Positions 1-63,109 of a DNA stretch of 63,109 nt are shown here, piece by piece. Under the pieces are notes generated by a model that saw nothing but the letters and a program-made list of their open reading frames with translations, searched no databases and was not told where the DNA came from. The position numbers and the translations under genes were made by a program. The stretch's first letter is position 1, and each line of letters begins with the position of its first letter. Source of the stretch: Thermoplasmatota archaeon (GTDB lineage: Archaea; Thermoplasmatota; Thermoplasmata; Halarchaeoplasmatales; Halarchaeoplasmataceae); contig JBNJDY010000003.1 in NCBI GenBank assembly GCA_051745305.1, forward strand, positions 1-63,109. The letters are read 5' to 3'.

Positions 1-423
1 ATATTGACTAAAACCAAGTACAGAGATCCAACAAAACTACCTGCATGGGATATACTCAAGTTGGGATGTATCGGAGGTGCAAGTGTTTTAGATTTGGACG
101 AAAAGATAGGTTCTCTCGAGGAAGGTAAATATGCTGACATAATCACTGTGGACCTCTCCAAAGTCAATTTAACACCTTCAGTAGATGTTCCATTCCATAA
201 TTTCGTTCCAAATCTAGTTTATTCATCAACAGGTTTTGAGGTGAACCATGTATTCATCGCTGGAAAACATATAATGAGGGGTGGAAAGTTCATAAACATA
301 AATGAAAGAAGGGTAGTGAAAGAAGCTCAAGAGAGAGCCGTCACCCTGTTCAAGGAAGCTGAAAACGATTGGGAAAGAGCGGATAGTTACTTGGTCAACA
401 TGACTCGAAAAGGACTTCTCTGA
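1..423 (+). CDS. Amidohydrolase-family protein (MtaD/SsnA-like deaminase), C-terminal fragment; 5' end lies outside the window
   Basis: Frame is open to the window edge. The C-terminal pattern GSLEEGKYADIITVDL...LVYSSTG..V.HVFIAGK is typical of metal-dependent amidohydrolases. Confidence 0.6.
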   Translation: MLTKTKYRDPTKLPAWDILKLGCIGGASVLDLDEKIGSLEEGKYADIITVDLSKVNLTPSVDVPFHNFVPNLVYSSTGFEVNHVFIAGKHIMRGGKFININERRVVKEAQERAVTLFKEAENDWERADSYLVNMTRKGLL

Positions 424-1788
424 TCACTTTTTGTGAAATAAATACCTCCCAACATAAAGGTCGATATCTTCCTTTCCGTTCACATCAAATTCAATAGTGT
501 TCTTCTGTCCTTCTCCATCAAGGTAGTAAAACTCAAAATCGGAGACGTCCTTTTTCTTCGGGATCAACATTATAGATGCTTTTTCTAAATCATCCAAGAA
601 CTCCAGTCTTAAGAGCCCCTCATGCTTCTCGACTTTTGCTTTTCTTGCACCTCTGAATGTTTCATAATGCCCTTCAAGTATATCGAGCCTTTCTTTCCTG
701 GCGAAGAAGGGCATGTCTCTCCAATCATCCCCATCGATTATATTCATCACTGCCTTGGCCACTGCTTCAACGGAGTACGAAGGTGATGTGTTGCAGGCTA
801 AAGCGACTCCGAGATCTTCAGTGAATCCCAGATAGGCGGAAGCTACAGCTATAGAACCACCGTGTCCGATCATTTTTTGACCTTTGAAATCTTTAACACC
901 CCAGCCGTATCCGTATCTGTCATTTTCCCTTGAAACGTGACCTTTGTGCATCTCTTCAATAAGGTCTTCAGGAATCAATCTTTCACCGTTAAACACTCCT
1001 CCTTCCATGTTCATGATCATATAATTAGCCAAGTCATCGATGGGACACAATAATCCTCCTGCTGGAAAACTGAATTCTCTGACAGGTAGATCGGTTTCAG
1101 TGGGTTCACCGTCTCTGGAAAAGTAAGGTGTCATGGCATCATCTTGTCCATCGAGTTCAAAAACCGACCTGTTCATAGATAACGGTTCTAATATCTCATC
1201 TTCGATAAAGTTCCTGTAAGATGTACCGGTCACTTCTTCTATGACCTGGCCTAATAGAGAATAACCGGTGTTGAAGTAAAAGAATCTTTTACCAGGATCC
1301 GATGATATCTCGTCTTTTGCATTGTTAACATGCATATATAGATCTCCTAGATCACCAAGAGGCACGCCTCTCTCTTCCAATCCGATCAACCTTGCAATCA
1401 AAACTTCACTTACTCCAAGTGAAGGCATCCCTGAAGAGTGTGTAAGTAGATGATGAATTTTTATAGAATTAGGCCAATTTACTGAGATATATTCATTAAC
1501 TGGATCTTTGACATCTAACTTCCCTCTTTCAACCAATTTCATGATGCCTAGTGCTGTAAACGATTTAGAGATGGACCCGATCCCATAGATCGTCTTGACT
1601 GTTGCCGGTAGATCCTTTTTTAAATCTCTAGAACCAAAACCTCGGGCGTACTTGATTTCACTATCCTCAACCACCGCTAAACTCATCCCTGGTACTTTAG
1701 CTTCTGTCATCCACCAGCTTATAAAATCGCCTATTTCGTTCGAGGTGTCCTCATTTAAATTATCGATACTTTTACCCATGTGTATCAC
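424..1788 (-). CDS. Serine hydrolase, beta-lactamase/transpeptidase-like family
   Basis: 454-aa ORF with the SxxK active-site motif (GSISKSF) near the N-terminus and overall class C beta-lactamase/esterase-like layout. Confidence 0.8.
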   Translation of the reverse strand: MIHMGKSIDNLNEDTSNEIGDFISWWMTEAKVPGMSLAVVEDSEIKYARGFGSRDLKKDLPATVKTIYGIGSISKSFTALGIMKLVERGKLDVKDPVNEYISVNWPNSIKIHHLLTHSSGMPSLGVSEVLIARLIGLEERGVPLGDLGDLYMHVNNAKDEISSDPGKRFFYFNTGYSLLGQVIEEVTGTSYRNFIEDEILEPLSMNRSVFELDGQDDAMTPYFSRDGEPTETDLPVREFSFPAGGLLCPIDDLANYMIMNMEGGVFNGERLIPEDLIEEMHKGHVSRENDRYGYGWGVKDFKGQKMIGHGGSIAVASAYLGFTEDLGVALACNTSPSYSVEAVAKAVMNIIDGDDWRDMPFFARKERLDILEGHYETFRGARKAKVEKHEGLLRLEFLDDLEKASIMLIPKKKDVSDFEFYYLDGEGQKNTIEFDVNGKEDIDLYVGRYLFHKK

Positions 1789-1877
1789 CTTTTATAATCT
1801 TAACACTTCCAATATAAATATTATTTTTGTTCCGACCCCCGTAAATTTTAATTTCTTTAGATTTATGACATCTCAAT

Positions 1878-2273
1878 ATGCATCCAATAGAACCTTTGTT
1901 ACTAGGTGTTCTAGCTATTGTAATACATGAAATCTTTCACTACCTACCTCACGTATTTATGAAAACAAAATTTAAGAGATTCATAGTATCTACAAAATCT
2001 ATTGGATTCCAGTTCTCTAATGATTTTATGAGGGATAAAAAGAAGATGATTTTAGTCAATCTATTACCTTTATCTCTTTCGTCGATCTTGTTTTTAGACC
2101 CTTATAATCCAAGGATATTCATATTAGTTGTAGTAAATCTACTATGGAGCATTACAGATATAACCACCATTGCATCGCTAGTAACTAGATCACCTGATGA
2201 AAGAGTGGTTTGGGGTGATACTATGGACCAGAAGGCTAGGGATAAAGCGATTATCGATATCGAATTGGATTGA
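1878..2273 (+). CDS. Small membrane protein with HExxH motif (putative zincin, DUF3267-like)
   Basis: 131-aa ORF with hydrophobic segments and HEIFHYLPH near the N-terminus. Confidence 0.45.
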   Translation: MHPIEPLLLGVLAIVIHEIFHYLPHVFMKTKFKRFIVSTKSIGFQFSNDFMRDKKKMILVNLLPLSLSSILFLDPYNPRIFILVVVNLLWSITDITTIASLVTRSPDERVVWGDTMDQKARDKAIIDIELD

Positions 2274-2603
2274 TCACTGTATATCATCGATCTTTGAAGC
2301 CATGATGAAATCGTTCTCAGATAGTCCTTCGATAGCATGTGTGTAAAGGATTAATTTTACAGTATTCCAAGATATGTAAATATCTGGGTGATGTCCTTCC
2401 TCTTCAGCGATCTCTGCAACTTTGTTTACAAATTCCATCGATTCCTTGAAATTCTTAAAACTGAATACTTTTTTGATCTTATGTATGTCCTTCCTATCGA
2501 TGGTCCAATTATCAACATCTTTTAGATATCTATCTTCCTCAACATCCGGCATTGGAGACTGTCCTCCCTCACAGGGAACGCAGTGTTTTTTTGATAACTC
2601 CAT
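2274..2603 (-). CDS. Pterin-4-alpha-carbinolamine dehydratase (PCD/DCoH family)
   Basis: 109 aa. Has CVPCEGG near the N-terminus and the EEEGHHPDI...W..V.L.L.TH core typical of PCD. Confidence 0.85.
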   Translation of the reverse strand: MELSKKHCVPCEGGQSPMPDVEEDRYLKDVDNWTIDRKDIHKIKKVFSFKNFKESMEFVNKVAEIAEEEGHHPDIYISWNTVKLILYTHAIEGLSENDFIMASKIDDIQ

Positions 2604-2767
2604 TTAGCTTACCCAATAAATGTTATTATCTCAGAGTAATTAAAAGTTATGTTGCTAAATAATGTGTTATGCTCATAATCCATATTGGATCAGATATTAC
2701 ATACCCCAAACTAAAGGAACATAAAAAACAGGTCAGACCCTTTGTACTCTAAACTGTGTTTTTTATA

Positions 2768-3049
2768 TTATGGTTCCAAACTGAGGATTATGGACATAGA
2801 GGAAACATTTACAGTACGGTCATCCTCTTCCTGTTCGATCTCTTCAGTATCCGTTTCGATTCCAGCGATGCTTGCTTCTTTCAGGAACCTATTCTTGGTG
2901 ATCTCGGCCACGTCGACTGCCTTACTGATAGCTCTTCCTCTAGCTTTTATAAAAACCTCGTCAGAACCACTATTGAACTGGTTTACGACAGCCATCACGT
3001 ATGCCATAGTTTCCTTATTTCCGATATACACTGTGTTTTCTTCTGCCAT
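2768..3049 (-). CDS. albA: DNA/RNA-binding protein Alba
   Basis: 93 aa. NTVYIGNK...YVMAVVNQF......[19 protein letters not shown] matches the Alba signature. Confidence 0.9.
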
Positions 3050-3144
3050 ATCTATGTACCTCGCGTATTTGCGGTTTCTTTATTCAAAAGGTCATATTTA
3101 CTATTTTAGTTTGATAAAAAAGAATTCGATTACCAAATGGTTGT

Positions 3145-3564
3145 TCAACCTTCCCTTAGCCAATCTTCAAGTGCTGAAATACCTGTGGGATGACTTATCT
3201 TGATCAAAGCTTTGGCGGTTTCATCCTGGACCCATACCTTGTCCTCTTTTAAAACATCAACAAGATGATCAACCGCTTCTTCAGACCCTATTTCACCTAA
3301 TGCATCGGCAGCACATCCTCTTACAAAGTAGTGTTGATCCCCTAATAATTCGATCAAATGTTCTGCTAATTCGTCTTTCCCAAATTTACCTAAAGATCTA
3401 GCAGCGATACCTCTGACACGCTCATCCTCATCTTCTAAGGCTTTTATCAAAGGGTCAAGTACTTTTTCGTTTTCTATCACTTCAAGTATCTGAACCGCTT
3501 TTCTCCTCACTTTTGGATCGTCATCCTGGAGGTCTTGGATGACTTTTTCGACATATCCCATCAT
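3145..3564 (-). CDS. HEAT-repeat (PBS lyase-like) protein
   Basis: Repeated D..VR..A..AL units (DPKVRRKAVQIL, DERVRGIAARSLG, HYFVRGCAADALG). Confidence 0.75.
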   Translation of the reverse strand: MMGYVEKVIQDLQDDDPKVRRKAVQILEVIENEKVLDPLIKALEDEDERVRGIAARSLGKFGKDELAEHLIELLGDQHYFVRGCAADALGEIGSEEAVDHLVDVLKEDKVWVQDETAKALIKISHPTGISALEDWLREG

Positions 3565-3618
3565 ATCTTTCTCCGCTGTATGTTACCCATTTTGCCCAAA
3601 TAGGCTCACTCCCTTTCC

Positions 3619-3640
3619 AATAACAAAATTTTTTGTTATT
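3619..3640. repeat. Perfect 10-bp inverted repeat with 2-nt spacer (aataacaaaa tt ttttgttatt)
   Basis: Read directly from the sequence. Lies in the 237-nt AT-rich intergenic region upstream of the HEAT-repeat gene. Confidence 0.8.
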
Positions 3641-3801
3641 CTATAAGGTATAGTCCTATTTGTCCTATAAATAATTTACTGATAGAATACAATCCGTTTC
3701 TAATATGTTTTACAGCTATTTGGATAAACCATTTACAAAAAAAATAGATAAATAAATTGAAATTTAAAAAAAAAGGGAGGGAGGGTGATTATCGTGATAT
3801 T

Positions 3802-4026
3802 TTAATTTAGGATTTTCAACGCCCTGTCGACACATCTTTCATAATCTTTAAAATCCCCATTACATTCTTCTCTTAAAACCTCTTTTGTTCTTTCTAAACA
3901 ATCCATGAATGAATCTATAGAACAGGTAAAAGGATTAGGGGATTTTAGTTCTTGTCGGGATATTGTGTCTCGGTCTAACATAATATTGACCTGTAGGGTG
4001 TTGTATGTATGTGTAGGTATGCACAC
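3802..4026 (-). CDS. Hypothetical small protein (start uncertain; internal Met at aa 16)
   Basis: ORF only; no recognisable motif. Confidence 0.25.
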   Translation of the reverse strand: MCIPTHTYNTLQVNIMLDRDTISRQELKSPNPFTCSIDSFMDCLERTKEVLREECNGDFKDYERCVDRALKILN

Positions 4027-4126
4027 ACATATATAATTTTCGTCTTAAATGCAAGTAACTCTAATTACCTCGGTAATGACAAAATCATAGTAAGATATAT
4101 CATTTGCCATGTAATAGTTTAAAACG

Positions 4127-4564
4127 ATGGTTTTAGTTAGAACCTTTAAAATCGAAGATATAAGAAAGGTTATGAAAATAGCTGACATATCTCTAAAGGA
4201 GGTTTATAACGAAGAGTTATTTCTAAACCTATACAGTGCTTGGAACACTGGTTTTTATGTCGCTGTTCGAGACAACGCAGTTGTGGGATTCATTTGCGGC
4301 ACTATTATGCCCGGTGATCAGGCTAGAGTGTTGATGTTAGCCGTTCATCCTTTACATAGGAGACATGGCATAGGTTCGAGCCTTGTAGACGTCTTTATAG
4401 AAAGGTGTGTTATGGATGATGTGAAATTTGTTGTCCTTGAGGTAAGGTCTACTAACCAATTAGCGATAAATTTTTATCTAAATCGAAATTTTAGACCAGT
4501 TGAAACTATAGATGATTTTTATACGAACGGAGAAAGTGCTTTGAAGATGGTAAAACATTTATGA
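4127..4564 (+). CDS. GNAT N-acetyltransferase, RimI/Ard1-like
   Basis: 145 aa. Acetyl-CoA binding pattern LAVHPLHRRHGIGSSLV. Confidence 0.75.
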   Translation: MVLVRTFKIEDIRKVMKIADISLKEVYNEELFLNLYSAWNTGFYVAVRDNAVVGFICGTIMPGDQARVLMLAVHPLHRRHGIGSSLVDVFIERCVMDDVKFVVLEVRSTNQLAINFYLNRNFRPVETIDDFYTNGESALKMVKHL

Positions 4565-4619
4565 TGCGAAAGAGTACTTGGTTTGTAATCTGATAATTAT
4601 AGTAAAATTAGGTGAAATT

Positions 4620-6248
4620 ATGGTGAAAGAAGCTGATAAAAAGTTTAAGGAACTGCAAAATCGAATATTCGATAAGATCATGAAAAGGAACCCAACATGG
4701 GCTACTGCACTGGGTATCCATGAATATGATCATATATTACCCGATATCTCCAAAGACAAGCATCTGAAAGATATCGAATTGATAAAAGGGTGGAGAAATG
4801 AGTTGGAAAGTTTTGATGTTTCAAAGCTATCAAAAGAAAATGAACTCTCAAGAAAACTAGGGATTCATCTTTTTGACTTGTTGTTATTCCAAATGAAAGA
4901 ATTGCGGGAGTGGGAGAAAAATCCATCTCTTCCATCCGTTGTTGGTGGAGGTTTGTTCCCACTCATAAAAAGAGATTTTGCTCCTCTTGAAGAAAGACTA
5001 AAGAGTATCCATGGGAGGATCAAAGATATCCCAAAGCTGGTTGAACAAGAAGAAACAAAATTGAAAGATCCCGTTAAACTATGGATAGATATGGCTATCG
5101 AATCGACTGAGCAACTACCTATGCTGATGAAACTGGTCCTGATGATAGCCCAGAAGATCGATCTTGACGAAAAAGAACTTACGAAATTGAGGGGATCTAT
5201 CGATGAAGCTGATGAAGCTATTGAGGGGTATATTGAATTATTAGAAGAAAAAAAGAGAGAATCTGTTCAAGAATTCGCTATTGGACATGAAAAGTTTGAA
5301 CAACTCATTGAAAAAAGAGAATTGGGGTACAATTCAGATGAAATTTTGAACATCGGTGAAAATCTTCTTAAAGAGTCAAAAGAAAAGATGGAAGAATATG
5401 CTAACCAGATAGATGAAGATGTAGATGTAGATGAAGTGGTAGAACGGATCATGTCTCAGACTCCAGACTCCTTCGAAGATGCCCTTGAACTGTATAGACA
5501 GGGACTAAAAGATGCAAAAGAATTTGTTATTGAAAATGACCTTGCTACGATCCCTGAAAACGAGGAGATAGAAGTCACTGAAACTCCAGAATATCTTAGA
5601 CCAATAATACCATACGCGGCTTATATGCCCCCAGCTAAATTCGATGACGTTATGAAGGGGATATACATAGTGACTCCACCAAACAACGAAGAAGCACTTA
5701 CGAATTACTCTTATTGGGATGTTAGAAATACAACGGTGCATGAGGGATATCCAGGACACCATCTTCAAAATGCAGCAGCCATGACAAATGACGACGTCTT
5801 TCATCTATTCTCAAGGGCTATTGAAACTATCGAAGGGTGGGCCCATTACTGTGAAGAGATGATGAAGGATCACGGATTTGACGATACCCCTGAAGCTAGA
5901 TTGATACAAACAAAAGATGTCGTTTGGAGGGCAGCCCGTATAGTGGTTGACGTTAATCTAAGTAGAGGAGATATGACCTTCGATGAAGCTGTTGACTTTT
6001 TGGTCGATAATGCTGGATTAAAAGAAAAAGACGCTGTAGCAGAAGTAAAAAGGTATACACAGAATCCCGCTTACCAGTTGAGTTACCTGTTGGGTAAAGA
6101 GATGTTAAAAGATCTTAAAAAAGATGTAAAAAGCAAGATGGGGGACGATTATACTGAAAAATTCTTCCACGATACTATACTCTACGCAGGAAGCGTTCCC
6201 ATGAAGTACTTGAGGGAAATATTTGAAAATAAAGCACAAAATCCTTAA
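4620..6248 (+). CDS. DUF885 family protein
   Basis: Has the HEGYPGHHLQ motif and length typical of DUF885. ATG at 4620 is preceded by GGTGA; the ORF-track start at 4578 is a TTG. Confidence 0.75.
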   Translation: MVKEADKKFKELQNRIFDKIMKRNPTWATALGIHEYDHILPDISKDKHLKDIELIKGWRNELESFDVSKLSKENELSRKLGIHLFDLLLFQMKELREWEKNPSLPSVVGGGLFPLIKRDFAPLEERLKSIHGRIKDIPKLVEQEETKLKDPVKLWIDMAIESTEQLPMLMKLVLMIAQKIDLDEKELTKLRGSIDEADEAIEGYIELLEEKKRESVQEFAIGHEKFEQLIEKRELGYNSDEILNIGENLLKESKEKMEEYANQIDEDVDVDEVVERIMSQTPDSFEDALELYRQGLKDAKEFVIENDLATIPENEEIEVTETPEYLRPIIPYAAYMPPAKFDDVMKGIYIVTPPNNEEALTNYSYWDVRNTTVHEGYPGHHLQNAAAMTNDDVFHLFSRAIETIEGWAHYCEEMMKDHGFDDTPEARLIQTKDVVWRAARIVVDVNLSRGDMTFDEAVDFLVDNAGLKEKDAVAEVKRYTQNPAYQLSYLLGKEMLKDLKKDVKSKMGDDYTEKFFHDTILYAGSVPMKYLREIFENKAQNP

Positions 6249-6289
6249 ATTCGAAAAAGATATTATATATAATAGCATTTAAAAAGAGG

Positions 6290-7228
6290 ATGGAAAATAT
6301 AGAAAAAACCAAAATTACAGCTAGAGGGGTTCTCGTCAAATATGATAAGACCATTGCTCTAGATTCCTTTAATGCAGAGATTCCAATTGGTATATCAGGT
6401 CTATTAGGTCCAAATGGGGCTGGAAAATCCACTTTCATAAAATCTATACTCGGTCTCATCGAACCTGTTAAAGGCACGATTAAAATCCAGGGAGTAAAGG
6501 GAAAATCTAACCTCATAGAAAGAAGGGATATTATTGGATATATGCCAGAACATCAATGCTTGATCGAGGATATGAAAGGTTTTGAGTTGGTCTCTTACAT
6601 GAGTCGATTATCAGGCCTACCTCGAGACGATGCAGTGGAGAGGGCTCATGCTTCTTTAGATTTTGTAGGCCTAGGTGAAGAAAGATATCGAGATATATCA
6701 TCATATTCTACAGGAATGAAACAAAGGGTAAAACTAGCCCAAGCCATCACTCACGATCCAGATATTTTATTATTAGACGAACCCACGACTGGAATGGATC
6801 CAGATGGTAAAGAAGAAATGTTGAACCTAATCAAGAAGATAGGTGAATTCGATAAAACAATTTTGATCTCCTCCCATATTCTTCACGAAGTGGAACAAGT
6901 TAGCGATTATGTAATAATCATCGATCAAGGTAAAACTGTAAAAAGTGGTTTCATGGATAGTATCATGAGGGCTGACGATGGGAGATATAAATTAAAAATA
7001 AGGGGAACGGAAGAAAATATTCAAGATTTCATCAATAAATTAGATTCTATATCAAAAATTACACAGACTATAGAAGAAAAAAGTCAAGTCACCGTATTAG
7101 TTACTAGCCTTAATAATACAAGTAAAATTTTTGAATTAGCTGAAGAAGGGAATATCCAGTTGAGATACATACGACCAGATATATTGACTCTTGAAGATTT
7201 CTTTTTAGAATCTTTTACAGGGAGGTAA
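6290..7228 (+). CDS. ABC transporter ATP-binding protein
   Basis: Walker A GPNGAGKST, signature YSTGMKQR, Walker B LLLLDEPTTGMD. Confidence 0.85.
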   Translation: MENIEKTKITARGVLVKYDKTIALDSFNAEIPIGISGLLGPNGAGKSTFIKSILGLIEPVKGTIKIQGVKGKSNLIERRDIIGYMPEHQCLIEDMKGFELVSYMSRLSGLPRDDAVERAHASLDFVGLGEERYRDISSYSTGMKQRVKLAQAITHDPDILLLDEPTTGMDPDGKEEMLNLIKKIGEFDKTILISSHILHEVEQVSDYVIIIDQGKTVKSGFMDSIMRADDGRYKLKIRGTEENIQDFINKLDSISKITQTIEEKSQVTVLVTSLNNTSKIFELAEEGNIQLRYIRPDILTLEDFFLESFTGR

Positions 7229-7231
7229 AAA

Positions 7232-8080
7232 ATGGGAATTGAAAGAATTGAATACAAAACTTGGAAAGGAAAAAAAACTCCACTCAGTAGGAGATTCTTA
7301 GTGATCGGGGAGAAAATAATTCGTCAAAAATTAAACTCTAAAGCCATATGGGTTTTACTCGTAATAGGATATATATTGGTCCACGTTTTTACCATGGTCT
7401 CTGCTCCATTCTATCCACGTGAAGAACTTACAAAAGAGCTGATATTGGACGGAAGAGGTACACTTATGGGTATTCCATATTTAAAAGGATACTTTTTTTA
7501 CTTATTTACAATCATCCTTGTATCTGTGGTTTGTTCAGATATTTTGTCACAAGATATAAAAGAAAATTCATTTGTCCTTTATTTCTCAAGGCCTTTAAGA
7601 ACTGTAGATTATGTAACAGGAAAACTTACAGGCTCCATGGCGATCGTGAGCTTATTTTGTGCCTTACCACCTTTGCTTGTTGGGCTATCCGTAATCGCTA
7701 CCCAAACAGGAGATAATTATGTGGGTAGTTTTGGTATATTAGGTTTGACTTTAATTGCAGGTATTTTTACTTCGTTCATATATCTCCCATATGCTGTTTT
7801 ATTGTCATCTCTCACCAAAAGAAAAGCGTATTCTGGTATCGGTGCCTTCATGACCTTCTTTGTTTTAAATATAATCAGCGATGTCTTCACTATTTTCGAT
7901 ATGAATTGGAGACTCGTAAGTCCGGAAAATTTACTCCACTTTTCCTATGATATTATATACGGAATTGGGCTTCCGGCAGAGATCAACACAGGCTTATATG
8001 TTTTAGCTATGAGCACTCTAATCATTATACCTTTACTAGGCTTATTTATTCGAGTTCATTTAAAGGGGGTGGAAAGGTGA
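7232..8080 (+). CDS. ABC-2 type permease
   Basis: Polytopic membrane ORF starting 4 nt after the ATPase stop and overlapping the next ATPase by 4 nt. Confidence 0.6.
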   Translation: MGIERIEYKTWKGKKTPLSRRFLVIGEKIIRQKLNSKAIWVLLVIGYILVHVFTMVSAPFYPREELTKELILDGRGTLMGIPYLKGYFFYLFTIILVSVVCSDILSQDIKENSFVLYFSRPLRTVDYVTGKLTGSMAIVSLFCALPPLLVGLSVIATQTGDNYVGSFGILGLTLIAGIFTSFIYLPYAVLLSSLTKRKAYSGIGAFMTFFVLNIISDVFTIFDMNWRLVSPENLLHFSYDIIYGIGLPAEINTGLYVLAMSTLIIIPLLGLFIRVHLKGVER

Positions 8081-9015
8081 CAAATTTCGTAGTAGAAGCT
8101 AATGATCTTTCAAAATGGTATGGGGATATCATTGGCATAAACTCATTAAATCTTAAAATACAGGAAGGGATAACCGGTATTGTAGGACCTAATGGTGCGG
8201 GAAAGAGTACTATTTTTAAACTAGCTACAGGAATGATCAAACCTAATAAAGGGGAAATTACAGTCCTAGGAGAAGACCCATGGATGAACAACAAAATTAT
8301 TGAAAGAATTGGTTTTTGTCCTGATTATGATAACCTAGCTGACTATTCCACTGGATCAAGGTTTTTACATTATTTAGGGTCACTCCACGGATTGAAGAAA
8401 GAAAATATAGAAGAAAGGATTGCTGGAACAGCAAACCTAGTGGGTGCAGATGATTTTTTAGATAAAAAAATAGAAACTTACAGCAAAGGTATGAGGCAGC
8501 GTCTAAAACTTGCCGGGGCCCTTTTACATGATCCGGATGTGTTGTTCTTAGACGAACCTTTAAGCGGAGCAGATCCTCAAGCTAGGAAAGATTTGATAGA
8601 ACTGATTAAGAATCTCCATATTGAAAGAAAACATGACGTACTTGTCAGTTCACACGTTCTCAGCGAGATCGAGAGAATGACTAATAATATCGTATTGATA
8701 TACAAGGGAAGAGTCATCGCTTCCGGGGATATCTCTGAGATAAGATCTCTTATAAACGAACATCCACATCGGGTCGTAATTGAAGGTAGTAAAATAGATG
8801 AATTAGCTAAGAATTTATTAGACCTTAAATACGTCGTATCCCTAAGTTTTGAAGATAATAAGAGAAGGTTAATAGTCGAAGTAGAGAAGGCAGATGATTT
8901 TTTCACAGATATACCCCCTTTAATCAACAAAACTAGTGCTGAAATTTTTGAGATGTACAGTAGGGATGATAACCTTCAAGCGGTTTTCAACTATTTAGTA
9001 GGTGGAAAACGATGA
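8077..9015 (+). CDS. ABC transporter ATP-binding protein (second paralogue)
   Basis: Walker A GPNGAGKST, signature YSKGMRQR, Walker B VLFLDEPLSGAD. Confidence 0.85.
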   Translation: MTNFVVEANDLSKWYGDIIGINSLNLKIQEGITGIVGPNGAGKSTIFKLATGMIKPNKGEITVLGEDPWMNNKIIERIGFCPDYDNLADYSTGSRFLHYLGSLHGLKKENIEERIAGTANLVGADDFLDKKIETYSKGMRQRLKLAGALLHDPDVLFLDEPLSGADPQARKDLIELIKNLHIERKHDVLVSSHVLSEIERMTNNIVLIYKGRVIASGDISEIRSLINEHPHRVVIEGSKIDELAKNLLDLKYVVSLSFEDNKRRLIVEVEKADDFFTDIPPLINKTSAEIFEMYSRDDNLQAVFNYLVGGKR

Positions 9016-9782
9016 CTGAATTTGTTAAAATCAGTGAAAAGCTCTTTGCATTGTACTCAATGATAAAAGCTTCTACTAGGAAGGGGATTATTAATAAAAA
9101 ATTCTGGATGGTTATATTGGTAATTATTTTCGTTTCGGGGGTCATGGGTTATGCTGCAAGTCAGAAACCTCACGGATTTGATGAAGGGAGTGATTTTTTG
9201 GACTTTTTAGTTATTTCTTTCTTTCTACCATTGATAACTATGATATTTGGTTCATCCATAATTAGTGATGAAATCGAAGATAAAAGTATAACACACGTAT
9301 TGATATCTCCTTTGAGCAGAACGAAGATTTATATGGGATACTTTATTTCTCTTACCCTCACATCAGTTATAGCCATGGGGTTGATAATTACATCCGGTTT
9401 TCTAACATATTTTGGGATTATAGGTTTGAATTTAGATGCATTACAAATCTATCTCAGTATGATTAGTTTAGTGGTAATCGGTTCGGTGGTTTATTCATCA
9501 ATATTTATTTTGATAAGTATACTAATTGAAAAACCACTATATTTTGGCCTCTTCTACGTCTTTATATGGGAAGGTTTCGTAGGTTCGCTTCCAGGTAAAG
9601 TAAAACTTGTTTCTGTAAGACATCATATAAGGAGTATTGGTAAAGAATTGATAGACTATGGATCCATAGCTAATTATGGTGAAGCATCTAGTTTATGGTC
9701 ATCACTCCAAGCCCTATCAATAATAGTAGTGATTCTATTGGTTTTGGGGATACTTTTATTCAGGAATAAAGAATTTTCCTGA
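9012..9782 (+). CDS. ABC-2 type permease (second paralogue)
   Basis: Polytopic membrane ORF with a 4-nt overlap onto the preceding ATPase. Confidence 0.6.
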   Translation: MTEFVKISEKLFALYSMIKASTRKGIINKKFWMVILVIIFVSGVMGYAASQKPHGFDEGSDFLDFLVISFFLPLITMIFGSSIISDEIEDKSITHVLISPLSRTKIYMGYFISLTLTSVIAMGLIITSGFLTYFGIIGLNLDALQIYLSMISLVVIGSVVYSSIFILISILIEKPLYFGLFYVFIWEGFVGSLPGKVKLVSVRHHIRSIGKELIDYGSIANYGEASSLWSSLQALSIIVVILLVLGILLFRNKEFS

Positions 9783-9786
9783 TATA

Positions 9787-10296
9787 TCACTTATTTCCTA
9801 TCAGTTCGTCCGCTTTGACCAGTGATATGAGTTCTACATCCACTTCATTTAGATTCTCTTCTGCACCTTCCTGTCGATCAACCACTACTAGAACTTTATT
9901 AACTTCAGCTCCGGATTCTCTGAGAACTTCTACGGTTTCTACAGAAGAACCACCAGTAGTTGTAACGTCTTCTACAACCACCACTTCGTCTCCCTCGTTC
10001 AAAACTCCCTCAAGTCTACTTCCAGTTCCGTGGCCTTTCTCTTTTTTCCTGACCATGATATACGGAAAACCGGTCTCTAAAGATACCGCTGCAGCAATCG
10101 GGACCGCACCCAACTCCATCCCAGCTATCTTTTCATCACCGATGTACTTTGCCATCTTTTGTGCGATCTTCTTTAAGATATCAGGTCTAGTACTGGCTAG
10201 TTTGATATCTACATAGTAGCTGCTTTTTTTACCTGAAGTAAGCGTGAACTCACCATATTTTATCGCTCCACAATCTTCCAACATCTCTTTAAGCAT
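9787..10296 (-). CDS. pyrE: Orotate phosphoribosyltransferase
   Basis: GAIKYGEFTLTSGKKSSYYVD and the PRPP-binding loop VVVVEDVTTTGGS. ATG at 10296 is preferred over the TTG at 10308. Confidence 0.9.
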   Translation of the reverse strand: MLKEMLEDCGAIKYGEFTLTSGKKSSYYVDIKLASTRPDILKKIAQKMAKYIGDEKIAGMELGAVPIAAAVSLETGFPYIMVRKKEKGHGTGSRLEGVLNEGDEVVVVEDVTTTGGSSVETVEVLRESGAEVNKVLVVVDRQEGAEENLNEVDVELISLVKADELIGNK

Positions 10297-10301
10297 ATAT
10301 T

Positions 10302-10847
10302 TCACCAAGGTTCGTTTTTTAGTCCTAATTTATAACCTATTATGTTAACTATTCGGTGAAGAAGGGGGACTCCGATTATAAGAATTATTAAAGCTATCCA
10401 ACCATCAGATGAGAAATAGGTATTTATTATCCAAACAGAGTCTGTTAAAAACGTAAGTAAAATTGCACCAAATACGAAATCTAACTGATCAATTATCGGG
10501 GTTTTAGCGCCTCGTTCTTTTCCTGATCTCCTTTTAAAAAAACTAGCCATGATGTCCCCTAATAAAGCACCAAATGAAAGTGAAAAGATAATTAGATATG
10601 CGCTGTTGGAATCCGGATACATTTTTAAGAAAGGGGACACCAAAAAATTAAAAGCGATAGTGATCAACCCACCAGCGATACCTCCTCCAAAAAGTCCTCT
10701 CCATGTTTTACCGTCTCCGAAGACCCTTTTTCCATTGATTTTCAAACCACCATCTATGGGAGTGCCACCTCCGAAGATAACGGCTAAGGGATTTGCAATG
10801 AGAGCCGGGATGAATGCCAATATCGCTCCTACTACTTCGATATTCAT
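10302..10847 (-). CDS. carS: CDP-archaeol synthase (DUF46 family)
   Basis: Polytopic 181-aa protein with PIDGG....GKRVFGDGKTWRGLFGG, as in archaeal CarS. Confidence 0.75.
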   Translation of the reverse strand: MNIEVVGAILAFIPALIANPLAVIFGGGTPIDGGLKINGKRVFGDGKTWRGLFGGGIAGGLITIAFNFLVSPFLKMYPDSNSAYLIIFSLSFGALLGDIMASFFKRRSGKERGAKTPIIDQLDFVFGAILLTFLTDSVWIINTYFSSDGWIALIILIIGVPLLHRIVNIIGYKLGLKNEPW

Positions 10848-10884
10848 CGGTTTGGAATCGTCTTATCTATTAAATACTCTTTCA

Positions 10885-11652
10885 TCAAAGAAGACTTTTT
10901 TCCATCTCCATTACCTTCTTTATACGCTGTGCCAAAAGCTCGATCCCTGCATCCCACAGTTTTTCACCTTTTTCTTTTGTAGCTTTTTTTGGATCACCCA
11001 AAACGCCTATCTTACTAAGCTCATGAGTGTCCCAGGCAAAATCGAATGGAGGATCGTTATCGAATTCAAACTCATCATCCGGAAAATCCATCTCCATCTC
11101 CGGGATTGATTCTTTATCTACCAATTCTTCTCGATTCGCCAGTGAAGTGGATGTTTCGTATTCCCCAGCATGTACATCATTTTTTGAATCCACGTACTTC
11201 TTTTTACCTGGCTCCATGCTCTCTCCGGAATCTATGAAAACTAAGAGTCCTGTTTCTCTTTTCAGTTTCTTAGCAGCCAATCTGATAGTAGAAGTGTTTC
11301 CCCCATGGGCATTATAAATGAACAATTTTTGGATGCCGTGATGGATGATTGATCTTCCGATATCGATTATAATATCTCTAAGTGTTTCAGATCTGATCGT
11401 TAAAGTCCCAGAAAATCCCATATGATGGTCGCTGACTCCGTACGAAATCGTGGGCAATATGAGGGGTTTCGGAGATTCTATTCTTTTAACGGCCTCCTCT
11501 AAGATATACCCAGCATCAAAAGTATCGGTATCCAACGGCAGATGTGGTCCGTGCTGTTCTATACTACCTATTGGAAGGAGTGCAGTATCTACGAATCGTG
11601 TTCTTTGTTCAAGCTCCGCTCTAGTCATCTCTCCCCATTTTATCTTCTGCAT
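10885..11652 (-). CDS. Creatininase-family amidohydrolase (ArfB-like possible)
   Basis: LPIGSIEQHGPHLPLDTD and the NAHGGN motif. Confidence 0.8.
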   Translation of the reverse strand: MQKIKWGEMTRAELEQRTRFVDTALLPIGSIEQHGPHLPLDTDTFDAGYILEEAVKRIESPKPLILPTISYGVSDHHMGFSGTLTIRSETLRDIIIDIGRSIIHHGIQKLFIYNAHGGNTSTIRLAAKKLKRETGLLVFIDSGESMEPGKKKYVDSKNDVHAGEYETSTSLANREELVDKESIPEMEMDFPDDEFEFDNDPPFDFAWDTHELSKIGVLGDPKKATKEKGEKLWDAGIELLAQRIKKVMEMEKSLL

Positions 11653-11719
11653 GGTTGTTAAAATGTAAATGTCAAATTTAGGTTTTTCCTCCCTAAAGAT
11701 TATTATGATTTATTCGATT

Positions 11720-11968
11720 ATGACTCTTATGAAAACCTCTAGGGATATATTGAATGAACTCAAATGGACTCGTTCAAAATCTTTAGAAAGGGCTGAAATT
11801 TTTTACGTCCACAGAGGGGCACCTAACGATTACAAAATAATCGAAGGTGAGGAGATTTTAGATTTGGGTCGCTCCTTTATAAAATTGGAAGATGGACATA
11901 TACCGTATCATAGGATATTTCAGATCGTGTACGAAGGAGAGGTTATATTTTCACGTGATAAGTCATAA
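11720..11968 (+). CDS. DUF504 / UPF0248 small protein (start uncertain: 11669, 11720 or 11729)
   Basis: The pattern ILNELKW...........YVHRGAP.........I......F......IPYHRI is typical of the family. Confidence 0.5.
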   Translation: MTLMKTSRDILNELKWTRSKSLERAEIFYVHRGAPNDYKIIEGEEILDLGRSFIKLEDGHIPYHRIFQIVYEGEVIFSRDKS

Positions 11969-12589
11969 TTTTTTCAGTAATTCGTCTATATCTTCTCGAA
12001 GTTTTTCCCTGTTTGAAGATATAGCAATATCCCCTCTTGTTTTTTCCACCAAAGCCCTTGCTATGTCCTGTTTATTTTTGATTGGAATTATAGCTTTAGG
12101 ATAGTCCAATTCCATAAGCATATCCTTTATATGACTCATGGCATCAAGCAATTCTTCAGCTCTTTGAACATCGCCTTCGGTCAATTTTTCTAGACACTGC
12201 CGACGTAGTTCCCCTATCACATCAGCTAGTCCAAGCAGGTAAGCACTAGGAGTTATATCTAATTCCTTTGCTCCCATAAGTTCTCTATCTGAAGTCAGGG
12301 CCCAGAGTATATGAGCTTCAGCTAATTCTTGAAAACCATTCCTCAGGAATCCTGAATGGAACAGTTCTGGATAACCTTCTATGATACTTTTTAATTTGGA
12401 AACTTCCTGGATCGCTTCGTTGAAACTCTGCTGAGGATTACAATCTTGGTGGATCTCTTTAATAATCTTTCTAGACAGTCTTCTTATAGCTCTAGATGAT
12501 TTTAATGCTAGCTCTCTGACTGTGTCCTTATCATCTAACTGGCCATCGATCTTTTTGACCTCTTGTTCTAATTCATCCAAATTTTTCAT
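11963..12589 (-). CDS. Translin-family protein
   Basis: 208-aa helical protein. AYLLGLADVIGELRR resembles the translin/TRAX core. Confidence 0.65.
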   Translation of the reverse strand: MKNLDELEQEVKKIDGQLDDKDTVRELALKSSRAIRRLSRKIIKEIHQDCNPQQSFNEAIQEVSKLKSIIEGYPELFHSGFLRNGFQELAEAHILWALTSDRELMGAKELDITPSAYLLGLADVIGELRRQCLEKLTEGDVQRAEELLDAMSHIKDMLMELDYPKAIIPIKNKQDIARALVEKTRGDIAISSNREKLREDIDELLKKL

Positions 12590-12591
12590 TT

Positions 12592-13920
12592 TTAATCTCC
12601 CTTGATCATCTTCATATGTTCTACTTTACGTTCTATACTCTTGGGTTTACCTATATCGTGTCTCATGTGAACTTTATCCCCTTTAACATGTGATAAAGCT
12701 CTTTCACTTGCCGACTCCGCTTCTTCCAACTTCTCTGAATAACCGCAGACAGCTAGTGATCTCGAAGTGGTAGTGTAAATCTTTCCGTCTTTTTCATCGA
12801 CGGACGCATAAAACAATTGAGCGCCCTCTGCTTCTATTGCCTCCTCATCTATCTCCAACTCAGCGCCAGAAACAGGATCGATGCCGTACCCTTCAGGTAC
12901 TATGTATTTGCAGACGCTTGATTTTTTCTGGAAAGATACATCCAATTCAGATATGTCTCCTTCGGCTATCTTTTTGCATACCTCTACATAGTTGTTTTCA
13001 AGAAGAGGTAGAACATTCATGGCTTCCGGATCACCCCATCGGCAATTATACTCTATTATCTTTGGTCCTTTCTTTGTAAGCATGAATTGACCGTATAGTA
13101 CACCCTTGTAAGTCACACCTTCTTTTTTCAAGGCCTTAAGGGTTTCTTGGATGATCGAAACGCTCTCATCGTAAATTTTCTGATCAACAAACGGAAGTAA
13201 TCCATCAGCTTGGGAATATGAACCCATACCACCTGTATTCGGTCCTTCATCCCCTTCAAATAATCGTTTATGGTCCTGGACTAAAGGCACGGGTATCAGA
13301 TTTTCACCATCGGTGAAAACCTGTAGTGTATACTCTTCACCTTTTAATCTCTCTTCCAGGATCAACTTGGATTTCCCACCAATTTGATTCTCTATTACTT
13401 TGTGACAATAAGCTATGACTTCTTCTTTGTTCTCTAGATGTTCACCCATTATTTTTACACCTTTTCCACCGGTCAGACCTACTGGCTTGACTGCCAACTC
13501 CCCTTCATAATGAGCTAAAAAGTCCTCTATCTCCTCTATATTGTCGAAGATATGGTAATCTACTTTTCCCGGCAGATCGTATTTCTGCATAATATTTCTC
13601 ATGAACTCTTTAGATATCTCTATCTGGGCTGCATTTTTATTTGGACTAGCACACTTGATACCTTTTTTTTCCAATTCATCAACGATCCCTTTACCCAAGG
13701 GGGCCTCCGGACCGATAACGGCTAAGTCCACTTCCTTTTTCTCGGCCCATTCTACCACTTCGTCGATGTTAATACCCTTTTCTAGTAAAAATTCCTTCGA
13801 TAAACGAGCGATGCCTGGATTCTTGTTACCCATGGCTGCATAGATTTCCGCACCGCCGTCGTGAAGCGCTTTTACGATTGTGTGCTCTCTTGCACCTCCT
13901 CCAACAGTAAGTATCTTCAT
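12592..13920 (-). CDS. purD: Phosphoribosylamine-glycine ligase
   Basis: MKILTVGGGAREH, ATP-grasp core, GPNTGGMGSY. Full-length at 442 aa. Confidence 0.95.
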   Translation of the reverse strand: MKILTVGGGAREHTIVKALHDGGAEIYAAMGNKNPGIARLSKEFLLEKGINIDEVVEWAEKKEVDLAVIGPEAPLGKGIVDELEKKGIKCASPNKNAAQIEISKEFMRNIMQKYDLPGKVDYHIFDNIEEIEDFLAHYEGELAVKPVGLTGGKGVKIMGEHLENKEEVIAYCHKVIENQIGGKSKLILEERLKGEEYTLQVFTDGENLIPVPLVQDHKRLFEGDEGPNTGGMGSYSQADGLLPFVDQKIYDESVSIIQETLKALKKEGVTYKGVLYGQFMLTKKGPKIIEYNCRWGDPEAMNVLPLLENNYVEVCKKIAEGDISELDVSFQKKSSVCKYIVPEGYGIDPVSGAELEIDEEAIEAEGAQLFYASVDEKDGKIYTTTSRSLAVCGYSEKLEEAESASERALSHVKGDKVHMRHDIGKPKSIERKVEHMKMIKGD

Positions 13921-13959
13921 AGTTATCGATAATGGTAAAAAGGTGGTACAATATAAGAT

Positions 13960-14553
13960 TTAGTCCGAAATGTACTCCTCTTTTTTCTTCGAAAGTACGA
14001 TTTTATCCTCTTCAACGGATTCTATGTCATCAGCATCGATCTTGATATCTTTTGTTTTAACATCCATGTAAGATGGAACGGGCCCTTCTTCCAGGTGACT
14101 TGTTGGGAGTGAAATCGTCATATCTTCAAAGGACATCATAGGAACCGCATATCTTTCGATCTCCCCCTGATCGTCTCTTGTTCGTAGGACTTTAGCTCTG
14201 ATACGGATGTATTCTAGGTCACCATCCTTATCCTTTTCAGCCTCTACGACTCTACCGATCTCAGTGTCCTCACAGTCCACGACCTTTGTGTCCATTAGGT
14301 TTCTTTCTGGGCAAATCCATAAATAGATCCGATCTGGAGTTATTTTATCGATGTATTTGAGATCTATCTTAAAATATTCTCCGAAAAAACCTTTGTGGAT
14401 CAAAAGACTAGTGGGACTGAGAGTAGTAGTGTTTATCTCTATATCGTCGACGTGACCGAAATGTTCCCCTTCCGCGTCGTAAACATGCGTGCCTTTGATC
14501 TTGTTGAAAGTTGTCTTCCCCTCTTTAGAAATGATCTTACCCATCTCTATCAA
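13960..14553 (-). CDS. PRC-barrel domain protein (two copies)
   Basis: G..VYDAEGEHFGHVDDIEI and a second TKVVDCEDTEIGRVVEAE unit. Confidence 0.6.
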   Translation of the reverse strand: MIEMGKIISKEGKTTFNKIKGTHVYDAEGEHFGHVDDIEINTTTLSPTSLLIHKGFFGEYFKIDLKYIDKITPDRIYLWICPERNLMDTKVVDCEDTEIGRVVEAEKDKDGDLEYIRIRAKVLRTRDDQGEIERYAVPMMSFEDMTISLPTSHLEEGPVPSYMDVKTKDIKIDADDIESVEEDKIVLSKKKEEYISD

Positions 14554-14612
14554 ATGTATAATATGTTTTTAAGTACTTTATATTTGCCCTAATCATCCAT
14601 TTATTTTCAGCT

Positions 14613-16067
14613 TTACCTCAGTATTTCCGAGATCATCTGTATATCATCTCTTACTATACCTTTTAAAAGATACAACACGGTAAAATAGCTGACTATACCT
14701 ATGGGAAGTATCCAAAGAGCTGAAATGTTTAGGTCAAAATACGTTGGGGTGTACAGTAAAAGTGCCATAAACATGCTCGAGACATAAGGTTTCCATAGAT
14801 AGGATACGGGTGCAGGTAATAACTGTTCACTAACAATGTGGTAATTCAGGAGGAAATGAAATATCTCTGCCAAAACGATAGCAATAGCTGCCCCCAGCGC
14901 TCCGTAAATGGGTATCAATATTATTCCAGATATTACCAAAGCCGCAGAGGCCATCATAAGATTCTTTGACGAGTCAAAAGTTCGTTCACTTGACCACAAT
15001 ACCATCTTCAAGCTGCCGTTCATAAAAAGGAATGGTATCATCCAAATCATAGTCTTGAATACTTCGATAGTCATTTGATATTCCACAGTATATATCAATC
15101 GAAGTATATCTCCAGCGATCACATAAAGTCCTAAAGTTAAAGGTAAGGACAATATCAGTAAAAATCTAAGTGATTCTAAATAAGCCCGTTTTAATATCTT
15201 TCTGCCAGATGAGTATAATCTAGAAAATACAGGATATATAGCCCTTCCAAATGAATAGGGCACTACTCCTAAAAATATGATGATCTTCCAGCTAGCACTG
15301 TAAAGGCCCGTGGCATAACTACTAGAAAAAAAAGCTAAAAGGACTATTATCACATGCCCATAGATGACGCTTACCGTAACAAAAAGGGCGAATGGGGAGG
15401 AAGTTTTTAGCAAACTTCTCCATCTTTTTGGGTCGGGAGAGGATATCTTTGAAATTGGCAGTCCGATTCTATATATAACAATCGACAAAAATAGTTGGAA
15501 AATGTAAGACACTAAAAGGAATATAAGGATTTTTAGAAGTCCATAATCTAGATATATGGCTAATATACCGAGTGAAAGGTATACTATCTTCCATATCAAA
15601 GTTACTAGAGCCTGTAATTCCATCCTTTCAAGGGCCTGAAATTGAGCAGAAAACGCATTAGATAATTTTTCGAATGTCAAGATTAGTACTGCGATCAATA
15701 TTATGTAAAAAGGTATGTTAATTCCGATGTTACCTGCGATCACGTAGTAAATTATCGATATAACTAGTATTGTTATCGATCCCAAAAGCAGCCTTAGAAA
15801 AAGGATATCCCCTAAATACTTAGGTGCTTTTTTCGGTTCTATTGAAACCTCACGGATAGTCATCTCATCTAACCCCCAATCAACAACCACCGTTGAGATA
15901 TAGGAAATAGCTAGTACTGAGTTAAAAATCCCGAAAGATGTAGGTAAAAGATGATTGGCTAAAAGGATTATAAAAACTGCACTGAACACCCTTGCTATTA
16001 TCTGGGCAGATGCCAGCCAGCCTGTATTTTTTAACACCTTAACGAATCCTTTCACTGGATCACGCAT
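14613..16067 (-). CDS. Oligosaccharide/polysaccharide flippase (MOP/Wzx family)
   Basis: 484 aa, about 12-14 hydrophobic segments, Wzx-like N-terminus. Confidence 0.75.
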   Translation of the reverse strand: MRDPVKGFVKVLKNTGWLASAQIIARVFSAVFIILLANHLLPTSFGIFNSVLAISYISTVVVDWGLDEMTIREVSIEPKKAPKYLGDILFLRLLLGSITILVISIIYYVIAGNIGINIPFYIILIAVLILTFEKLSNAFSAQFQALERMELQALVTLIWKIVYLSLGILAIYLDYGLLKILIFLLVSYIFQLFLSIVIYRIGLPISKISSPDPKRWRSLLKTSSPFALFVTVSVIYGHVIIVLLAFFSSSYATGLYSASWKIIIFLGVVPYSFGRAIYPVFSRLYSSGRKILKRAYLESLRFLLILSLPLTLGLYVIAGDILRLIYTVEYQMTIEVFKTMIWMIPFLFMNGSLKMVLWSSERTFDSSKNLMMASAALVISGIILIPIYGALGAAIAIVLAEIFHFLLNYHIVSEQLLPAPVSYLWKPYVSSMFMALLLYTPTYFDLNISALWILPIGIVSYFTVLYLLKGIVRDDIQMISEILR

Positions 16068-16101
16068 TTGTAATAAAGCTACTTTATAAAAATTCTTTCT
16101 A

Positions 16102-17142
16102 TTATTTAGAAGTTGAGTAGGTATATTCGAACAGTCGTTTCATCCATGAGGTAACATCGATTTTGTCCCTTAACAACCTTTTCCTACCTGTTTTGAAATC
16201 TACTTTGATAGTCCCCTCAAGTATTGAACGTACTGCAAAAAAAGCTTCGTGGGGTGTCGTTATCTGTGCACCCAATTCATACTTTATTTCCTGGTCTTCA
16301 AGATAACCTCTATTCTTGTTAGATAAGTAAATCCATGGTACTCCTAGTACACCTGCTTCAGAAGCTGTAGTTGCGCCTTCACCAACATAAAGTTTCGAAA
16401 AAGCTAAGATATCGTGGAATTTATGATCTGGGATATCACTTTCATAATCACTAATCGGTTCAGGGAGAGGTTCTTCTGAATTTACTATCACCGGACCATA
16501 TTCATCCAGCAATCTTACAAGGTCTATCATCTCCCTCCTATTTAACATACGTTCGTCTAACTGATGACTAGCATCCATAGACGAGAATCTTACAATGGTA
16601 TATTCTCTTGGTTTTAATCCGAGTTCTTTTAAAACGCTTTTATCCGGTTTGAATCGATTTGGATGTAGATAGGCTAGTTCATGATAACCTTTGTATTTGA
16701 GGTGCTTATTCTTGGGTACACTTCCCCTATAACAGTCAGGTGTCGCTATAATATCCGCACATGAAAAAGTTAGTAGGTTTGTGAAAGTTGCAGTTTCAGT
16801 GTCCATGAAATCAATTGTTGCTGCACCTAAAACAGAGCCAGCATGAACGGAATACAATCCACCTATCGAAGCGGTTACATCCGGCTCGATATTCCGTGCT
16901 TTACTTATAAGTGAAAAATCGTTATGGACAACTCCTAGTCCCTTACCCAATTTTCCAGTGTAAGTCTTTCCGAAAGTCTCATAATCGAATCCTAGAAGGT
17001 CGAGTAAAGTTGTAGTATTTTCCCTCTCTTTAACCATTATGTAAAATTCATGACCCTCTTTCTCCATATCCCTGATTAGATGCTTGAAGAAATGAACATG
17101 GGCGGGGTGAGCGATAACGATCAATACCTTCAAGTATGACAC
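16102..17142 (-). CDS. DUF354 domain protein (glycosyltransferase/epimerase-like fold)
   Basis: N-terminal IAHPAHVHFFK and the ...GEGATTASEAGVLGVP... pattern typical of DUF354. Confidence 0.65.
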   Translation of the reverse strand: MSYLKVLIVIAHPAHVHFFKHLIRDMEKEGHEFYIMVKERENTTTLLDLLGFDYETFGKTYTGKLGKGLGVVHNDFSLISKARNIEPDVTASIGGLYSVHAGSVLGAATIDFMDTETATFTNLLTFSCADIIATPDCYRGSVPKNKHLKYKGYHELAYLHPNRFKPDKSVLKELGLKPREYTIVRFSSMDASHQLDERMLNRREMIDLVRLLDEYGPVIVNSEEPLPEPISDYESDIPDHKFHDILAFSKLYVGEGATTASEAGVLGVPWIYLSNKNRGYLEDQEIKYELGAQITTPHEAFFAVRSILEGTIKVDFKTGRKRLLRDKIDVTSWMKRLFEYTYSTSK

Positions 17143-17228
17143 CGTATCAAAAATAGTCGAGGATGATATAAAGATAACCCAGTTTTTATCAGAAAATCCT
17201 TTTATTAGGACTCTATTAGATATGCAAA

Positions 17229-17732
17229 ATGGATATCATAGAAATCTTGTTGAATACGGGAAGCGATCCGATCGCCTATTCCATAATATTCTTCGTTTAT
17301 GTTGTTCTAGCTGCTGTGATACTCCCTATCCCAGTGGAGCTAGGCTTATTCAACCCATATATGAGTCCTATACTTTTAGTGGGTATACTGGCGGTAGGGA
17401 AGGGAGTAGGTTCTTACTTTGTTTTTGAGATAGGCACCAAGGCTAGAAAGAAAATAAAAAAAATATCAACTAGCAATTCGTTCATCAGTAAGATAGTGGA
17501 ATATTCAGAGTGGTTCGTTAGAAAATGGGGATATTACGGTCTTCTTGTGGTATTGAGTACACCCCTTATGATAGATTCCATCAGTCTTTACCTCTTCTCA
17601 CTACTCAATCCTGAAGAAAAGGACGAGGGGATGGATAAGAGTAATTTTATAATTGTGAATGTAGTAGCTGGGGCCATCAGGGGCGTTATAACATTGGCTG
17701 TGTTCTATTATGCTGGTGTAAAATTAGCCTGA
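17229..17732 (+). CDS. Membrane protein, YqaA/DedA (SNARE-associated) like
   Basis: 167 aa, 4 hydrophobic segments, ...AAVILPIPVE...GKGVGSY pattern. Confidence 0.45.
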   Translation: MDIIEILLNTGSDPIAYSIIFFVYVVLAAVILPIPVELGLFNPYMSPILLVGILAVGKGVGSYFVFEIGTKARKKIKKISTSNSFISKIVEYSEWFVRKWGYYGLLVVLSTPLMIDSISLYLFSLLNPEEKDEGMDKSNFIIVNVVAGAIRGVITLAVFYYAGVKLA

Positions 17733-17784
17733 ACGGACCTATTTTCGATAAAACTTAATAAGATTATACCTGTAAATTCTACTG

Positions 17785-18357
17785 ATGAGTTGGATCATAC
17801 TGATACTGTTCACATTTGGGATAGTGGCTTTAGCTGAAATTGGAGATAAAACACAGTTGATGACCATATCTCTCGCTGCAAAATACCATGTAAAACCTGT
17901 ATTTTGGGGCATATTTTTAGGGATGAGCCTGATAACTATAGTTGGGGTGATTATTGGAACTATTCTATACAATTTGGTCTCCCCCTTTTACGTGAATGTT
18001 CTCGCCTCGATCATCTTCATCTTCTTCGGAGTCTTTTCTCTTTATAAGGAAGAAAACGAGAGTGAAGAAGAGCTCGATAATAAAAAAATATTCACTACTT
18101 CTTTTTTTCTAGCTTTGGTAGCTGAATTTGGAGATAAAACACAGCTAGTTATCATAGCTCTTACCGCACAATATGAAGCTCCTATCTTTGTTCTTATCGG
18201 AGCTTTAGCAGGTCTTGGCCTAGTTATCAGTATAGGCGTTGTTTTCGGTTCTAAATTAACTGAAATAGTGGAGAAAGATAAAATCGAATTAGCAGCGGCA
18301 CTGTTATTCATCATTATCGGAGTAGCCTCCCTGGTAAATACTCTCTTTTTAGGATAA
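17785..18357 (+). CDS. UPF0016 (GDT1/TMEM165/MneA) family cation transporter
   Basis: Two E-x-G-D-K-T-Q motifs (EIGDKTQ, EFGDKTQ) in a 6-TM protein. Confidence 0.85.
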   Translation: MSWIILILFTFGIVALAEIGDKTQLMTISLAAKYHVKPVFWGIFLGMSLITIVGVIIGTILYNLVSPFYVNVLASIIFIFFGVFSLYKEENESEEELDNKKIFTTSFFLALVAEFGDKTQLVIIALTAQYEAPIFVLIGALAGLGLVISIGVVFGSKLTEIVEKDKIELAAALLFIIIGVASLVNTLFLG

Positions 18358-18388
18358 ATACTATTATTCTGTTCTATTATCCCTAATC

Positions 18389-18925
18389 ATGCCTCATTGG
18401 AATTGTAAAGATAGTAAGGTAGTAGCAAGGTCTACGTTTTTTACGCTTAGAGAAGATGATGTGGTTTTAAAGGATGGTAAAGAGAAAACGTACACTATAA
18501 TGGATATACCGGATTTTGCTGGCGTGATCCCCATCCTTGGTGACAGGCTAGTCATGATCAAAAACTATCGATACCCTGTTGACAAAAAGATTCTAGAACT
18601 TCCTGCTGGTTTGATAGATAAAGGAGAAGAACCGATAGATACTGCACGACGTGAGCTTGAGGAGGAGACTGGGTACTTACTTAAAAATGCTGAAAAACTT
18701 GTGGAGTATTATCCGATAGCAAGCCTTAATTCTCAAAGGGCACACCTGTTTATCGGTGAAGTGAAAAGTGGTGGCAAGATCGATAGAGATGGTGGCGAAG
18801 ATATGAGTGTAGAATTGATCCCGATTGATAAAATATATGAAATGTTAGAAAATAAAAAAATATCACACCCTCATACTATGATCGCTCTATTCTACGGAAA
18901 AAATAAATTATCAGAAAGGATTTAA
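18389..18925 (+). CDS. NUDIX hydrolase (ADP-ribose pyrophosphatase-like)
   Basis: Nudix box GLIDKGEEPIDTARRELEEETGY. Confidence 0.85.
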   Translation: MPHWNCKDSKVVARSTFFTLREDDVVLKDGKEKTYTIMDIPDFAGVIPILGDRLVMIKNYRYPVDKKILELPAGLIDKGEEPIDTARRELEEETGYLLKNAEKLVEYYPIASLNSQRAHLFIGEVKSGGKIDRDGGEDMSVELIPIDKIYEMLENKKISHPHTMIALFYGKNKLSERI

Positions 18926-18983
18926 TATGCGATATGATGACCGAAAATGTTTATAGATAAAACTCGATTTCGGAAGGCTGTTT

Positions 18984-20291
18984 ATGGCAAAAAAGGTCAA
19001 AAGTGAAGGCGGTAGCATATTTTGCTCTTACTGTGGAACCGCTGTTCAAGAAGAAGACGATAACTGTCCAAGCTGCGGAGAAGAATTAGAGGATGGATTG
19101 ATAGATGGTGTCCTGTGTCCATCTTGTGGAAATCCAGTTGATCCGATGGAAGATGTCTGTCCAGAGTGCGGAAAAGACTTGACAGATGTAGCAGCTAGCG
19201 CAGACGGTGACGAAGAATTCCTTTCAAAACTATTAGGATGGGGAGATGAAACTGAAGGAAAATTGGAACAAAAGATCGAGGAAAAACGGAAAGCTATGGA
19301 AGTCTTCAAGAAAGTGGCCAATGGTGCTGGAGGTAAGAAAAAAGAAAAAAAAGTAGAAGAGAAGAACGAAGTCGAAACCGATATCTCTTATGATCTTATG
19401 GTTAAACCCTTCCAAGATGTTGTAAATACAGCTGAAAAAAGTTTGGATGAGATAAAGAAAAATATCATGGAAGTTAAAAAAGAGATAGACGACGTCAATG
19501 ATGATGAAGAAAAAGAACGTCTAAAGAATAGATTAGAAGCGCTTAAAAATAGGAAGAATAGATTCCATAGGATGATCGCTAGCATCGAAGAGATGGACAG
19601 AGCGGTAGAACGATTACTAGAGAAACAGAGGAGCGAATTGGAAGAAAAACAGGAGGAGCTAAAAAATAGGATCAAAGAGTTCAAGAAAGTAGTGAAACGG
19701 AAGGATAAAGAGAGAGAAGATATCGAAGAAAAGAAGAGATCATTAGAAAAAAAGGACGAAAAGCTTAAAGAAAAGGAAATGGAACTCAGCGTTTGGGAGG
19801 AAGAACTAAAAAAGAAGGAAGAAAAATTGAAAGGTGAAGTCCATGGTTATAAGGAAAGTGAAGAGGCCTTGGAAAAAATCGAAAAGGGTATACCTGAAGA
19901 AGGTAAAGTAACAAAAGAAGAATGGTTGGCGGAACAGAAAAAAATCCAAAAAGAACTTTTTGATCTAAAAGATATGTGGGGCGAAGACGATGAATTTATC
20001 GACATCACAAATGACTCTATACCAAAAGTAAAGAAGAAGATCAAAGAAAAAGAAGGGGATTGGAAAGATAAGATAAGATCACTTGAAATTGAGTTAGAAA
20101 AAGTTCGTGAAGAAAAGAAAAAACTAGAAAATAAAACCCTGGAGATGGATGTCAAAAGGGAAGAGATCGAAACTATATTGTCAGTTCTAGATGATCTACT
20201 GGGTAACCTTCCTGAAGAAAAAATACGTGAGTTTGCGAAATCAAAACACTTCAAGCTTTATGAGAAGATTATGGATGCTTTTGAACTGTAA
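18984..20291 (+). CDS. Double zinc-ribbon protein with long E/K-rich coiled coil and a short unique C-terminal helix
   Basis: Zinc knuckles CSYCG..x..CPSCG and CPSCG..x..CPECG are followed by a heptad-like E/K/R/L region. C-terminus is LPEEKIREFAKSKHFKLYEKIMDAF. Confidence 0.8.
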   Translation: MAKKVKSEGGSIFCSYCGTAVQEEDDNCPSCGEELEDGLIDGVLCPSCGNPVDPMEDVCPECGKDLTDVAASADGDEEFLSKLLGWGDETEGKLEQKIEEKRKAMEVFKKVANGAGGKKKEKKVEEKNEVETDISYDLMVKPFQDVVNTAEKSLDEIKKNIMEVKKEIDDVNDDEEKERLKNRLEALKNRKNRFHRMIASIEEMDRAVERLLEKQRSELEEKQEELKNRIKEFKKVVKRKDKEREDIEEKKRSLEKKDEKLKEKEMELSVWEEELKKKEEKLKGEVHGYKESEEALEKIEKGIPEEGKVTKEEWLAEQKKIQKELFDLKDMWGEDDEFIDITNDSIPKVKKKIKEKEGDWKDKIRSLEIELEKVREEKKKLENKTLEMDVKREEIETILSVLDDLLGNLPEEKIREFAKSKHFKLYEKIMDAFEL

Positions 20292-20303
20292 GGAGTAATA
20301 GAT

Positions 20304-23300
20304 ATGGGCCTAAGAGAAAAAGCGAAAAAAGCTCTTGAAGAAGAAGAAAAAACTTCTAAAGAGATCCAAAAGGAGGAAGAAGGAGTCGAAGAACTCGAGA
20401 AAGAGATCGAAGAATTAGAAAATAGAAGATCTGAGCTCATCGAAGAGATCGAAAAACTAGATGTAGAAAAGGAAGAACTTGTATCCAAAAAAGAGGAATT
20501 TGAAAAGGTGAAGGCCCAGATAAAGGAAGCTGTCGAGAAAAGACGAGAATTGGAGAACAATATAGAGAACTTGGAAGATGAATACGAGAGTTTGAAGGAT
20601 AATAGGGAGGAACTAGAAAGACTAACCGAAGAGTATGAGGGGATCCAGGAACAGAAAAAGAGTTTAGAATCTGAGATAGAAGAACTGCGTGAGAATAAAG
20701 AGCAGATAACGGAGGAAAAAGAAGAAGTCGAAGGTGCTAAAAAGCAACTTAATGATGAAATTAAGGAACTTGAGGGAGAAATCGAAGAACTAGAAAAAAG
20801 AAAAGGTGATCTGCTTGAGAGTGAAGGGGAGTTAAAAGAACTTTCAAAAGATGTGGAGGGGTTAGAAGGGAAAAAAGAGGAATTACAATCAGATATCGAA
20901 GAACTCCTTGAAGAGAAAGAAGAACTCGCAGTTTCTAAAGAGGAACTAGAAGAAAAAGCCAAAGAGATCGAAGAGACTGAAAAAGAATTAAAAGAAAGAG
21001 AAGAGAAATTACAGCAGGAGAAAGATGAGTTAGAGGGATTGAGAAGCGAGCTTGAAGAGGAAAAAGAAAGTATCCTTACAAATAGTGAGGAGGTGGAGGA
21101 AAAGAAAAAAGAACTAAAAGAGAAAGAGGAAACTCTGGAACAGAAAGATGAAGAACTACAACAGAAAGAAGAAAACTTAAAAGAGAAAAAAAGTGAAATC
21201 GAAGAGAAAAACTCCGAGCTTGATGAAAGGGGAGATGAACTTAAAACATTGAAAAAAAGTATCGATGGTAAGAAAGGTGCTCTTCAGAGATCTAAAAATC
21301 AATTAGAAGAGAGGAAGGAAGCATTGGAGGAGAGAGAAAAAGAACTAGATCAAAAGGAGAAGTCTTTAAGGGAAGAATTAAAACAGGAACTTTTAGAAGA
21401 TAAAAAGGAGGAGCTAGAGAATCTAGAGAACTCCATCGAAGAAAAAAGAGATGAAAAAGGAGAGTTGGAAGAGGATATCTCGGATTATGAGAAAAGATTA
21501 GAACAGCTTCAGGAAAAAGAGGTTCGTTTAAACAAGAAAGAAGAAGAGCTAGAAGAAAGGGAGGATGAGTTAGAAGAACGGGCTTCACAATTGGATGATA
21601 GAGAAGAAGTAATCGAAGAAAAGGAAGGGAAAATCCAGAGGTCTGAAGAGAAGTTAGCTGAGGTCGAGGAGAGAGAACAGGAATTGGAAGGGTTGGAAAA
21701 AGAGGTTAGTGAAAAAGAAGAAGCACTAAGTGAAAAGGAAGCAGAAATGTCCAATTTGGAAGGAACATTAATAGAGAGAGAGAATCAGATCGATGAGAAA
21801 GAGGATGAAATATCTTCTAAGAAAGAAGAGATAGAAGAACTAGAAGAAACTTTAGAAGAAAGGAAAGGTGAATTGGAAGCTAAAGAGAAAGATATACAAG
21901 AAAAGGATGAAGAGTTACAAGAACGGAAGAGTGAGCTAAAACAGAGAAAGAAAGGATTGGATGAGCGAGAGGAACACCTTGATGAAAAAGAAAAGAATAT
22001 CGGATCCTTAGAGGAGTCGATGGGGGAGAAAAAGAAAGAATTAGAAGAACTCGAAAAAGAGTTGGATGTAAGACGTCAAGATATCATCAGTTCTGAGAAC
22101 AAACTCGATATCAGGGAAGAAGAATTGATAGATTGGGAAGAGGAAGTAGAAGCTAGAGAAGAAAAATTATCTAAGAAAAAATCAGAAGTAGAAGAAAAAG
22201 AAAACTCCATTAAAAAGCGTGAGGAGGAACTGAACGATCTGCAAAAAGAGTTAGAAGAGAGGGAGAATAGATTAGAGGATCTTGAGAGCAATCTAGATGA
22301 AGTTCAAAAAGATCTCGTGGATCGTGAAAAGAAGATAAAGACTAGTGAGAAAGAATTACAGGAGCGGGAAGAAAACATAGAGCATACAGAATCTAATTTA
22401 GATGAACTTAAAAAAGAGCTTCGGACAAAAGAAGAAGACTTGAAAACTAGGGAAGATGAACTGCAAGATCTGAAAAAGGAGTTGAATGATAGAGAGAACG
22501 GTCTCGATACCAGGGAAGAAGCCATCAACGAAAGGGAAGATGAGCAAGATAAACGTGAGAAAAACTTAGATGAAAAGAGGGAAGAACTTGGTGAAAAAGA
22601 GAATCACCTTATAGAGTGGGAAAGTGAACTAGAAACGAGAGAAGAGGAACTGAAAAACTTCGAATCAGAACTCTCTGACAAAGAAGAAAGGTTAGAAGAA
22701 CTAGAAAAAGATCTAAGTGAACGTGATTCTGAGATAAAGGCGAAAGAAGATGAAATCGATGAAAGAGCAAATAAGTTAGATGAGCTGGAAAAAGAACTTG
22801 ACGATCGAAATGAATCACTTGAAAAGAAAGAGGAGAGATTAACATCGAAGGAAAGTCAATTAAAGGAACAGGAAGAGGGCCTTGATAAATTAAGAGACGA
22901 ACTGAAGAAGTGGGAGACCACTCTCGATGAAAAACAGGAAAGGTTGGAAAATGAAAGACAATCTTTCGATGAAAGGGTATCTGAGAAGGAAGAGGAATTG
23001 GCTGAAAAGAGTTCCTCCCTGGATGAAAAAAGAAATATACTTTCAGAGAAAGATGAGCGTTTGAGTGGATTGGAAAAAGAACTTTCTCAGAGAGAGGGAC
23101 GGGTCTCTAAAAAAGAGAAGAATTTGAACGAGTTAAAAGTGAAATTGGAAACGAGGGAAGAAGATATCCTAGATAAAGAAAAGGGACTCGATAAACTTCA
23201 AGAAGAATTAGAAGATTGGAGAGAAGAATTATTTGGTAAGGAAAACCAACTTGAAAAAGAAAGAAATAAACTTAATGAAAAGACTAAGGAGATCCAGGAA

Positions 23301-24362
23301 AAAGAGACACGACTCTGCGAAAGAGAGGATTTGGTAGAGGAAGAATTGGAGAAGGTTGAACAGGAGAGGGATGAACTTTCCGATATGTGGACAAAGATCG
23401 GAGAGAAACTTGAGGAAGTTGAGAACAAAGAAGAGAGGTTAGAAAAACAGCACTCCGAGCTTCAAGTCGAAAAAAGTGATTTGAAACAGAAGAGGATGGA
23501 ACTCGATCAAAGGGAAAGAGGAATAGAAAAGAAGGAGAAAGGACTAAAGGAGAAGGATGAGGAATTAGAGGAGGAAATAGATGAAGTTACACGGGAAATG
23601 GAAAAAGCCCGTTCCTGGAGTCAGACCGCTTTGGATAAAGAAGAGGAGCTAAAATTATGGGAATCCGACCTTAAAGAGTGGGAAGAAAAGTTGGATGATA
23701 GAAGAGAAAAGATCCAAGAAGAGCGAAAAGATATAGAAGAACTCCTTGAAGAATTACCAGAGAGGGTCGAAGAGGTAGAAAATAGGGAGGAAAAACTAAG
23801 TGAACGAGAGCTTGAATTGAAACAGCAAGAATCTAGATTAGAAGAAGTTAAAGATCAATTGGCTAATAAAACGGAAGAACTCGAGGAGGAAAAGAAGCAC
23901 GTCCAGGAAATCAAGGAAAGTGCTATGAACATGATGCAGTACGCCAAATCTAAGAAGGCTAGGGAAGAGAAGAAACGTAGAGAAGAGATACAGCACGAAA
24001 GAGAAAGACTAGAAAGAGAGAGAAAAAAACTTGAGAAAGAGTTGGCCCAGAAAGAGAAGAACCTCGAAAAGAGAGAACAGATGATGGAAAATAAGAAAAA
24101 TAATCTTATGGAAAGAGCTGAAGAGTTGGAAGAAAAGGAAACAGAGCTTCAACAGCAGCGAAATAAGATAAAGAAAGAAAAGAAAGAACTCAATGAAACC
24201 TGGAAGGAAATGGAAGAAGGATCCAAAGAGATGGAAGAGCTGGAAGAACGTGAAAAGAACATCAAAGAGAAGAAGAAAGAACTGGAAGAAAAGGAAGAAA
24301 AATTAGAAAAGAAGAAAAAGAGGATCGACAAGATGAAAAAACACCTTGATGATCTATTGTAA
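20304..24362 (+). CDS. Giant (1352 aa) all-coiled-coil protein with no recognisable globular domain
   Basis: Uninterrupted 4059-nt ORF. GGAG lies 8-11 nt upstream of the ATG, which is 12 nt after the previous stop. The sequence is almost entirely E/K/R/D/L heptad-like repeats. Confidence 0.8.
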   Translation: MGLREKAKKALEEEEKTSKEIQKEEEGVEELEKEIEELENRRSELIEEIEKLDVEKEELVSKKEEFEKVKAQIKEAVEKRRELENNIENLEDEYESLKDNREELERLTEEYEGIQEQKKSLESEIEELRENKEQITEEKEEVEGAKKQLNDEIKELEGEIEELEKRKGDLLESEGELKELSKDVEGLEGKKEELQSDIEELLEEKEELAVSKEELEEKAKEIEETEKELKEREEKLQQEKDELEGLRSELEEEKESILTNSEEVEEKKKELKEKEETLEQKDEELQQKEENLKEKKSEIEEKNSELDERGDELKTLKKSIDGKKGALQRSKNQLEERKEALEEREKELDQKEKSLREELKQELLEDKKEELENLENSIEEKRDEKGELEEDISDYEKRLEQLQEKEVRLNKKEEELEEREDELEERASQLDDREEVIEEKEGKIQRSEEKLAEVEEREQELEGLEKEVSEKEEALSEKEAEMSNLEGTLIERENQIDEKEDEISSKKEEIEELEETLEERKGELEAKEKDIQEKDEELQERKSELKQRKKGLDEREEHLDEKEKNIGSLEESMGEKKKELEELEKELDVRRQDIISSENKLDIREEELIDWEEEVEAREEKLSKKKSEVEEKENSIKKREEELNDLQKELEERENRLEDLESNLDEVQKDLVDREKKIKTSEKELQEREENIEHTESNLDELKKELRTKEEDLKTREDELQDLKKELNDRENGLDTREEAINEREDEQDKREKNLDEKREELGEKENHLIEWESELETREEELKNFESELSDKEERLEELEKDLSERDSEIKAKEDEIDERANKLDELEKELDDRNESLEKKEERLTSKESQLKEQEEGLDKLRDELKKWETTLDEKQERLENERQSFDERVSEKEEELAEKSSSLDEKRNILSEKDERLSGLEKELSQREGRVSKKEKNLNELKVKLETREEDILDKEKGLDKLQEELEDWREELFGKENQLEKERNKLNEKTKEIQEKETRLCEREDLVEEELEKVEQERDELSDMWTKIGEKLEEVENKEERLEKQHSELQVEKSDLKQKRMELDQRERGIEKKEKGLKEKDEELEEEIDEVTREMEKARSWSQTALDKEEELKLWESDLKEWEEKLDDRREKIQEERKDIEELLEELPERVEEVENREEKLSERELELKQQESRLEEVKDQLANKTEELEEEKKHVQEIKESAMNMMQYAKSKKAREEKKRREEIQHERERLERERKKLEKELAQKEKNLEKREQMMENKKNNLMERAEELEEKETELQQQRNKIKKEKKELNETWKEMEEGSKEMEELEEREKNIKEKKKELEEKEEKLEKKKKRIDKMKKHLDDLL

Positions 24363-24363
24363 A

Positions 24364-25353
24364 CTATTTTGCCCTCTCTATCATATAATCTACTAAAGAA
24401 ATCAGTATATTTTTGAATTCACTTTCAGGTAAAGATTTTATACTGTCTTTTGCACCGATTGCATACTCCATGGCCAACTCTCTACAATAATCAATAGATC
24501 TGTTTTTATTCAGCAGATCGACCGCTTCATCAACATCATCTTGTGTACTATCATCCTCAAGTATCTCAATGAGTCTGTTTCTGTCATCATCTTCTAGATT
24601 TTGAAGTGCGTGGATCACCATCAATGTTCTTTTCCCAGCTTTTATATCACTACCGACGGGTTTCCCGAGATCATTTTGATCACCCATCAAATCCAAGTAG
24701 TCATCTTGAACCTGGAAGGCGATACCCATCTTTCGGGCGTACTCTCCCATCATCTCTACCTGTTCATCGGAAGCATCAGCCAAAATAGCTCCGCATCTAG
24801 CTGCAGCCTGGAACAGATAGCTGGTCTTCTTTTCGATCATCTCTATGAACTCATCCTCGGTGATATCGAAAGTAGTCTCGAACCTCATATCCTCTTCCTG
24901 GCCTTCAGCAACCTTCAATACCGCTTGAGATATCTCGTAAAGTATTCGTTTTATTTTCACAGGTTCAACATCCATCTCTGAAATCAACCTAAAAGAAAGA
25001 GCAAAGAGCGCATCACCGACGTTTATAGCGGTTGGTAAACCTTCCTTTTTATGGAGGGTTTCTCTACCTCTTCTTAGATCGTCATCATCCATTATGTCGT
25101 CGTGAACTAAAGTGAAATTATGGATCAATTCGATAGATAGACCAGGAGTCAGAGCATCCATTTCATCTCCATCTAATGCCCCACAGGAAACCATTGTCAA
25201 AAAGGGACGTAATTTTTTCCCACCGGCAAGTGGATACCAAGCCATGTTTTGCCACATGAAATGGTCTTTATCTTTGAACAAATTCTTAAGCTCTTTATCA
25301 ACGATTTCTTTCCTTTTATGGATCTCAGCCATGAGGTCTGTCATCATCTTCAC
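24364..25353 (-). CDS. idsA: Geranylgeranyl diphosphate synthase (trans-polyprenyl synthase)
   Basis: First Asp-rich motif LVHDDIMDDDD and second FQVQDDYLD. Confidence 0.9.
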   Translation of the reverse strand: MKMMTDLMAEIHKRKEIVDKELKNLFKDKDHFMWQNMAWYPLAGGKKLRPFLTMVSCGALDGDEMDALTPGLSIELIHNFTLVHDDIMDDDDLRRGRETLHKKEGLPTAINVGDALFALSFRLISEMDVEPVKIKRILYEISQAVLKVAEGQEEDMRFETTFDITEDEFIEMIEKKTSYLFQAAARCGAILADASDEQVEMMGEYARKMGIAFQVQDDYLDLMGDQNDLGKPVGSDIKAGKRTLMVIHALQNLEDDDRNRLIEILEDDSTQDDVDEAVDLLNKNRSIDYCRELAMEYAIGAKDSIKSLPESEFKNILISLVDYMIERAK

Positions 25354-25396
25354 GCATAAGGGTAATAATTTGATATATTTAAGAGGAACGCTTGTA

Positions 25397-26443
25397 TCAA
25401 CTAGAGCTTATCCAATCGACTAACTCCCCGGTAACTATTACTTTCCTATCATTTAAATCATCTACGTTAGAACAGCCCTGGAGGAACATGGAGACCTTCA
25501 ATCCGAATATCACCTGCTGTAGATATTTAACAAGTTCATCTTTTCCCTTTTGAACGTACGGTAGAACGCCACCAGCTATTCCAGCTACTTCAGCACCCAT
25601 GGTAAGGGCTTTGGAAACTTCCACTCCGTTCTTGATACCGCCTGTAGCGATTAACGGAATATCTACCGATCTGCTGCATTCAAGCGTTGACACAGGTGTG
25701 GGTATCCCCCAATCCCAAAGTTCTTTGGCCAAAGTTTTCTTTAATTCATCCTTGATCCTAAAGTACTCCACCGCTGAAAATGAGGTTCCTCCCATGCCTC
25801 CAACATCTATGGCTTTAACCCCAGCATCCTGGAATTTCATTGCGACTTCTGTAGATACTCCAGCACCTGTTTCCTTAGCTATCGTAGGGACTTTATTCGA
25901 TATCTCTGAGAGAGCTTCTAATAGCCCTTTAGCATTTTTATCTCCCTCGGGCTGCACTACTTCCTGAAGGTAATTGAAATGAACTGCGAGATAATCGCCA
26001 TCTATCATATCTAGGGCATCCAAAGCTCTTTCCACACCATAAGGACTTTCACCATCCTGCTCAACTAGTTGAGGGGCACCAAGGTTACCAAAGACCAATG
26101 GAGGATCGTATTCGCTAACAACTTCATATGATCTCCTCAGGCTTTTATCTTCTAAGGCCGCCCTTTGACTGCCTACCCCAAAGGGAATGCCTACCTCTTC
26201 AGCGGCCTCCGCTAAACGGGAATTGATCTTCTCAGCACCGCTGTAGCCGCCGGTAATAGCTGATATCATTATCGGGGCGGACAATTTCTTTCCAAGGAAG
26301 TTGACGGTTGTGTTCACCTCCTCGAAATCTATTTCTGGGGCAGCATTATGATAAAATTTGAGCATGCCCCAGTAATCTTTCTCGACCTCAACATCCTCTT
26401 CTAAACATATATCGATATGATCTTGTTTTCGTGATTCGATCAT
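25397..26443 (-). CDS. fni: Isopentenyl-diphosphate delta-isomerase, type 2 (FMN-dependent)
   Basis: RKQDHIDICL N-terminus, TIM-barrel FMN pattern GGTSF...ATGGI.NG. Confidence 0.9.
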   Translation of the reverse strand: MIESRKQDHIDICLEEDVEVEKDYWGMLKFYHNAAPEIDFEEVNTTVNFLGKKLSAPIMISAITGGYSGAEKINSRLAEAAEEVGIPFGVGSQRAALEDKSLRRSYEVVSEYDPPLVFGNLGAPQLVEQDGESPYGVERALDALDMIDGDYLAVHFNYLQEVVQPEGDKNAKGLLEALSEISNKVPTIAKETGAGVSTEVAMKFQDAGVKAIDVGGMGGTSFSAVEYFRIKDELKKTLAKELWDWGIPTPVSTLECSRSVDIPLIATGGIKNGVEVSKALTMGAEVAGIAGGVLPYVQKGKDELVKYLQQVIFGLKVSMFLQGCSNVDDLNDRKVIVTGELVDWISSS

Positions 26444-27192
26444 GATTTCACCTCTGTATAAATAGTATCTTCTCCTTTTATCAACTGTTCCAACCTACCA
26501 TCCTCGTTCCCATTGACAAGAAAAGTTCTACAATCCTTAGACAAGTCCAGCATCTTTTCAACCTTCCGGTTCATGCCTCCAGTTACATCGATAGATGTGT
26601 TTTTTGTTAGGATGTCCTCTTTGGAAAGAGGTAGTTTACTTTCGGTAAATTCTTCGACTACCTTCCCTTTTTTATATATCCCATCGACGTTGGAAACAAA
26701 TATAGCCCTATCAGCGTTCTCGCCAAGAGCCAACATAAGGTCATCACCAGAACATATAGTGACTCCTCTTTTATCATCTAAGGTAACATCACCAAAGGTT
26801 ACAGGAACCACCCCTCTAGAGATATATTGATAAAATATGTTCTTATTCATGTCGATTAACTCCCCATCATCATATCGAGTTACGATACCACTAGGTATGG
26901 AAACAGCCCACAGTTCTTCTTCGATCATCATCTCTATGATACGGGTGTTCAATATCCTCATATCTTTTTGAACTTTAGAAGTCCCTTCATCTATGTTCTC
27001 GGGTTTGTGGCTGTTCAAATCAAATTTTTCAGCCCCGGGATGACCGAAACTACCGCCTCCATGTATAATTATTAAGTCCTCCTCTACTGATGATGCGATC
27101 TCTTTGATCAGTCTTCTTGTTGTCCTATGTTTAAATGTATATGGTATATTTTTATCCGAGATTACACTGCCACCTAATTTTATCAAGATCAA
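26440..27192 (-). CDS. ipk: Isopentenyl phosphate kinase
   Basis: ILIKLGGSVISDKNIPY...IIIHGGGSFGHP, as in archaeal IPK. TTG start at 27192 and a 4-nt overlap with fni. Confidence 0.85.
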   Translation of the reverse strand: MILIKLGGSVISDKNIPYTFKHRTTRRLIKEIASSVEEDLIIIHGGGSFGHPGAEKFDLNSHKPENIDEGTSKVQKDMRILNTRIIEMMIEEELWAVSIPSGIVTRYDDGELIDMNKNIFYQYISRGVVPVTFGDVTLDDKRGVTICSGDDLMLALGENADRAIFVSNVDGIYKKGKVVEEFTESKLPLSKEDILTKNTSIDVTGGMNRKVEKMLDLSKDCRTFLVNGNEDGRLEQLIKGEDTIYTEVKS

Positions 27193-27195
27193 GGT

Positions 27196-27357
27196 CTACC
27201 CATCCTTCTTCCTGCTGCAGATCGCAAACTCATCTCCGTCAAAAAAAACTTCCCTATCAGGATTCCTTCTCTGGATTTCGTCTATCATATTCTCTATATC
27301 TTCGAGCGTGATAGACTCATCCTGACGATCGATCTTTTTATGGATCTTCTTATCCAT
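27196..27357 (-). CDS. Small 53-aa ORF directly upstream of ipk (MDKKIHKKIDRQDESITLEDIENMIDEIQRRNPDREVFFDGDEFAICSRKKDG)
   Basis: Hand-translated; below the ORF-track length cutoff. Its stop is 3 nt before the ipk start. Confidence 0.3.
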   Translation of the reverse strand: MDKKIHKKIDRQDESITLEDIENMIDEIQRRNPDREVFFDGDEFAICSRKKDG

Positions 27358-27576
27358 TCAGATTCCTCTAGCTTATTTTAGTAGGAGATTTAACTACTTA
27401 TATTTTTTTGGTAAAGATAAGAAAAAATTAGATGATTTTTTCCCGACTATATTTCTATTTGTCATACATGAACTAAAGTGCCGAGTGTTTACCGATATTA
27501 ATGTCGATAAGTATAAATAGTATTAAACCTGTTTTAATTATGTCGGACAAACATATGACATATATGGTGTTGTAGT

Positions 27577-27714
27577 ATGACAGAAGGAAAAAATATATGG
27601 GATGCAGTTGACAAATACAAATACGCTATCATGTATTATGTATACTTTGCAAGCTGTTTAGTGGTTGCGTTATGGCTGGCTAAACCTATTGAGATCCTAA
27701 CTTCTCTAATCTAG
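27577..27714 (+). CDS. Possible 45-aa single-TM ORF in the 348-nt intergenic region
   Basis: Hand-translated as MTEGKNIWDAVDKYKYAIMYYVYFASCLVVALWLAKPIEILTSLI. No other support. Confidence 0.2.
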   Translation: MTEGKNIWDAVDKYKYAIMYYVYFASCLVVALWLAKPIEILTSLI

Positions 27715-28671
27715 GAGTGATCTAACGGTTAAGGCGATCGATTCAGCACTGGTATATTCCGAAGACCAGCCTAAATCTTTTAATTTCTCAATGGATAGAA
27801 GCATCACTTTTACATCACCTTTCCAGCCTCTACCACCATCTACTCCCCCGGTCCAGTTGTATTCTACATCTTCAAGACCCATCTCTTCACAAACTATATC
27901 CGCGATCTCTTTGACATTGATGTAATCTTCAGAACCGATATTAAAGTATTCTATCCTATCTTCTGAGTTTTCCGTTCCGTATAACATACCGTTGATACAG
28001 TCTGAAATGTAAAAATAAGATTTTGTAGTTCCAGGTGGACTACCCAATATCTCCAATTCTTTAGGATCATCCCTGAGTTTATTGACGAAATCAAACGTGA
28101 CACCATGAGTGCTCCTCGGACCGACGACATTGGCGAATCTGAAGCACACCGCCTGCATGTCGAACGTATGACAGTAAGCGGAGATCATAGCCTCGCAAGA
28201 AAGTTTCGAAGAAGCGTACAATGAGATAGGCTTCAACGGCCCTAAGTCTTCAGGTGTAGGTATCACATCAGTTTCACCATAGACTGTAGATGTTGAAGTG
28301 AAAATAATTTCGTTGACATCGTGCTTCCTCATGGATTCTAAAATATTGTATGTAGCGAGCACGTTCTGTTCTAAATGTACGTGAGTATCATCAGCACCGG
28401 CCCTGACATCTGGATTAGCAGCAAGGTGGAAGACCATATCACATCTGTCCATCTCTTCATCCAAGCGGTTCTTATCTAGAACATCTGCTACGACCAGTTC
28501 GAAATTTTTATCGTCCTGAAGATGTGAAACCAATTTCTTATCTCCAGAAGATAGATTATCGTATCCGACCACTTGGTTTTCTTCAACCAACTTGTCACTC
28601 AAATGACTACCTATAAAACCCGCCGCTCCTGTAAGGAGTATCTTTCTATCCTTCAAGTTCATTATTTTCAC
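27706..28671 (-). CDS. NAD-dependent sugar-nucleotide epimerase/dehydratase (SDR family)
   Basis: GAAGFIGSH Rossmann motif and YASSK catalytic motif. Confidence 0.85.
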   Translation of the reverse strand: MKIMNLKDRKILLTGAAGFIGSHLSDKLVEENQVVGYDNLSSGDKKLVSHLQDDKNFELVVADVLDKNRLDEEMDRCDMVFHLAANPDVRAGADDTHVHLEQNVLATYNILESMRKHDVNEIIFTSTSTVYGETDVIPTPEDLGPLKPISLYASSKLSCEAMISAYCHTFDMQAVCFRFANVVGPRSTHGVTFDFVNKLRDDPKELEILGSPPGTTKSYFYISDCINGMLYGTENSEDRIEYFNIGSEDYINVKEIADIVCEEMGLEDVEYNWTGGVDGGRGWKGDVKVMLLSIEKLKDLGWSSEYTSAESIALTVRSLLD

Positions 28672-29407
28672 CTTTTTTTGTTGTTTTAGATTTAGAATAT
28701 TTCATGTGATTTTTTGAAACGTAATATATCAATATGAAGATGATGCCTACGATAATAAGCGCACCGATCCCCTGGAAAACACTTGTTTGGAACGCATCTA
28801 ATATGGCGTCGCTCAGATACAAAGAAACCACAGCGATGAAAGTGCATCCGATAAATGATCCCGCGATTATCGCTAACCAGGCTTTGAACTTATCTAGCCC
28901 TATTACTTTTCCTACTATGGATCCTCCCACGCCACCGCTGCCTTGGAATGGGAACATTACAAAAAGAACTACACCTATGAATGCTACTTTAGAGATCCAC
29001 TGTTTCTCTTTCATCTTTTGTGCCCCGAACTTTTCAAATTTCTTTATCCAAGTACCGATAAGAGGTATTTTCTCTGCGATGTAAAAATTCCACAAAAGGA
29101 AATAGGATGTGACGATATCTACAAAAGCTATCGATCCTGCAACGAGAACTATGATTGTAGAAGGTGTAAGTACGCCTTTAGCATTTATAGCACCTACTGT
29201 AAGTGGGATCACGCTCTCTTTACCAGCAGGTGGGAAAAAATAACCGAACATACCTCCTCCGGTTATCCAATATATGCTTTTATTATGTATGATAATATAT
29301 AATAGAACTAGATATAGGGATGCGATAAGGAATGGTAGAAAAAACATTATTATTTTACCCGGGAGTGTTGTAAAGAATCCGTTCAATTCCTTATCTTCTT
29401 CCATCAT
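28646..29407 (-). CDS. Polytopic membrane protein (COG2426-like small export protein family)
   Basis: 253 aa with multiple hydrophobic segments. Family call is tentative. Confidence 0.5.
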   Translation of the reverse strand: MMEEDKELNGFFTTLPGKIIMFFLPFLIASLYLVLLYIIIHNKSIYWITGGGMFGYFFPPAGKESVIPLTVGAINAKGVLTPSTIIVLVAGSIAFVDIVTSYFLLWNFYIAEKIPLIGTWIKKFEKFGAQKMKEKQWISKVAFIGVVLFVMFPFQGSGGVGGSIVGKVIGLDKFKAWLAIIAGSFIGCTFIAVVSLYLSDAILDAFQTSVFQGIGALIIVGIIFILIYYVSKNHMKYSKSKTTKKGENNELEG

Positions 29408-29443
29408 AAAAGGAGTATGTGTAGATATTTAAGAACTTTGGGT

Positions 29444-29569
29444 TTATATCCTTGATTTTTCACCAAAAAAGATCTTTTTCCCGCAGAAGGGGCAATCTTT
29501 TGATTCTGTGTCTTTCTCTATTTTAAAATGAGTTCCACATTTCGGACATACTGCATCCAATTCCGCCAT
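29444..29569 (-). CDS. 41-aa zinc-ribbon protein (MAELDAVCPKCGTHFKIEKDTESKDCPFCGKKIFFGEKSRI)
   Basis: Hand-translated; below the ORF-track cutoff. Has a CxxC...CxxC pair with typical spacing and fills an otherwise empty intergenic gap. Confidence 0.45.
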   Translation of the reverse strand: MAELDAVCPKCGTHFKIEKDTESKDCPFCGKKIFFGEKSRI

Positions 29570-29623
29570 AATGTAATAATGTTGGTAATCGATAAAAAGA
29601 TTACCTATTTTAATGGATTCCAT

Positions 29624-30130
29624 TCACTCGAGTAAAGTGATATTTTCTTTACCTATTTTTTTAACGACACGGTCGGCTATGCTCGAATCTATTATCTTCT
29701 CAAATTTTCCTTTGATAGATTTATGGATGATCACATGCATGATGTTCATCCGTTCGAATTCTTCGATTATCTCCTTAGATATGTCCTCAGTAGTTCTTAA
29801 ATATACGCCGTAAGGTATCTCGAACTCGTCCATCACCTCTATTATATCGGAAGCCATCTCATCTGCCCTCTGTTTCTTTGTAAATTGAACTTGGTTGTCT
29901 ATTTCTTCCTTCTCCTCATGGCCTAAATAAGCATCTACCATCCCAGTATCGGGCCTTTCTTTTATTATCTTGAGTATGACTACTCGTTTTGGATGTAATT
30001 TTCGGATTATTTTCTTTATCTTTTCAAGGGATTCTTCTTTGTATTTGTGCCCATAACTAGCTATTAGAAGCGATTCTGTTTTTTTCTTATTTTCTTTCAT
30101 TTTTTCATCGCTCATTGATACCACTACCAA
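29624..30130 (-). CDS. Universal stress protein-like (divergent)
   Basis: 168 aa. The alpha/beta pattern ending ...HVIIHKSIKGKFEKIIDSSIADRVVKK resembles the Usp C-terminus. Confidence 0.45.
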   Translation of the reverse strand: MVVVSMSDEKMKENKKKTESLLIASYGHKYKEESLEKIKKIIRKLHPKRVVILKIIKERPDTGMVDAYLGHEEKEEIDNQVQFTKKQRADEMASDIIEVMDEFEIPYGVYLRTTEDISKEIIEEFERMNIMHVIIHKSIKGKFEKIIDSSIADRVVKKIGKENITLLE

Positions 30131-30133
30131 ATA

Positions 30134-31543
30134 TCACCAATACCCTAATATTTTCCACCAGGCCAGACCTATAGTTAGGAAAGATAATATCCCAAAGATG
30201 TTCAGCAATAAGCCAGCCTTCAGGAAGTCTTTTGCTTCAAGCTGACCTGTTCCGTAAACCAACATAGCGCTGGGCGTACCTATAGGTAATAGGAATGCGA
30301 AACCACTTGCTAATGCTATGGTGAATACGGGAACTATGACAGAGAAACCAAGAGGAACCATAGCTGAGATGCCTATAGGTAATATAACTGCAGTAACCGC
30401 TGCGTTACTCATGGTACTCGATAAAAACACCGTAAGAGTGGCGAATACTGCTATCATCAATACTGGGTTGTTACCAATACCAGAAATTATTACAGAAGAT
30501 ATATTGTCTAAAAGACCGGTATGTGGCAATATCAAAGATAGGCTTACCGCCCCTACATAAAGGAACAAAGTACCCCATGGCATCCTAGATTCCACATCTT
30601 CCCAAGTAACGATCTTAGAAGCACCTATAGCAAATGCAAGCATGACAGCTACTACACCCATGCCGAGTATCTGTCCAACCGTAGCCCATGCTATGAATCC
30701 TGAGAAGAGAAAGCCGGCTGCCATCCCTTCACCCATCTTTATATCCCCCATCTTCTTAAGTTCCCCTTTGATATTACTTCTTATATTTTCCATATCAACG
30801 TCTTCTAGATCGTACAACCAGTTCAAAACCAAATAAACTACGACTATCATAACTAAAGAAACAGGTATAGATGCCACGAACCACTCGATGAATGAAATAG
30901 ATTCACCGGTATATTCCGTGTAAATCTCCACTGCCAATATGTTTCTAGCGCCACCTAAGAAAGTGGCTATACTTCCTACTGAAGTACCGTAAGATAATGC
31001 TAAAAGAGTGGCTTTAGCAAAATTAGATTCCAATATATCTTTTCTTTTTGTGTAAGCATAGATACCCAACAATATGGGGATAAATATAGCCGCTATACCG
31101 TGGGATGGCATGAGCATGGAAAGGAGTGCACCAACTGTAACGATACCTAATAGAAATCGTTTAGTAGATTTTCCAAAGAATTTCAGGAATGTAAGCGCAA
31201 CTCGTTTGTGTAGATCCTGAGCTTCGAATGCGATGGCCAAAACGAAGGCACCCATCAGAAAGAAGAGGGTACCCGAATGAAAACCATAAAATGCCTCTGA
31301 AGGTGGGATAAGACCTAAAATAACTGAAACTGAGATTATTAGGAAGGTAGAGAATATGAATGAAATTGGGGTGAGAAGCCACATGTATACTGCAAGGAAA
31401 ACGATAGCAACACCATAGTACAACTTTGGATCAGCGGCATATAAACTTGCTAATAATACAATCATAGAAAATACTGCTAAGCCAAAAGCCGTCTGGAAAT
31501 TGTCGTTCCTCAGCATATCAATTATGTTTCTTCGCTCCACCAT
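30134..31543 (-). CDS. Anion permease of the ArsB/NhaD / SLC13 (DASS) superfamily
   Basis: 469 aa with about 12 or more hydrophobic segments and a two-fold internal repeat. Confidence 0.75.
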   Translation of the reverse strand: MVERRNIIDMLRNDNFQTAFGLAVFSMIVLLASLYAADPKLYYGVAIVFLAVYMWLLTPISFIFSTFLIISVSVILGLIPPSEAFYGFHSGTLFFLMGAFVLAIAFEAQDLHKRVALTFLKFFGKSTKRFLLGIVTVGALLSMLMPSHGIAAIFIPILLGIYAYTKRKDILESNFAKATLLALSYGTSVGSIATFLGGARNILAVEIYTEYTGESISFIEWFVASIPVSLVMIVVVYLVLNWLYDLEDVDMENIRSNIKGELKKMGDIKMGEGMAAGFLFSGFIAWATVGQILGMGVVAVMLAFAIGASKIVTWEDVESRMPWGTLFLYVGAVSLSLILPHTGLLDNISSVIISGIGNNPVLMIAVFATLTVFLSSTMSNAAVTAVILPIGISAMVPLGFSVIVPVFTIALASGFAFLLPIGTPSAMLVYGTGQLEAKDFLKAGLLLNIFGILSFLTIGLAWWKILGYW

Positions 31544-31616
31544 GACGTTGAGATATGTACCAAAGGGTATAAATTTATTTTCCAGTAAATCTTAAAGGTG
31601 TAGAACTTCTAAAAAT

Positions 31617-32270
31617 CTATTTTACCATCAGTATTGAATGACCCTTTTGCCACTTTGAGATGTCTATACTAGTGACAATTTCATAACCTTTTTCTATCAC
31701 CTGTTTTACCAGATCATCGATGACCTCTTTTGAGGGTTTGGAAACGTCTATACTTCTAGATTTGATAGCTAATATTCCGTAATCCCCCTTTTCGATGAAG
31801 ATAAGATTTTTCAAAAATATATCTAGTTGATTACGCTGGGCGATATCCTGGTAAACAAAATCCATTTGTCTAACAATATCCCTATAGTTTTCTGGATGAT
31901 TAGCATCCGCCATTATCGGGAAGATATTCTTTCTCTTTTTAGACAATTTTAAAAGATTACGATACGGTTTTCTAGCCTTTTCGACCGCAAATATCCTACC
32001 ATCTGTTAAAATATCGGAGAGATGTGATACCGTTGTACCGTCTCCCGCACCTAAATATAGGATCTCGTCCTCGTGGCTGAAAGGTAAACCGCCTTCCTTG
32101 ACTAAAAACGCACCTAACTTACTTCTATTGGGGTCCCAGTTTCTGTATTCGAAATTATCTACTTCAACCAGATCTTCTCCGTAAACCGATTCTCCGGGAA
32201 CCAAGTTCATGGTATAATGTTTGCCTTCGATTCGGTGGATACCGTCTGAAACTAGTATCGGCTCTTTCAT
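31617..32270 (-). CDS. flpA: Fibrillarin-like rRNA/tRNA 2'-O-methyltransferase
   Basis: NLVPGESVYGE...YRNWDPNRSKLGA...ILYLGAGDGTTVSHLSDI...IKSRSIDV aligns along its full length to archaeal fibrillarin. Confidence 0.9.
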   Translation of the reverse strand: MKEPILVSDGIHRIEGKHYTMNLVPGESVYGEDLVEVDNFEYRNWDPNRSKLGAFLVKEGGLPFSHEDEILYLGAGDGTTVSHLSDILTDGRIFAVEKARKPYRNLLKLSKKRKNIFPIMADANHPENYRDIVRQMDFVYQDIAQRNQLDIFLKNLIFIEKGDYGILAIKSRSIDVSKPSKEVIDDLVKQVIEKGYEIVTSIDISKWQKGHSILMVK

Positions 32271-33361
32271 CTCATTTCATCCAAAACTTCGGGGAATTTT
32301 TCTGCAAATTTGCGAGCTCCCTCTTCAGGAACAGTGAAAGATATCCTTACGAATTTATCACCGGCCCTCTTTGATAGGTAGTTACCTCCACGTACGAATA
32401 TATCATGTTCGTAAAGGAGCTTCTCCTGGATCCTTTGTGGGTTTAACCCAGTTTCTTCTATATCTATCGCGAACATGTTGGTGTTGGATGGATACACGGG
32501 AAGGAAAACATCGGGAATATTCTCCACGGATTCTTTGATTATAGCTTGGTTTTTTCGTGACTGTTCCAACATGTCTGGAAGCCATTCCTTTTTGGTTTCC
32601 AACGCCTTTTTGGCTCCTACCTGTGCGATAACGTTTGCTGATAGAACGTTGGTTCGGTACTTGTAAAGTATATCTGAGTATTCGTCAGGCATGATCAGTC
32701 CGCCTAATCTCATGCCCGCAAAACCTAAATTCTTGGAAAATGAATATACAAACATTGTTCGTTCTGGTACAAAATCCGAGGCGAGTGTGTGTTCATATGC
32801 AAAATCCCGGTAGGTAATATCATCGATGACTATAAGATCGTTATCTTCGGCGATCTCACATATCCCTTTCACATCTTTTTTAGTGTATGACGATCCAAGT
32901 GGATTGAGCGGATCTATAAGAAGTATCATATTGGTATCTTTATCTACCTGTTCATTTACTTCCTCAACGGTCATCCGGTAAGGGTCTTTATACACGTCAA
33001 TCTCTTTTGGAACAGCTCCACACAATTCGATCTGATGATGTATTGGCATGAAACTCGGGTCCGACGCTATGACGTTATCACCTTCGTTGAGTAAAGCACG
33101 TGTAAGGGTATATGTACCTTCAATAGCTCCATTGGTGATGATGGCATCAAATCCATCCTTCAAACCTAGATCATCAAGTAACCTTTCTTTCAACCCAAGG
33201 ACTCCATCTCTATGAGGATAAAGATTGAATTTCTTATTTTGTAGGGCCTCTTTCATCGCTTCTAATATCTCAGGGGAGGTCTCTAATTGATTAGTATTCT
33301 GACTCATCCAGACGATTTTATTCTCCCTTTCATGGGCGTAAACGAACGGGTCTTTTTCCAT
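32267..33361 (-). CDS. Class I/II pyridoxal-phosphate-dependent aminotransferase
   Basis: SFSKNLGFAGMRLG (PLP lysine) and overall AspC-like layout. Confidence 0.85.
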   Translation of the reverse strand: MEKDPFVYAHERENKIVWMSQNTNQLETSPEILEAMKEALQNKKFNLYPHRDGVLGLKERLLDDLGLKDGFDAIITNGAIEGTYTLTRALLNEGDNVIASDPSFMPIHHQIELCGAVPKEIDVYKDPYRMTVEEVNEQVDKDTNMILLIDPLNPLGSSYTKKDVKGICEIAEDNDLIVIDDITYRDFAYEHTLASDFVPERTMFVYSFSKNLGFAGMRLGGLIMPDEYSDILYKYRTNVLSANVIAQVGAKKALETKKEWLPDMLEQSRKNQAIIKESVENIPDVFLPVYPSNTNMFAIDIEETGLNPQRIQEKLLYEHDIFVRGGNYLSKRAGDKFVRISFTVPEEGARKFAEKFPEVLDEMR

Positions 33362-33537
33362 TATAACACCAGATATGGTATAGCGAAGTGAGTATAAGTT
33401 TTTCGGGCAGAACTGAAAATCAATCTTAGAAAAATATTTATCGACCTTTCCTTTTAGGTGGGTGTAGGTGGCTCGTTGGTTTTATATACAACCTGCTTTT
33501 AAGAAGAGCACGTAAAGTGTTTTCAAAATCGCATCTA

Positions 33538-33636
33538 GCTCCCGTGGTGTAGTCCGGCCAATCATCTCGGCCTTTCGAGGCCGATCAAAACGGCCAAAGA
33601 CAGCCGATCACTCGGGTTCGAATCCCGACGGGAGCA
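33538..33636 (+). tRNA. tRNA-Glu (anticodon UUC) with a 24-nt intron at position 37/38
   Basis: Acceptor GCTCCCG/CGGGAGC plus discriminator A; anticodon stem TCGGC/GCCGA; loop CTTTCGA after splicing; T arm TCGGG-TTCGAAT-CCCGA. No encoded CCA. Confidence 0.9.
33578..33601 (+). other. tRNA-Glu intron with canonical helix-bulge-helix-bulge-helix motif
   Basis: The central 4-bp helix CTTT/AAAG is flanked by 3-nt bulges CGA and ACA. The inner helix is GGCCG/CGGCC with loop ATCAAAA. Confidence 0.8.
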
Positions 33637-33796
33637 TTTTTACTTTCTTTTAAAAATGCGTACGGAGGGATGAGAACCTCGGTTCTTAAGGAATTATAAT
33701 TCCTTATCTCACTCACCAGGTGTGCCTCGTGACGTGAGTCTATTTTGAAAAAATAGACGAACGGTTAGAATAAGAACGAAGTGAGTATTCTGAGCA

Positions 33797-33813
33797 GAAT
33801 CCCGACGGGAGCA
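33797..33813 (+). repeat. 17-nt direct copy of the tRNA-Glu 3' end (gaatcccgacgggagca)
   Basis: Exact match to 33620-33636, 160 nt downstream of the tRNA. Confidence 0.85.
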
Positions 33814-33954
33814 CTACTTCTTTTGGGACTCAATTCTCCGAAGTAAAAGAATTATGATCCCGACCAGTAGTGCGATTACGATCAAAAGAGCAACTGAAAA
33901 AGCATTTGATGTCGGTCCTACGGGACAGGTCTGGAGGTTGATGTTTTCTAACAT
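33814..33954 (-). CDS. Possible 46-aa single-TM protein (MLENINLQTCPVGPTSNAFSVALLIVIALLVGIIILLLRRIESQKK)
   Basis: Hand-translated. Its stop codon abuts the duplicated tRNA 3' end. Confidence 0.3.
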   Translation of the reverse strand: MLENINLQTCPVGPTSNAFSVALLIVIALLVGIIILLLRRIESQKK

Positions 33955-34063
33955 GTTTATACCTTATACCATTCAATATATAACACAGTAATACTAATAC
34001 TTTTGGAAGCGGAATTCACTCAATTGGTTTTAAATATAAAAAGCGGGTATCGTCGATTTACCC

Positions 34064-35707
34064 ATGTTGATCAATGTAGAAAACCTGGACAAAATAATAC
34101 GAGGTAGAAAATTACTCAAAGACGTTTCCTTCACGATCATGGAAGGAGAGGGAGTCGGATTTATAGGTCCAAATGGAGAAGGGAAATCTACATTGTTAAA
34201 AATCATCACTAGAAATGATAATTACTATACCGGAAGTGTAAAACTAAAGAATGGAATTTCCTATTCTTACCTCACTCAAGACATCAGTGTAGATAGAACC
34301 AAGACCGTAGAAGAAGAGCTGGAAGATGTTGAAGACGTAGACATAGATAAAAGAAAAGAACTCGAAAGATATTCTAGACTATTGGAAAAAAAAGAGCAGA
34401 CTTGTGAACAATATAGTGAGATCGCAAAACGATATTCGGAGCTGATGAATCAGTTCCATGAAGATAACACAGGGAGTTCAAAAGGTATCGCCAAGGATAT
34501 CTTGATCGAAGACTTTCATTTCGATGAAGATATGTTGTATAGAAAGATAGGGACTCTCAGTGGTGGTGAAAAAAGAAAGGTTGAGCTGGCCAACTTTTTT
34601 TCCAAATACAAGGATGTTGACCTTTTCATCATGGACGAACCGACAAATCATCTTGACCTTGAAGCAAAGGAGTATTTTGAAAAATATATCAATAACTTTA
34701 ACGGGACTTATTTTATGGTAGAGCACGACAGGGAACTGCTGGATAATACTGTAGAGAAAATCTTGGAGTTAGATAATGGTAAAATCGAAGTATTTCATGG
34801 TAACTATTCAGATTACGAACAGAAAAAGAAAACACGGACGGTCAACAAAAAAATGGAACTCGAACGGCTAGAAAAGAAAGTGAAAAGCGAAAAAAACGCT
34901 ATAAAGAGTTTAGAGATGAAAGCTAGCGGTGGCGGGGATTATATCAAAAAAGACAGGGTAAAAAGGTTGGAAGTGTTAAAAAACAAAAGGAACAGACTTC
35001 ATGACGAGTTAAAAGCTAAAGAAGTGAATATCAACCTGAATTTAAAAAAGACTCCAGATGAATATACCCTTCTTGAAGTTAACAATTTAACCAAGAGCTT
35101 CGATAAGGTGATCTTTGAAAATATCTCTTTTGATATGAAACCTGGGAAAAAAATTGCCCTAGTAGGACCGAACGGGTCGGGAAAATCAACATTACTAGAA
35201 ATCATCTTTGGGAACAAAAGTCCAGACTCGGGGAATGTCGATGTAGGTAAGAAAACAAAGATAGGGTACCATGCCCAAGAATTTATACCTGCTAAAGATG
35301 ATTACGTCGTTCTTGATGACATATGGGAAAAAACCTATGGTGAGCATAGACCGATAATCCAAAATACCAATCACCTTTCAAAAGATAAAGAAGAGAAACT
35401 AAGAAACTATCTAGGAAGTTTTGGTTTTACTGGAAACGATGTTTTTAAAGACGTAAAAGATCTGAGTGGCGGTGAAAAAACATTACTTTCTGTTGCCGAG
35501 ATGATGTACGGCGGCTGTAATCTTATTTTACTAGACGAACCTACTAACAACTTAGATATCGAAAAAACAAAGAAGTTGGAGGAATCTATCAAAAACTATG
35601 AGGGAGGTGTTCTCCTGGCATCTCATGATAGACGGTTCATTAAAAATGCTTTGGATGAAGCCTGGAGTATCAAAAAAAGTGATATCGAAAGCTACGTTCT
35701 TGATTGA
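34064..35707 (+). CDS. ABC-F family ATPase (two NBDs joined by a charged linker, no TM domain)
   Basis: NBD1: GPNGEGKST, LSGGEKRKVELA, LFIMDEPTNHLD. K/E-rich linker. NBD2: GPNGSGKST, LSGGEKTLLSVA, LILLDEPTNNLD. Confidence 0.85.
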   Translation: MLINVENLDKIIRGRKLLKDVSFTIMEGEGVGFIGPNGEGKSTLLKIITRNDNYYTGSVKLKNGISYSYLTQDISVDRTKTVEEELEDVEDVDIDKRKELERYSRLLEKKEQTCEQYSEIAKRYSELMNQFHEDNTGSSKGIAKDILIEDFHFDEDMLYRKIGTLSGGEKRKVELANFFSKYKDVDLFIMDEPTNHLDLEAKEYFEKYINNFNGTYFMVEHDRELLDNTVEKILELDNGKIEVFHGNYSDYEQKKKTRTVNKKMELERLEKKVKSEKNAIKSLEMKASGGGDYIKKDRVKRLEVLKNKRNRLHDELKAKEVNINLNLKKTPDEYTLLEVNNLTKSFDKVIFENISFDMKPGKKIALVGPNGSGKSTLLEIIFGNKSPDSGNVDVGKKTKIGYHAQEFIPAKDDYVVLDDIWEKTYGEHRPIIQNTNHLSKDKEEKLRNYLGSFGFTGNDVFKDVKDLSGGEKTLLSVAEMMYGGCNLILLDEPTNNLDIEKTKKLEESIKNYEGGVLLASHDRRFIKNALDEAWSIKKSDIESYVLD

Positions 35708-35759
35708 TGACTGTTTTTCAAAGTGAAAGTTTTAAAAATATTGGTATTAATCTAGTTTC

Positions 35760-36929
35760 ATGACCAACGTAGAATTCGGGATATGTGGAGATTTGGACCA
35801 TCATAGTACACCTAAAAAGTTGAATCCACTATCAACATTAAAAAAAGACGAGGTTGGAAAAATGCTGCTCAAGTTGAATAGACATCCTATGAAAAAGGGT
35901 CAGTTAATAGAAGGGTATGATAACCTCACAGAGGATATAGAAAAGTTGCTAAAACTAGGTGCGTTGAAAGAAGAGGAACAAGTTTACGTTAATTTCACCT
36001 TTTTAGATGCGGAGGATTCTTGCTTCATCTTCGAAGAATGCGAACCTTTTGGTAAAGATCTTTCCGAACTTATTCTAGAACGGAAAGATGATATTTTTGC
36101 AGTTCTAACTCAGTACAAAAATCCACAGGTATCTAAAGAAAAATTAGCATTTTTCATTATAGGTTGTTATCTGCTAGATTGGGGGTCCTTAGAATTATTC
36201 CGAATGTGGGATATTGCTAATCACAAGAAAACCCAACCCGGAGGAAATGAATACACTTTATGGGGGGAAGAAGAGGTCGACCAGATGTTGAAAAGGATAT
36301 ATTGGGGTGGCCACGCACTTCAAACTGGAGACTATATGTTTCATACTTTTGGTGATCATCACAAATACACCAGAAGAAACGCTCTACCCGACCTGTTGCA
36401 TGTTTTCCCGGATTTCGATTTTCAAGGCGGAGATGAGTTGAAAAAACTGTTGTTCTATAAACGCAAAGAACTAGCTATTGAATTGGGGGATGTTTTAGAT
36501 ATCATCTATCGTGAAAGGGATTTGAGCGATGAAAAAGGTAAACTTTTAGATTTTCTTAAGAAGATAGATTACATTGAAAATCAGAGTGGATTCAAAGTGA
36601 ACATACCATATTTCACAGAAGAGGAAGTTCCAATCATCGTAGAAGCTATCAAACCGATAATACCAGAGCTTAGGAAATGGGTTGATACTAAAATACCTAC
36701 TTTAGAGGAAAAACTTAAGCCGGCTAGACCACTTCAAAACGGAGTTCCTTTCGAGGAGGTCTTCATTCAAGTATGGCATGTGGTCTTCGGGCTTACCAAC
36801 AAATACCTCACAGAAGCAGGTATGTTCTACGATACCTACGAGGAGGGGAAGGGGTATATGCCTGCTCTTTTTAAAGGCAAAATATCAAAAATGGTTTTAA
36901 AAAATATACAGGACATCGGCATAGTTTAG
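35760..36929 (+). CDS. Hypothetical 389-aa protein, no recognised domain
   Basis: Long ORF with ordinary composition, 52 nt downstream of the ABC-F gene. Confidence 0.6.
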   Translation: MTNVEFGICGDLDHHSTPKKLNPLSTLKKDEVGKMLLKLNRHPMKKGQLIEGYDNLTEDIEKLLKLGALKEEEQVYVNFTFLDAEDSCFIFEECEPFGKDLSELILERKDDIFAVLTQYKNPQVSKEKLAFFIIGCYLLDWGSLELFRMWDIANHKKTQPGGNEYTLWGEEEVDQMLKRIYWGGHALQTGDYMFHTFGDHHKYTRRNALPDLLHVFPDFDFQGGDELKKLLFYKRKELAIELGDVLDIIYRERDLSDEKGKLLDFLKKIDYIENQSGFKVNIPYFTEEEVPIIVEAIKPIIPELRKWVDTKIPTLEEKLKPARPLQNGVPFEEVFIQVWHVVFGLTNKYLTEAGMFYDTYEEGKGYMPALFKGKISKMVLKNIQDIGIV

Positions 36930-36988
36930 TAATTTGCACAAATGGCAAACAGCCCTTATAAATTTATACCACCTATCCATTACACCAT

Positions 36989-37543
36989 ATGGTTCTAATG
37001 CTTGACAAAGAAGATGTCAAAAAAGTGAAAGACCTCTCACTCAGGGGTGAAAGGGCCTCAGATATAGCAAAAAAATTGGATTGTGATGTTGAAGCAATAC
37101 AGAAGGTTATCGGATCGGAGGACGTGATTACTGAAGAGATATCCCAAGAAAAGCAGTCCAAGGCTTTCAAAGGTTTTTCAGAGGGAAAAAACCCCGTTGA
37201 TTTGGTTGAAGAAAAACTCCTAAACGTAGATGAAGCTGGACTTCTTTACAAAAAATATGAAGAACTTTTAAAACTTGGGGAAACTAAAAACGATGAGAAA
37301 ATATCTATTGAGAAATTATCAACACAACTGGGATTACTTGGTAGTAGGTTGTCGAGGGTTGAATTGAAAGTGATGAATTCAAAATTACTACCTGAAACTC
37401 AGAAATGCAGTAAATGCCGCTCAGAATCATCCTATAGTGTTGGAGTCGTCTGTTCTAACTGTAATGAAATAGATATGCTTCAAGATGAAAAAGAACCCGC
37501 AGATATCGTAAAAGGTATTCAAGATCTTGTCCAGAGTAAATAA
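36989..37543 (+). CDS. Putative HTH protein with C-terminal zinc ribbon
   Basis: N-terminal GERASDIAKKLDCDVEAIQKVIG (helix-turn-helix-like). C-terminal CSKCRS...x...CSNCNE. Confidence 0.55.
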   Translation: MVLMLDKEDVKKVKDLSLRGERASDIAKKLDCDVEAIQKVIGSEDVITEEISQEKQSKAFKGFSEGKNPVDLVEEKLLNVDEAGLLYKKYEELLKLGETKNDEKISIEKLSTQLGLLGSRLSRVELKVMNSKLLPETQKCSKCRSESSYSVGVVCSNCNEIDMLQDEKEPADIVKGIQDLVQSK

Positions 37544-37550
37544 TATAAAC

Positions 37551-37811
37551 TCATTTATCTTCATTTTCCAAGATAGTTTTTACCATCCGTTTACCTTGGT
37601 CTAAACGGTCTAACCACATATTTTCCCTTTTTGGTTTCCATCGATTGTTTTCAAAAACAGCGTCCAAACCAGCTTTCATGGCCTCTGTACCTTTTTCCCG
37701 TATGAACCTTATCCTTTCTCTCTCGGACATATCTTCCGCTATCTCCATCTTTTCGTCCCGATCGAAATCTCCAAAAGTTAATTGTTGAGGTCTTTCAGCC
37801 ATATTTACCAC
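37551..37811 (-). CDS. Hypothetical 86-aa charged protein
   Basis: ORF only; 66 nt downstream of the DnaA-like gene on the same strand. Confidence 0.45.
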   Translation of the reverse strand: MVNMAERPQQLTFGDFDRDEKMEIAEDMSERERIRFIREKGTEAMKAGLDAVFENNRWKPKRENMWLDRLDQGKRMVKTILENEDK

Positions 37812-37877
37812 AGTTACAATTTAAACTCCAATACACGAACTAAATTATTTATTTTACGCTCAGAAAATCCGCCCTAA

Positions 37878-39647
37878 CTACTCAGATAAAACCTTCATCT
37901 CCCTTTCAAGTATGCTGATCTCCCTTTCTTTCAAGGCTGATGGACTAACCGTTATCAAAAAAATTGTATCGGTTTCTGAAACCATATCTACCATATGTCT
38001 TAAGAACTGTATAGTCGCATCGAATCCCGTATGGCTTACTAAATACTCTACACCATCGAGTAGGATCACTTTGCCTTCTTCTATTATCTCTTCTAGTCTG
38101 TAAGTTATACTTTCCAGGTTCGGACGCACCGTCTTTAAGTTTTCACTCTCTCTGCTGGACAACCAAAACATTTCAGCCTCATCCAACGAATATTCTTTTA
38201 CTATTCTATTAGGGTTCACTCTAGAAATTATGTACACTTTATTATCTTTATTAAGTATATCCTCTAGAAGTTTGAAGCCTTTATCTGGACGTTCTTCTTC
38301 TATCATGTAACTTACACCAGGCTGTAATTCATCTGTAATGCCTGACGTAGTTTCTTCCACTTTTTCTTCGGTTAACCCTTGGAAACTCTTCTTTACAGTT
38401 TCTAAAGTCATATCCTGATTCAAAAGAGTCGAGAACGCTAGTAGTCGGTTAATCGCTCCTTCTATTTCCCTAACATTCTTGGTGATGTGGGCTGCTAAAA
38501 AGTCTTTTACATCATCGGGTACCTGAATGTCATGATGCTTAATTTTCTTTTCGATGATCTTCAGTCTTGTTTCATAAGACGGGGGTTCGATCCTAACCAC
38601 TAAGCCCGATTTGAACCGCGAAACCAATCTATCTTTTAAATCTGGTATATCCTCAGGAGGTCTGTCACAGGTCATTATTATCTGTCTACCTTTGCTGTCT
38701 AGATGGTTGAATAGGTAGAATATTATCTCCTGATGTTTCTCCCTACTTGCTAAGAACTGAATATCATCTAATAGTAGGATGTCGGCCTCATAGTATCTTT
38801 TTCTTAAGTCCTCCTGACCTTCTTCCCTTAAACTCGTTATGATTTCAGACGTGCAATTTTCAGTAGATGAATATACGACATTCAATTCTGGACGGTTCTC
38901 TATGATATAGTGACCGATGGCTTTGAGTAGATGAGTTTTACCTAAACCAGCATTACTGGTTAGGACGAGAGGATTGAATGTTCTTCCTTCGGACCGAGCA
39001 GATTCCTTCGATGCTACATATGCCAATTTGTTATTTTCCCCGATCACAAAATTATCGAAAGAGTATTTTTCTGGGAAAGGTGATACGTCTACTGTCTTTC
39101 CTTTCCTTTCCTTGATTATCATATCGTAAACTTCGAGCTCCTTTTCTTCCCTTTCCTTCCTATGGATGTCTTCAGTTATCTCCTTGGATTCGCTTGAAAG
39201 TAATTCATTTTCACTCTCTTCCGATGCTTTTTCCTGAATGCTTTTAGTATCCTCACCCATCTGTTCTAGTAGCTCATCAACTTCTTCAGAACTTTCAGAC
39301 GAAAAGAATGAAGCCCCTTTAGTAACTCTACCCCCTACTTTTTGGATCAGGTCGTCGATATCGACGTTCGTGTGGACCTCCATATATATATTATCAAGCT
39401 CATCCATGCCCATGATCTTTGAAAGGGCTTCATCTCCAGATATCTCCATGCCTGAAGGTGTATAAAGAAGGGCATTCCCTGGGGAGCCATTCTTTAAAGT
39501 AATGTAGCCCTCAAGCTCTTCATCCACGGTTACACGGATATAGCCCTGGAATGAATATTTATTCAGTTTTTCGAGGGTTTTAGAAAGTTTTCCAGGACCG
39601 GTTTTGTCCTGAATCTTCAAACCTTCGGGAAATTTTTTTCTTGACAA
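37878..39647 (-). CDS. Chimeric protein: unknown N-terminal domain, acidic linker, DnaA-type AAA+ domain III, and C-terminal DUF835 domain (no DnaA domain IV)
   Basis: FDNFVIGENNKLAY, Walker A GLGKTHLL, Walker B LLLDDIQF, sensor I IIMTCDRPP, RLVSRF, sensor II NVREIEGAINRL. C-terminus is VYIISRVNP...FWLS...ILLDGVEYLV...FLRHMVD...IFLITVSP (DUF835 pattern). Confidence 0.85.
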   Translation of the reverse strand: MSRKKFPEGLKIQDKTGPGKLSKTLEKLNKYSFQGYIRVTVDEELEGYITLKNGSPGNALLYTPSGMEISGDEALSKIMGMDELDNIYMEVHTNVDIDDLIQKVGGRVTKGASFFSSESSEEVDELLEQMGEDTKSIQEKASEESENELLSSESKEITEDIHRKEREEKELEVYDMIIKERKGKTVDVSPFPEKYSFDNFVIGENNKLAYVASKESARSEGRTFNPLVLTSNAGLGKTHLLKAIGHYIIENRPELNVVYSSTENCTSEIITSLREEGQEDLRKRYYEADILLLDDIQFLASREKHQEIIFYLFNHLDSKGRQIIMTCDRPPEDIPDLKDRLVSRFKSGLVVRIEPPSYETRLKIIEKKIKHHDIQVPDDVKDFLAAHITKNVREIEGAINRLLAFSTLLNQDMTLETVKKSFQGLTEEKVEETTSGITDELQPGVSYMIEEERPDKGFKLLEDILNKDNKVYIISRVNPNRIVKEYSLDEAEMFWLSSRESENLKTVRPNLESITYRLEEIIEEGKVILLDGVEYLVSHTGFDATIQFLRHMVDMVSETDTIFLITVSPSALKEREISILEREMKVLSE

Positions 39648-39732
39648 GGTGAAAGGTTAATCATAACTTAATAATAAATATGTTTCCTGTTAAAACCAAA
39701 AACACTTATCTATTTAATTCATTGTAGAACCG

Positions 39733-40323
39733 ATGAAGTACCTATACACAAGATGCCCTTATTGTCGGGCGAGTTCGTATGCAAAGGTAAAAAGCGAAAA
39801 CTCCATCGATATAGAATGTCCTTATTGTGGACAAAATTACACGGATCAAGTGGATGAAGAGTACGTTAAAGAGGCTGATTTCTATTGGGAACTGTATATA
39901 AACCTCTATCCCCCTATGAGAGAAAAATTTCGAAGAAAAAGTACTTTGTTGATCGCTGGATTTTTACTTTCTTTATCGATATTTTTCCAACTAATATCAA
40001 AAGGTCTTTTTTTGACATTTGGAAAGTACTCTATACTCTCACTCCCGCCTCTTCAATATGGTCTTGTTTTAACCAGCATGATATTCTTAGGAATAACAGT
40101 GATCGGCATCTCTAGTTCTTTTCTAAAATACTCTTTTGCCATATCATTGGTTGGAGCTTTTTTCGTTCTGTTGAATTCGGTCATGTGGTACATGATAGGT
40201 TTCAATTTGGATGGTTCTTTATTTATTTTCAGCATCAGTTTAAATTCGTTGATCTCATTCATTCTTTCATCGATATCACTATTGATCATAGTGCATAATC
40301 GGTGGTTCTTTCTTAAAAGTTGA
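39733..40323 (+). CDS. Membrane protein with N-terminal zinc ribbon
   Basis: CPYCRAS...x...CPYCGQ followed by about 4 hydrophobic segments. Confidence 0.6.
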   Translation: MKYLYTRCPYCRASSYAKVKSENSIDIECPYCGQNYTDQVDEEYVKEADFYWELYINLYPPMREKFRRKSTLLIAGFLLSLSIFFQLISKGLFLTFGKYSILSLPPLQYGLVLTSMIFLGITVIGISSSFLKYSFAISLVGAFFVLLNSVMWYMIGFNLDGSLFIFSISLNSLISFILSSISLLIIVHNRWFFLKS

Positions 40324-41298
40324 TCAAATACCCAAGTACAAGTATATCAGGTAAACAAAATACCCTGCTGTCATGACCATACCCTCTAATCTTCCTATGT
40401 CTTTGCCACTATATATAAAAATACTCAAAAAGATACTAACGGCGATCATAATCATCATATTTGGAAGAATCTCTGGTGTGAATGTTATCGGAACAAACAA
40501 GGCACAAATGCCAAGCACCATCAAAATATTGAAGGTGTTCGAACCGATTACATTCCCCATAGATATATCTGATTCTTCTTTGTAAGCTGCAACCGAAGAT
40601 GCGGCTAGCTCCGGGAGCGACGTAGCTAGGGCGATGATAGTGAGACCTACGAGACCCTCTGAAAGCTGAAATTCATTGATATAAAAAATTGCAGAACGTA
40701 TCATGAGTTCTGCTCCCAATGCGATACCTACCAAGCCCAAAGCAAGCTTGACTATGTTGATTTTCAGTTCTCTTGACTTTACTCGTTTGTATTCATTAGT
40801 TTCAAACTTATTCTCGACTACGGTCTTCTCACCTTCAACAAATGCCACCCAAACGAAGAATGTGATATATGCGATCAACCCCATAATAAGAATGATTCCC
40901 CCTAGTCTATCAATCGTGAACCCGATTGATACTATTAGTAGTAAAGACATCGCACCGAACATTATCGGGATCTCTCTTTTTATGATCCCTATATTTACTG
41001 AGATTGGTTTTATCATTGAGCTTATTCCCAAAACCAAAAGTATGTTCGCAATATTTGATCCGATTACATTACCGATAGAAATACCGGTCTTTCCTTTGAA
41101 AACTGCATTTAAACTGGATGCCAGTTCAGGTATCGATGTTCCAAACGAGACTAATGTCAATCCGATGACCAGCGCTGGAACTCCTAAATAGGCTGCAGTT
41201 TTACTACCCCCTTCGACTAAAAAATCTGCCCCTTTGATCAGAATGACTACTCCCACTACCAAGATGGTGGTCCATCCTATCAGTTCCAATGCCATCAT
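40324..41298 (-). CDS. Ca2+/cation antiporter (CaCA family, YrbG-like)
   Basis: Alpha-repeat motifs GTSIPELASS and ATSLPELAAS, plus GNVIGSN twice. Confidence 0.9.
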   Translation of the reverse strand: MMALELIGWTTILVVGVVILIKGADFLVEGGSKTAAYLGVPALVIGLTLVSFGTSIPELASSLNAVFKGKTGISIGNVIGSNIANILLVLGISSMIKPISVNIGIIKREIPIMFGAMSLLLIVSIGFTIDRLGGIILIMGLIAYITFFVWVAFVEGEKTVVENKFETNEYKRVKSRELKINIVKLALGLVGIALGAELMIRSAIFYINEFQLSEGLVGLTIIALATSLPELAASSVAAYKEESDISMGNVIGSNTFNILMVLGICALFVPITFTPEILPNMMIMIAVSIFLSIFIYSGKDIGRLEGMVMTAGYFVYLIYLYLGI

Positions 41299-41383
41299 CT
41301 CTTGATATATATCCAGTTATAAATAATTGACCTAAATAGGTATTAAAAAATTATTAGTATATGGATAGTTTATTTGGTGAAGC

Positions 41384-42568
41384 GTGCAGCAAATGGATAT
41401 CAAAAAAATCAACGGGAATCTCACCTTACTAGGTGTCGATTACATCGGAGATGAAGGGGTCAATGAAAGCGTACTAAATTATATCAAAGAAAACGAGCCA
41501 GATAAAGTGGGGATCGCTCTCTGCGAAACGAGGTTCGAAACCCTAGAAGGGGATGACGACTGGAAAGAAAAACCCCTGTTACCTACGTATAAAGAGGGGA
41601 AGATCGGACCACTGATCTATCAAACGTTTGTAGACTCCATCAATGAAAATTTAAGAAGGTTCAAAAATATCGATCCAGAAATTCATGTTGCACGTTTGGT
41701 ACCCTTCATGGATAAACTTGACACGGATGTCGAATTTATAGACAGGGATATCACTCTGACATTGGGTAGGGCATATCAAAACATGTCCATTTTAGAGAAA
41801 TTAAAGATGATCAAATACCTGAAAGCTACGATGCTCAGCTTTTCTGGTAAAAAGAAAAGCGAATCTGTTGACGATATAAAATATCATGACGATTTAGTTG
41901 AAGGAGTTTTAGAGAAGCTTGAAAAGTTCGCACCGTCGGTTGTTAATAAAGCGAGGCGTGAGCGAAACGAGTACATGGCTAAGAAATTGTATGATTTCAG
42001 TAAAAGAGGAACGGTCGTCGCAGTATTACCAAAAAGCAGGATCTATAATGTTTTCAAGGAAGTCAATCGTTTAAAGATGGAGGAACGCTTCAAAGGCGAA
42101 AATATAGGAGTGAAACATCTTGAAAAGATCGGTAAAAAGGTTTATTCTAAAGTTATACGTTACACTTCTTCTATTTTTTTCATAGCACTAGCAGTTTATC
42201 TTTTCCTATTTTCAGATGTTCTAAACATATGGCGTGCATGGCTTTATTGGTTCTTGGCTGTAGGAGGTATGTCAGCTCTAGGTTCTGCGTTGGCAAAGGG
42301 ACATCCTTTTTCGATAATCATCTCGTTCCTGTTAGCACCATTCATGTCTCTAACACTACACGGTCCTGGATGGATCTCCGGTTATGTTGAATTAAAAGTT
42401 AGAAATCCGACCATGTCAGATGTACAACATTTAACATCATGTAAGAACGCTTCAGAATTTCTTTCAAACAACATTATGAAGGTATTTTTAGTAGGTACAT
42501 TTTCTAATATATTCACATGGATAGGTCTGTTTGTGGTATTGCCACTGTTGATTAGGTTCGTAGGATAG
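41384..42568 (+). CDS. TraB/PrgY/GumN family protein with C-terminal TM region
   Basis: N-terminal ...LLGVDYIG......V...I....PDKVGIALCETR pattern and C-terminal hydrophobic segments. Confidence 0.7.
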   Translation: MQQMDIKKINGNLTLLGVDYIGDEGVNESVLNYIKENEPDKVGIALCETRFETLEGDDDWKEKPLLPTYKEGKIGPLIYQTFVDSINENLRRFKNIDPEIHVARLVPFMDKLDTDVEFIDRDITLTLGRAYQNMSILEKLKMIKYLKATMLSFSGKKKSESVDDIKYHDDLVEGVLEKLEKFAPSVVNKARRERNEYMAKKLYDFSKRGTVVAVLPKSRIYNVFKEVNRLKMEERFKGENIGVKHLEKIGKKVYSKVIRYTSSIFFIALAVYLFLFSDVLNIWRAWLYWFLAVGGMSALGSALAKGHPFSIIISFLLAPFMSLTLHGPGWISGYVELKVRNPTMSDVQHLTSCKNASEFLSNNIMKVFLVGTFSNIFTWIGLFVVLPLLIRFVG

Positions 42569-42610
42569 TGAAAAATAATATATCACCCTCTTCCTTAATT
42601 AGCGCATCAG

Positions 42611-43459
42611 ATGAGATATAAAAAATACCTTAAAAGAGTCTTTGAAGGAGCTCTGATGGGGATGGCTAACATCATCCCTGGTGTGTCTGGAGGGACCATG
42701 GCTCTTGTGACTGGAATATATGATAGATTGATACATTCCATCAACACGATCCCTTTAGATGCCCCTATAACATTAATTAAAGGGGATTTTCGAAAGTTTC
42801 GGAAAAAACTTCAAAAGATAGATTACCACTTTCTGATCCCTCTGATCATCGGTATACTTGTAGGTTCTTTACTCCTAGCTAGGGCTATAGAATTTATTCT
42901 TGATTCATATCCTGCAGTCACTTACTCTTTCTTTTTCGGTCTCATACTTGCCGGTCTTGGTGTGATATATAAGTATATAGAAAAAATAGATGTTAAAAAT
43001 ATATTCTGGGGGGTTGTAGGCTTCCTATTTGCCTTTCTTATCGTTGGACTCCCGAATTTACAAACGGATCCAAGTCTAACACTGGTTTTTATAATCGGGA
43101 TATTCGTAATAATTTCAATGATACTACCAGGGATATCTGGTGCATTCATACTTATATTTCTAAAACAGTACGATTATATGCTGAACGCATTGAATGATCT
43201 TGACATTCTAGTGATACTTACATTCTCAGCTGGAGGGTTGGTCGGTCTTTTCGGATTTTCAAGATTACTTGACTTTTTATTGAAAAAACATAAATCTTTG
43301 ATGATGTCGTTCCTTTTCGGGCTTATGGTCGGAGGTCTACGAGCGCCTGGAAGTGAAGTTATGGCTATAGATCCTCCCTTGCATGAGATATTATTACCTG
43401 CAATACTCGGTGCCTTTTTGGTCATACTTTTAGAATATAAATATGTGCACCGTGATTAA
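42611..43459 (+). CDS. DUF368 membrane protein
   Basis: GMANIIPGVSGGTMAL and a second PGISGAFILIF motif. Confidence 0.85.
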   Translation: MRYKKYLKRVFEGALMGMANIIPGVSGGTMALVTGIYDRLIHSINTIPLDAPITLIKGDFRKFRKKLQKIDYHFLIPLIIGILVGSLLLARAIEFILDSYPAVTYSFFFGLILAGLGVIYKYIEKIDVKNIFWGVVGFLFAFLIVGLPNLQTDPSLTLVFIIGIFVIISMILPGISGAFILIFLKQYDYMLNALNDLDILVILTFSAGGLVGLFGFSRLLDFLLKKHKSLMMSFLFGLMVGGLRAPGSEVMAIDPPLHEILLPAILGAFLVILLEYKYVHRD

Positions 43460-44115
43460 ATTCTTTTGAATCCACGACGCACATATCCAAAGATAGCTCT
43501 TCTTATGTAGAAGAATGTTTGAATATACGTTCTGTCTTTTCCCCCAGCATCAACATTACCCTTTTTTATCTGTGTGATGACATCCTCCCAGGAATCAAGA
43601 TTATCAAATATTGTGTAAGCTTTCCCTACCGTTTTCAATCGATGTGCATCACTACCTCCGATTATTGGAAGATTCATCTTTCTAGCAGCCTTTCTAGCCT
43701 TTACATTTTTGGAGTGCCAACTTCTACCATTCAAACCCTCTATAGCCGCCCAATTGTTTGAAAAAAGTTTTTCTTCAGTCATACCAGACCAGTACCTATA
43801 TGCGTGGGGTGCTGCGGCTATAGCGCCCTGTTCATCGATCTTATCTATAGCCTCGGCGATTGTTGGCTGTTTACCTATCTCCTCCTGTATCCCTATGGCC
43901 ATGACATGACCCTCCCTAGTACTAACTTCTATTCCCGGCACCAATATCAGAGAACTGTTTTTATTCTTGATACTCCTGTAACCTTTTAACGTGTTGTGAT
44001 CCATCAAAGCTAAACCATCTAGGCCAACGGATTCAGCTTTTTTCATAATGTCCTCTGGGCTACCATTAGAATCGCCCGAATAAGTGGAGTGGACGTGCAT
44101 GTCTATCTTCATCAA
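43456..44115 (-). CDS. PHP-domain metal-dependent phosphoesterase
   Basis: MKIDMHVHSTYSGDS...LMDHN...GGSDAH. Confidence 0.85.
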   Translation of the reverse strand: MMKIDMHVHSTYSGDSNGSPEDIMKKAESVGLDGLALMDHNTLKGYRSIKNKNSSLILVPGIEVSTREGHVMAIGIQEEIGKQPTIAEAIDKIDEQGAIAAAPHAYRYWSGMTEEKLFSNNWAAIEGLNGRSWHSKNVKARKAARKMNLPIIGGSDAHRLKTVGKAYTIFDNLDSWEDVITQIKKGNVDAGGKDRTYIQTFFYIRRAIFGYVRRGFKRI

Positions 44116-44678
44116 TATCCCTCAATATAATCTAAGACATTTTTAGCGATTTCACATTCTTGATTTTCAAGGGTTTTATATATTTTTTCTTTTAACATTT
44201 CTTTCTGTTCTCCGTCGACTAACGGGACTCTTGTTGCGTAAACCATGGCATCTACTAGAGGATTTTCTCTTTGAATGAATTTACCGTCACCTATTTTTTC
44301 CATTACAATTCCCTCTACTTTAGAAACAACAGATTTCCCGTATCGGTCCTGAGTTTTGTATTCATCGATATTTTCTACCTTACAACAATATATGACAGTA
44401 GCGTCTCTTGGGTAATAAAAACCTGCCTGGTTTTCCATATTGACTTTGGAAACTTCTTGATATCCTAGTTCGTTACTACCCGTCAATGCAGATTTGTAAA
44501 ATAAAGAAGGATCATCAGTCAAAGAAAAGGTGAACTCAAGATGCTTTTGTAAATTTCTGATAGAATCCGAGGGGTGGTAAATATTCAACTTGATGGTGTC
44601 CTTTTCTATAACAGCACCAGCCGCTGACGTATTCAGATGACTGTTCCACGTCACCAAAATACCTTCATATCTAGGCAT
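44112..44678 (-). CDS. DUF447 family (FMN-binding split-barrel-like) protein
   Basis: N-terminal pattern resembles DUF447. 4-nt overlap with the PHP gene. Confidence 0.55.
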   Translation of the reverse strand: MPRYEGILVTWNSHLNTSAAGAVIEKDTIKLNIYHPSDSIRNLQKHLEFTFSLTDDPSLFYKSALTGSNELGYQEVSKVNMENQAGFYYPRDATVIYCCKVENIDEYKTQDRYGKSVVSKVEGIVMEKIGDGKFIQRENPLVDAMVYATRVPLVDGEQKEMLKEKIYKTLENQECEIAKNVLDYIEGY

Positions 44679-44686
44679 AGTAAAAC

Positions 44687-45115
44687 TTACGCCACCTCCA
44701 TACCTCTAGGTGGTTTCTTTCCTTTACCCTTATCCGGTAAATTGACTTTGGGCAGAGGTATAGGAGGTGGAAGCTTTATTTCACGAGATATAAGTACTGA
44801 TTGTGGGATGCAGTTCTGTATGATCGTTGAGTGGATTTTGTTTGCGATCTCTTTGGGCATCTCGTTATTTTCCCTCCATTTTTTTGCAAGGTCCGACGGA
44901 GCGTCTTTAAGTTTTAAGCTACCCTCTAATTCTATTCTACCCATGCTGGAATAGCTTGCTGTAAATCTAAAATATACGTCAAAAGAATCCTTTGTGATCT
45001 GTTTTATCTTCGTGACAGAACTGTTGTGGTCTATCCTCACGTTCTTTTTAGGTTTACCTGATGTAGTGAACCGTTCCGCATCAATGGATTTGATCTCGAA
45101 CTTAGTGATTGACAT
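44687..45115 (-). CDS. Hypothetical protein with Pro/Lys-rich tail (start taken at MSITKFEIK)
   Basis: ORF; no recognised domain. C-terminus is KLPPPIPLPKVNLPDKGKGKKPPRG. Confidence 0.5.
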   Translation of the reverse strand: MSITKFEIKSIDAERFTTSGKPKKNVRIDHNSSVTKIKQITKDSFDVYFRFTASYSSMGRIELEGSLKLKDAPSDLAKKWRENNEMPKEIANKIHSTIIQNCIPQSVLISREIKLPPPIPLPKVNLPDKGKGKKPPRGMEVA

Positions 45116-45266
45116 GTAGTATAATATCCTTCGGTGATTTAATAATCTTTCCATATTTAGATTCACAACTGGGTTCTAGGTCATCTGTAGTTCGAATATA
45201 AGCAAAATCTTTATAATCTTCCAACATGTTTGTAAAGTGGCTTATTTGTTGAAAGTCGTGGTTATT

Positions 45267-45623
45267 ATGACAGCGAACACAATAGAAAAAGTTTTAAGCA
45301 GTATCAAAAAGAATCTTGATGTGGATGATGTCACTTTGATCTCTAGAAGTGGAATGCATATAGGTGGTGACGTCCCGGATAATGCACATATGGAAACTTT
45401 TGTGGCTATGTCTGCAATCCTATTAGGTGCAGCGGAAACTGCTACATCTGAATTAGAGGAAGAATTATCACATGTAGTGGTCGAACTAAAAAACTCTCGA
45501 GTTTTAGTTATGAATAATGGTCCGTCAGCCTTGTTGGCGATTAAGATGTCTCAAGACAATGATGTCGATGCTGTTTTAGAAGGTATAAAAGAACCAATGG
45601 AAGAACTTGAAGAGTTGTTGTAG
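45267..45623 (+). CDS. Roadblock/LC7 (MglB-like) domain protein
   Basis: ...VTLISRSGMHIGGD......ETFVAMSAILLGAAE.......L..VVVEL.NSRVLVM....ALLAI pattern. Confidence 0.7.
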   Translation: MTANTIEKVLSSIKKNLDVDDVTLISRSGMHIGGDVPDNAHMETFVAMSAILLGAAETATSELEEELSHVVVELKNSRVLVMNNGPSALLAIKMSQDNDVDAVLEGIKEPMEELEELL

Positions 45624-45638
45624 ATAAGGGGTGGTAAA

Positions 45639-47123
45639 ATGACTAAAGGTTTTATCAATTGTAATGTAATATCTCTAGCTGGACGTTCAAAAAAATACCA
45701 TGGGTTTTTAGTAGAAGACGGCAAGGTCACCTGTACTGAGGATTATGACAAGATCATGAAGAATAGTAAAGAAAAAATCAACTTAAAAGGTTACACCGTC
45801 CTACCAGGTTTTGTCGATTCTCACGTACATCTCATGCAGATGGGCTTAGAGAAGAGATGGGTTGATCTTTCAGACACTGACAGCTTTGAAGAGGCGATAT
45901 ATTATTTAGAGAAAGAGATCGATAAAAAAGATGATGGTGAATGGATAATTGGTGTAGATTTCGACGATACCAAATGGAAAAAATCAAGCTATCCATCTAA
46001 AAAAGAACTAGATGAAATCAGCGAAAATCATCCTATTATTTTAAAAAGGATATGTGGTCATATAGGCGTGGCTAATTCTAAAGCATTAGAGTTGATTGAC
46101 AAGGATTGGGATAAAGTTGACCGGAACACGGGTATACTGAAAGAAGAAGCCGTTTGGAACCTAGATGAAGTTTATGAAATCGACAGAGAAACTAGGAAGG
46201 ACGCTATCAAAGAAGGGATCAAAAAAGCCCATGAATTGGGTGTGACTGGAATTCACGAGGTTGTCGATAGAGACGGCTGGGAGGCCTACGCTGAATTGGA
46301 CGATGAAACTGAATTAAATCTTAGAGTACGATGTTATCTCCATTATGATGAGATAGGAGATCTAGAACCTGTTAATAGAAGCGAATTCCTCGCTCTTAGA
46401 GGTGTAAAAGTGTTTGCAGACGGGTCTTTCGGTGGCCGAACAGCGGCACTTAATGAAGAATATAAAGATGACCCGGGAAATACAGGTCTGCTGATGCATA
46501 CTAAAGAGGAACTAGATGATATCATATCTATGGCAGAAAGTAAAGGGTTCCAATGCATGATACATGCCATAGGTGATAGAGCTATCGATTTAGTATTGGA
46601 TGCATATTCGGACAGTGCAGAAAGGATCAAAGAACTTCGACATAGGATAGAGCATGCAGAGATGCTGTATGATAAGAACATCAAAAGGATAAGAGAACTC
46701 GGATTAGTTCTTTCGATTCAACCAAATTTTGCTTATAAATGGTCTCAACCGGGAGGTATGAATGAAAAGAGGTTAGGTAAGGAAAGGTTGGAAAAGTGTG
46801 ACCCGCTTTGGAATATTCAGAGGGCCTTGGTGAAAATGGCTTTCGGGTCAGATAACATGCCCATGTCACCTCTTTTCGGCATCTATGCAGCCACTAATCA
46901 TCCTTTATTAGAGCAAAGGATTTCCACCTACAATGCTCTTCAAAGCTATATCTCGAATAGTGCGTACATCGGAAGAGATGAAAACGAGTTAGGTGAGCTC
47001 GTGGAAGGTAAAAAGGCAGACTTCGTAGTTCTATCTGAAAATCCACTGAACGCTGAAAATTTGAAAGATATTGAAGTAAAAATGACGGTCGTGAATGGTA
47101 AAATCGTTTACGATAATAGATGA
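45639..47123 (+). CDS. Amidohydrolase family 3 (YtcJ-like metal-dependent hydrolase)
   Basis: LPGFVDSHVHL, HAIGDRA, IEHAE, GSDNMP motifs. Confidence 0.85.
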   Translation: MTKGFINCNVISLAGRSKKYHGFLVEDGKVTCTEDYDKIMKNSKEKINLKGYTVLPGFVDSHVHLMQMGLEKRWVDLSDTDSFEEAIYYLEKEIDKKDDGEWIIGVDFDDTKWKKSSYPSKKELDEISENHPIILKRICGHIGVANSKALELIDKDWDKVDRNTGILKEEAVWNLDEVYEIDRETRKDAIKEGIKKAHELGVTGIHEVVDRDGWEAYAELDDETELNLRVRCYLHYDEIGDLEPVNRSEFLALRGVKVFADGSFGGRTAALNEEYKDDPGNTGLLMHTKEELDDIISMAESKGFQCMIHAIGDRAIDLVLDAYSDSAERIKELRHRIEHAEMLYDKNIKRIRELGLVLSIQPNFAYKWSQPGGMNEKRLGKERLEKCDPLWNIQRALVKMAFGSDNMPMSPLFGIYAATNHPLLEQRISTYNALQSYISNSAYIGRDENELGELVEGKKADFVVLSENPLNAENLKDIEVKMTVVNGKIVYDNR

Positions 47124-47166
47124 GTTGAAAATCGATTATATTAAATAACCGAAGTGTATTTTAGAA

Positions 47167-47559
47167 ATGGTTGATAATATGGCTGAGATAGATAAAGAAT
47201 TAAAATACACTGAAAATCATGAGTGGATCAAAGTAGAAGGTGACGAGATAACCTACGGTATCACGGATTATGCACAGGACGAACTGGGGGATATAGTTTA
47301 CGTGGAATTACCTATTGAAAATGAAGAAGTTGAAAAGGGAGAGGTCATAGGCGTTGTAGAATCAGTAAAAACCGTTTCCGACTTATACGCCCCGGTTTCA
47401 GGGACTATAAAAAATGTGAACACAGATCTCGAAGGGGAACCAGAGAAGATAAATGAGAAACCGTTTGGAGAAGGTTGGATCGCCAAAATTGAGATGGACG
47501 ATGAATCCGAGTTGGACGATTTACTCACCGCTGAGGATTACAAAAAAGAAACTGAATAA
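47167..47559 (+). CDS. gcvH: Glycine cleavage system H protein
   Basis: YTENHEWIK and lipoyl-lysine motif VESVKTVSDLYAPVSG. Confidence 0.95.
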   Translation: MVDNMAEIDKELKYTENHEWIKVEGDEITYGITDYAQDELGDIVYVELPIENEEVEKGEVIGVVESVKTVSDLYAPVSGTIKNVNTDLEGEPEKINEKPFGEGWIAKIEMDDESELDDLLTAEDYKKETE

Positions 47560-47607
47560 AACCTCTTTATATCCTTTTTTATTAAAAAATAAAAGAAGAG
47601 TGTTTAG

Positions 47608-48903
47608 TTAGTCGTACTTATCCAGGAAAGAGAATCTCTCGTGTGCCGGTAGACCTTCTTTGTAGCAGTAATGGATCTCCTGGAAATCATCCCTGAATTC
47701 GATGACGTCTTCTTTGACCTTCTTGGGATCTTCTCTGTCTTTAACGATACGTTTGATGAAATCTGCGACTTCTTCCATGTGTGTTTCCTTCATGCCCAAT
47801 CGTGTAAGTTCCTGGGTTCCGAGCCTAATGCCGCTGGGTTCCTGAGCACTATTAACATTATCCCAAGGCATGAGGTTCTTGTTGGCGATCATATTAGCTT
47901 CTTCCATAGCTTCCACTAGAGTTTCTCCTCCACCTTCTTCCTGTACGTCAACTGCCAGAGTATGTGACCTTGTGAATCCTTTATGCTCGCACATAACATC
48001 CATATCCCTCTCATAGAGTGCTTGACCGAGGGCTTGAGCGTTCTTGATTATCTGTTTCGCATACTCTTTACCGAATTCTTGATGTTCTGCTAAAGATACT
48101 GCTAGGGCCGCCATAGTATGAAGATGATGATTTGATAGAACTCCCGGAAACACTCCGTAGAACAACTTCTGTTTCATCTCATCATCCCTTGGGTTAGAGA
48201 GGAGTATACCTCTCTGTGGACCCGGTAGAGTTTTGTGGGTGCTACCTGTCATCACTTCTACGCCTTCTCTCAAGGGGTCCTGGAATTCTCCTCCAGCGAT
48301 CAAACCGAGAACGTGTGCAGCATCATACCAAACGTAACATCCAACTTCTTCTAAGGTTTCTTTGAGTTCTTTTAGTGGTGGGGGGAACAAGTACACAGAA
48401 CGACCGAATAAGGCAATATCTGGCTGCTCTTTTTTTAGCAGCTTCTTGGTTCCTTCGACGTCGATATTCATCTCATCTACGTTGAAGGGGTATGTTTTAG
48501 GTTCCATGCCTCTAAAACCAACCGAGCCAAATTTTGCGCTGCTTATGTGAGCTCCATCGGAAACGTCGACCGAAGTAATACTCTTTCCAGGACCACCTAA
48601 ACCCATCAAAACAGCTTGATTTGCATTGGTACCTGAGATAGGTCTCACATCCGCATACTCGACGTCGAAGAGGTCCTTTGCAAGCTCCTGGGCTTTGAGT
48701 TCTACTTTGTCTACAAAAATATTTCCTTGATAGTACCTTCCTCCTGGAGGGCCCTCTGCATATCGATCATGAAGATCGCTGATCAATAACTCTCTTGCCA
48801 TCGGGCTTATTATGTTCTCCGAGGCGATCATGGGTAACGATTTCTTGAACCAATCATGATGTTTCTCAACCTGCTCGTAAATATAATCCGCATCTTTTTT
48901 CAT
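47608..48903 (-). CDS. glyA: Serine hydroxymethyltransferase
   Basis: MIASENI, GSTHKTLPGPQRG (PLP lysine). Full length at 431 aa. Confidence 0.95.
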   Translation of the reverse strand: MKKDADYIYEQVEKHHDWFKKSLPMIASENIISPMARELLISDLHDRYAEGPPGGRYYQGNIFVDKVELKAQELAKDLFDVEYADVRPISGTNANQAVLMGLGGPGKSITSVDVSDGAHISSAKFGSVGFRGMEPKTYPFNVDEMNIDVEGTKKLLKKEQPDIALFGRSVYLFPPPLKELKETLEEVGCYVWYDAAHVLGLIAGGEFQDPLREGVEVMTGSTHKTLPGPQRGILLSNPRDDEMKQKLFYGVFPGVLSNHHLHTMAALAVSLAEHQEFGKEYAKQIIKNAQALGQALYERDMDVMCEHKGFTRSHTLAVDVQEEGGGETLVEAMEEANMIANKNLMPWDNVNSAQEPSGIRLGTQELTRLGMKETHMEEVADFIKRIVKDREDPKKVKEDVIEFRDDFQEIHYCYKEGLPAHERFSFLDKYD

Positions 48904-49030
48904 AAGTATACCTCGTAAGGTGATAGAGTTTAAAATATTAAACCATTTTGTTTGAGTTAACTTATAATTAAGACAATTTTTTTATAGTCCGCAGGGCTTG
49001 TTATAGCAAAGATAATGGAAGGAGATAACA

Positions 49031-50188
49031 ATGGCGCAAGTAGAAGATTTTCAGGCAAAAGACGTGATGACCAAGAATTATATAACTGCTAAACCCGATG
49101 ATAAGGTTTCTGATGCCATAGGTCTTATGCGTAAACATGATGTAGCAGAGATACAAGTTGTTGAAAACGGGGAGGTTCTGGGAATCGTAGCCGAGGATAT
49201 GTTTGTGAAAAAGAGGCATCTACCCTTCTCAACTAAACTAGCCCATGTCATGACAAAGCCACCTAATGTTGAACAGGACGATACGATCATAGATGTTTGC
49301 GAACTCTTATTGTCCTCTGGATACAGAGGTGTTCCGGTTAAATCTAATCACGACATAGTCGGTTTTGTTTCCCGGTCAGATATAATCGAGATAATTCCAG
49401 ATATCGATGATCTTAGAAAATCCACTGTCAGTGAATACATGACCCCCTCGCCCACCACCATAAGGGAGCATGACAGTATTATAAAAGCTAAGAATATGAT
49501 GGAAAACCTGGATGAAAAGGTCATTCCTGTGACAGATGAACACGGGAGATTGTCAGGTATGATAGGAATCAAAGATATCATCAAAGGAAGTTCTAGACCT
49601 GTGTCAAGATACGAAAAAGGTGAGAAAGGTGGTGAAAAGGATTCACCATATTCAGATATGGAGATCAGAAGTATGATGGTCACACCTCCGATAACAACGA
49701 CACCTGGAGAAACAATACATGATGCGGCCAAAAAAATGAAGGAAAACAATATTTCAACACTAGTAGCGGTTGAAGATGAAGCTATCAAAGGGATACTTAC
49801 CCAGATCGATCTGGTAGAAACGATTGCTAGTTTCCGGGAATCGGATCAAGTCTATGTGCAGATAACTGGCTTGGAAGAGGGCCCTGATGTTTACGACCAG
49901 ATGTATCAGATGGTTCAGAAGTACCTCCAGAAGATCAACAGAGTATTGAAACCCTTGGTATTGAACATCCATGTAGTGACTCATCACACATCAGGCCATG
50001 AAAAGAAATTCAGCATAAGATTGAGACTCAATACAGATCACGGTATGTTCTATGCAAAGAAATTCGATTGGAACATAATGAGAGCTCTTGATGAGGGTAT
50101 GAACAGTTTGCAGAAGAAGATATTCCAGGACAAAGAAAAAAAGTTAGACAGGTATAGGAAACATCCCAAGTATAGGGAATCAAGATAG
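49031..50188 (+). CDS. Four-CBS-domain protein with HPF/RaiA (S30AE)-like C-terminal domain
   Basis: Two CBS pairs (aa ~10-250). The C-terminal ~110 aa (VYVQITGLEEGPDVYDQMYQMVQKYLQKINRV...LNIHVV...KFSIRLRLNTDHGMFYAKKFDWNIMRALDEGMNSLQKKIFQDKEKK) follows the HPF beta-alpha-beta-beta-beta-alpha pattern. Confidence 0.7.
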   Translation: MAQVEDFQAKDVMTKNYITAKPDDKVSDAIGLMRKHDVAEIQVVENGEVLGIVAEDMFVKKRHLPFSTKLAHVMTKPPNVEQDDTIIDVCELLLSSGYRGVPVKSNHDIVGFVSRSDIIEIIPDIDDLRKSTVSEYMTPSPTTIREHDSIIKAKNMMENLDEKVIPVTDEHGRLSGMIGIKDIIKGSSRPVSRYEKGEKGGEKDSPYSDMEIRSMMVTPPITTTPGETIHDAAKKMKENNISTLVAVEDEAIKGILTQIDLVETIASFRESDQVYVQITGLEEGPDVYDQMYQMVQKYLQKINRVLKPLVLNIHVVTHHTSGHEKKFSIRLRLNTDHGMFYAKKFDWNIMRALDEGMNSLQKKIFQDKEKKLDRYRKHPKYRESR

Positions 50189-51184
50189 GTTCCAATACTT
50201 CTTCAGAACAGCTTTCGTTTCAAAAATCTCTTCCTTTCCTTTTTGTTCCGTATCGTTCACTTTTGTATATTCTAGTGAGATTTCTTTTCCGATCTCTGAT
50301 GCAACTATACCTGTAGTTATCTCTGATAAGCATTCTAGATGATATCCACCTTCGAGCATGTATGATACAGAACCGTTGCACAACTCTTTTGACAGAGCGG
50401 TGATCCTTTCAGCCATGCTGATGTAACACTGACTAGAATATGTCAGACCTGTAAGTTGGTCCGCGTAATGTCCGTCAGTTCCAAAAGATACGATCATAGT
50501 TTTAGGCTCATACTGTACCAATATGGGCTTCATTATCTCAGTCCAAGCTAAATCTAAGGTAGAATCTCCTCGACCTGTTTTTAAAGGTATATTAATGTTG
50601 TAGCCCTCACCAGGTCCTTGACCAACAGCCACAGCTTCCCCGGTTCCTGGGTATATCCCATAATGATGTGCAGATATATAAAGAACGTTAGGATCTGAGT
50701 AAAATATATCACTGGTACCGTTACCGTGATGCGCGTCTAGATCGATTATAGCCACTCCTCCGGTGTTTACGTTATTTGCAGCGATAGCTGCGTTGTTTAA
50801 GTAACAAAACCCTCCACCATAATCCTTCCCTGCATGGTGGCCTGGCGGTCTGAGTAGTCCAAGGGTCCTTTCTCCATCGAGCGCTTTTTTGATACCCTCT
50901 AAGGCTCCACCGGCAGCTAATCTAGCTATCTCATAAGTTTCTTCGTCGAGATAAGTGTCACCACCGTCGATGTATTGTCCATAACTATTTTTCAGCATAT
51001 CAAGATATCTATGTGTGTGTGTTTTTTCTAAAATTTCTCTTTCAGCAGGTTCTGGAATCAAAACTTCTTCGATCATCTGCTCTTTTTCCAGACGAGTCAA
51101 TATAGAATTTAGTCTATCAGGTGATTCTGGGTGGGTACCGAATTGCCTATGTTCTAAATATTTTGGATGGAAGATTATGTCCAT
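50180..51184 (-). CDS. Histone deacetylase / acetoin utilisation (AcuC) family deacetylase
   Basis: RPPGHHA, DLDAHHGNGT, EGGY motifs. Confidence 0.9.
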   Translation of the reverse strand: MDIIFHPKYLEHRQFGTHPESPDRLNSILTRLEKEQMIEEVLIPEPAEREILEKTHTHRYLDMLKNSYGQYIDGGDTYLDEETYEIARLAAGGALEGIKKALDGERTLGLLRPPGHHAGKDYGGGFCYLNNAAIAANNVNTGGVAIIDLDAHHGNGTSDIFYSDPNVLYISAHHYGIYPGTGEAVAVGQGPGEGYNINIPLKTGRGDSTLDLAWTEIMKPILVQYEPKTMIVSFGTDGHYADQLTGLTYSSQCYISMAERITALSKELCNGSVSYMLEGGYHLECLSEITTGIVASEIGKEISLEYTKVNDTEQKGKEEIFETKAVLKKYWNLS

Positions 51185-51242
51185 GGTTCGTTTAAATAAG
51201 CGAAATTATTTAAACATTGACGTAAAATCTGATACGAATAAA

Positions 51243-51914
51243 ATGAAGTACGCTGCTCTTTTCTCAGGAGGGAAGGATTCCGCCTTGGCTTTATGGAAAG
51301 CTAAAAAAGATGGTTTGAACGTGGAGTATTTAGTAACTGTCTTTCCTGAAAGAGATGACTCATACATGTTCCATAAACCGAATCTAGATTTTGTCCTAGA
51401 TATCGCTGAATCATTGGGTATCGAATTGGTTAAAGTGAGAACGGAGGGGGAAAAAGAGAAGGAGATGCAGGACCTGAAAGAGGGTTTGGAGAGGTTGGAA
51501 ATCGAAGGGATCATCACCGGTGCTGTGGCATCTTCTTACCAATATAAAAGACTCGATAAGCTTTCTTCTCAGTTAGATCTGGAACTGTACGCACCTTTGT
51601 GGGGGATGGATCAAGAAAATTTATTAAATGAATTATTAGAGGATGAATTTGATGTGATTATAGTGAGCGTTGCGGCCATGGGCCTTGATGAAGAGTGGTT
51701 GGGGCGGAAGATCGACAAGTATTGTGTTGATGAACTTGAGGAATTGAACGACAAATACGGAATCAACGTTGCAGGGGAAGGCGGTGAATACGAGAGCTTG
51801 GTACTAAATGCACCCAATTTTAAATGGGGGTTCGAAGTGGCTGATGCAGATATAAAGTGGGATGGACATCGGGGGGAATATAAAATTAAGAAAATTAAGA
51901 AAAAAAGGGAATGA
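51243..51914 (+). CDS. Diphthine-ammonia ligase-like ATP pyrophosphatase (MJ0570/Dph6 N-terminal type)
   Basis: MKYAALFSGGKDSALAL PP-loop. The upstream part of ORF 51015-51914 overlaps the HDAC gene and is discarded. Confidence 0.8.
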   Translation: MKYAALFSGGKDSALALWKAKKDGLNVEYLVTVFPERDDSYMFHKPNLDFVLDIAESLGIELVKVRTEGEKEKEMQDLKEGLERLEIEGIITGAVASSYQYKRLDKLSSQLDLELYAPLWGMDQENLLNELLEDEFDVIIVSVAAMGLDEEWLGRKIDKYCVDELEELNDKYGINVAGEGGEYESLVLNAPNFKWGFEVADADIKWDGHRGEYKIKKIKKKRE

Positions 51915-51922
51915 TTTTGAGC

Positions 51923-52474
51923 CTATACCTTCTCAAGCCTGTCCCTTTCTATCATATTCGAAATGGTTTCGCGAGCGAAACCGGGTGTCTTTTTATCTTT
52001 CTGTTTTTCGAATTGGTCTTTTCCAGTTTCATAGAGATACTTTTCAGCTTTTAAACTCTCATAATGCCCTTTTTCCATCAAAGCGATATATTTGAAGAGT
52101 GTGCGGTATTTTTCTTTTCGTTTAGAAAGATGACTATAAAGTTCATAGGCATCATCTTCTGCTTTCATAGCACGGTCTACAGCCTCGATAAGATTCCTAA
52201 CTGTTTTTATCTCTTTTACGAATACTCCTTCATGAGGCGGGAGGCCTTCAACGTCAGGAACAACATAATCTTTATCACCAAATTCCATTTTATGAAGTTT
52301 TAAAAGTTCTTCCTTATGTCTTTTTTCATCTTCAGCTAAGCTTTTAAATTTCTTAGATGCTAGACCCTCCAACTTTTTAGAAAGGGACATATAGCCATCA
52401 TGAGCAGCTTGTTCACCCTCGATAGAATAGCCAACGAGTTCTTTGAAGCTTATTTCATCTAATTTCTCATACAT
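51923..52474 (-). CDS. Ferritin-like/rubrerythrin-family protein (start taken at MYEKLDE)
   Basis: Two E..(H) helix pairs: EGEQAAHDGY...EDEKRHKEEL and AEDDAYELY...MEKGHYESL. Confidence 0.6.
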   Translation of the reverse strand: MYEKLDEISFKELVGYSIEGEQAAHDGYMSLSKKLEGLASKKFKSLAEDEKRHKEELLKLHKMEFGDKDYVVPDVEGLPPHEGVFVKEIKTVRNLIEAVDRAMKAEDDAYELYSHLSKRKEKYRTLFKYIALMEKGHYESLKAEKYLYETGKDQFEKQKDKKTPGFARETISNMIERDRLEKV

Positions 52475-52582
52475 ACTAATCACTCTAGTTATTTTGACGT
52501 TTTCACCTTTATTAAGTTTTTCTATTTTTCCCGCACAACAACCTATATATAAGACAGTTAACATTTGCATTACGGTGCAAAT

Positions 52583-54022
52583 ATGCGAGATATCACTGAT
52601 TATGCTATAAAAAGGTTAGAGGACTCGGATATCCAATACGGTGACATCAGATTCTCAGACATCTTAACACAATCGATACAGGTGAGGAACGGTTCCGTTG
52701 AAACTATAAAGGACAATACCAGCAAAGGATTCGGTATAAGGATAATAGACAAAGGATGGGGCTTTGCTTCATCATCTGTATTGACTAAAAAGGGTATCGA
52801 CGAGACGATCAAGAGAGCTATGAAGATAGCTAAAGCTTCCGGTAAAACTTCAGATGGAATAGATATAAAGGAAGTAGAGATATATCAGGATGAGTACGTG
52901 AACGATTACAAGAAAGATCCCTTCGAAGTGGATTTGGATGAGAAGATCGATTATTTGGTTGATGTGAACGATCGTCTTGATGTTGATGATCAAATAAACG
53001 TACGGACTTCCAATTTTAAAGCTTGGAGATTCTTAAAAGAGTTCGCAAGCACGGAAGGTGCACGGATAGAACAGAAATTGGTCCAATGCGGCGGTGGTTT
53101 GAGTGTGACCGTTTCTGACGGCGAAGACGTTCAAACTCGAAGTTATCCTAATTCCTTTGGAGGAGATTACAGTTCAAGAGGATATGAATTCTTCGAAGGT
53201 ATGGATCTTTTGGGTAATGCCGAGAAAACAGCTCAAGAAGGAGTTGACCTTTTGAAAGCTGAACAGTGTCCTGAAGGGAAGATGGATATCATTCTGAACA
53301 CGAATCAACTCGCTCTACAGGTACACGAAAGCTGTGGACATCCAACTGAGTTGGACAGGGCCCTTGGAACTGAAGCAAGTTATGCAGGTACTAGTTTCAT
53401 GACACCTGATAAATTAGGTAAGCTCAGATACGGTTCAGATATAGTTCACCTTACATCCGACGCTACGGCAGAAGGTGGATTGGGAACGTTCGGTTACGAT
53501 GATGAAGGAGTAAAAGCCAAGAAAGTGGATCTTGTGAAAGATGGTATATTCGTTGGATATCAAGCATCTAGAGAAGATGCGGCCCAGATAGATGTGGAAG
53601 TGAGTGGAAGTATGCGTGCCGACGGATGGAGTAATTTACCACTAGTCAGGATGACTAATATCAATTTAGAACCAGGAGATTGGTCAAGGGAAGAGATCAT
53701 CGAAGAAACTGATAAAGGTATCATCTTCGACGGTATCAAAAGCTGGAGTATCGATGATAAGAGGTTGAACTTCATGTTCGGAACTGAAGCCGGTTATTTA
53801 GTTGAAAACGGAGAAGTTAAGAAATTGATCAAGAACCCAACCTATACCGGGATCACGTACGAGTTCTGGAGAAGATGCAATGCTATATCTGGAAAAGAGG
53901 ATTGGAAACTGCACGGAGTCCCGAATTGCGGAAAAGGAGAACCACCCCAAGTTATGAGAGTCGGTCACGGTGTTGCACCGGCTCGATTTGAAGACGTTAC
54001 CGTGGGGGTGGGAAAATGGTAA
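52583..54022 (+). CDS. tldD: TldD-family metalloprotease
   Basis: HESCGHPTELDR motif; 480 aa. ATG at 52583 is preferred over the TTG at 52565. Confidence 0.9.
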   Translation: MRDITDYAIKRLEDSDIQYGDIRFSDILTQSIQVRNGSVETIKDNTSKGFGIRIIDKGWGFASSSVLTKKGIDETIKRAMKIAKASGKTSDGIDIKEVEIYQDEYVNDYKKDPFEVDLDEKIDYLVDVNDRLDVDDQINVRTSNFKAWRFLKEFASTEGARIEQKLVQCGGGLSVTVSDGEDVQTRSYPNSFGGDYSSRGYEFFEGMDLLGNAEKTAQEGVDLLKAEQCPEGKMDIILNTNQLALQVHESCGHPTELDRALGTEASYAGTSFMTPDKLGKLRYGSDIVHLTSDATAEGGLGTFGYDDEGVKAKKVDLVKDGIFVGYQASREDAAQIDVEVSGSMRADGWSNLPLVRMTNINLEPGDWSREEIIEETDKGIIFDGIKSWSIDDKRLNFMFGTEAGYLVENGEVKKLIKNPTYTGITYEFWRRCNAISGKEDWKLHGVPNCGKGEPPQVMRVGHGVAPARFEDVTVGVGKW

Positions 54023-55380
54023 ACGAAGATTTAGAGCGCTCTGCTCAGAAGGTACTGGATAAAGTTGAAGTCGATGAAGTCGAGGTTTTGATACACAGAA
54101 CAGACAGGGCCTTGACGAGGTACGCCAATTCTAAAATCCACCAGAATGTTGGTCAGAAAGATTTCGACGTGTCCATAAGAGCTATACTTGGAAAGAAAGT
54201 TGGATCGGTTTCCACAAATTCTGTTGATGAAAAATCCCTTGTGGAAGCTTTACGAAGAGCTGAGAACATAGCCAAGCATCAGAAAGAAGACCCTGATTTT
54301 GTAGGTCTTCCAGAACCTAAAGAGGGGCGTGATGGTAAAGAAAATTATTTCGAAGAAACTGCCGATTATACTCCGGACGAGCGTGCTGAAAAGGTCAAAG
54401 AGATCATCGAGTATGCAAGCGGTAAAGGCGTTGACCGTATGTACGGGGCTTTTGAAACGGAAACCATCGAAGTACTTGTTGCAAATACTAACGGGATAAT
54501 GAAGAGCAGCAGGATGAGTAAAGCCAATTTGACTGCTACCGCTATAGCAGACTGGGATAACGACCAAGGATTCGGTTGGAGTGAACAGTGCTCCGCTAAC
54601 GTGAAAGATATCGATCACATGAACGTTGCTAAGACTGCTGTTGATAAAGGCCTGAACAACAGGAATACCGAGAACATCGAGCCCGGTGAGTATACAGTTG
54701 TGTTGGAACCGTTAGCAGTTAACACCATGCTCATGTACCTAGCCATGATGGGTATGAGCGCTAAGAAAGTTCAGGAGAAAAGAAGCTTCATGAACGGAAA
54801 ATTTGGTGAACAGATCATGGACGAACGGGTTAACATATTCGATGATGCTATGCACGATGAGATGATCGGTTTCCCATTCGACTACGAAGGTGTACCTAAA
54901 CAGAGGGTTGATATTGTCAAGAACGGGATAGCTAACGATGTCGTTTACGACTCTTATACTGCTGGAAGGGATGAAGAAGATAAAGAATCTACGGGACACG
55001 CCTTGCCGATGCCGAACCCGATGAGTCCCATGCCTCTAAATCTGATGATGGATACAGGGGATACCAGTGTTCAGGAGATGATCGAAGATACTGAGAAAGG
55101 GATACTGGTAACTAGATTCAATTACTGCCGACCGGTACACCCTGTAAAAGGTATATTGACCGGACTTACTAGAGATGGGACCTGGAGAATCGAAGACGGA
55201 GAGGTTACACAACCGCTAAAGAATCTTAGGTTTACACAGAACCTACTCGACGCTTTCAGCAATGTTGAATTGATAGGTGACGAACGGGTACTGTTCTCGC
55301 TAGGCTACTATCCGGGTTATACCAGTGTTCCAGCCATGAAGATACCTGAGTTCAACTTCACTGGAACAACGGAATTCTAA
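54016..55380 (+). CDS. pmbA: PmbA/TldE-family protein
   Basis: Paralogue immediately after tldD (7-nt overlap) with the typical C-terminal ...P.......F.G pattern. Confidence 0.85.
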   Translation: MVNEDLERSAQKVLDKVEVDEVEVLIHRTDRALTRYANSKIHQNVGQKDFDVSIRAILGKKVGSVSTNSVDEKSLVEALRRAENIAKHQKEDPDFVGLPEPKEGRDGKENYFEETADYTPDERAEKVKEIIEYASGKGVDRMYGAFETETIEVLVANTNGIMKSSRMSKANLTATAIADWDNDQGFGWSEQCSANVKDIDHMNVAKTAVDKGLNNRNTENIEPGEYTVVLEPLAVNTMLMYLAMMGMSAKKVQEKRSFMNGKFGEQIMDERVNIFDDAMHDEMIGFPFDYEGVPKQRVDIVKNGIANDVVYDSYTAGRDEEDKESTGHALPMPNPMSPMPLNLMMDTGDTSVQEMIEDTEKGILVTRFNYCRPVHPVKGILTGLTRDGTWRIEDGEVTQPLKNLRFTQNLLDAFSNVELIGDERVLFSLGYYPGYTSVPAMKIPEFNFTGTTEF

Positions 55381-55515
55381 AAAACCCTTTTTTCTTTTTT
55401 TTGATATATTAGATAAAGCTAACCTGTGGAATGGGGATTAGTTTCTATTTGGTAGGATATAAACGTATAATAAGGATTTAAAAATTTATATATAATAGTA
55501 TAAAAAAGTGAAATC

Positions 55516-56397
55516 ATGATAACTAATAGAAGGTATAAGTTGTTAGCTGACTTTGAAAAGGTTTGTCAGTTTTTAGATGATAACTATGATTTGGAAACGC
55601 TCAACAGTTATTTAATACGACCTTTTTTTGAATATGCTCATACGCATCCATACTTTAACCATAAGTCCACTCCTCGTTTTGGTCTCTGGGAGGAAGAGGG
55701 AAAACTCGTCGGTATAGCATGTTATGAGATGGATATAGGAGAGTGTTTTTTGAGCCTGAAAGATGGTTACGATCACTTATTATCTGATATGCTCGAATAT
55801 GCAGAAAAGGAATTAGTAGGTATACGTGATGATAAAAGAATTCTAAGTGTTTGGATCACGGATAAGGAAGAGGTAAAAAGTCAACTTTTACGAAAGGAAG
55901 GATATAAAAAAGTATACACAGAACCGATAACGATTTTTTCGTATGATAAGGACTTCGTTGAAGTTGACCTGCCAGAGGGGTATTCTCTATATTCATTAGA
56001 AGAGGAAAATGATATAAAAAAGATACATGCATGTCTTTGGAAAGGTTTTGATCACGGACCGGATCTAGATGAGGATTATGAGAGGAGGTTGTTTATGCAA
56101 AGTGGCCCCAATTTTCGAAAGGATCTAACTACTATAATAAAAGCTCCTAGCGGTGAATATGCGTGTTATGCAGGGATGTGGTTTGATGAGCAGAATAAAT
56201 ATGCTTATTTGGAGCCTTTAGCAACCGTACCTGAGCATAGAGGGAAAGATCTGGCAACGATCGCACTTACTGAAGCGATGAAAAAGACTAAAGAACTAGG
56301 TGCGGAATACTGTTTCGGTGGAGTTCCAAATTTTTATAAATCTATTGGCTTTGAGACGATATGTTTCAGAGAGGAATGGAAAAAGGTATTGGATTAA
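55516..56397 (+). CDS. GNAT-family acetyltransferase (C-terminal domain)
   Basis: LATVPEHRGKDLATIALTEAMKKTKELGAEY acetyl-CoA binding pattern. Confidence 0.65.
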   Translation: MITNRRYKLLADFEKVCQFLDDNYDLETLNSYLIRPFFEYAHTHPYFNHKSTPRFGLWEEEGKLVGIACYEMDIGECFLSLKDGYDHLLSDMLEYAEKELVGIRDDKRILSVWITDKEEVKSQLLRKEGYKKVYTEPITIFSYDKDFVEVDLPEGYSLYSLEEENDIKKIHACLWKGFDHGPDLDEDYERRLFMQSGPNFRKDLTTIIKAPSGEYACYAGMWFDEQNKYAYLEPLATVPEHRGKDLATIALTEAMKKTKELGAEYCFGGVPNFYKSIGFETICFREEWKKVLD

Positions 56398-56607
56398 TAT
56401 TTTCGATAGTTCTTAGTGTATTCAAGAGGGACGGATCTTAACTTTGTATAACACGAGGATTCCGCTCCGTTACACCCATATTCATGAACTTTGTAAATAC
56501 CAGGAACGTTAGGTGAAATAATCTGGAAAACCTGTGGTTGTGTATATCCAACAGAACATTTACCCAAAATCTTTATAATGAAGTTTTTGTAATACTATAG
56601 TGTTGCT

Positions 56608-56847
56608 ATGGCTTCAATAAACGTAAAAGTCCCTAACGAGATGAAGAAGGAAATAGATCATTTCCTCGAAACGCATCCATATTACCTAAACAAAAGTGAG
56701 TTGGTTAGAGATGCATTACGCCATATAATGCATGAAGAGCAGAAACTATCAGCAGAAACTTTGAGAGTTATCGAAGAGGGAAAGGAACAAGTGGAAAAGG
56801 ATGAAGGTTCTACTCTTTCTGAGGTGAGGGAAGAGTTAGATGGTTGA
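56608..56847 (+). CDS. Ribbon-helix-helix (CopG) antitoxin
   Basis: INVKVPNEMKKEIDHFL......NKSELVRDALRHI. 8-nt overlap with the toxin gene. Confidence 0.8.
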   Translation: MASINVKVPNEMKKEIDHFLETHPYYLNKSELVRDALRHIMHEEQKLSAETLRVIEEGKEQVEKDEGSTLSEVREELDG

Positions 56848-57097
56848 GGTCAAGTTTACTGACCCTGCCAAGGATCAGCTGACTAAATTAGAGAAAGAGA
56901 TTAGGTTAAGGATATATGATAAGTTGGAGGAGGTTAAAGATTGGCCAGATCATTTTTTGACTAAATTGAAAGGTTATCCATACTATAAACTAAGAGTTGG
57001 CGATTATAGAATTATCATCAATTGGAAGAAGGAACGAGAACAACTGTGGGTTATTGCTGCTGGACATCGTAAGAACATCTACGAGAAAGAATTGTAA
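56840..57097 (+). CDS. RelE/ParE-family toxin
   Basis: 85 aa. ...A..QL..L......RI..KL........LKG...YKLRVGDYRIIINW......L.V....HRKNIY. Confidence 0.85.
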   Translation: MVEVKFTDPAKDQLTKLEKEIRLRIYDKLEEVKDWPDHFLTKLKGYPYYKLRVGDYRIIINWKKEREQLWVIAAGHRKNIYEKEL

Positions 57098-57308
57098 ACC
57101 ACCACTGGAGATTATTTCAGTGACTTCCTCACCCACCTGATTTACATCAGGAAGGTGCTTCCTTCCATTTATCCGAGTCTACTGGAATTCTACACTAGGT
57201 TGATAGTATGAGCGGAGTAATATCATGAGAGTAAGCAATTAATATTAAAACAAGACGTAGTTATAGAATCTAGAGATCAATAATGATAAAAATAAAAAGG
57301 GTGATCCA

Positions 57309-58067
57309 ATGAAGATTGCTACATTCAATATCTGGAACTCTGATCGTGGTATGCCATCAAGAGAGCAACAGATCATCGATGAAATTAAAACGGTGAATGC
57401 TGATATAATCTGTTTACAGGAAGTAAAAGAAGAAGCTTATAACAAGATAACAAGTGAAATCAGTGAGTACAAATACGACTATTACCATACTTTTGATAAC
57501 GAATATGAGGGGCTATTAGTATTAAGCAAGTACCCGATATTGAAAAAGAGACATATGAAATGTGCAATTTTAATCACATGTGAATATGAAAATAATACAT
57601 TCCTTGTGGTGAATGTACATTTACCATGGGATAGCATCATTCAGAAAGAGCACTATATTGTTAATATAATGAAGGAGATCGATGGTATATATACTGATTA
57701 TGCTATTCTAACTGGTGACTTCAATTGTTTAGAGAACTCAAGTGTTCATCATTACTTGACAGGGCAAAGAACATTATTGAATTCAGAAGCAAATCCTTGT
57801 TGGTACGACTTAGCAGAAGTTTATGCTGATATAACTGATTCGGAACCGGAGAAAACTCTGGATATTAGAAATAATCCTAGGTGGAGAGGTAAAAATTACA
57901 CTTATACGAGCTCGAGGCTTGACCGGATATATATAAGAGATACTTTTCCAAGATCTCCGCCCCTCTTAGAAAAGTTTTCACTTTTTGGTAATAGTGATGA
58001 CGAAAAATCTGGATATTGTGCAAGTGATCATTATGGAGTTGTTGCGGAAATTATGATCGATAAATAA
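57309..58067 (+). CDS. Endonuclease/exonuclease/phosphatase (EEP) family protein
   Basis: IATFNIWN, DIICLQEV, VNVHL, GDFNC, SDHYGV. Confidence 0.85.
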   Translation: MKIATFNIWNSDRGMPSREQQIIDEIKTVNADIICLQEVKEEAYNKITSEISEYKYDYYHTFDNEYEGLLVLSKYPILKKRHMKCAILITCEYENNTFLVVNVHLPWDSIIQKEHYIVNIMKEIDGIYTDYAILTGDFNCLENSSVHHYLTGQRTLLNSEANPCWYDLAEVYADITDSEPEKTLDIRNNPRWRGKNYTYTSSRLDRIYIRDTFPRSPPLLEKFSLFGNSDDEKSGYCASDHYGVVAEIMIDK

Positions 58068-58108
58068 TGAGCGTTCTCCTTCAAATTAAAATAGAAAAAG
58101 AATGGTTT

Positions 58109-59164
58109 TTAGAGAGGTAGCTCTCTAACTCCGGCAGATATCAATTTTGCCAGGTTCAGTACATCGTCCCAGTGTGCACATTCTACTGTAGAATGTGAAT
58201 ACCTGACCGGGACTCCTATCGATATCGTTAAACATCCGGATTCTTGCAGTGCCATACCATCTGTAGTTCCACCGGTCACACCGTACTGGAAGGGGATATC
58301 GTTCTCTTTAGCTACGTCCTTGAAATGCCTGACCATTTTTGGAGTCGCGATTGCTCTAGCATCGACCATTCTAAGGACTGGCCCTCCTCCGAGATCTATA
58401 GGCTTGTAAAAACTTTCTAGGCCTGGTGAATCTGATGTGGTATACGTGTCAAGGGCGATCACGTAATCCGGTTTCAACGTATTACCCACGACTTTAGCTC
58501 CTCTTAAACCAATCTCTTCTTGGACACTCCACACATACGATTGTTTAAAAGAAGGTCCATCATTAATTAGTTCTCTAAGAGCTCCTAGTAAACCGAAACA
58601 TCCGATCCTGTTATCTAAAGCTCGACCTGCTATGATCTTATCGTTCATCAACCTGAGTGGTTTCATGAACACTATCGGGTCCGGTACGTCGATACCCATC
58701 TTTTCTGCCTCTTCTTTGGACGAAGCTCCTACGTCAACATAGGTCTTAGTCCATGAAACGACTTCGTCTTTATCGTCGGCATCAGTTGTCAGATGTGGTG
58801 CCTTGTGACCGATAACTCCGTTGATGGGACCTTTTTCAGTATGGATAGTAACGTGTCTTCCCGGAAGAAGTGAATCCTTGACTCCTCCGATCTTTTTGAT
58901 CCTTAAAAATCCGTCATCTTCGATGTTGGAAACCACCATACCGATCTCGTCCATGTGAGCTACCATAGCTACGTGTGGTTCATCGCCAGACTTTTCATAA
59001 ATCAGATTTCCGATATTATCTTCACGGATGTTTTTTGGATTACTGCCTTCAACTTGATCCGCTATCAGACCGGCTATCTTATGCCTGATAGGGTCTTCAT
59101 ATCCTGATACGCCTGGTGTTTTCAATATCTGCTCGAACTCGTCTAATCCTTCTAACCTTTTCAT
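58109..59164 (-). CDS. M42 family aminopeptidase (FrvX/TET-like)
   Basis: TPGVSGYE, AHMDEIG, GRALDNRIG, VQEEIGLRGA motifs. ATG at 59164 is preceded by GGTGA. Confidence 0.9.
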   Translation of the reverse strand: MKRLEGLDEFEQILKTPGVSGYEDPIRHKIAGLIADQVEGSNPKNIREDNIGNLIYEKSGDEPHVAMVAHMDEIGMVVSNIEDDGFLRIKKIGGVKDSLLPGRHVTIHTEKGPINGVIGHKAPHLTTDADDKDEVVSWTKTYVDVGASSKEEAEKMGIDVPDPIVFMKPLRLMNDKIIAGRALDNRIGCFGLLGALRELINDGPSFKQSYVWSVQEEIGLRGAKVVGNTLKPDYVIALDTYTTSDSPGLESFYKPIDLGGGPVLRMVDARAIATPKMVRHFKDVAKENDIPFQYGVTGGTTDGMALQESGCLTISIGVPVRYSHSTVECAHWDDVLNLAKLISAGVRELPL

Positions 59165-59181
59165 ATATATCACCTATTAAA

Positions 59182-59209
59182 GGGGGAGACCCCTGTTTTT
59201 CAAGTGGAA
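59182..59209. repeat. 28-nt element gggggagacccctgtttttcaagtggaa (left copy of a perfect inverted repeat)
   Basis: Exact reverse complement of 62242-62269. Contains the GGGG-AGA-CCCC hairpin. Confidence 0.9.
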
Positions 59210-59223
59210 ACTCGCGAGACCAC

Positions 59224-60333
59224 CTAATCTTTAGAGATGAAAGGAGGGTTTTTAACTTCTGCCTTTTTCTTTTCTCCTCTTATCTCTATCTGAACTTCTA
59301 TTCCCTCTTCATGATACCCGCTGTCTAGATATCCTAAAGCTATACCTTTTTTCAATACTGGTGAACGGGTACCGCTGGTTACAGTACCTATTTTATCATC
59401 ACCATCGTAGATATCATAACCGTTCCTAGGTATCCCTTTTTCTTTCATCACCATGCCTCTAAGCATTTGGTGTTCTGTATCTTTGATCTCTTTAAGAGCT
59501 TCTTTTCCGATAAATTCATGTTCCCAATCTACTGCATGTTCTCCCCATCCAGTTTCAACTGTTGTCCTAGATTCATCAAAATCCTGACCGGAAAGTAAGA
59601 AACCAAATTCTAATCTTAAAGTATCTCTAGCGCCTAGCCCACATCTTAAAGGTGGATCCTCGATAGATAATATCTGTTCCCAAAGAACCTTACCTGCTTC
59701 TTCAGGTAATACTATCTCGAAACCATCTTCTCCCGTATAACCACTACGCTGAATTAGAGGGCTATCTAACATAGGCCAATCTTCGTTAAAAGCTTTCATG
59801 ACTTTTTTATTGACGTCTACTTGTTTAGATCTGAAAAATTCTATATCAGAGATATCTTCGTCACAAACTTCTGACAATATTCTTTGAGCTTCCGGACCTT
59901 GGAGTGCTAACATAACCGTATCATATGTTATATCTGTAAGATACTCTTCTCCACCTTGAGAAGCTAACCATTCATATATCCTTTTGTTGTTACCGGCGTT
60001 TGGAACTATGTAACAAGAATCTTCTGTGAGTTTAGCTACTAAAGTATCGTCCAATATTCCGCCTTCTTCGTTCAATAGATGAGCGTATTTGACTTCATTT
60101 ACCTCTGATTCTGCTATATCTTGCGTCAAATATTTACTGATGAATTCGATAGCTCCGTCTCCCTTGATCAATATTTCTCCCATATGTGAAACATCAAAGA
60201 TCCCTGCTTTCTTTCTGACCGCCATGTGCTCTTTTGTTATACTCGTGAATTTCAAAGGCATCTTATAACCGGCAAAGGTCGTCATCTTCGCTCCTGCTTC
60301 CTCGTGAAGTTTACACAATGCTGTTTCTTTCAT
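59224..60333 (-). CDS. gcvT: Glycine cleavage system T protein (aminomethyltransferase)
   Basis: GIFDVSHMGE, RSGYTGEDGFEI. Full length at 369 aa. Confidence 0.95.
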   Translation of the reverse strand: MKETALCKLHEEAGAKMTTFAGYKMPLKFTSITKEHMAVRKKAGIFDVSHMGEILIKGDGAIEFISKYLTQDIAESEVNEVKYAHLLNEEGGILDDTLVAKLTEDSCYIVPNAGNNKRIYEWLASQGGEEYLTDITYDTVMLALQGPEAQRILSEVCDEDISDIEFFRSKQVDVNKKVMKAFNEDWPMLDSPLIQRSGYTGEDGFEIVLPEEAGKVLWEQILSIEDPPLRCGLGARDTLRLEFGFLLSGQDFDESRTTVETGWGEHAVDWEHEFIGKEALKEIKDTEHQMLRGMVMKEKGIPRNGYDIYDGDDKIGTVTSGTRSPVLKKGIALGYLDSGYHEEGIEVQIEIRGEKKKAEVKNPPFISKD

Positions 60334-60419
60334 AATAATGGTATAAGTATATGGTTTAAAGTTTTTATTCTACTTTTTAGGAAAAGGTACTAAATAATAA
60401 AAAATCTATTTAGATAGAT

Positions 60420-61799
60420 ATGAAGGAATATGATATTATTGGTATAGGGAGTGGTTCAGTTACCAGTGTAGTTACCCAGGCTTTATCCAGAGATGATAGT
60501 CTTTCTGTTGCTGTCGTAGAGAAGGACGCACCTGGTGGCATCTGTCTTACTAGAGGTTGTATACCGTCTAAAATGATACTCTATCCCGCTGAATTGATAG
60601 GACATATAAAAGAATCTTCTAAGTTTGGAATAGATGTTGACGTGAAGAATATCGATTTTAAAAGAGTCATGAAAAGAATGAGAGATCATGTTGACGAGCA
60701 AAGTAAAAACATAGGCAATAGCTTAAAACAATCTGAAGATTTAGACTTTTACCATACTACTGGAGAGTTCATAGATGACTATATTTTAAAAGTAGATGAT
60801 AATAAGATCAAAGGAAAAAAGATAATCATAGGTGCAGGATCTGAACCTTTAATACCACCTATAGAAGGTCTAGAAAAAAGTGGATATATTACAAGTGAAG
60901 GATTACTTCATCTTAAGGAATTACCAGAAAGAATCGTTATAGTAGGAGGAGGATATATAGCAGCTGAGTACGGATACTTCTTATCTATGATGGGGTCTGA
61001 TGTTACTATAATTGGTAGGAATGAACAATTCGTACCAGGAGAAGAACCTGAAGTATCAGACGTGTTACAGAAGAAGTTATCAGAACAAATGAAAATATAT
61101 ACTGGACATGAAGCTGTGAAAGTTAAGAGAAAAGGTGATGTTAGGTTAGTAGTCGCTGAAGATAAATCAGGAGAACGTAAAGGATTCAAATGTGATGAAA
61201 TTTTAGTTGCTGCAGGTAGAAAATCTAATTCTGAATACTTGAAACCCGAAAGAAGTGGTATCGATACAGATGATAGAGGATGGATCAAAGTAAACAAGAA
61301 GATGGAAACTTCTAAAGATAATATATGGGCTCTTGGTGATGCTACTGGAAAATATATGTTCAAACACGTAGCTAATAAAGAAGCTGAAATAGTTTATTAT
61401 AATGCCTTTACTCAAAGAAAAAGAGAGATGGATTATCATGCAGTTCCTCATGCAATTTTTACTTATCCTGAACTAGCATCTGTAGGGATGGTGGAAGAAG
61501 AAGCAGATAAGAAACATGATATCTTAGTTGGTTATTACCCATATGGTGATACTGGAAAAGGTATGGCCATGATGGCTGAGGATTATTTTATTAAGGTGAT
61601 CGTTGAAAAGGATACCTATCGTATTTTAGGTGCCCATATAGTCGGACCACAAGCATCGACTTTGATTCAAGAGATCATCAACCTTATGTACACTCAAGAT
61701 CAATCCGCTAATCCAATCTTTAGAGGAATGCACATACATCCTGCTTTGAGTGAAGTAGTCGAACGAGCATTCTATAACCTACACTCTCATCACCATTGA
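60420..61799 (+). CDS. lpdA: Dihydrolipoyl dehydrogenase-like FAD/NAD(P) disulfide oxidoreductase
   Basis: GIGSG, redox disulfide GGICLTRGCIPSK, GGGYIAAE, HIHPALSE. Confidence 0.8.
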   Translation: MKEYDIIGIGSGSVTSVVTQALSRDDSLSVAVVEKDAPGGICLTRGCIPSKMILYPAELIGHIKESSKFGIDVDVKNIDFKRVMKRMRDHVDEQSKNIGNSLKQSEDLDFYHTTGEFIDDYILKVDDNKIKGKKIIIGAGSEPLIPPIEGLEKSGYITSEGLLHLKELPERIVIVGGGYIAAEYGYFLSMMGSDVTIIGRNEQFVPGEEPEVSDVLQKKLSEQMKIYTGHEAVKVKRKGDVRLVVAEDKSGERKGFKCDEILVAAGRKSNSEYLKPERSGIDTDDRGWIKVNKKMETSKDNIWALGDATGKYMFKHVANKEAEIVYYNAFTQRKREMDYHAVPHAIFTYPELASVGMVEEEADKKHDILVGYYPYGDTGKGMAMMAEDYFIKVIVEKDTYRILGAHIVGPQASTLIQEIINLMYTQDQSANPIFRGMHIHPALSEVVERAFYNLHSHHH

Positions 61800-61843
61800 T
61801 AGATGATAACATTTAAGTAAAATATTCAGGTTTCAGGGATAAT

Positions 61844-62227
61844 ATGAAACTTAAAAAGAAATTAAGGGAAAATCAAATAATATTATCTATAATCGTATTG
61901 ATAATCGGGGCGTACTTATTCATCTTAGGATTGTTCAGTGTGGTCCTATCCGATTACGCTCCCGAGGCTCTATTGTCCATGGCCGATGTGATGGGTAACT
62001 GGATCTACTGGCTCTTTGTGTTAGGTGCTTTTCTGACATTAGCATTCTCCTGGAACCTCGTAGATATTTATCTTAAGATACGTGAATTCAAAGAACTTAT
62101 GGATACTGAGAGTAAAAGTAAATTCATCAAAAATATCGCTAGAATCGAAACTTTGGCTTTACACTTGGGTACAGATTACGAAGATAAGGTTATCGAAAAA
62201 GAAGAGGAATACAACATCAATAGATGA
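61844..62227 (+). CDS. Hypothetical 2-TM membrane protein
   Basis: ORF with two hydrophobic segments and a charged C-terminus. Confidence 0.4.
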   Translation: MKLKKKLRENQIILSIIVLIIGAYLFILGLFSVVLSDYAPEALLSMADVMGNWIYWLFVLGAFLTLAFSWNLVDIYLKIREFKELMDTESKSKFIKNIARIETLALHLGTDYEDKVIEKEEEYNINR

Positions 62228-62241
62228 CACCCTTTCGTTGA

Positions 62242-62269
62242 TTCCACTTGAAAAACAGGGGTCTCCCCC
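62242..62269. repeat. 28-nt element ttccacttgaaaaacaggggtctccccc (right copy of the inverted repeat)
   Basis: Exact reverse complement of 59182-59209. Ends 5 nt before the tRNA-Gly 5' end. Confidence 0.9.
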
Positions 62270-62274
62270 ATTGT

Positions 62275-62347
62275 GCGGCTGTGGTCTAGTTGGTTAAGAC
62301 TCAAGCTTCCCAAGCTTGCTGCCCGGGTTCGAATCCCGGCAGCCGCA
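62275..62347 (+). tRNA. tRNA-Gly (anticodon CCC)
   Basis: Acceptor GCGGCTG/CAGCCGC plus A; D arm GTCT-AGTTGGTTA-AGAC; anticodon arm CAAGC-TTCCCAA-GCTTG; T arm CCGGG-TTCGAAT-CCCGG. No encoded CCA. Confidence 0.9.
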
Positions 62348-62365
62348 TCCCTTGAGGAATGGAAA

Positions 62366-62563
62366 ATGACGATACACCGATACTGTTTCTGGACTCTATG
62401 GACTTTATTCACGTTATCTCTTATACTTTTTCTAAAAGTTGGTATAGATTCATATGACAAGGATCATAGAAAATCTATTTTAAGCTTCATAACTGCTACA
62501 ATCATACCTATTTCATTTACTGGTCTTTACATTTACTGGACAAAGAATGAGCTGTGTTGGTAA
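62366..62563 (+). CDS. Possible 65-aa two-TM protein (the only part of ORF 62273-62563 not overlapping the tRNA)
   Basis: ATG at 62366; hydrophobic segments. No other support. Confidence 0.3.
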   Translation: MTIHRYCFWTLWTLFTLSLILFLKVGIDSYDKDHRKSILSFITATIIPISFTGLYIYWTKNELCW

Positions 62564-62564
62564 A

Positions 62565-62963
62565 CTACTCTACTTTATTGTAATCACCTGTTAATCCAGT
62601 TTCTACGATCTCCTCTGTAATATTTACCATATGCGCATGTCGTCCGTTAAAAACAGCGGATTTCAAGAAAGGCATCCTTATTGTTTGTAATTCTCCTTCT
62701 ACTAATCTTGCGGTCCAAAAGGTGACAGTAGCACCAGTTGCCGACTTTTCGATCGTGTCTGGATAACGATCTAGAGGTCCCTCTCTATATATATCGAGAT
62801 TAAAATATCTTACATGAAGAATTATCTCAAGTAATTTTTCCTTCAATTTCTTAGCAATCTTGTTACTATCATTATCCGCTAAAATAACAGCTTTATCGTC
62901 TGGTTTCACTCCCATACATGTTTCAACTGCTACTTTACATCACTCTTCGAAATAATTTATCAT
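62565..62963 (-). pseudogene. N-terminal fragment of an M29/aminopeptidase-like protein, with an in-frame TGA at 62940-62942
   Basis: MINYFEE*CKVAVETCMGVKPDDKAVILADND...HMVNITEEIVETGLTGDYNKV resembles only the first third of ~320-aa archaeal aminopeptidase-like proteins. The ORF ends at aa 116. Confidence 0.35.
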
Positions 62964-63109
62964 AATGATCTAAAAGAAAAAGGGAGGAGGAAATTATAGT
63001 GATCCTTGAGCATTAAAAGGCAAATTCCATTTTACCGACTCGGTTCGATGCTTTCTAAATGCTCAAACAGCCACAAAAGACACACATATAAATAAATTTC
63101 CCATTTTTC

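Follow-up and report, generated by a model that had tools for sequence, protein, structure and literature searches.

What could an archaeon build with a coiled-coil protein of more than a thousand residues that is encoded directly behind a zinc-ribbon protein? The question is raised by two adjacent genes, here called ORF1 and the giant, on a 63,109-nucleotide stretch of DNA (the window) from an uncultured salt-lake archaeon of the Thermoplasmatota. Prokaryotes have few long coiled-coil proteins outside the SMC group, and these are little understood; coiled coils of more than 400 aa are seldom met there apart from SMC-type proteins (PMC1322226). The archaeal cytoskeleton, too, is largely uncharted beyond its tubulin, actin and ESCRT families. 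The features of the locus are collected in Table 1.

Table 1. Features of the ORF1-giant locus, in window coordinates
Feature	Position	Strand	Description
Predicted archaeal promoter	18941..18957	+	BRE-like cCGAAAA 18941-18947, TATA box TTTATAGA 18950-18957
ORF1	18984..20291	+	435 aa; putative zinc-ribbon / coiled-coil adaptor with TP_0179 module at its end
Double zinc ribbon	19023..19169	+	residues 14-62; four CxxC; Pfam DZR, Zn_ribbon_3
Post-ribbon motif	19209..19250	+	DEEFLSKLLGWGDE; residues 76-89; D76, L83 and W86 invariant
Rigid-length helical core of ORF1	19593..19979	+	residues 204-332; no indels in the clade
TP_0179 module (PF27359), "socket"	20160..20288	+	EEIETILSVLDDLLGNLPEEKIREFAKSKHFKLYEKIMDAFEL; last 43 residues of ORF1
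Shine-Dalgarno GGAG	20292..20295	+	8 nt ahead of the giant ATG, within the 12-nt spacer
Giant	20304..24362	+	1352 aa; highly acidic coiled-coil rod, in register
N-terminal "plug" peptide	20304..20330	+	MGLREKAKK; MGLR[ED][KR]A[KR]K in all orthologues
Clade-specific island	21255..21305	+	KKSIDGKKGALQRSKNQ; residues 318-334; conserved heptad break with Gly
Fixed-length C-terminal region	23217..24359	+	residues 972-1352; conserved W972, W1029, W1105, LPxR (P1152), W1300
Most conserved island	23898..23969	+	VQEIKESAMNMMQYAKSKKAREEK; residues 1199-1222; in all 9 giants, including distant L003 and L005
C-terminal HLDDLL-COOH	24342..24359	+	end of the charge-neutral last helix

Organization and conservation of the gene pair

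ORF1 ends in a TAA stop codon (20289-20291) and is followed by a spacer of 12 nt, GGAGTAATAGAT, before the ATG of the giant at 20304. The two reading frames, their spacing and the GGAG had been described in the original prediction, and coordinates, strand and lengths proved exact. The TATA box ends 26 nt ahead of the ORF1 ATG, which implies that the predicted ORF1 transcript is leaderless or near-leaderless, and cGAAAAnGTTTATA is found at the same distance upstream in 10 of 12 loci.

Related loci were gathered with close alignment and a hand-made degenerate DNA pattern. Conservation of the pair in relatives, a check proposed at the outset, was found in 15 of the 15 independent loci examined, with differing flanking genes, gaps of 8-18 nt between the two genes and, in most loci, a GGAG or GAGG ahead of the giant gene. 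The frame of the giant stays open over 1289-1753 codons in at least 20 independent assemblies (27-65% identity), with the termini, the promoter and the Shine-Dalgarno sequence kept. As judged from these signals, ORF1 and the giant form a conserved bicistronic, translationally coupled operon in uncultured Thermoplasmata.

The zinc-ribbon protein and its C-terminal module

Two CxxC...CxxC knuckles had been noticed at the start of ORF1, and they are borne out by eight Cys residues arranged as four CxxC pairs (C14/17, C28/31, C45/48, C59/62). The predicted membership of the DZR / zinc-ribbon group follows from two Pfam profiles that score above their gathering values, PF12773 DZR (37.4 bits, cut-off 27.3, E 2.9e-9) and PF13248 Zn_ribbon_3 (41.9 bits, cut-off 27, E 5.8e-11). 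The CxxC pair of the second ribbon (C45, C48, C59, C62) is invariant across the ORF1 family, in which the spacing of C62, W86 and K110 is also fixed. Nucleic-acid binding by this head is disfavoured by its net charge, which is -11 in ORF1 and -5 to +2 in relatives. The hydrophobic moment of the post-ribbon motif is merely average, and a membrane-anchoring amphipathic helix, considered for the EFLSKLLGW motif of ORF1 and for the N-terminus of the giant, is unsupported, the hydrophobic moment being close to the protein average and a TM segment being absent.

Further along, the distances between anchor residues of the helical core (29, 38, 43 and 18) are the same in nearly all clade members, the exceptions being two loci in which one interval each is off by one residue. 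AF2 predictions were made for single chains (ORF1 and the tail of the giant), and the ORF1 model, with a mean pLDDT of 75 and values of at least about 90 between residues 150 and 290, places helices at 67-112, 123-170, 174-302, 311-331, 346-407, 411-418 and 421-432. A PDB sequence search and a Foldseek search of the PDB with this model returned generic helices only (E > 0.06). PspA, Vipp1 and ESCRT-III proteins have an N-terminal helix of the MGLFDR type; neither protein of the pair has a PspA_IM30 or Snf7 Pfam match, and in Foldseek the ORF1 model matches Vipp1 and CHMP4B only at E > 1. A role of the zinc-ribbon protein as an adaptor is plausible.

At its very end, ORF1 carries a helix that is assigned to the Pfam family PF27359 (TP_0179), so that the initial view that no described family could be named for the pair has to be revised: the family is named, yet uncharacterised. 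Homologues of ORF1 at 26-53% identity carry precomputed PF27359 matches, and the ORF1 module aligns with all the invariant residues (L, V, L, D, L, L, L, P, F, S, Y) of the pattern L..VLD.LL..LP...I..F..S..F..Y. A degenerate DNA pattern for the module has one match in the window (20178-20261), for a chance expectation of 0, and a profile built from the ORF1 module retrieves 2,639 protein clusters, while a word-index homology search with an alignment of the 43-aa module gave only 5 fragments. The module, which in ORF1 has a net charge of -5, stands at the extreme C-terminus in most TP_0179 members, as it does in ORF1; what precedes it differs, being acidic disordered repeats or TM anchors in bacterial members and a zinc ribbon with a coiled coil in ORF1. 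PF27359 is named after the Treponema pallidum hypothetical protein TP0179 and has no assigned function. A literature search on PF27359, SpiroCoCo and the function of TP0179, TP0180 and TP0178 gave nothing useful, TP0179 appearing only as a 'hypothetical protein'.

The giant as an in-register coiled coil

The giant consists of 31% E, 16% K and 12% L, with one Pro and one Cys, and periods of 3.5 and 7 residues stand out in the spacing of its hydrophobic residues. Its heptad-register Viterbi score of 421, against 118 +/- 11 for shuffled sequences (28 SD above), agrees with the extended coiled coil first proposed, and the 12 register breaks leave unbroken heptad runs of up to 437 residues (454-891, spanning the midpoint). 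Heptad position d is hydrophobic in about 40% of cases and Lys or Arg in 43%, and the net charge reaches -202, that is -15 per 100 aa overall and -18 along the rod, whereas 26 ordinary proteins of the window have -4 per 100 aa; this make-up of position d and this charge may leave the coiled coil weak unless salt is high. Between orthologues, 10 of the 11 non-zero differences in inter-anchor length are exact multiples of 7 (8 of 9 after merging shared events, binomial ~1e-6). By this comparison, species differ in the length of the giant only by whole heptads, the protein being a coiled coil with hardly an interruption.

From a Trp-containing unit present in both proteins it had been suggested that a single repeat family grew by internal duplication, a proposal that is not supported. 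The unit, L..W[ERK]..[LIVF]...[EQ]..L, occurs five times in the giant with Trp at heptad position d, and heptad-preserving shuffles yield 1.2 on average and reach five in 1 of 1000 cases; it is a generic heptad consensus with W at position d, at sites that are conserved across species. No period beyond 7 stands out in the giant (maximum z 2.9), and both a spectrin-like period of ~100 aa and a higher-order repeat within the protein are thus rejected. Paralogy between ORF1 and the tail of the giant, considered for the pairs LKDMW/LSDMW and VLDDLL/HLDDLL, is likewise rejected, since ORF1 scores about equally against the four quarters of the giant in hhalign (52, 55, 51 and 48), a generic coiled-coil similarity.

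The description of the giant as uniform from the first residue to the last has to be corrected for its conserved non-heptad islands, terminal peptides and loop. In the C-terminal region, the interval W972-W1300 shows zero indels in every clade member, and W1029 to W1300 spans 271 residues even in L003, at 27% identity. An AF2 model of the tail, built from a single sequence, predicts helices at 1001-1204 and 1216-1351, with pLDDT < 50 at 1205-1213; the only interruption of the helix predicted within the last 352 aa (1205-1215) falls at the most conserved motif, with the predicted loop motif KESAxNxMxYAK. The last helix (1223-1352) has a net charge of +2, versus -18 per 100 aa for the rod. The early estimate of a rod of about 200 nm is arithmetically right if the protein is fully extended, and a fold-back at the loop, involving the last 136 residues, might make the rod shorter. 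A word-index search with the C-terminal 352 aa found zero homologues, low-complexity candidates having swamped the search.

A gene cassette in bacteria and archaea

The cassette was defined as a TP_0179-module gene with a second gene behind it on the same strand, at a distance of about -30 to +200 nt, that starts with MGL[RL][DE][KR]A, and 117 metagenomic loci were surveyed against 2,060 control ORFs. The downstream gene carries a strict form of the motif in 65 of the 117 loci, against none of the controls, and a relaxed motif, MGL[RLF]xKA, in 104 of the 117, against 18 of the 2,060. These counts indicate that the ORF1-giant pair, with its 12-nt gap and its MGLREKAKK start, is one version of a cross-domain plug-and-socket cassette. 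The gap between the cassette genes has a median of 2 nt, 33 gene pairs overlap, and about 11% of the cassettes have no recognisable plug. The bodies of both proteins vary completely and both junction elements persist, so that, as read from the surveyed loci, what is conserved at the heart of this far more widespread cassette of bacteria and archaea is the junction between the end of ORF1 and the start of the giant.

The partners are GAF/GGDEF, disordered or coiled-coil proteins. Bacterial sockets go mostly with GAF/GGDEF partners, and wherever a zinc-ribbon upstream protein has a usable partner, this is a coiled coil (17 of 17 loci). Position 4 of the plug co-varies with the module subtype, a co-variation confounded by shared ancestry. 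One locus (L129) forms a chain in which a single protein bears both plug and socket, and in a few loci 1-4 residues precede the plug motif, which suggests that a free N-terminus is perhaps not required. No fused module-plug polypeptides were seen, internal modules being tandem module duplications; an origin by gene fission, which predicts such fusions, was set aside on this ground.

It is about an even call whether the TP_0179 module and the N-terminal GL[RLF]xKA peptide make up a previously undescribed cross-domain docking system at a coupled-gene junction, perhaps engaged co-translationally and reused for varied cargo and anchors, which in archaea would build heptad-quantised struts or rulers of ~200 nm. 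In such a system the cargo would be GAF/GGDEF signalling proteins in bacteria and coiled-coil rods of 1000-1750 aa in archaea, and the anchors would be zinc ribbons, TM helices and acidic repeat proteins. No description of PF27359 obligately paired with an MGL-peptide gene was found in the literature.

Proposed mechanism

For the locus itself, the chances are roughly balanced that the pair codes for an adaptor docked onto a rod, in a complex based on this widespread cassette. The acidic module of ORF1 would bind the N-terminal peptide of the giant, whose charge is complementary (-5 in the module, four basic residues in the peptide), and binding might occur as the N-terminus of the giant emerges from the ribosome on the same mRNA. 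ORF1 would thus cap or anchor one end of an in-register rod of ~180-200 nm, while the zinc ribbons, whose acidity makes a protein partner likelier than nucleic acid, would fasten the complex to some cellular site. The conserved C-terminal region of the giant would be the other functional end, and the complex, instead of being an enzyme, would act in the cytoplasm as a strut, tether or ruler.

LuxA/LuxB is the paradigm of co-translational assembly of operon-encoded neighbours, and the cassette is similar in that the last-made part of the first protein and the first-made part of the second are conserved and the genes are coupled; assembly during translation would here be the analogous step. Small terminal elements that recruit the partner of an extended protein are also known elsewhere, as the C-terminal peptide of CdvA docks the winged helix of CdvB and that of FtsZ docks SepF, FtsA or ZipA. 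The same logic applies to the zinc ribbon of CdpC with FtsZ1 (preprint 10.64898/2026.07.16.738847), an archaeal example of zinc ribbons working as heads that bind proteins. The elements of the cassette are, however, unrelated to those of CdvA, FtsZ and CdpC, the socket being C-terminal on the first gene and the plug N-terminal on the second gene of the same operon, in an arrangement that spans both prokaryotic domains.

Alternative explanations

The giant might instead self-assemble laterally into filaments or a lattice, as an intermediate-filament-like cytoskeleton of the crescentin, FilP/Scy and CCRP kind, with ORF1 as nucleator or anchor, although this seems rather unlikely. The original prediction had read the pair in this way. 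Crescentin, FilP, Scy (1326 aa), CCRPs and Mycoplasma HMW2 are very long, non-enzymatic cytoplasmic coiled-coil proteins, which the giant resembles in both respects, its size being near that of Scy. Long continuous heptads, a conserved rod length, the absence of enzymatic domains and the scarcity of long non-SMC coiled coils in prokaryotes (PMC1322226) would suit a filament, but the net charge of the giant disfavours lateral packing without counter-ions or partners. The giant also lacks the head-rod-tail layout and conserved stutter typical of intermediate filaments, and shows canonical heptads in place of the 51-residue repeat of Scy or any other higher-order repeat seen in Scy/FilP. It has no sequence relationship to these bacterial scaffolds and differs from them in its extreme negative charge and in its obligate operon partner with a putative docking module. 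Moreover, what is conserved is a set of putative docking elements at the termini, and these fit a tether at least equally well.

By analogy with CdpC, the zinc ribbons of ORF1 could bind FtsZ or another divisome protein, with the rod spanning or organising the division site, a reading that appears improbable. At one locus (L016) the pair divergently adjoins an RHH gene and ftsZ, an arrangement resembling cdrS-ftsZ2, and at two others (L003 and L004) sepF lies 5 kb from the pair. Neither ftsZ nor sepF, however, occurs within 10 kb of the pair in the other loci or anywhere in the 63-kb window, and a recurrent link is therefore not seen beyond these three. CdpC binds FtsZ1 through its zinc ribbons, and remote multi-zinc-ribbon relatives are reported in Thermoplasmatota (preprint 10.64898/2026.07.16.738847), but ORF1 has no match to DUF7093, the CdpC family, at E <= 0.01. 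Its ribbons are both N-terminal, whereas CdpC has a C-terminal ribbon and an N-terminal amphipathic membrane helix, and its post-ribbon motif is not markedly amphipathic.

That the giant is a polyanionic rod with a physico-chemical role at high salt, such as a cation reservoir, nucleic-acid mimic or crowding agent, with ORF1 as a mere chaperone or cap, is very improbable. Its charge density relative to the other window proteins and the origin of its relatives, which come from hypersaline and soda-lake MAGs, would fit this role, but heptad-quantised indels, the fixed C-terminal length and the conserved Trp, Pro and loop positions point to precise geometry rather than bulk charge, and lineages with GC 0.55-0.72 and a lower Glu content have coiled-coil giants too.

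Hardly credible is a headless chromosome organiser of the SMC/Rad50/MukB kind or a defence component of the JetC or LmuB type, which the present data already contradict. The heptad-rich arms of SMC, Rad50, ASRP and MukB-JetC are similar to the giant and account for strong NCBIfam and PADLOC matches (SMC, ASRP, Rad50, JetC and LmuB, E down to 1e-46), but when the giant was checked against known families, as had been suggested, all matches, those in Pfam included, lay on the coiled-coil arm and far under the curated cut-offs (SMC 159 versus 567 bits). In agreement with the original prediction, the giant contains no Walker A (G....GK[ST]), Walker B (hhhhD[DE]) or LSGG signature motif and no TM-like segment. 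Neither a hinge nor a zinc hook is found, the heptads being continuous over 454-891 and Cys and Pro each occurring once, and a midpoint fold-back is likewise absent. Lacking ATPase head, hinge and TM segment, the giant is not an SMC/Rad50 protein, and the locus is surrounded by housekeeping genes rather than by a defence island. Finally, a spurious low-complexity reading frame or an assembly artefact, a concern raised early and suggested by purine-rich sequence (GC skew +0.49, AT skew +0.48), has a negligible chance, given the frame kept in independent assemblies and the absence of high-identity DNA tandem repeats at the giant locus, which makes repeat collapse unlikely.

Significance

The pairing of a TP_0179-module gene with an MGL-peptide gene is new, PF27359 having already been known as a named Pfam family. 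The locus provides a two-protein system of defined parts, namely a plug of 11 residues, a socket of 43 residues, a whole-heptad rod and one conserved loop. Protein clusters from bacteria and archaea, spirochaetes included, contain its junction in their thousands, so that one solution would annotate many 'hypothetical' gene pairs, and it could yield a natural, compact peptide-domain docking pair. If the reading as a cross-domain docking system is true, heptad-quantised struts or rulers of ~200 nm would be a new class of archaeal cytoskeletal element.

The gene pair and its neighbourhood

ORF1, the zinc-ribbon protein, and the giant coiled-coil protein are encoded exactly where the original prediction placed them, on the same strand and with the same lengths, separated by a 12-nt spacer (GGAGTAATAGAT). 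In 10 of the 12 loci compared for promoter and SD signals, a BRE/TATA element ends 26 nt before the ATG of ORF1; GGAG or GAGG lies ahead of the giant. The closest relatives come from MAGs of uncultured Thermoplasmata, among them Candidatus Saliniplasma and bins from soda-lake sediment. Both genes occur together in all 15 independent loci: 1-18 nt after the ORF1 homologue comes an ORF that begins with MGLR and, where the contig permits, is 1289-1652 aa long. The neighbours in the window are housekeeping genes (isoprenoid, purine and glycine-cleavage) and the flanking genes vary among lineages; the two genes behave as a bicistronic operon independent of these neighbours.

In two archaeal lineages of higher GC (L036:11827-13026 and L084:1741-2952) the pair adjoins an archaeal-type S-adenosylmethionine synthetase gene (PF01941), by coincidence or local synteny. 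Elsewhere in the window, a 589-aa ORF (37878-39647, minus strand) joins the ATPase domain of a bacterial-type DnaA (Bac_DnaA, E 7e-55) to a C-terminal DUF835, an unusual architecture in an otherwise archaeal chromosome segment.

Position and conservation of the two ORFs and of conserved elements in an alignment of nine complete giants
Feature	Position	Strand	Length or conservation
ORF1	18984-20291	+	435 aa
Giant	20304-24362	+	1352 aa
MGLR[ED][KR]A[KR]K peptide	giant N-terminus		invariant
KSIDGKKGALQRSKN island	giant residues 318-334		clade-specific
Conserved Trp columns	W972, W1029, W1105, W1300		7/9, 8/9, 7/9 and 9/9 giants
LPxR	giant		conserved; holds the only proline
VxEIKESAxNxMxYAKSKKAREEKK	giant residues 1199-1222		best-conserved stretch
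HLDDLL	giant C-terminus		conserved

The giant is an in-register coiled-coil rod

The giant is a genuine rod that keeps its register, and both its ends and a single loop are conserved. Glu makes up 31% of its residues, Lys 16% and Leu 12%; Pro and Cys occur once each. Its hydrophobic residues show a sharp periodicity at 3.5 and 7 residues. The Viterbi path through the heptad register scores 421, compared with 118 +/- 11 in shuffled sequences, and changes register only 12 times in 1352 residues, the longest unbroken run spanning 437 residues (454-891). Leu, Ile and Val fill 75% of the a positions; the d positions hold 31% Leu and 43% Lys or Arg, so that the hydrophobic seam is thin. The coiled-coil character originally proposed is upheld, and so is the length of about 200 nm, if the protein is fully extended (at 0.1485 nm per residue). 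The strongest sequence evidence comes from distances between conserved anchor residues in seven clade orthologues of 37-65% identity: 10 of the 11 non-zero differences divide exactly by seven (-7, -14, -21, -28, -63), or eight of nine once shared indel events are merged (binomial probability about 1e-6). No indels occur between W972 and W1300 in these orthologues, and the 271 residues from W1029 to W1300 are kept even in a lineage at 27% identity. The heptad-multiple differences and the indel-free segment indicate that both the register and the length of the rod are under selection.

The sequence had been described as of one kind from the first residue to the last, which overlooks several conserved islands along it. 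When residues 1000-1352 were modelled by AF2 from the single sequence (mean pLDDT 86, pTM 0.23), everything came out helical except residues 1205-1215, exactly the conserved ESAMNMMQYAK. Charge is also unevenly distributed, at -18 per 100 aa in the rod and neutral in the final helix (1223-1352), against a mean of -4 per 100 aa for ordinary proteins of the window. In four giants (L003, L005, L017 and L018), residues from about 12 to 130, between the MGLRDKAKK peptide and the start of the coiled coil, form a Pro/Glu-rich, probably disordered linker; in these distant lineages, such a linker is what a short linear motif on a tether would be expected to have.

Known families and internal repeats

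Examination of the giant for motifs and membrane segments revealed no P-loop, Walker B or TM-like stretch, as had been predicted, and no ABC signature. The sole Pfam match, RNase_Y_N, is compositional. NCBIfam and PADLOC returned SMC, ASRP, Rad50, JetC and LmuB, all confined to the coiled-coil arm portion of each model and far under curated cut-offs; SMC-like membership fails on the heads and the hinge, in agreement with the earlier view that the giant does not look like SMC, Rad50 or MukB. Generic helices were the best that sequence searches of the PDB, or Foldseek run on the ORF1 model, returned. Tandem Repeats Finder detected just short, poor repeats in the DNA, which makes repeat-driven misassembly unlikely. 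The original prediction also read a Trp-containing unit in both proteins as one repeat family expanded by internal duplication, and this idea is not supported: no lag beyond the heptad stands out in the giant, ORF1 matches all four of its quarters equally, and the unit, observed five times versus 1.2 expected, is no more than the general heptad consensus in which W takes position d.

ORF1 and the TP_0179 module

The zinc knuckles foreseen in ORF1 are four CxxC motifs (Cys 14/17, 28/31, 45/48 and 59/62), and the protein scores above Pfam thresholds for a double zinc ribbon. Four parts stand out in the family alignment: the ribbons, of which the second pair does not vary; a conserved motif (DEEFLSKLLGWGDE); helical modules whose length is fixed (204-332 and 360-435) and which variable linkers separate; and a nearly invariant C-terminal module. 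The AF2 model has a mean pLDDT of 75. ORF1 homologues have a precomputed match to Pfam PF27359, TP_0179, and in the literature TP0179 is designated solely as a hypothetical protein. An exhaustive profile search put the number of module-bearing clusters at 2,639 (50% identity; 880 with E <= 1e-10). The module nearly always sits at the very C-terminal end, and it occurs on coiled-coil proteins, acidic disordered repeat proteins (Leptospiraceae) and TM-anchored proteins. Three module-bearing proteins (P0117, P0145 and P0062; Leptospiraceae and related) are extremely acidic and probably disordered, with 5-8 copies of DDDEPIALSxEELDxIL ahead of the module. Four others (P0016, P0021, P0036 and P0041) carry one or two N-terminal TM helices and two tandem modules, and such proteins would be membrane-anchored double sockets.

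A cassette shared by bacteria and archaea

A first look at three unrelated proteins with the TP_0179 module, the socket (a coiled-coil protein of 936 aa, one from Turneriella and a further bacterial one), showed that the next genes start with MGLLEEARKK, MGLRERAS or MGLRDKAS, the plug, followed by disordered and coiled-coil or GAF/GGDEF-like bodies. The module was then turned into a degenerate DNA pattern of 43 bits, which matches once in the window and is present in 21 of 22 loci, with none expected by chance; a metagenome scan with it recovered at least 120 stretches. Among the matches listed, 117 cases could be assessed, with 2,060 other ORFs of these loci as controls: the next gene has a strict MGL[RL][DE][KR]A start in 65 cases versus 0 controls, and a relaxed one (including MGLF.RA, MSLLEKA and similar) in 104 versus 18. 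In these same listed matches, the median gap is 2 nt, 33 gene pairs overlap, GC content ranges from 0.22 to 0.72, and position 4 of the plug co-varies with the module subtype (R/V against L/Y). One type of locus, represented by L023, looks haloarchaeal. Again among the matches listed, all 17 double-zinc-ribbon proteins with a usable partner precede a heptad-rich protein (up to 1753 aa), and proteins without zinc ribbons mostly precede globular GAF partners, with or without GGDEF. At the level of sequence, a cross-domain genomic rule ties the C-terminal module to the N-terminal peptide that the following gene encodes.

Modules at internal positions are tandem duplications, and no fused module-plug protein was seen. 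One metagenome contig (L129), around its two module matches, encodes three proteins in a row: one with a socket, one of 250 aa that has both plug (MGLRDKAKEKLA) and TP_0179 socket, and a plug-bearing 860-aa coiled coil starting with MGLREKARAKLE; two further partners (L053 and L142) also have a TP_0179-like end, ...YEKLFKKLGV. This arrangement suggests head-to-tail chaining. In six metagenome loci (L082, L107, L113, L125, L138 and L139) with the module subtype ...YKRLFDDLGLL, the next ORF, MGLL[ED]KA, overlaps by 1 nt and has just 30-48 codons, which may be a mini-protein, a decayed partner or a frameshift. A spirochaete-like bacterial contig (L021:96-5206) has fliS upstream of the cassette and a FapA-domain gene downstream, its plug protein being GAF-GAF-(degenerate) GGDEF and related to the N-terminal part of DgcA.

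Proposed mechanism and meaning

We infer that the TP_0179 module of ORF1 (net charge -5) would bind the basic plug of the giant, possibly co-translationally, and that ORF1 would thereby cap or anchor one end of the rod. The zinc ribbons are acidic, which makes nucleic-acid binding unlikely, and would rather engage a protein partner. The second functional end would lie in the fixed-length C-terminal region of the giant. A strut, tether or ruler is tentatively favoured over a laterally packed filament because of the extreme charge of the giant and the terminal position of its conserved elements. A link to the divisome is only hinted at by ftsZ adjoining the pair in one locus (L016) and sepF lying nearby in one lineage; neither recurs at other loci. 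In L016, a divergent member of the zinc-ribbon/MGLR pair (316-1664, minus strand, back-to-back with 1980-3758, plus strand) lies beside an RHH gene and ftsZ, resembling the cdrS-ftsZ2 arrangement; its downstream MGLR ORF is broken after 235 aa and coiled-coil coding sequence continues beyond, so that a frameshift or assembly error is likely. The likeness of ORF1 to CdpC is one of analogy and not of family relationship.

Taken as a structural coiled coil of great length that comes with an adaptor, the giant is a variation on a kind already known. A description of the plug-and-socket cassette was not found in the literature, and the cassette may merit a category of its own, provided that binding is demonstrated.
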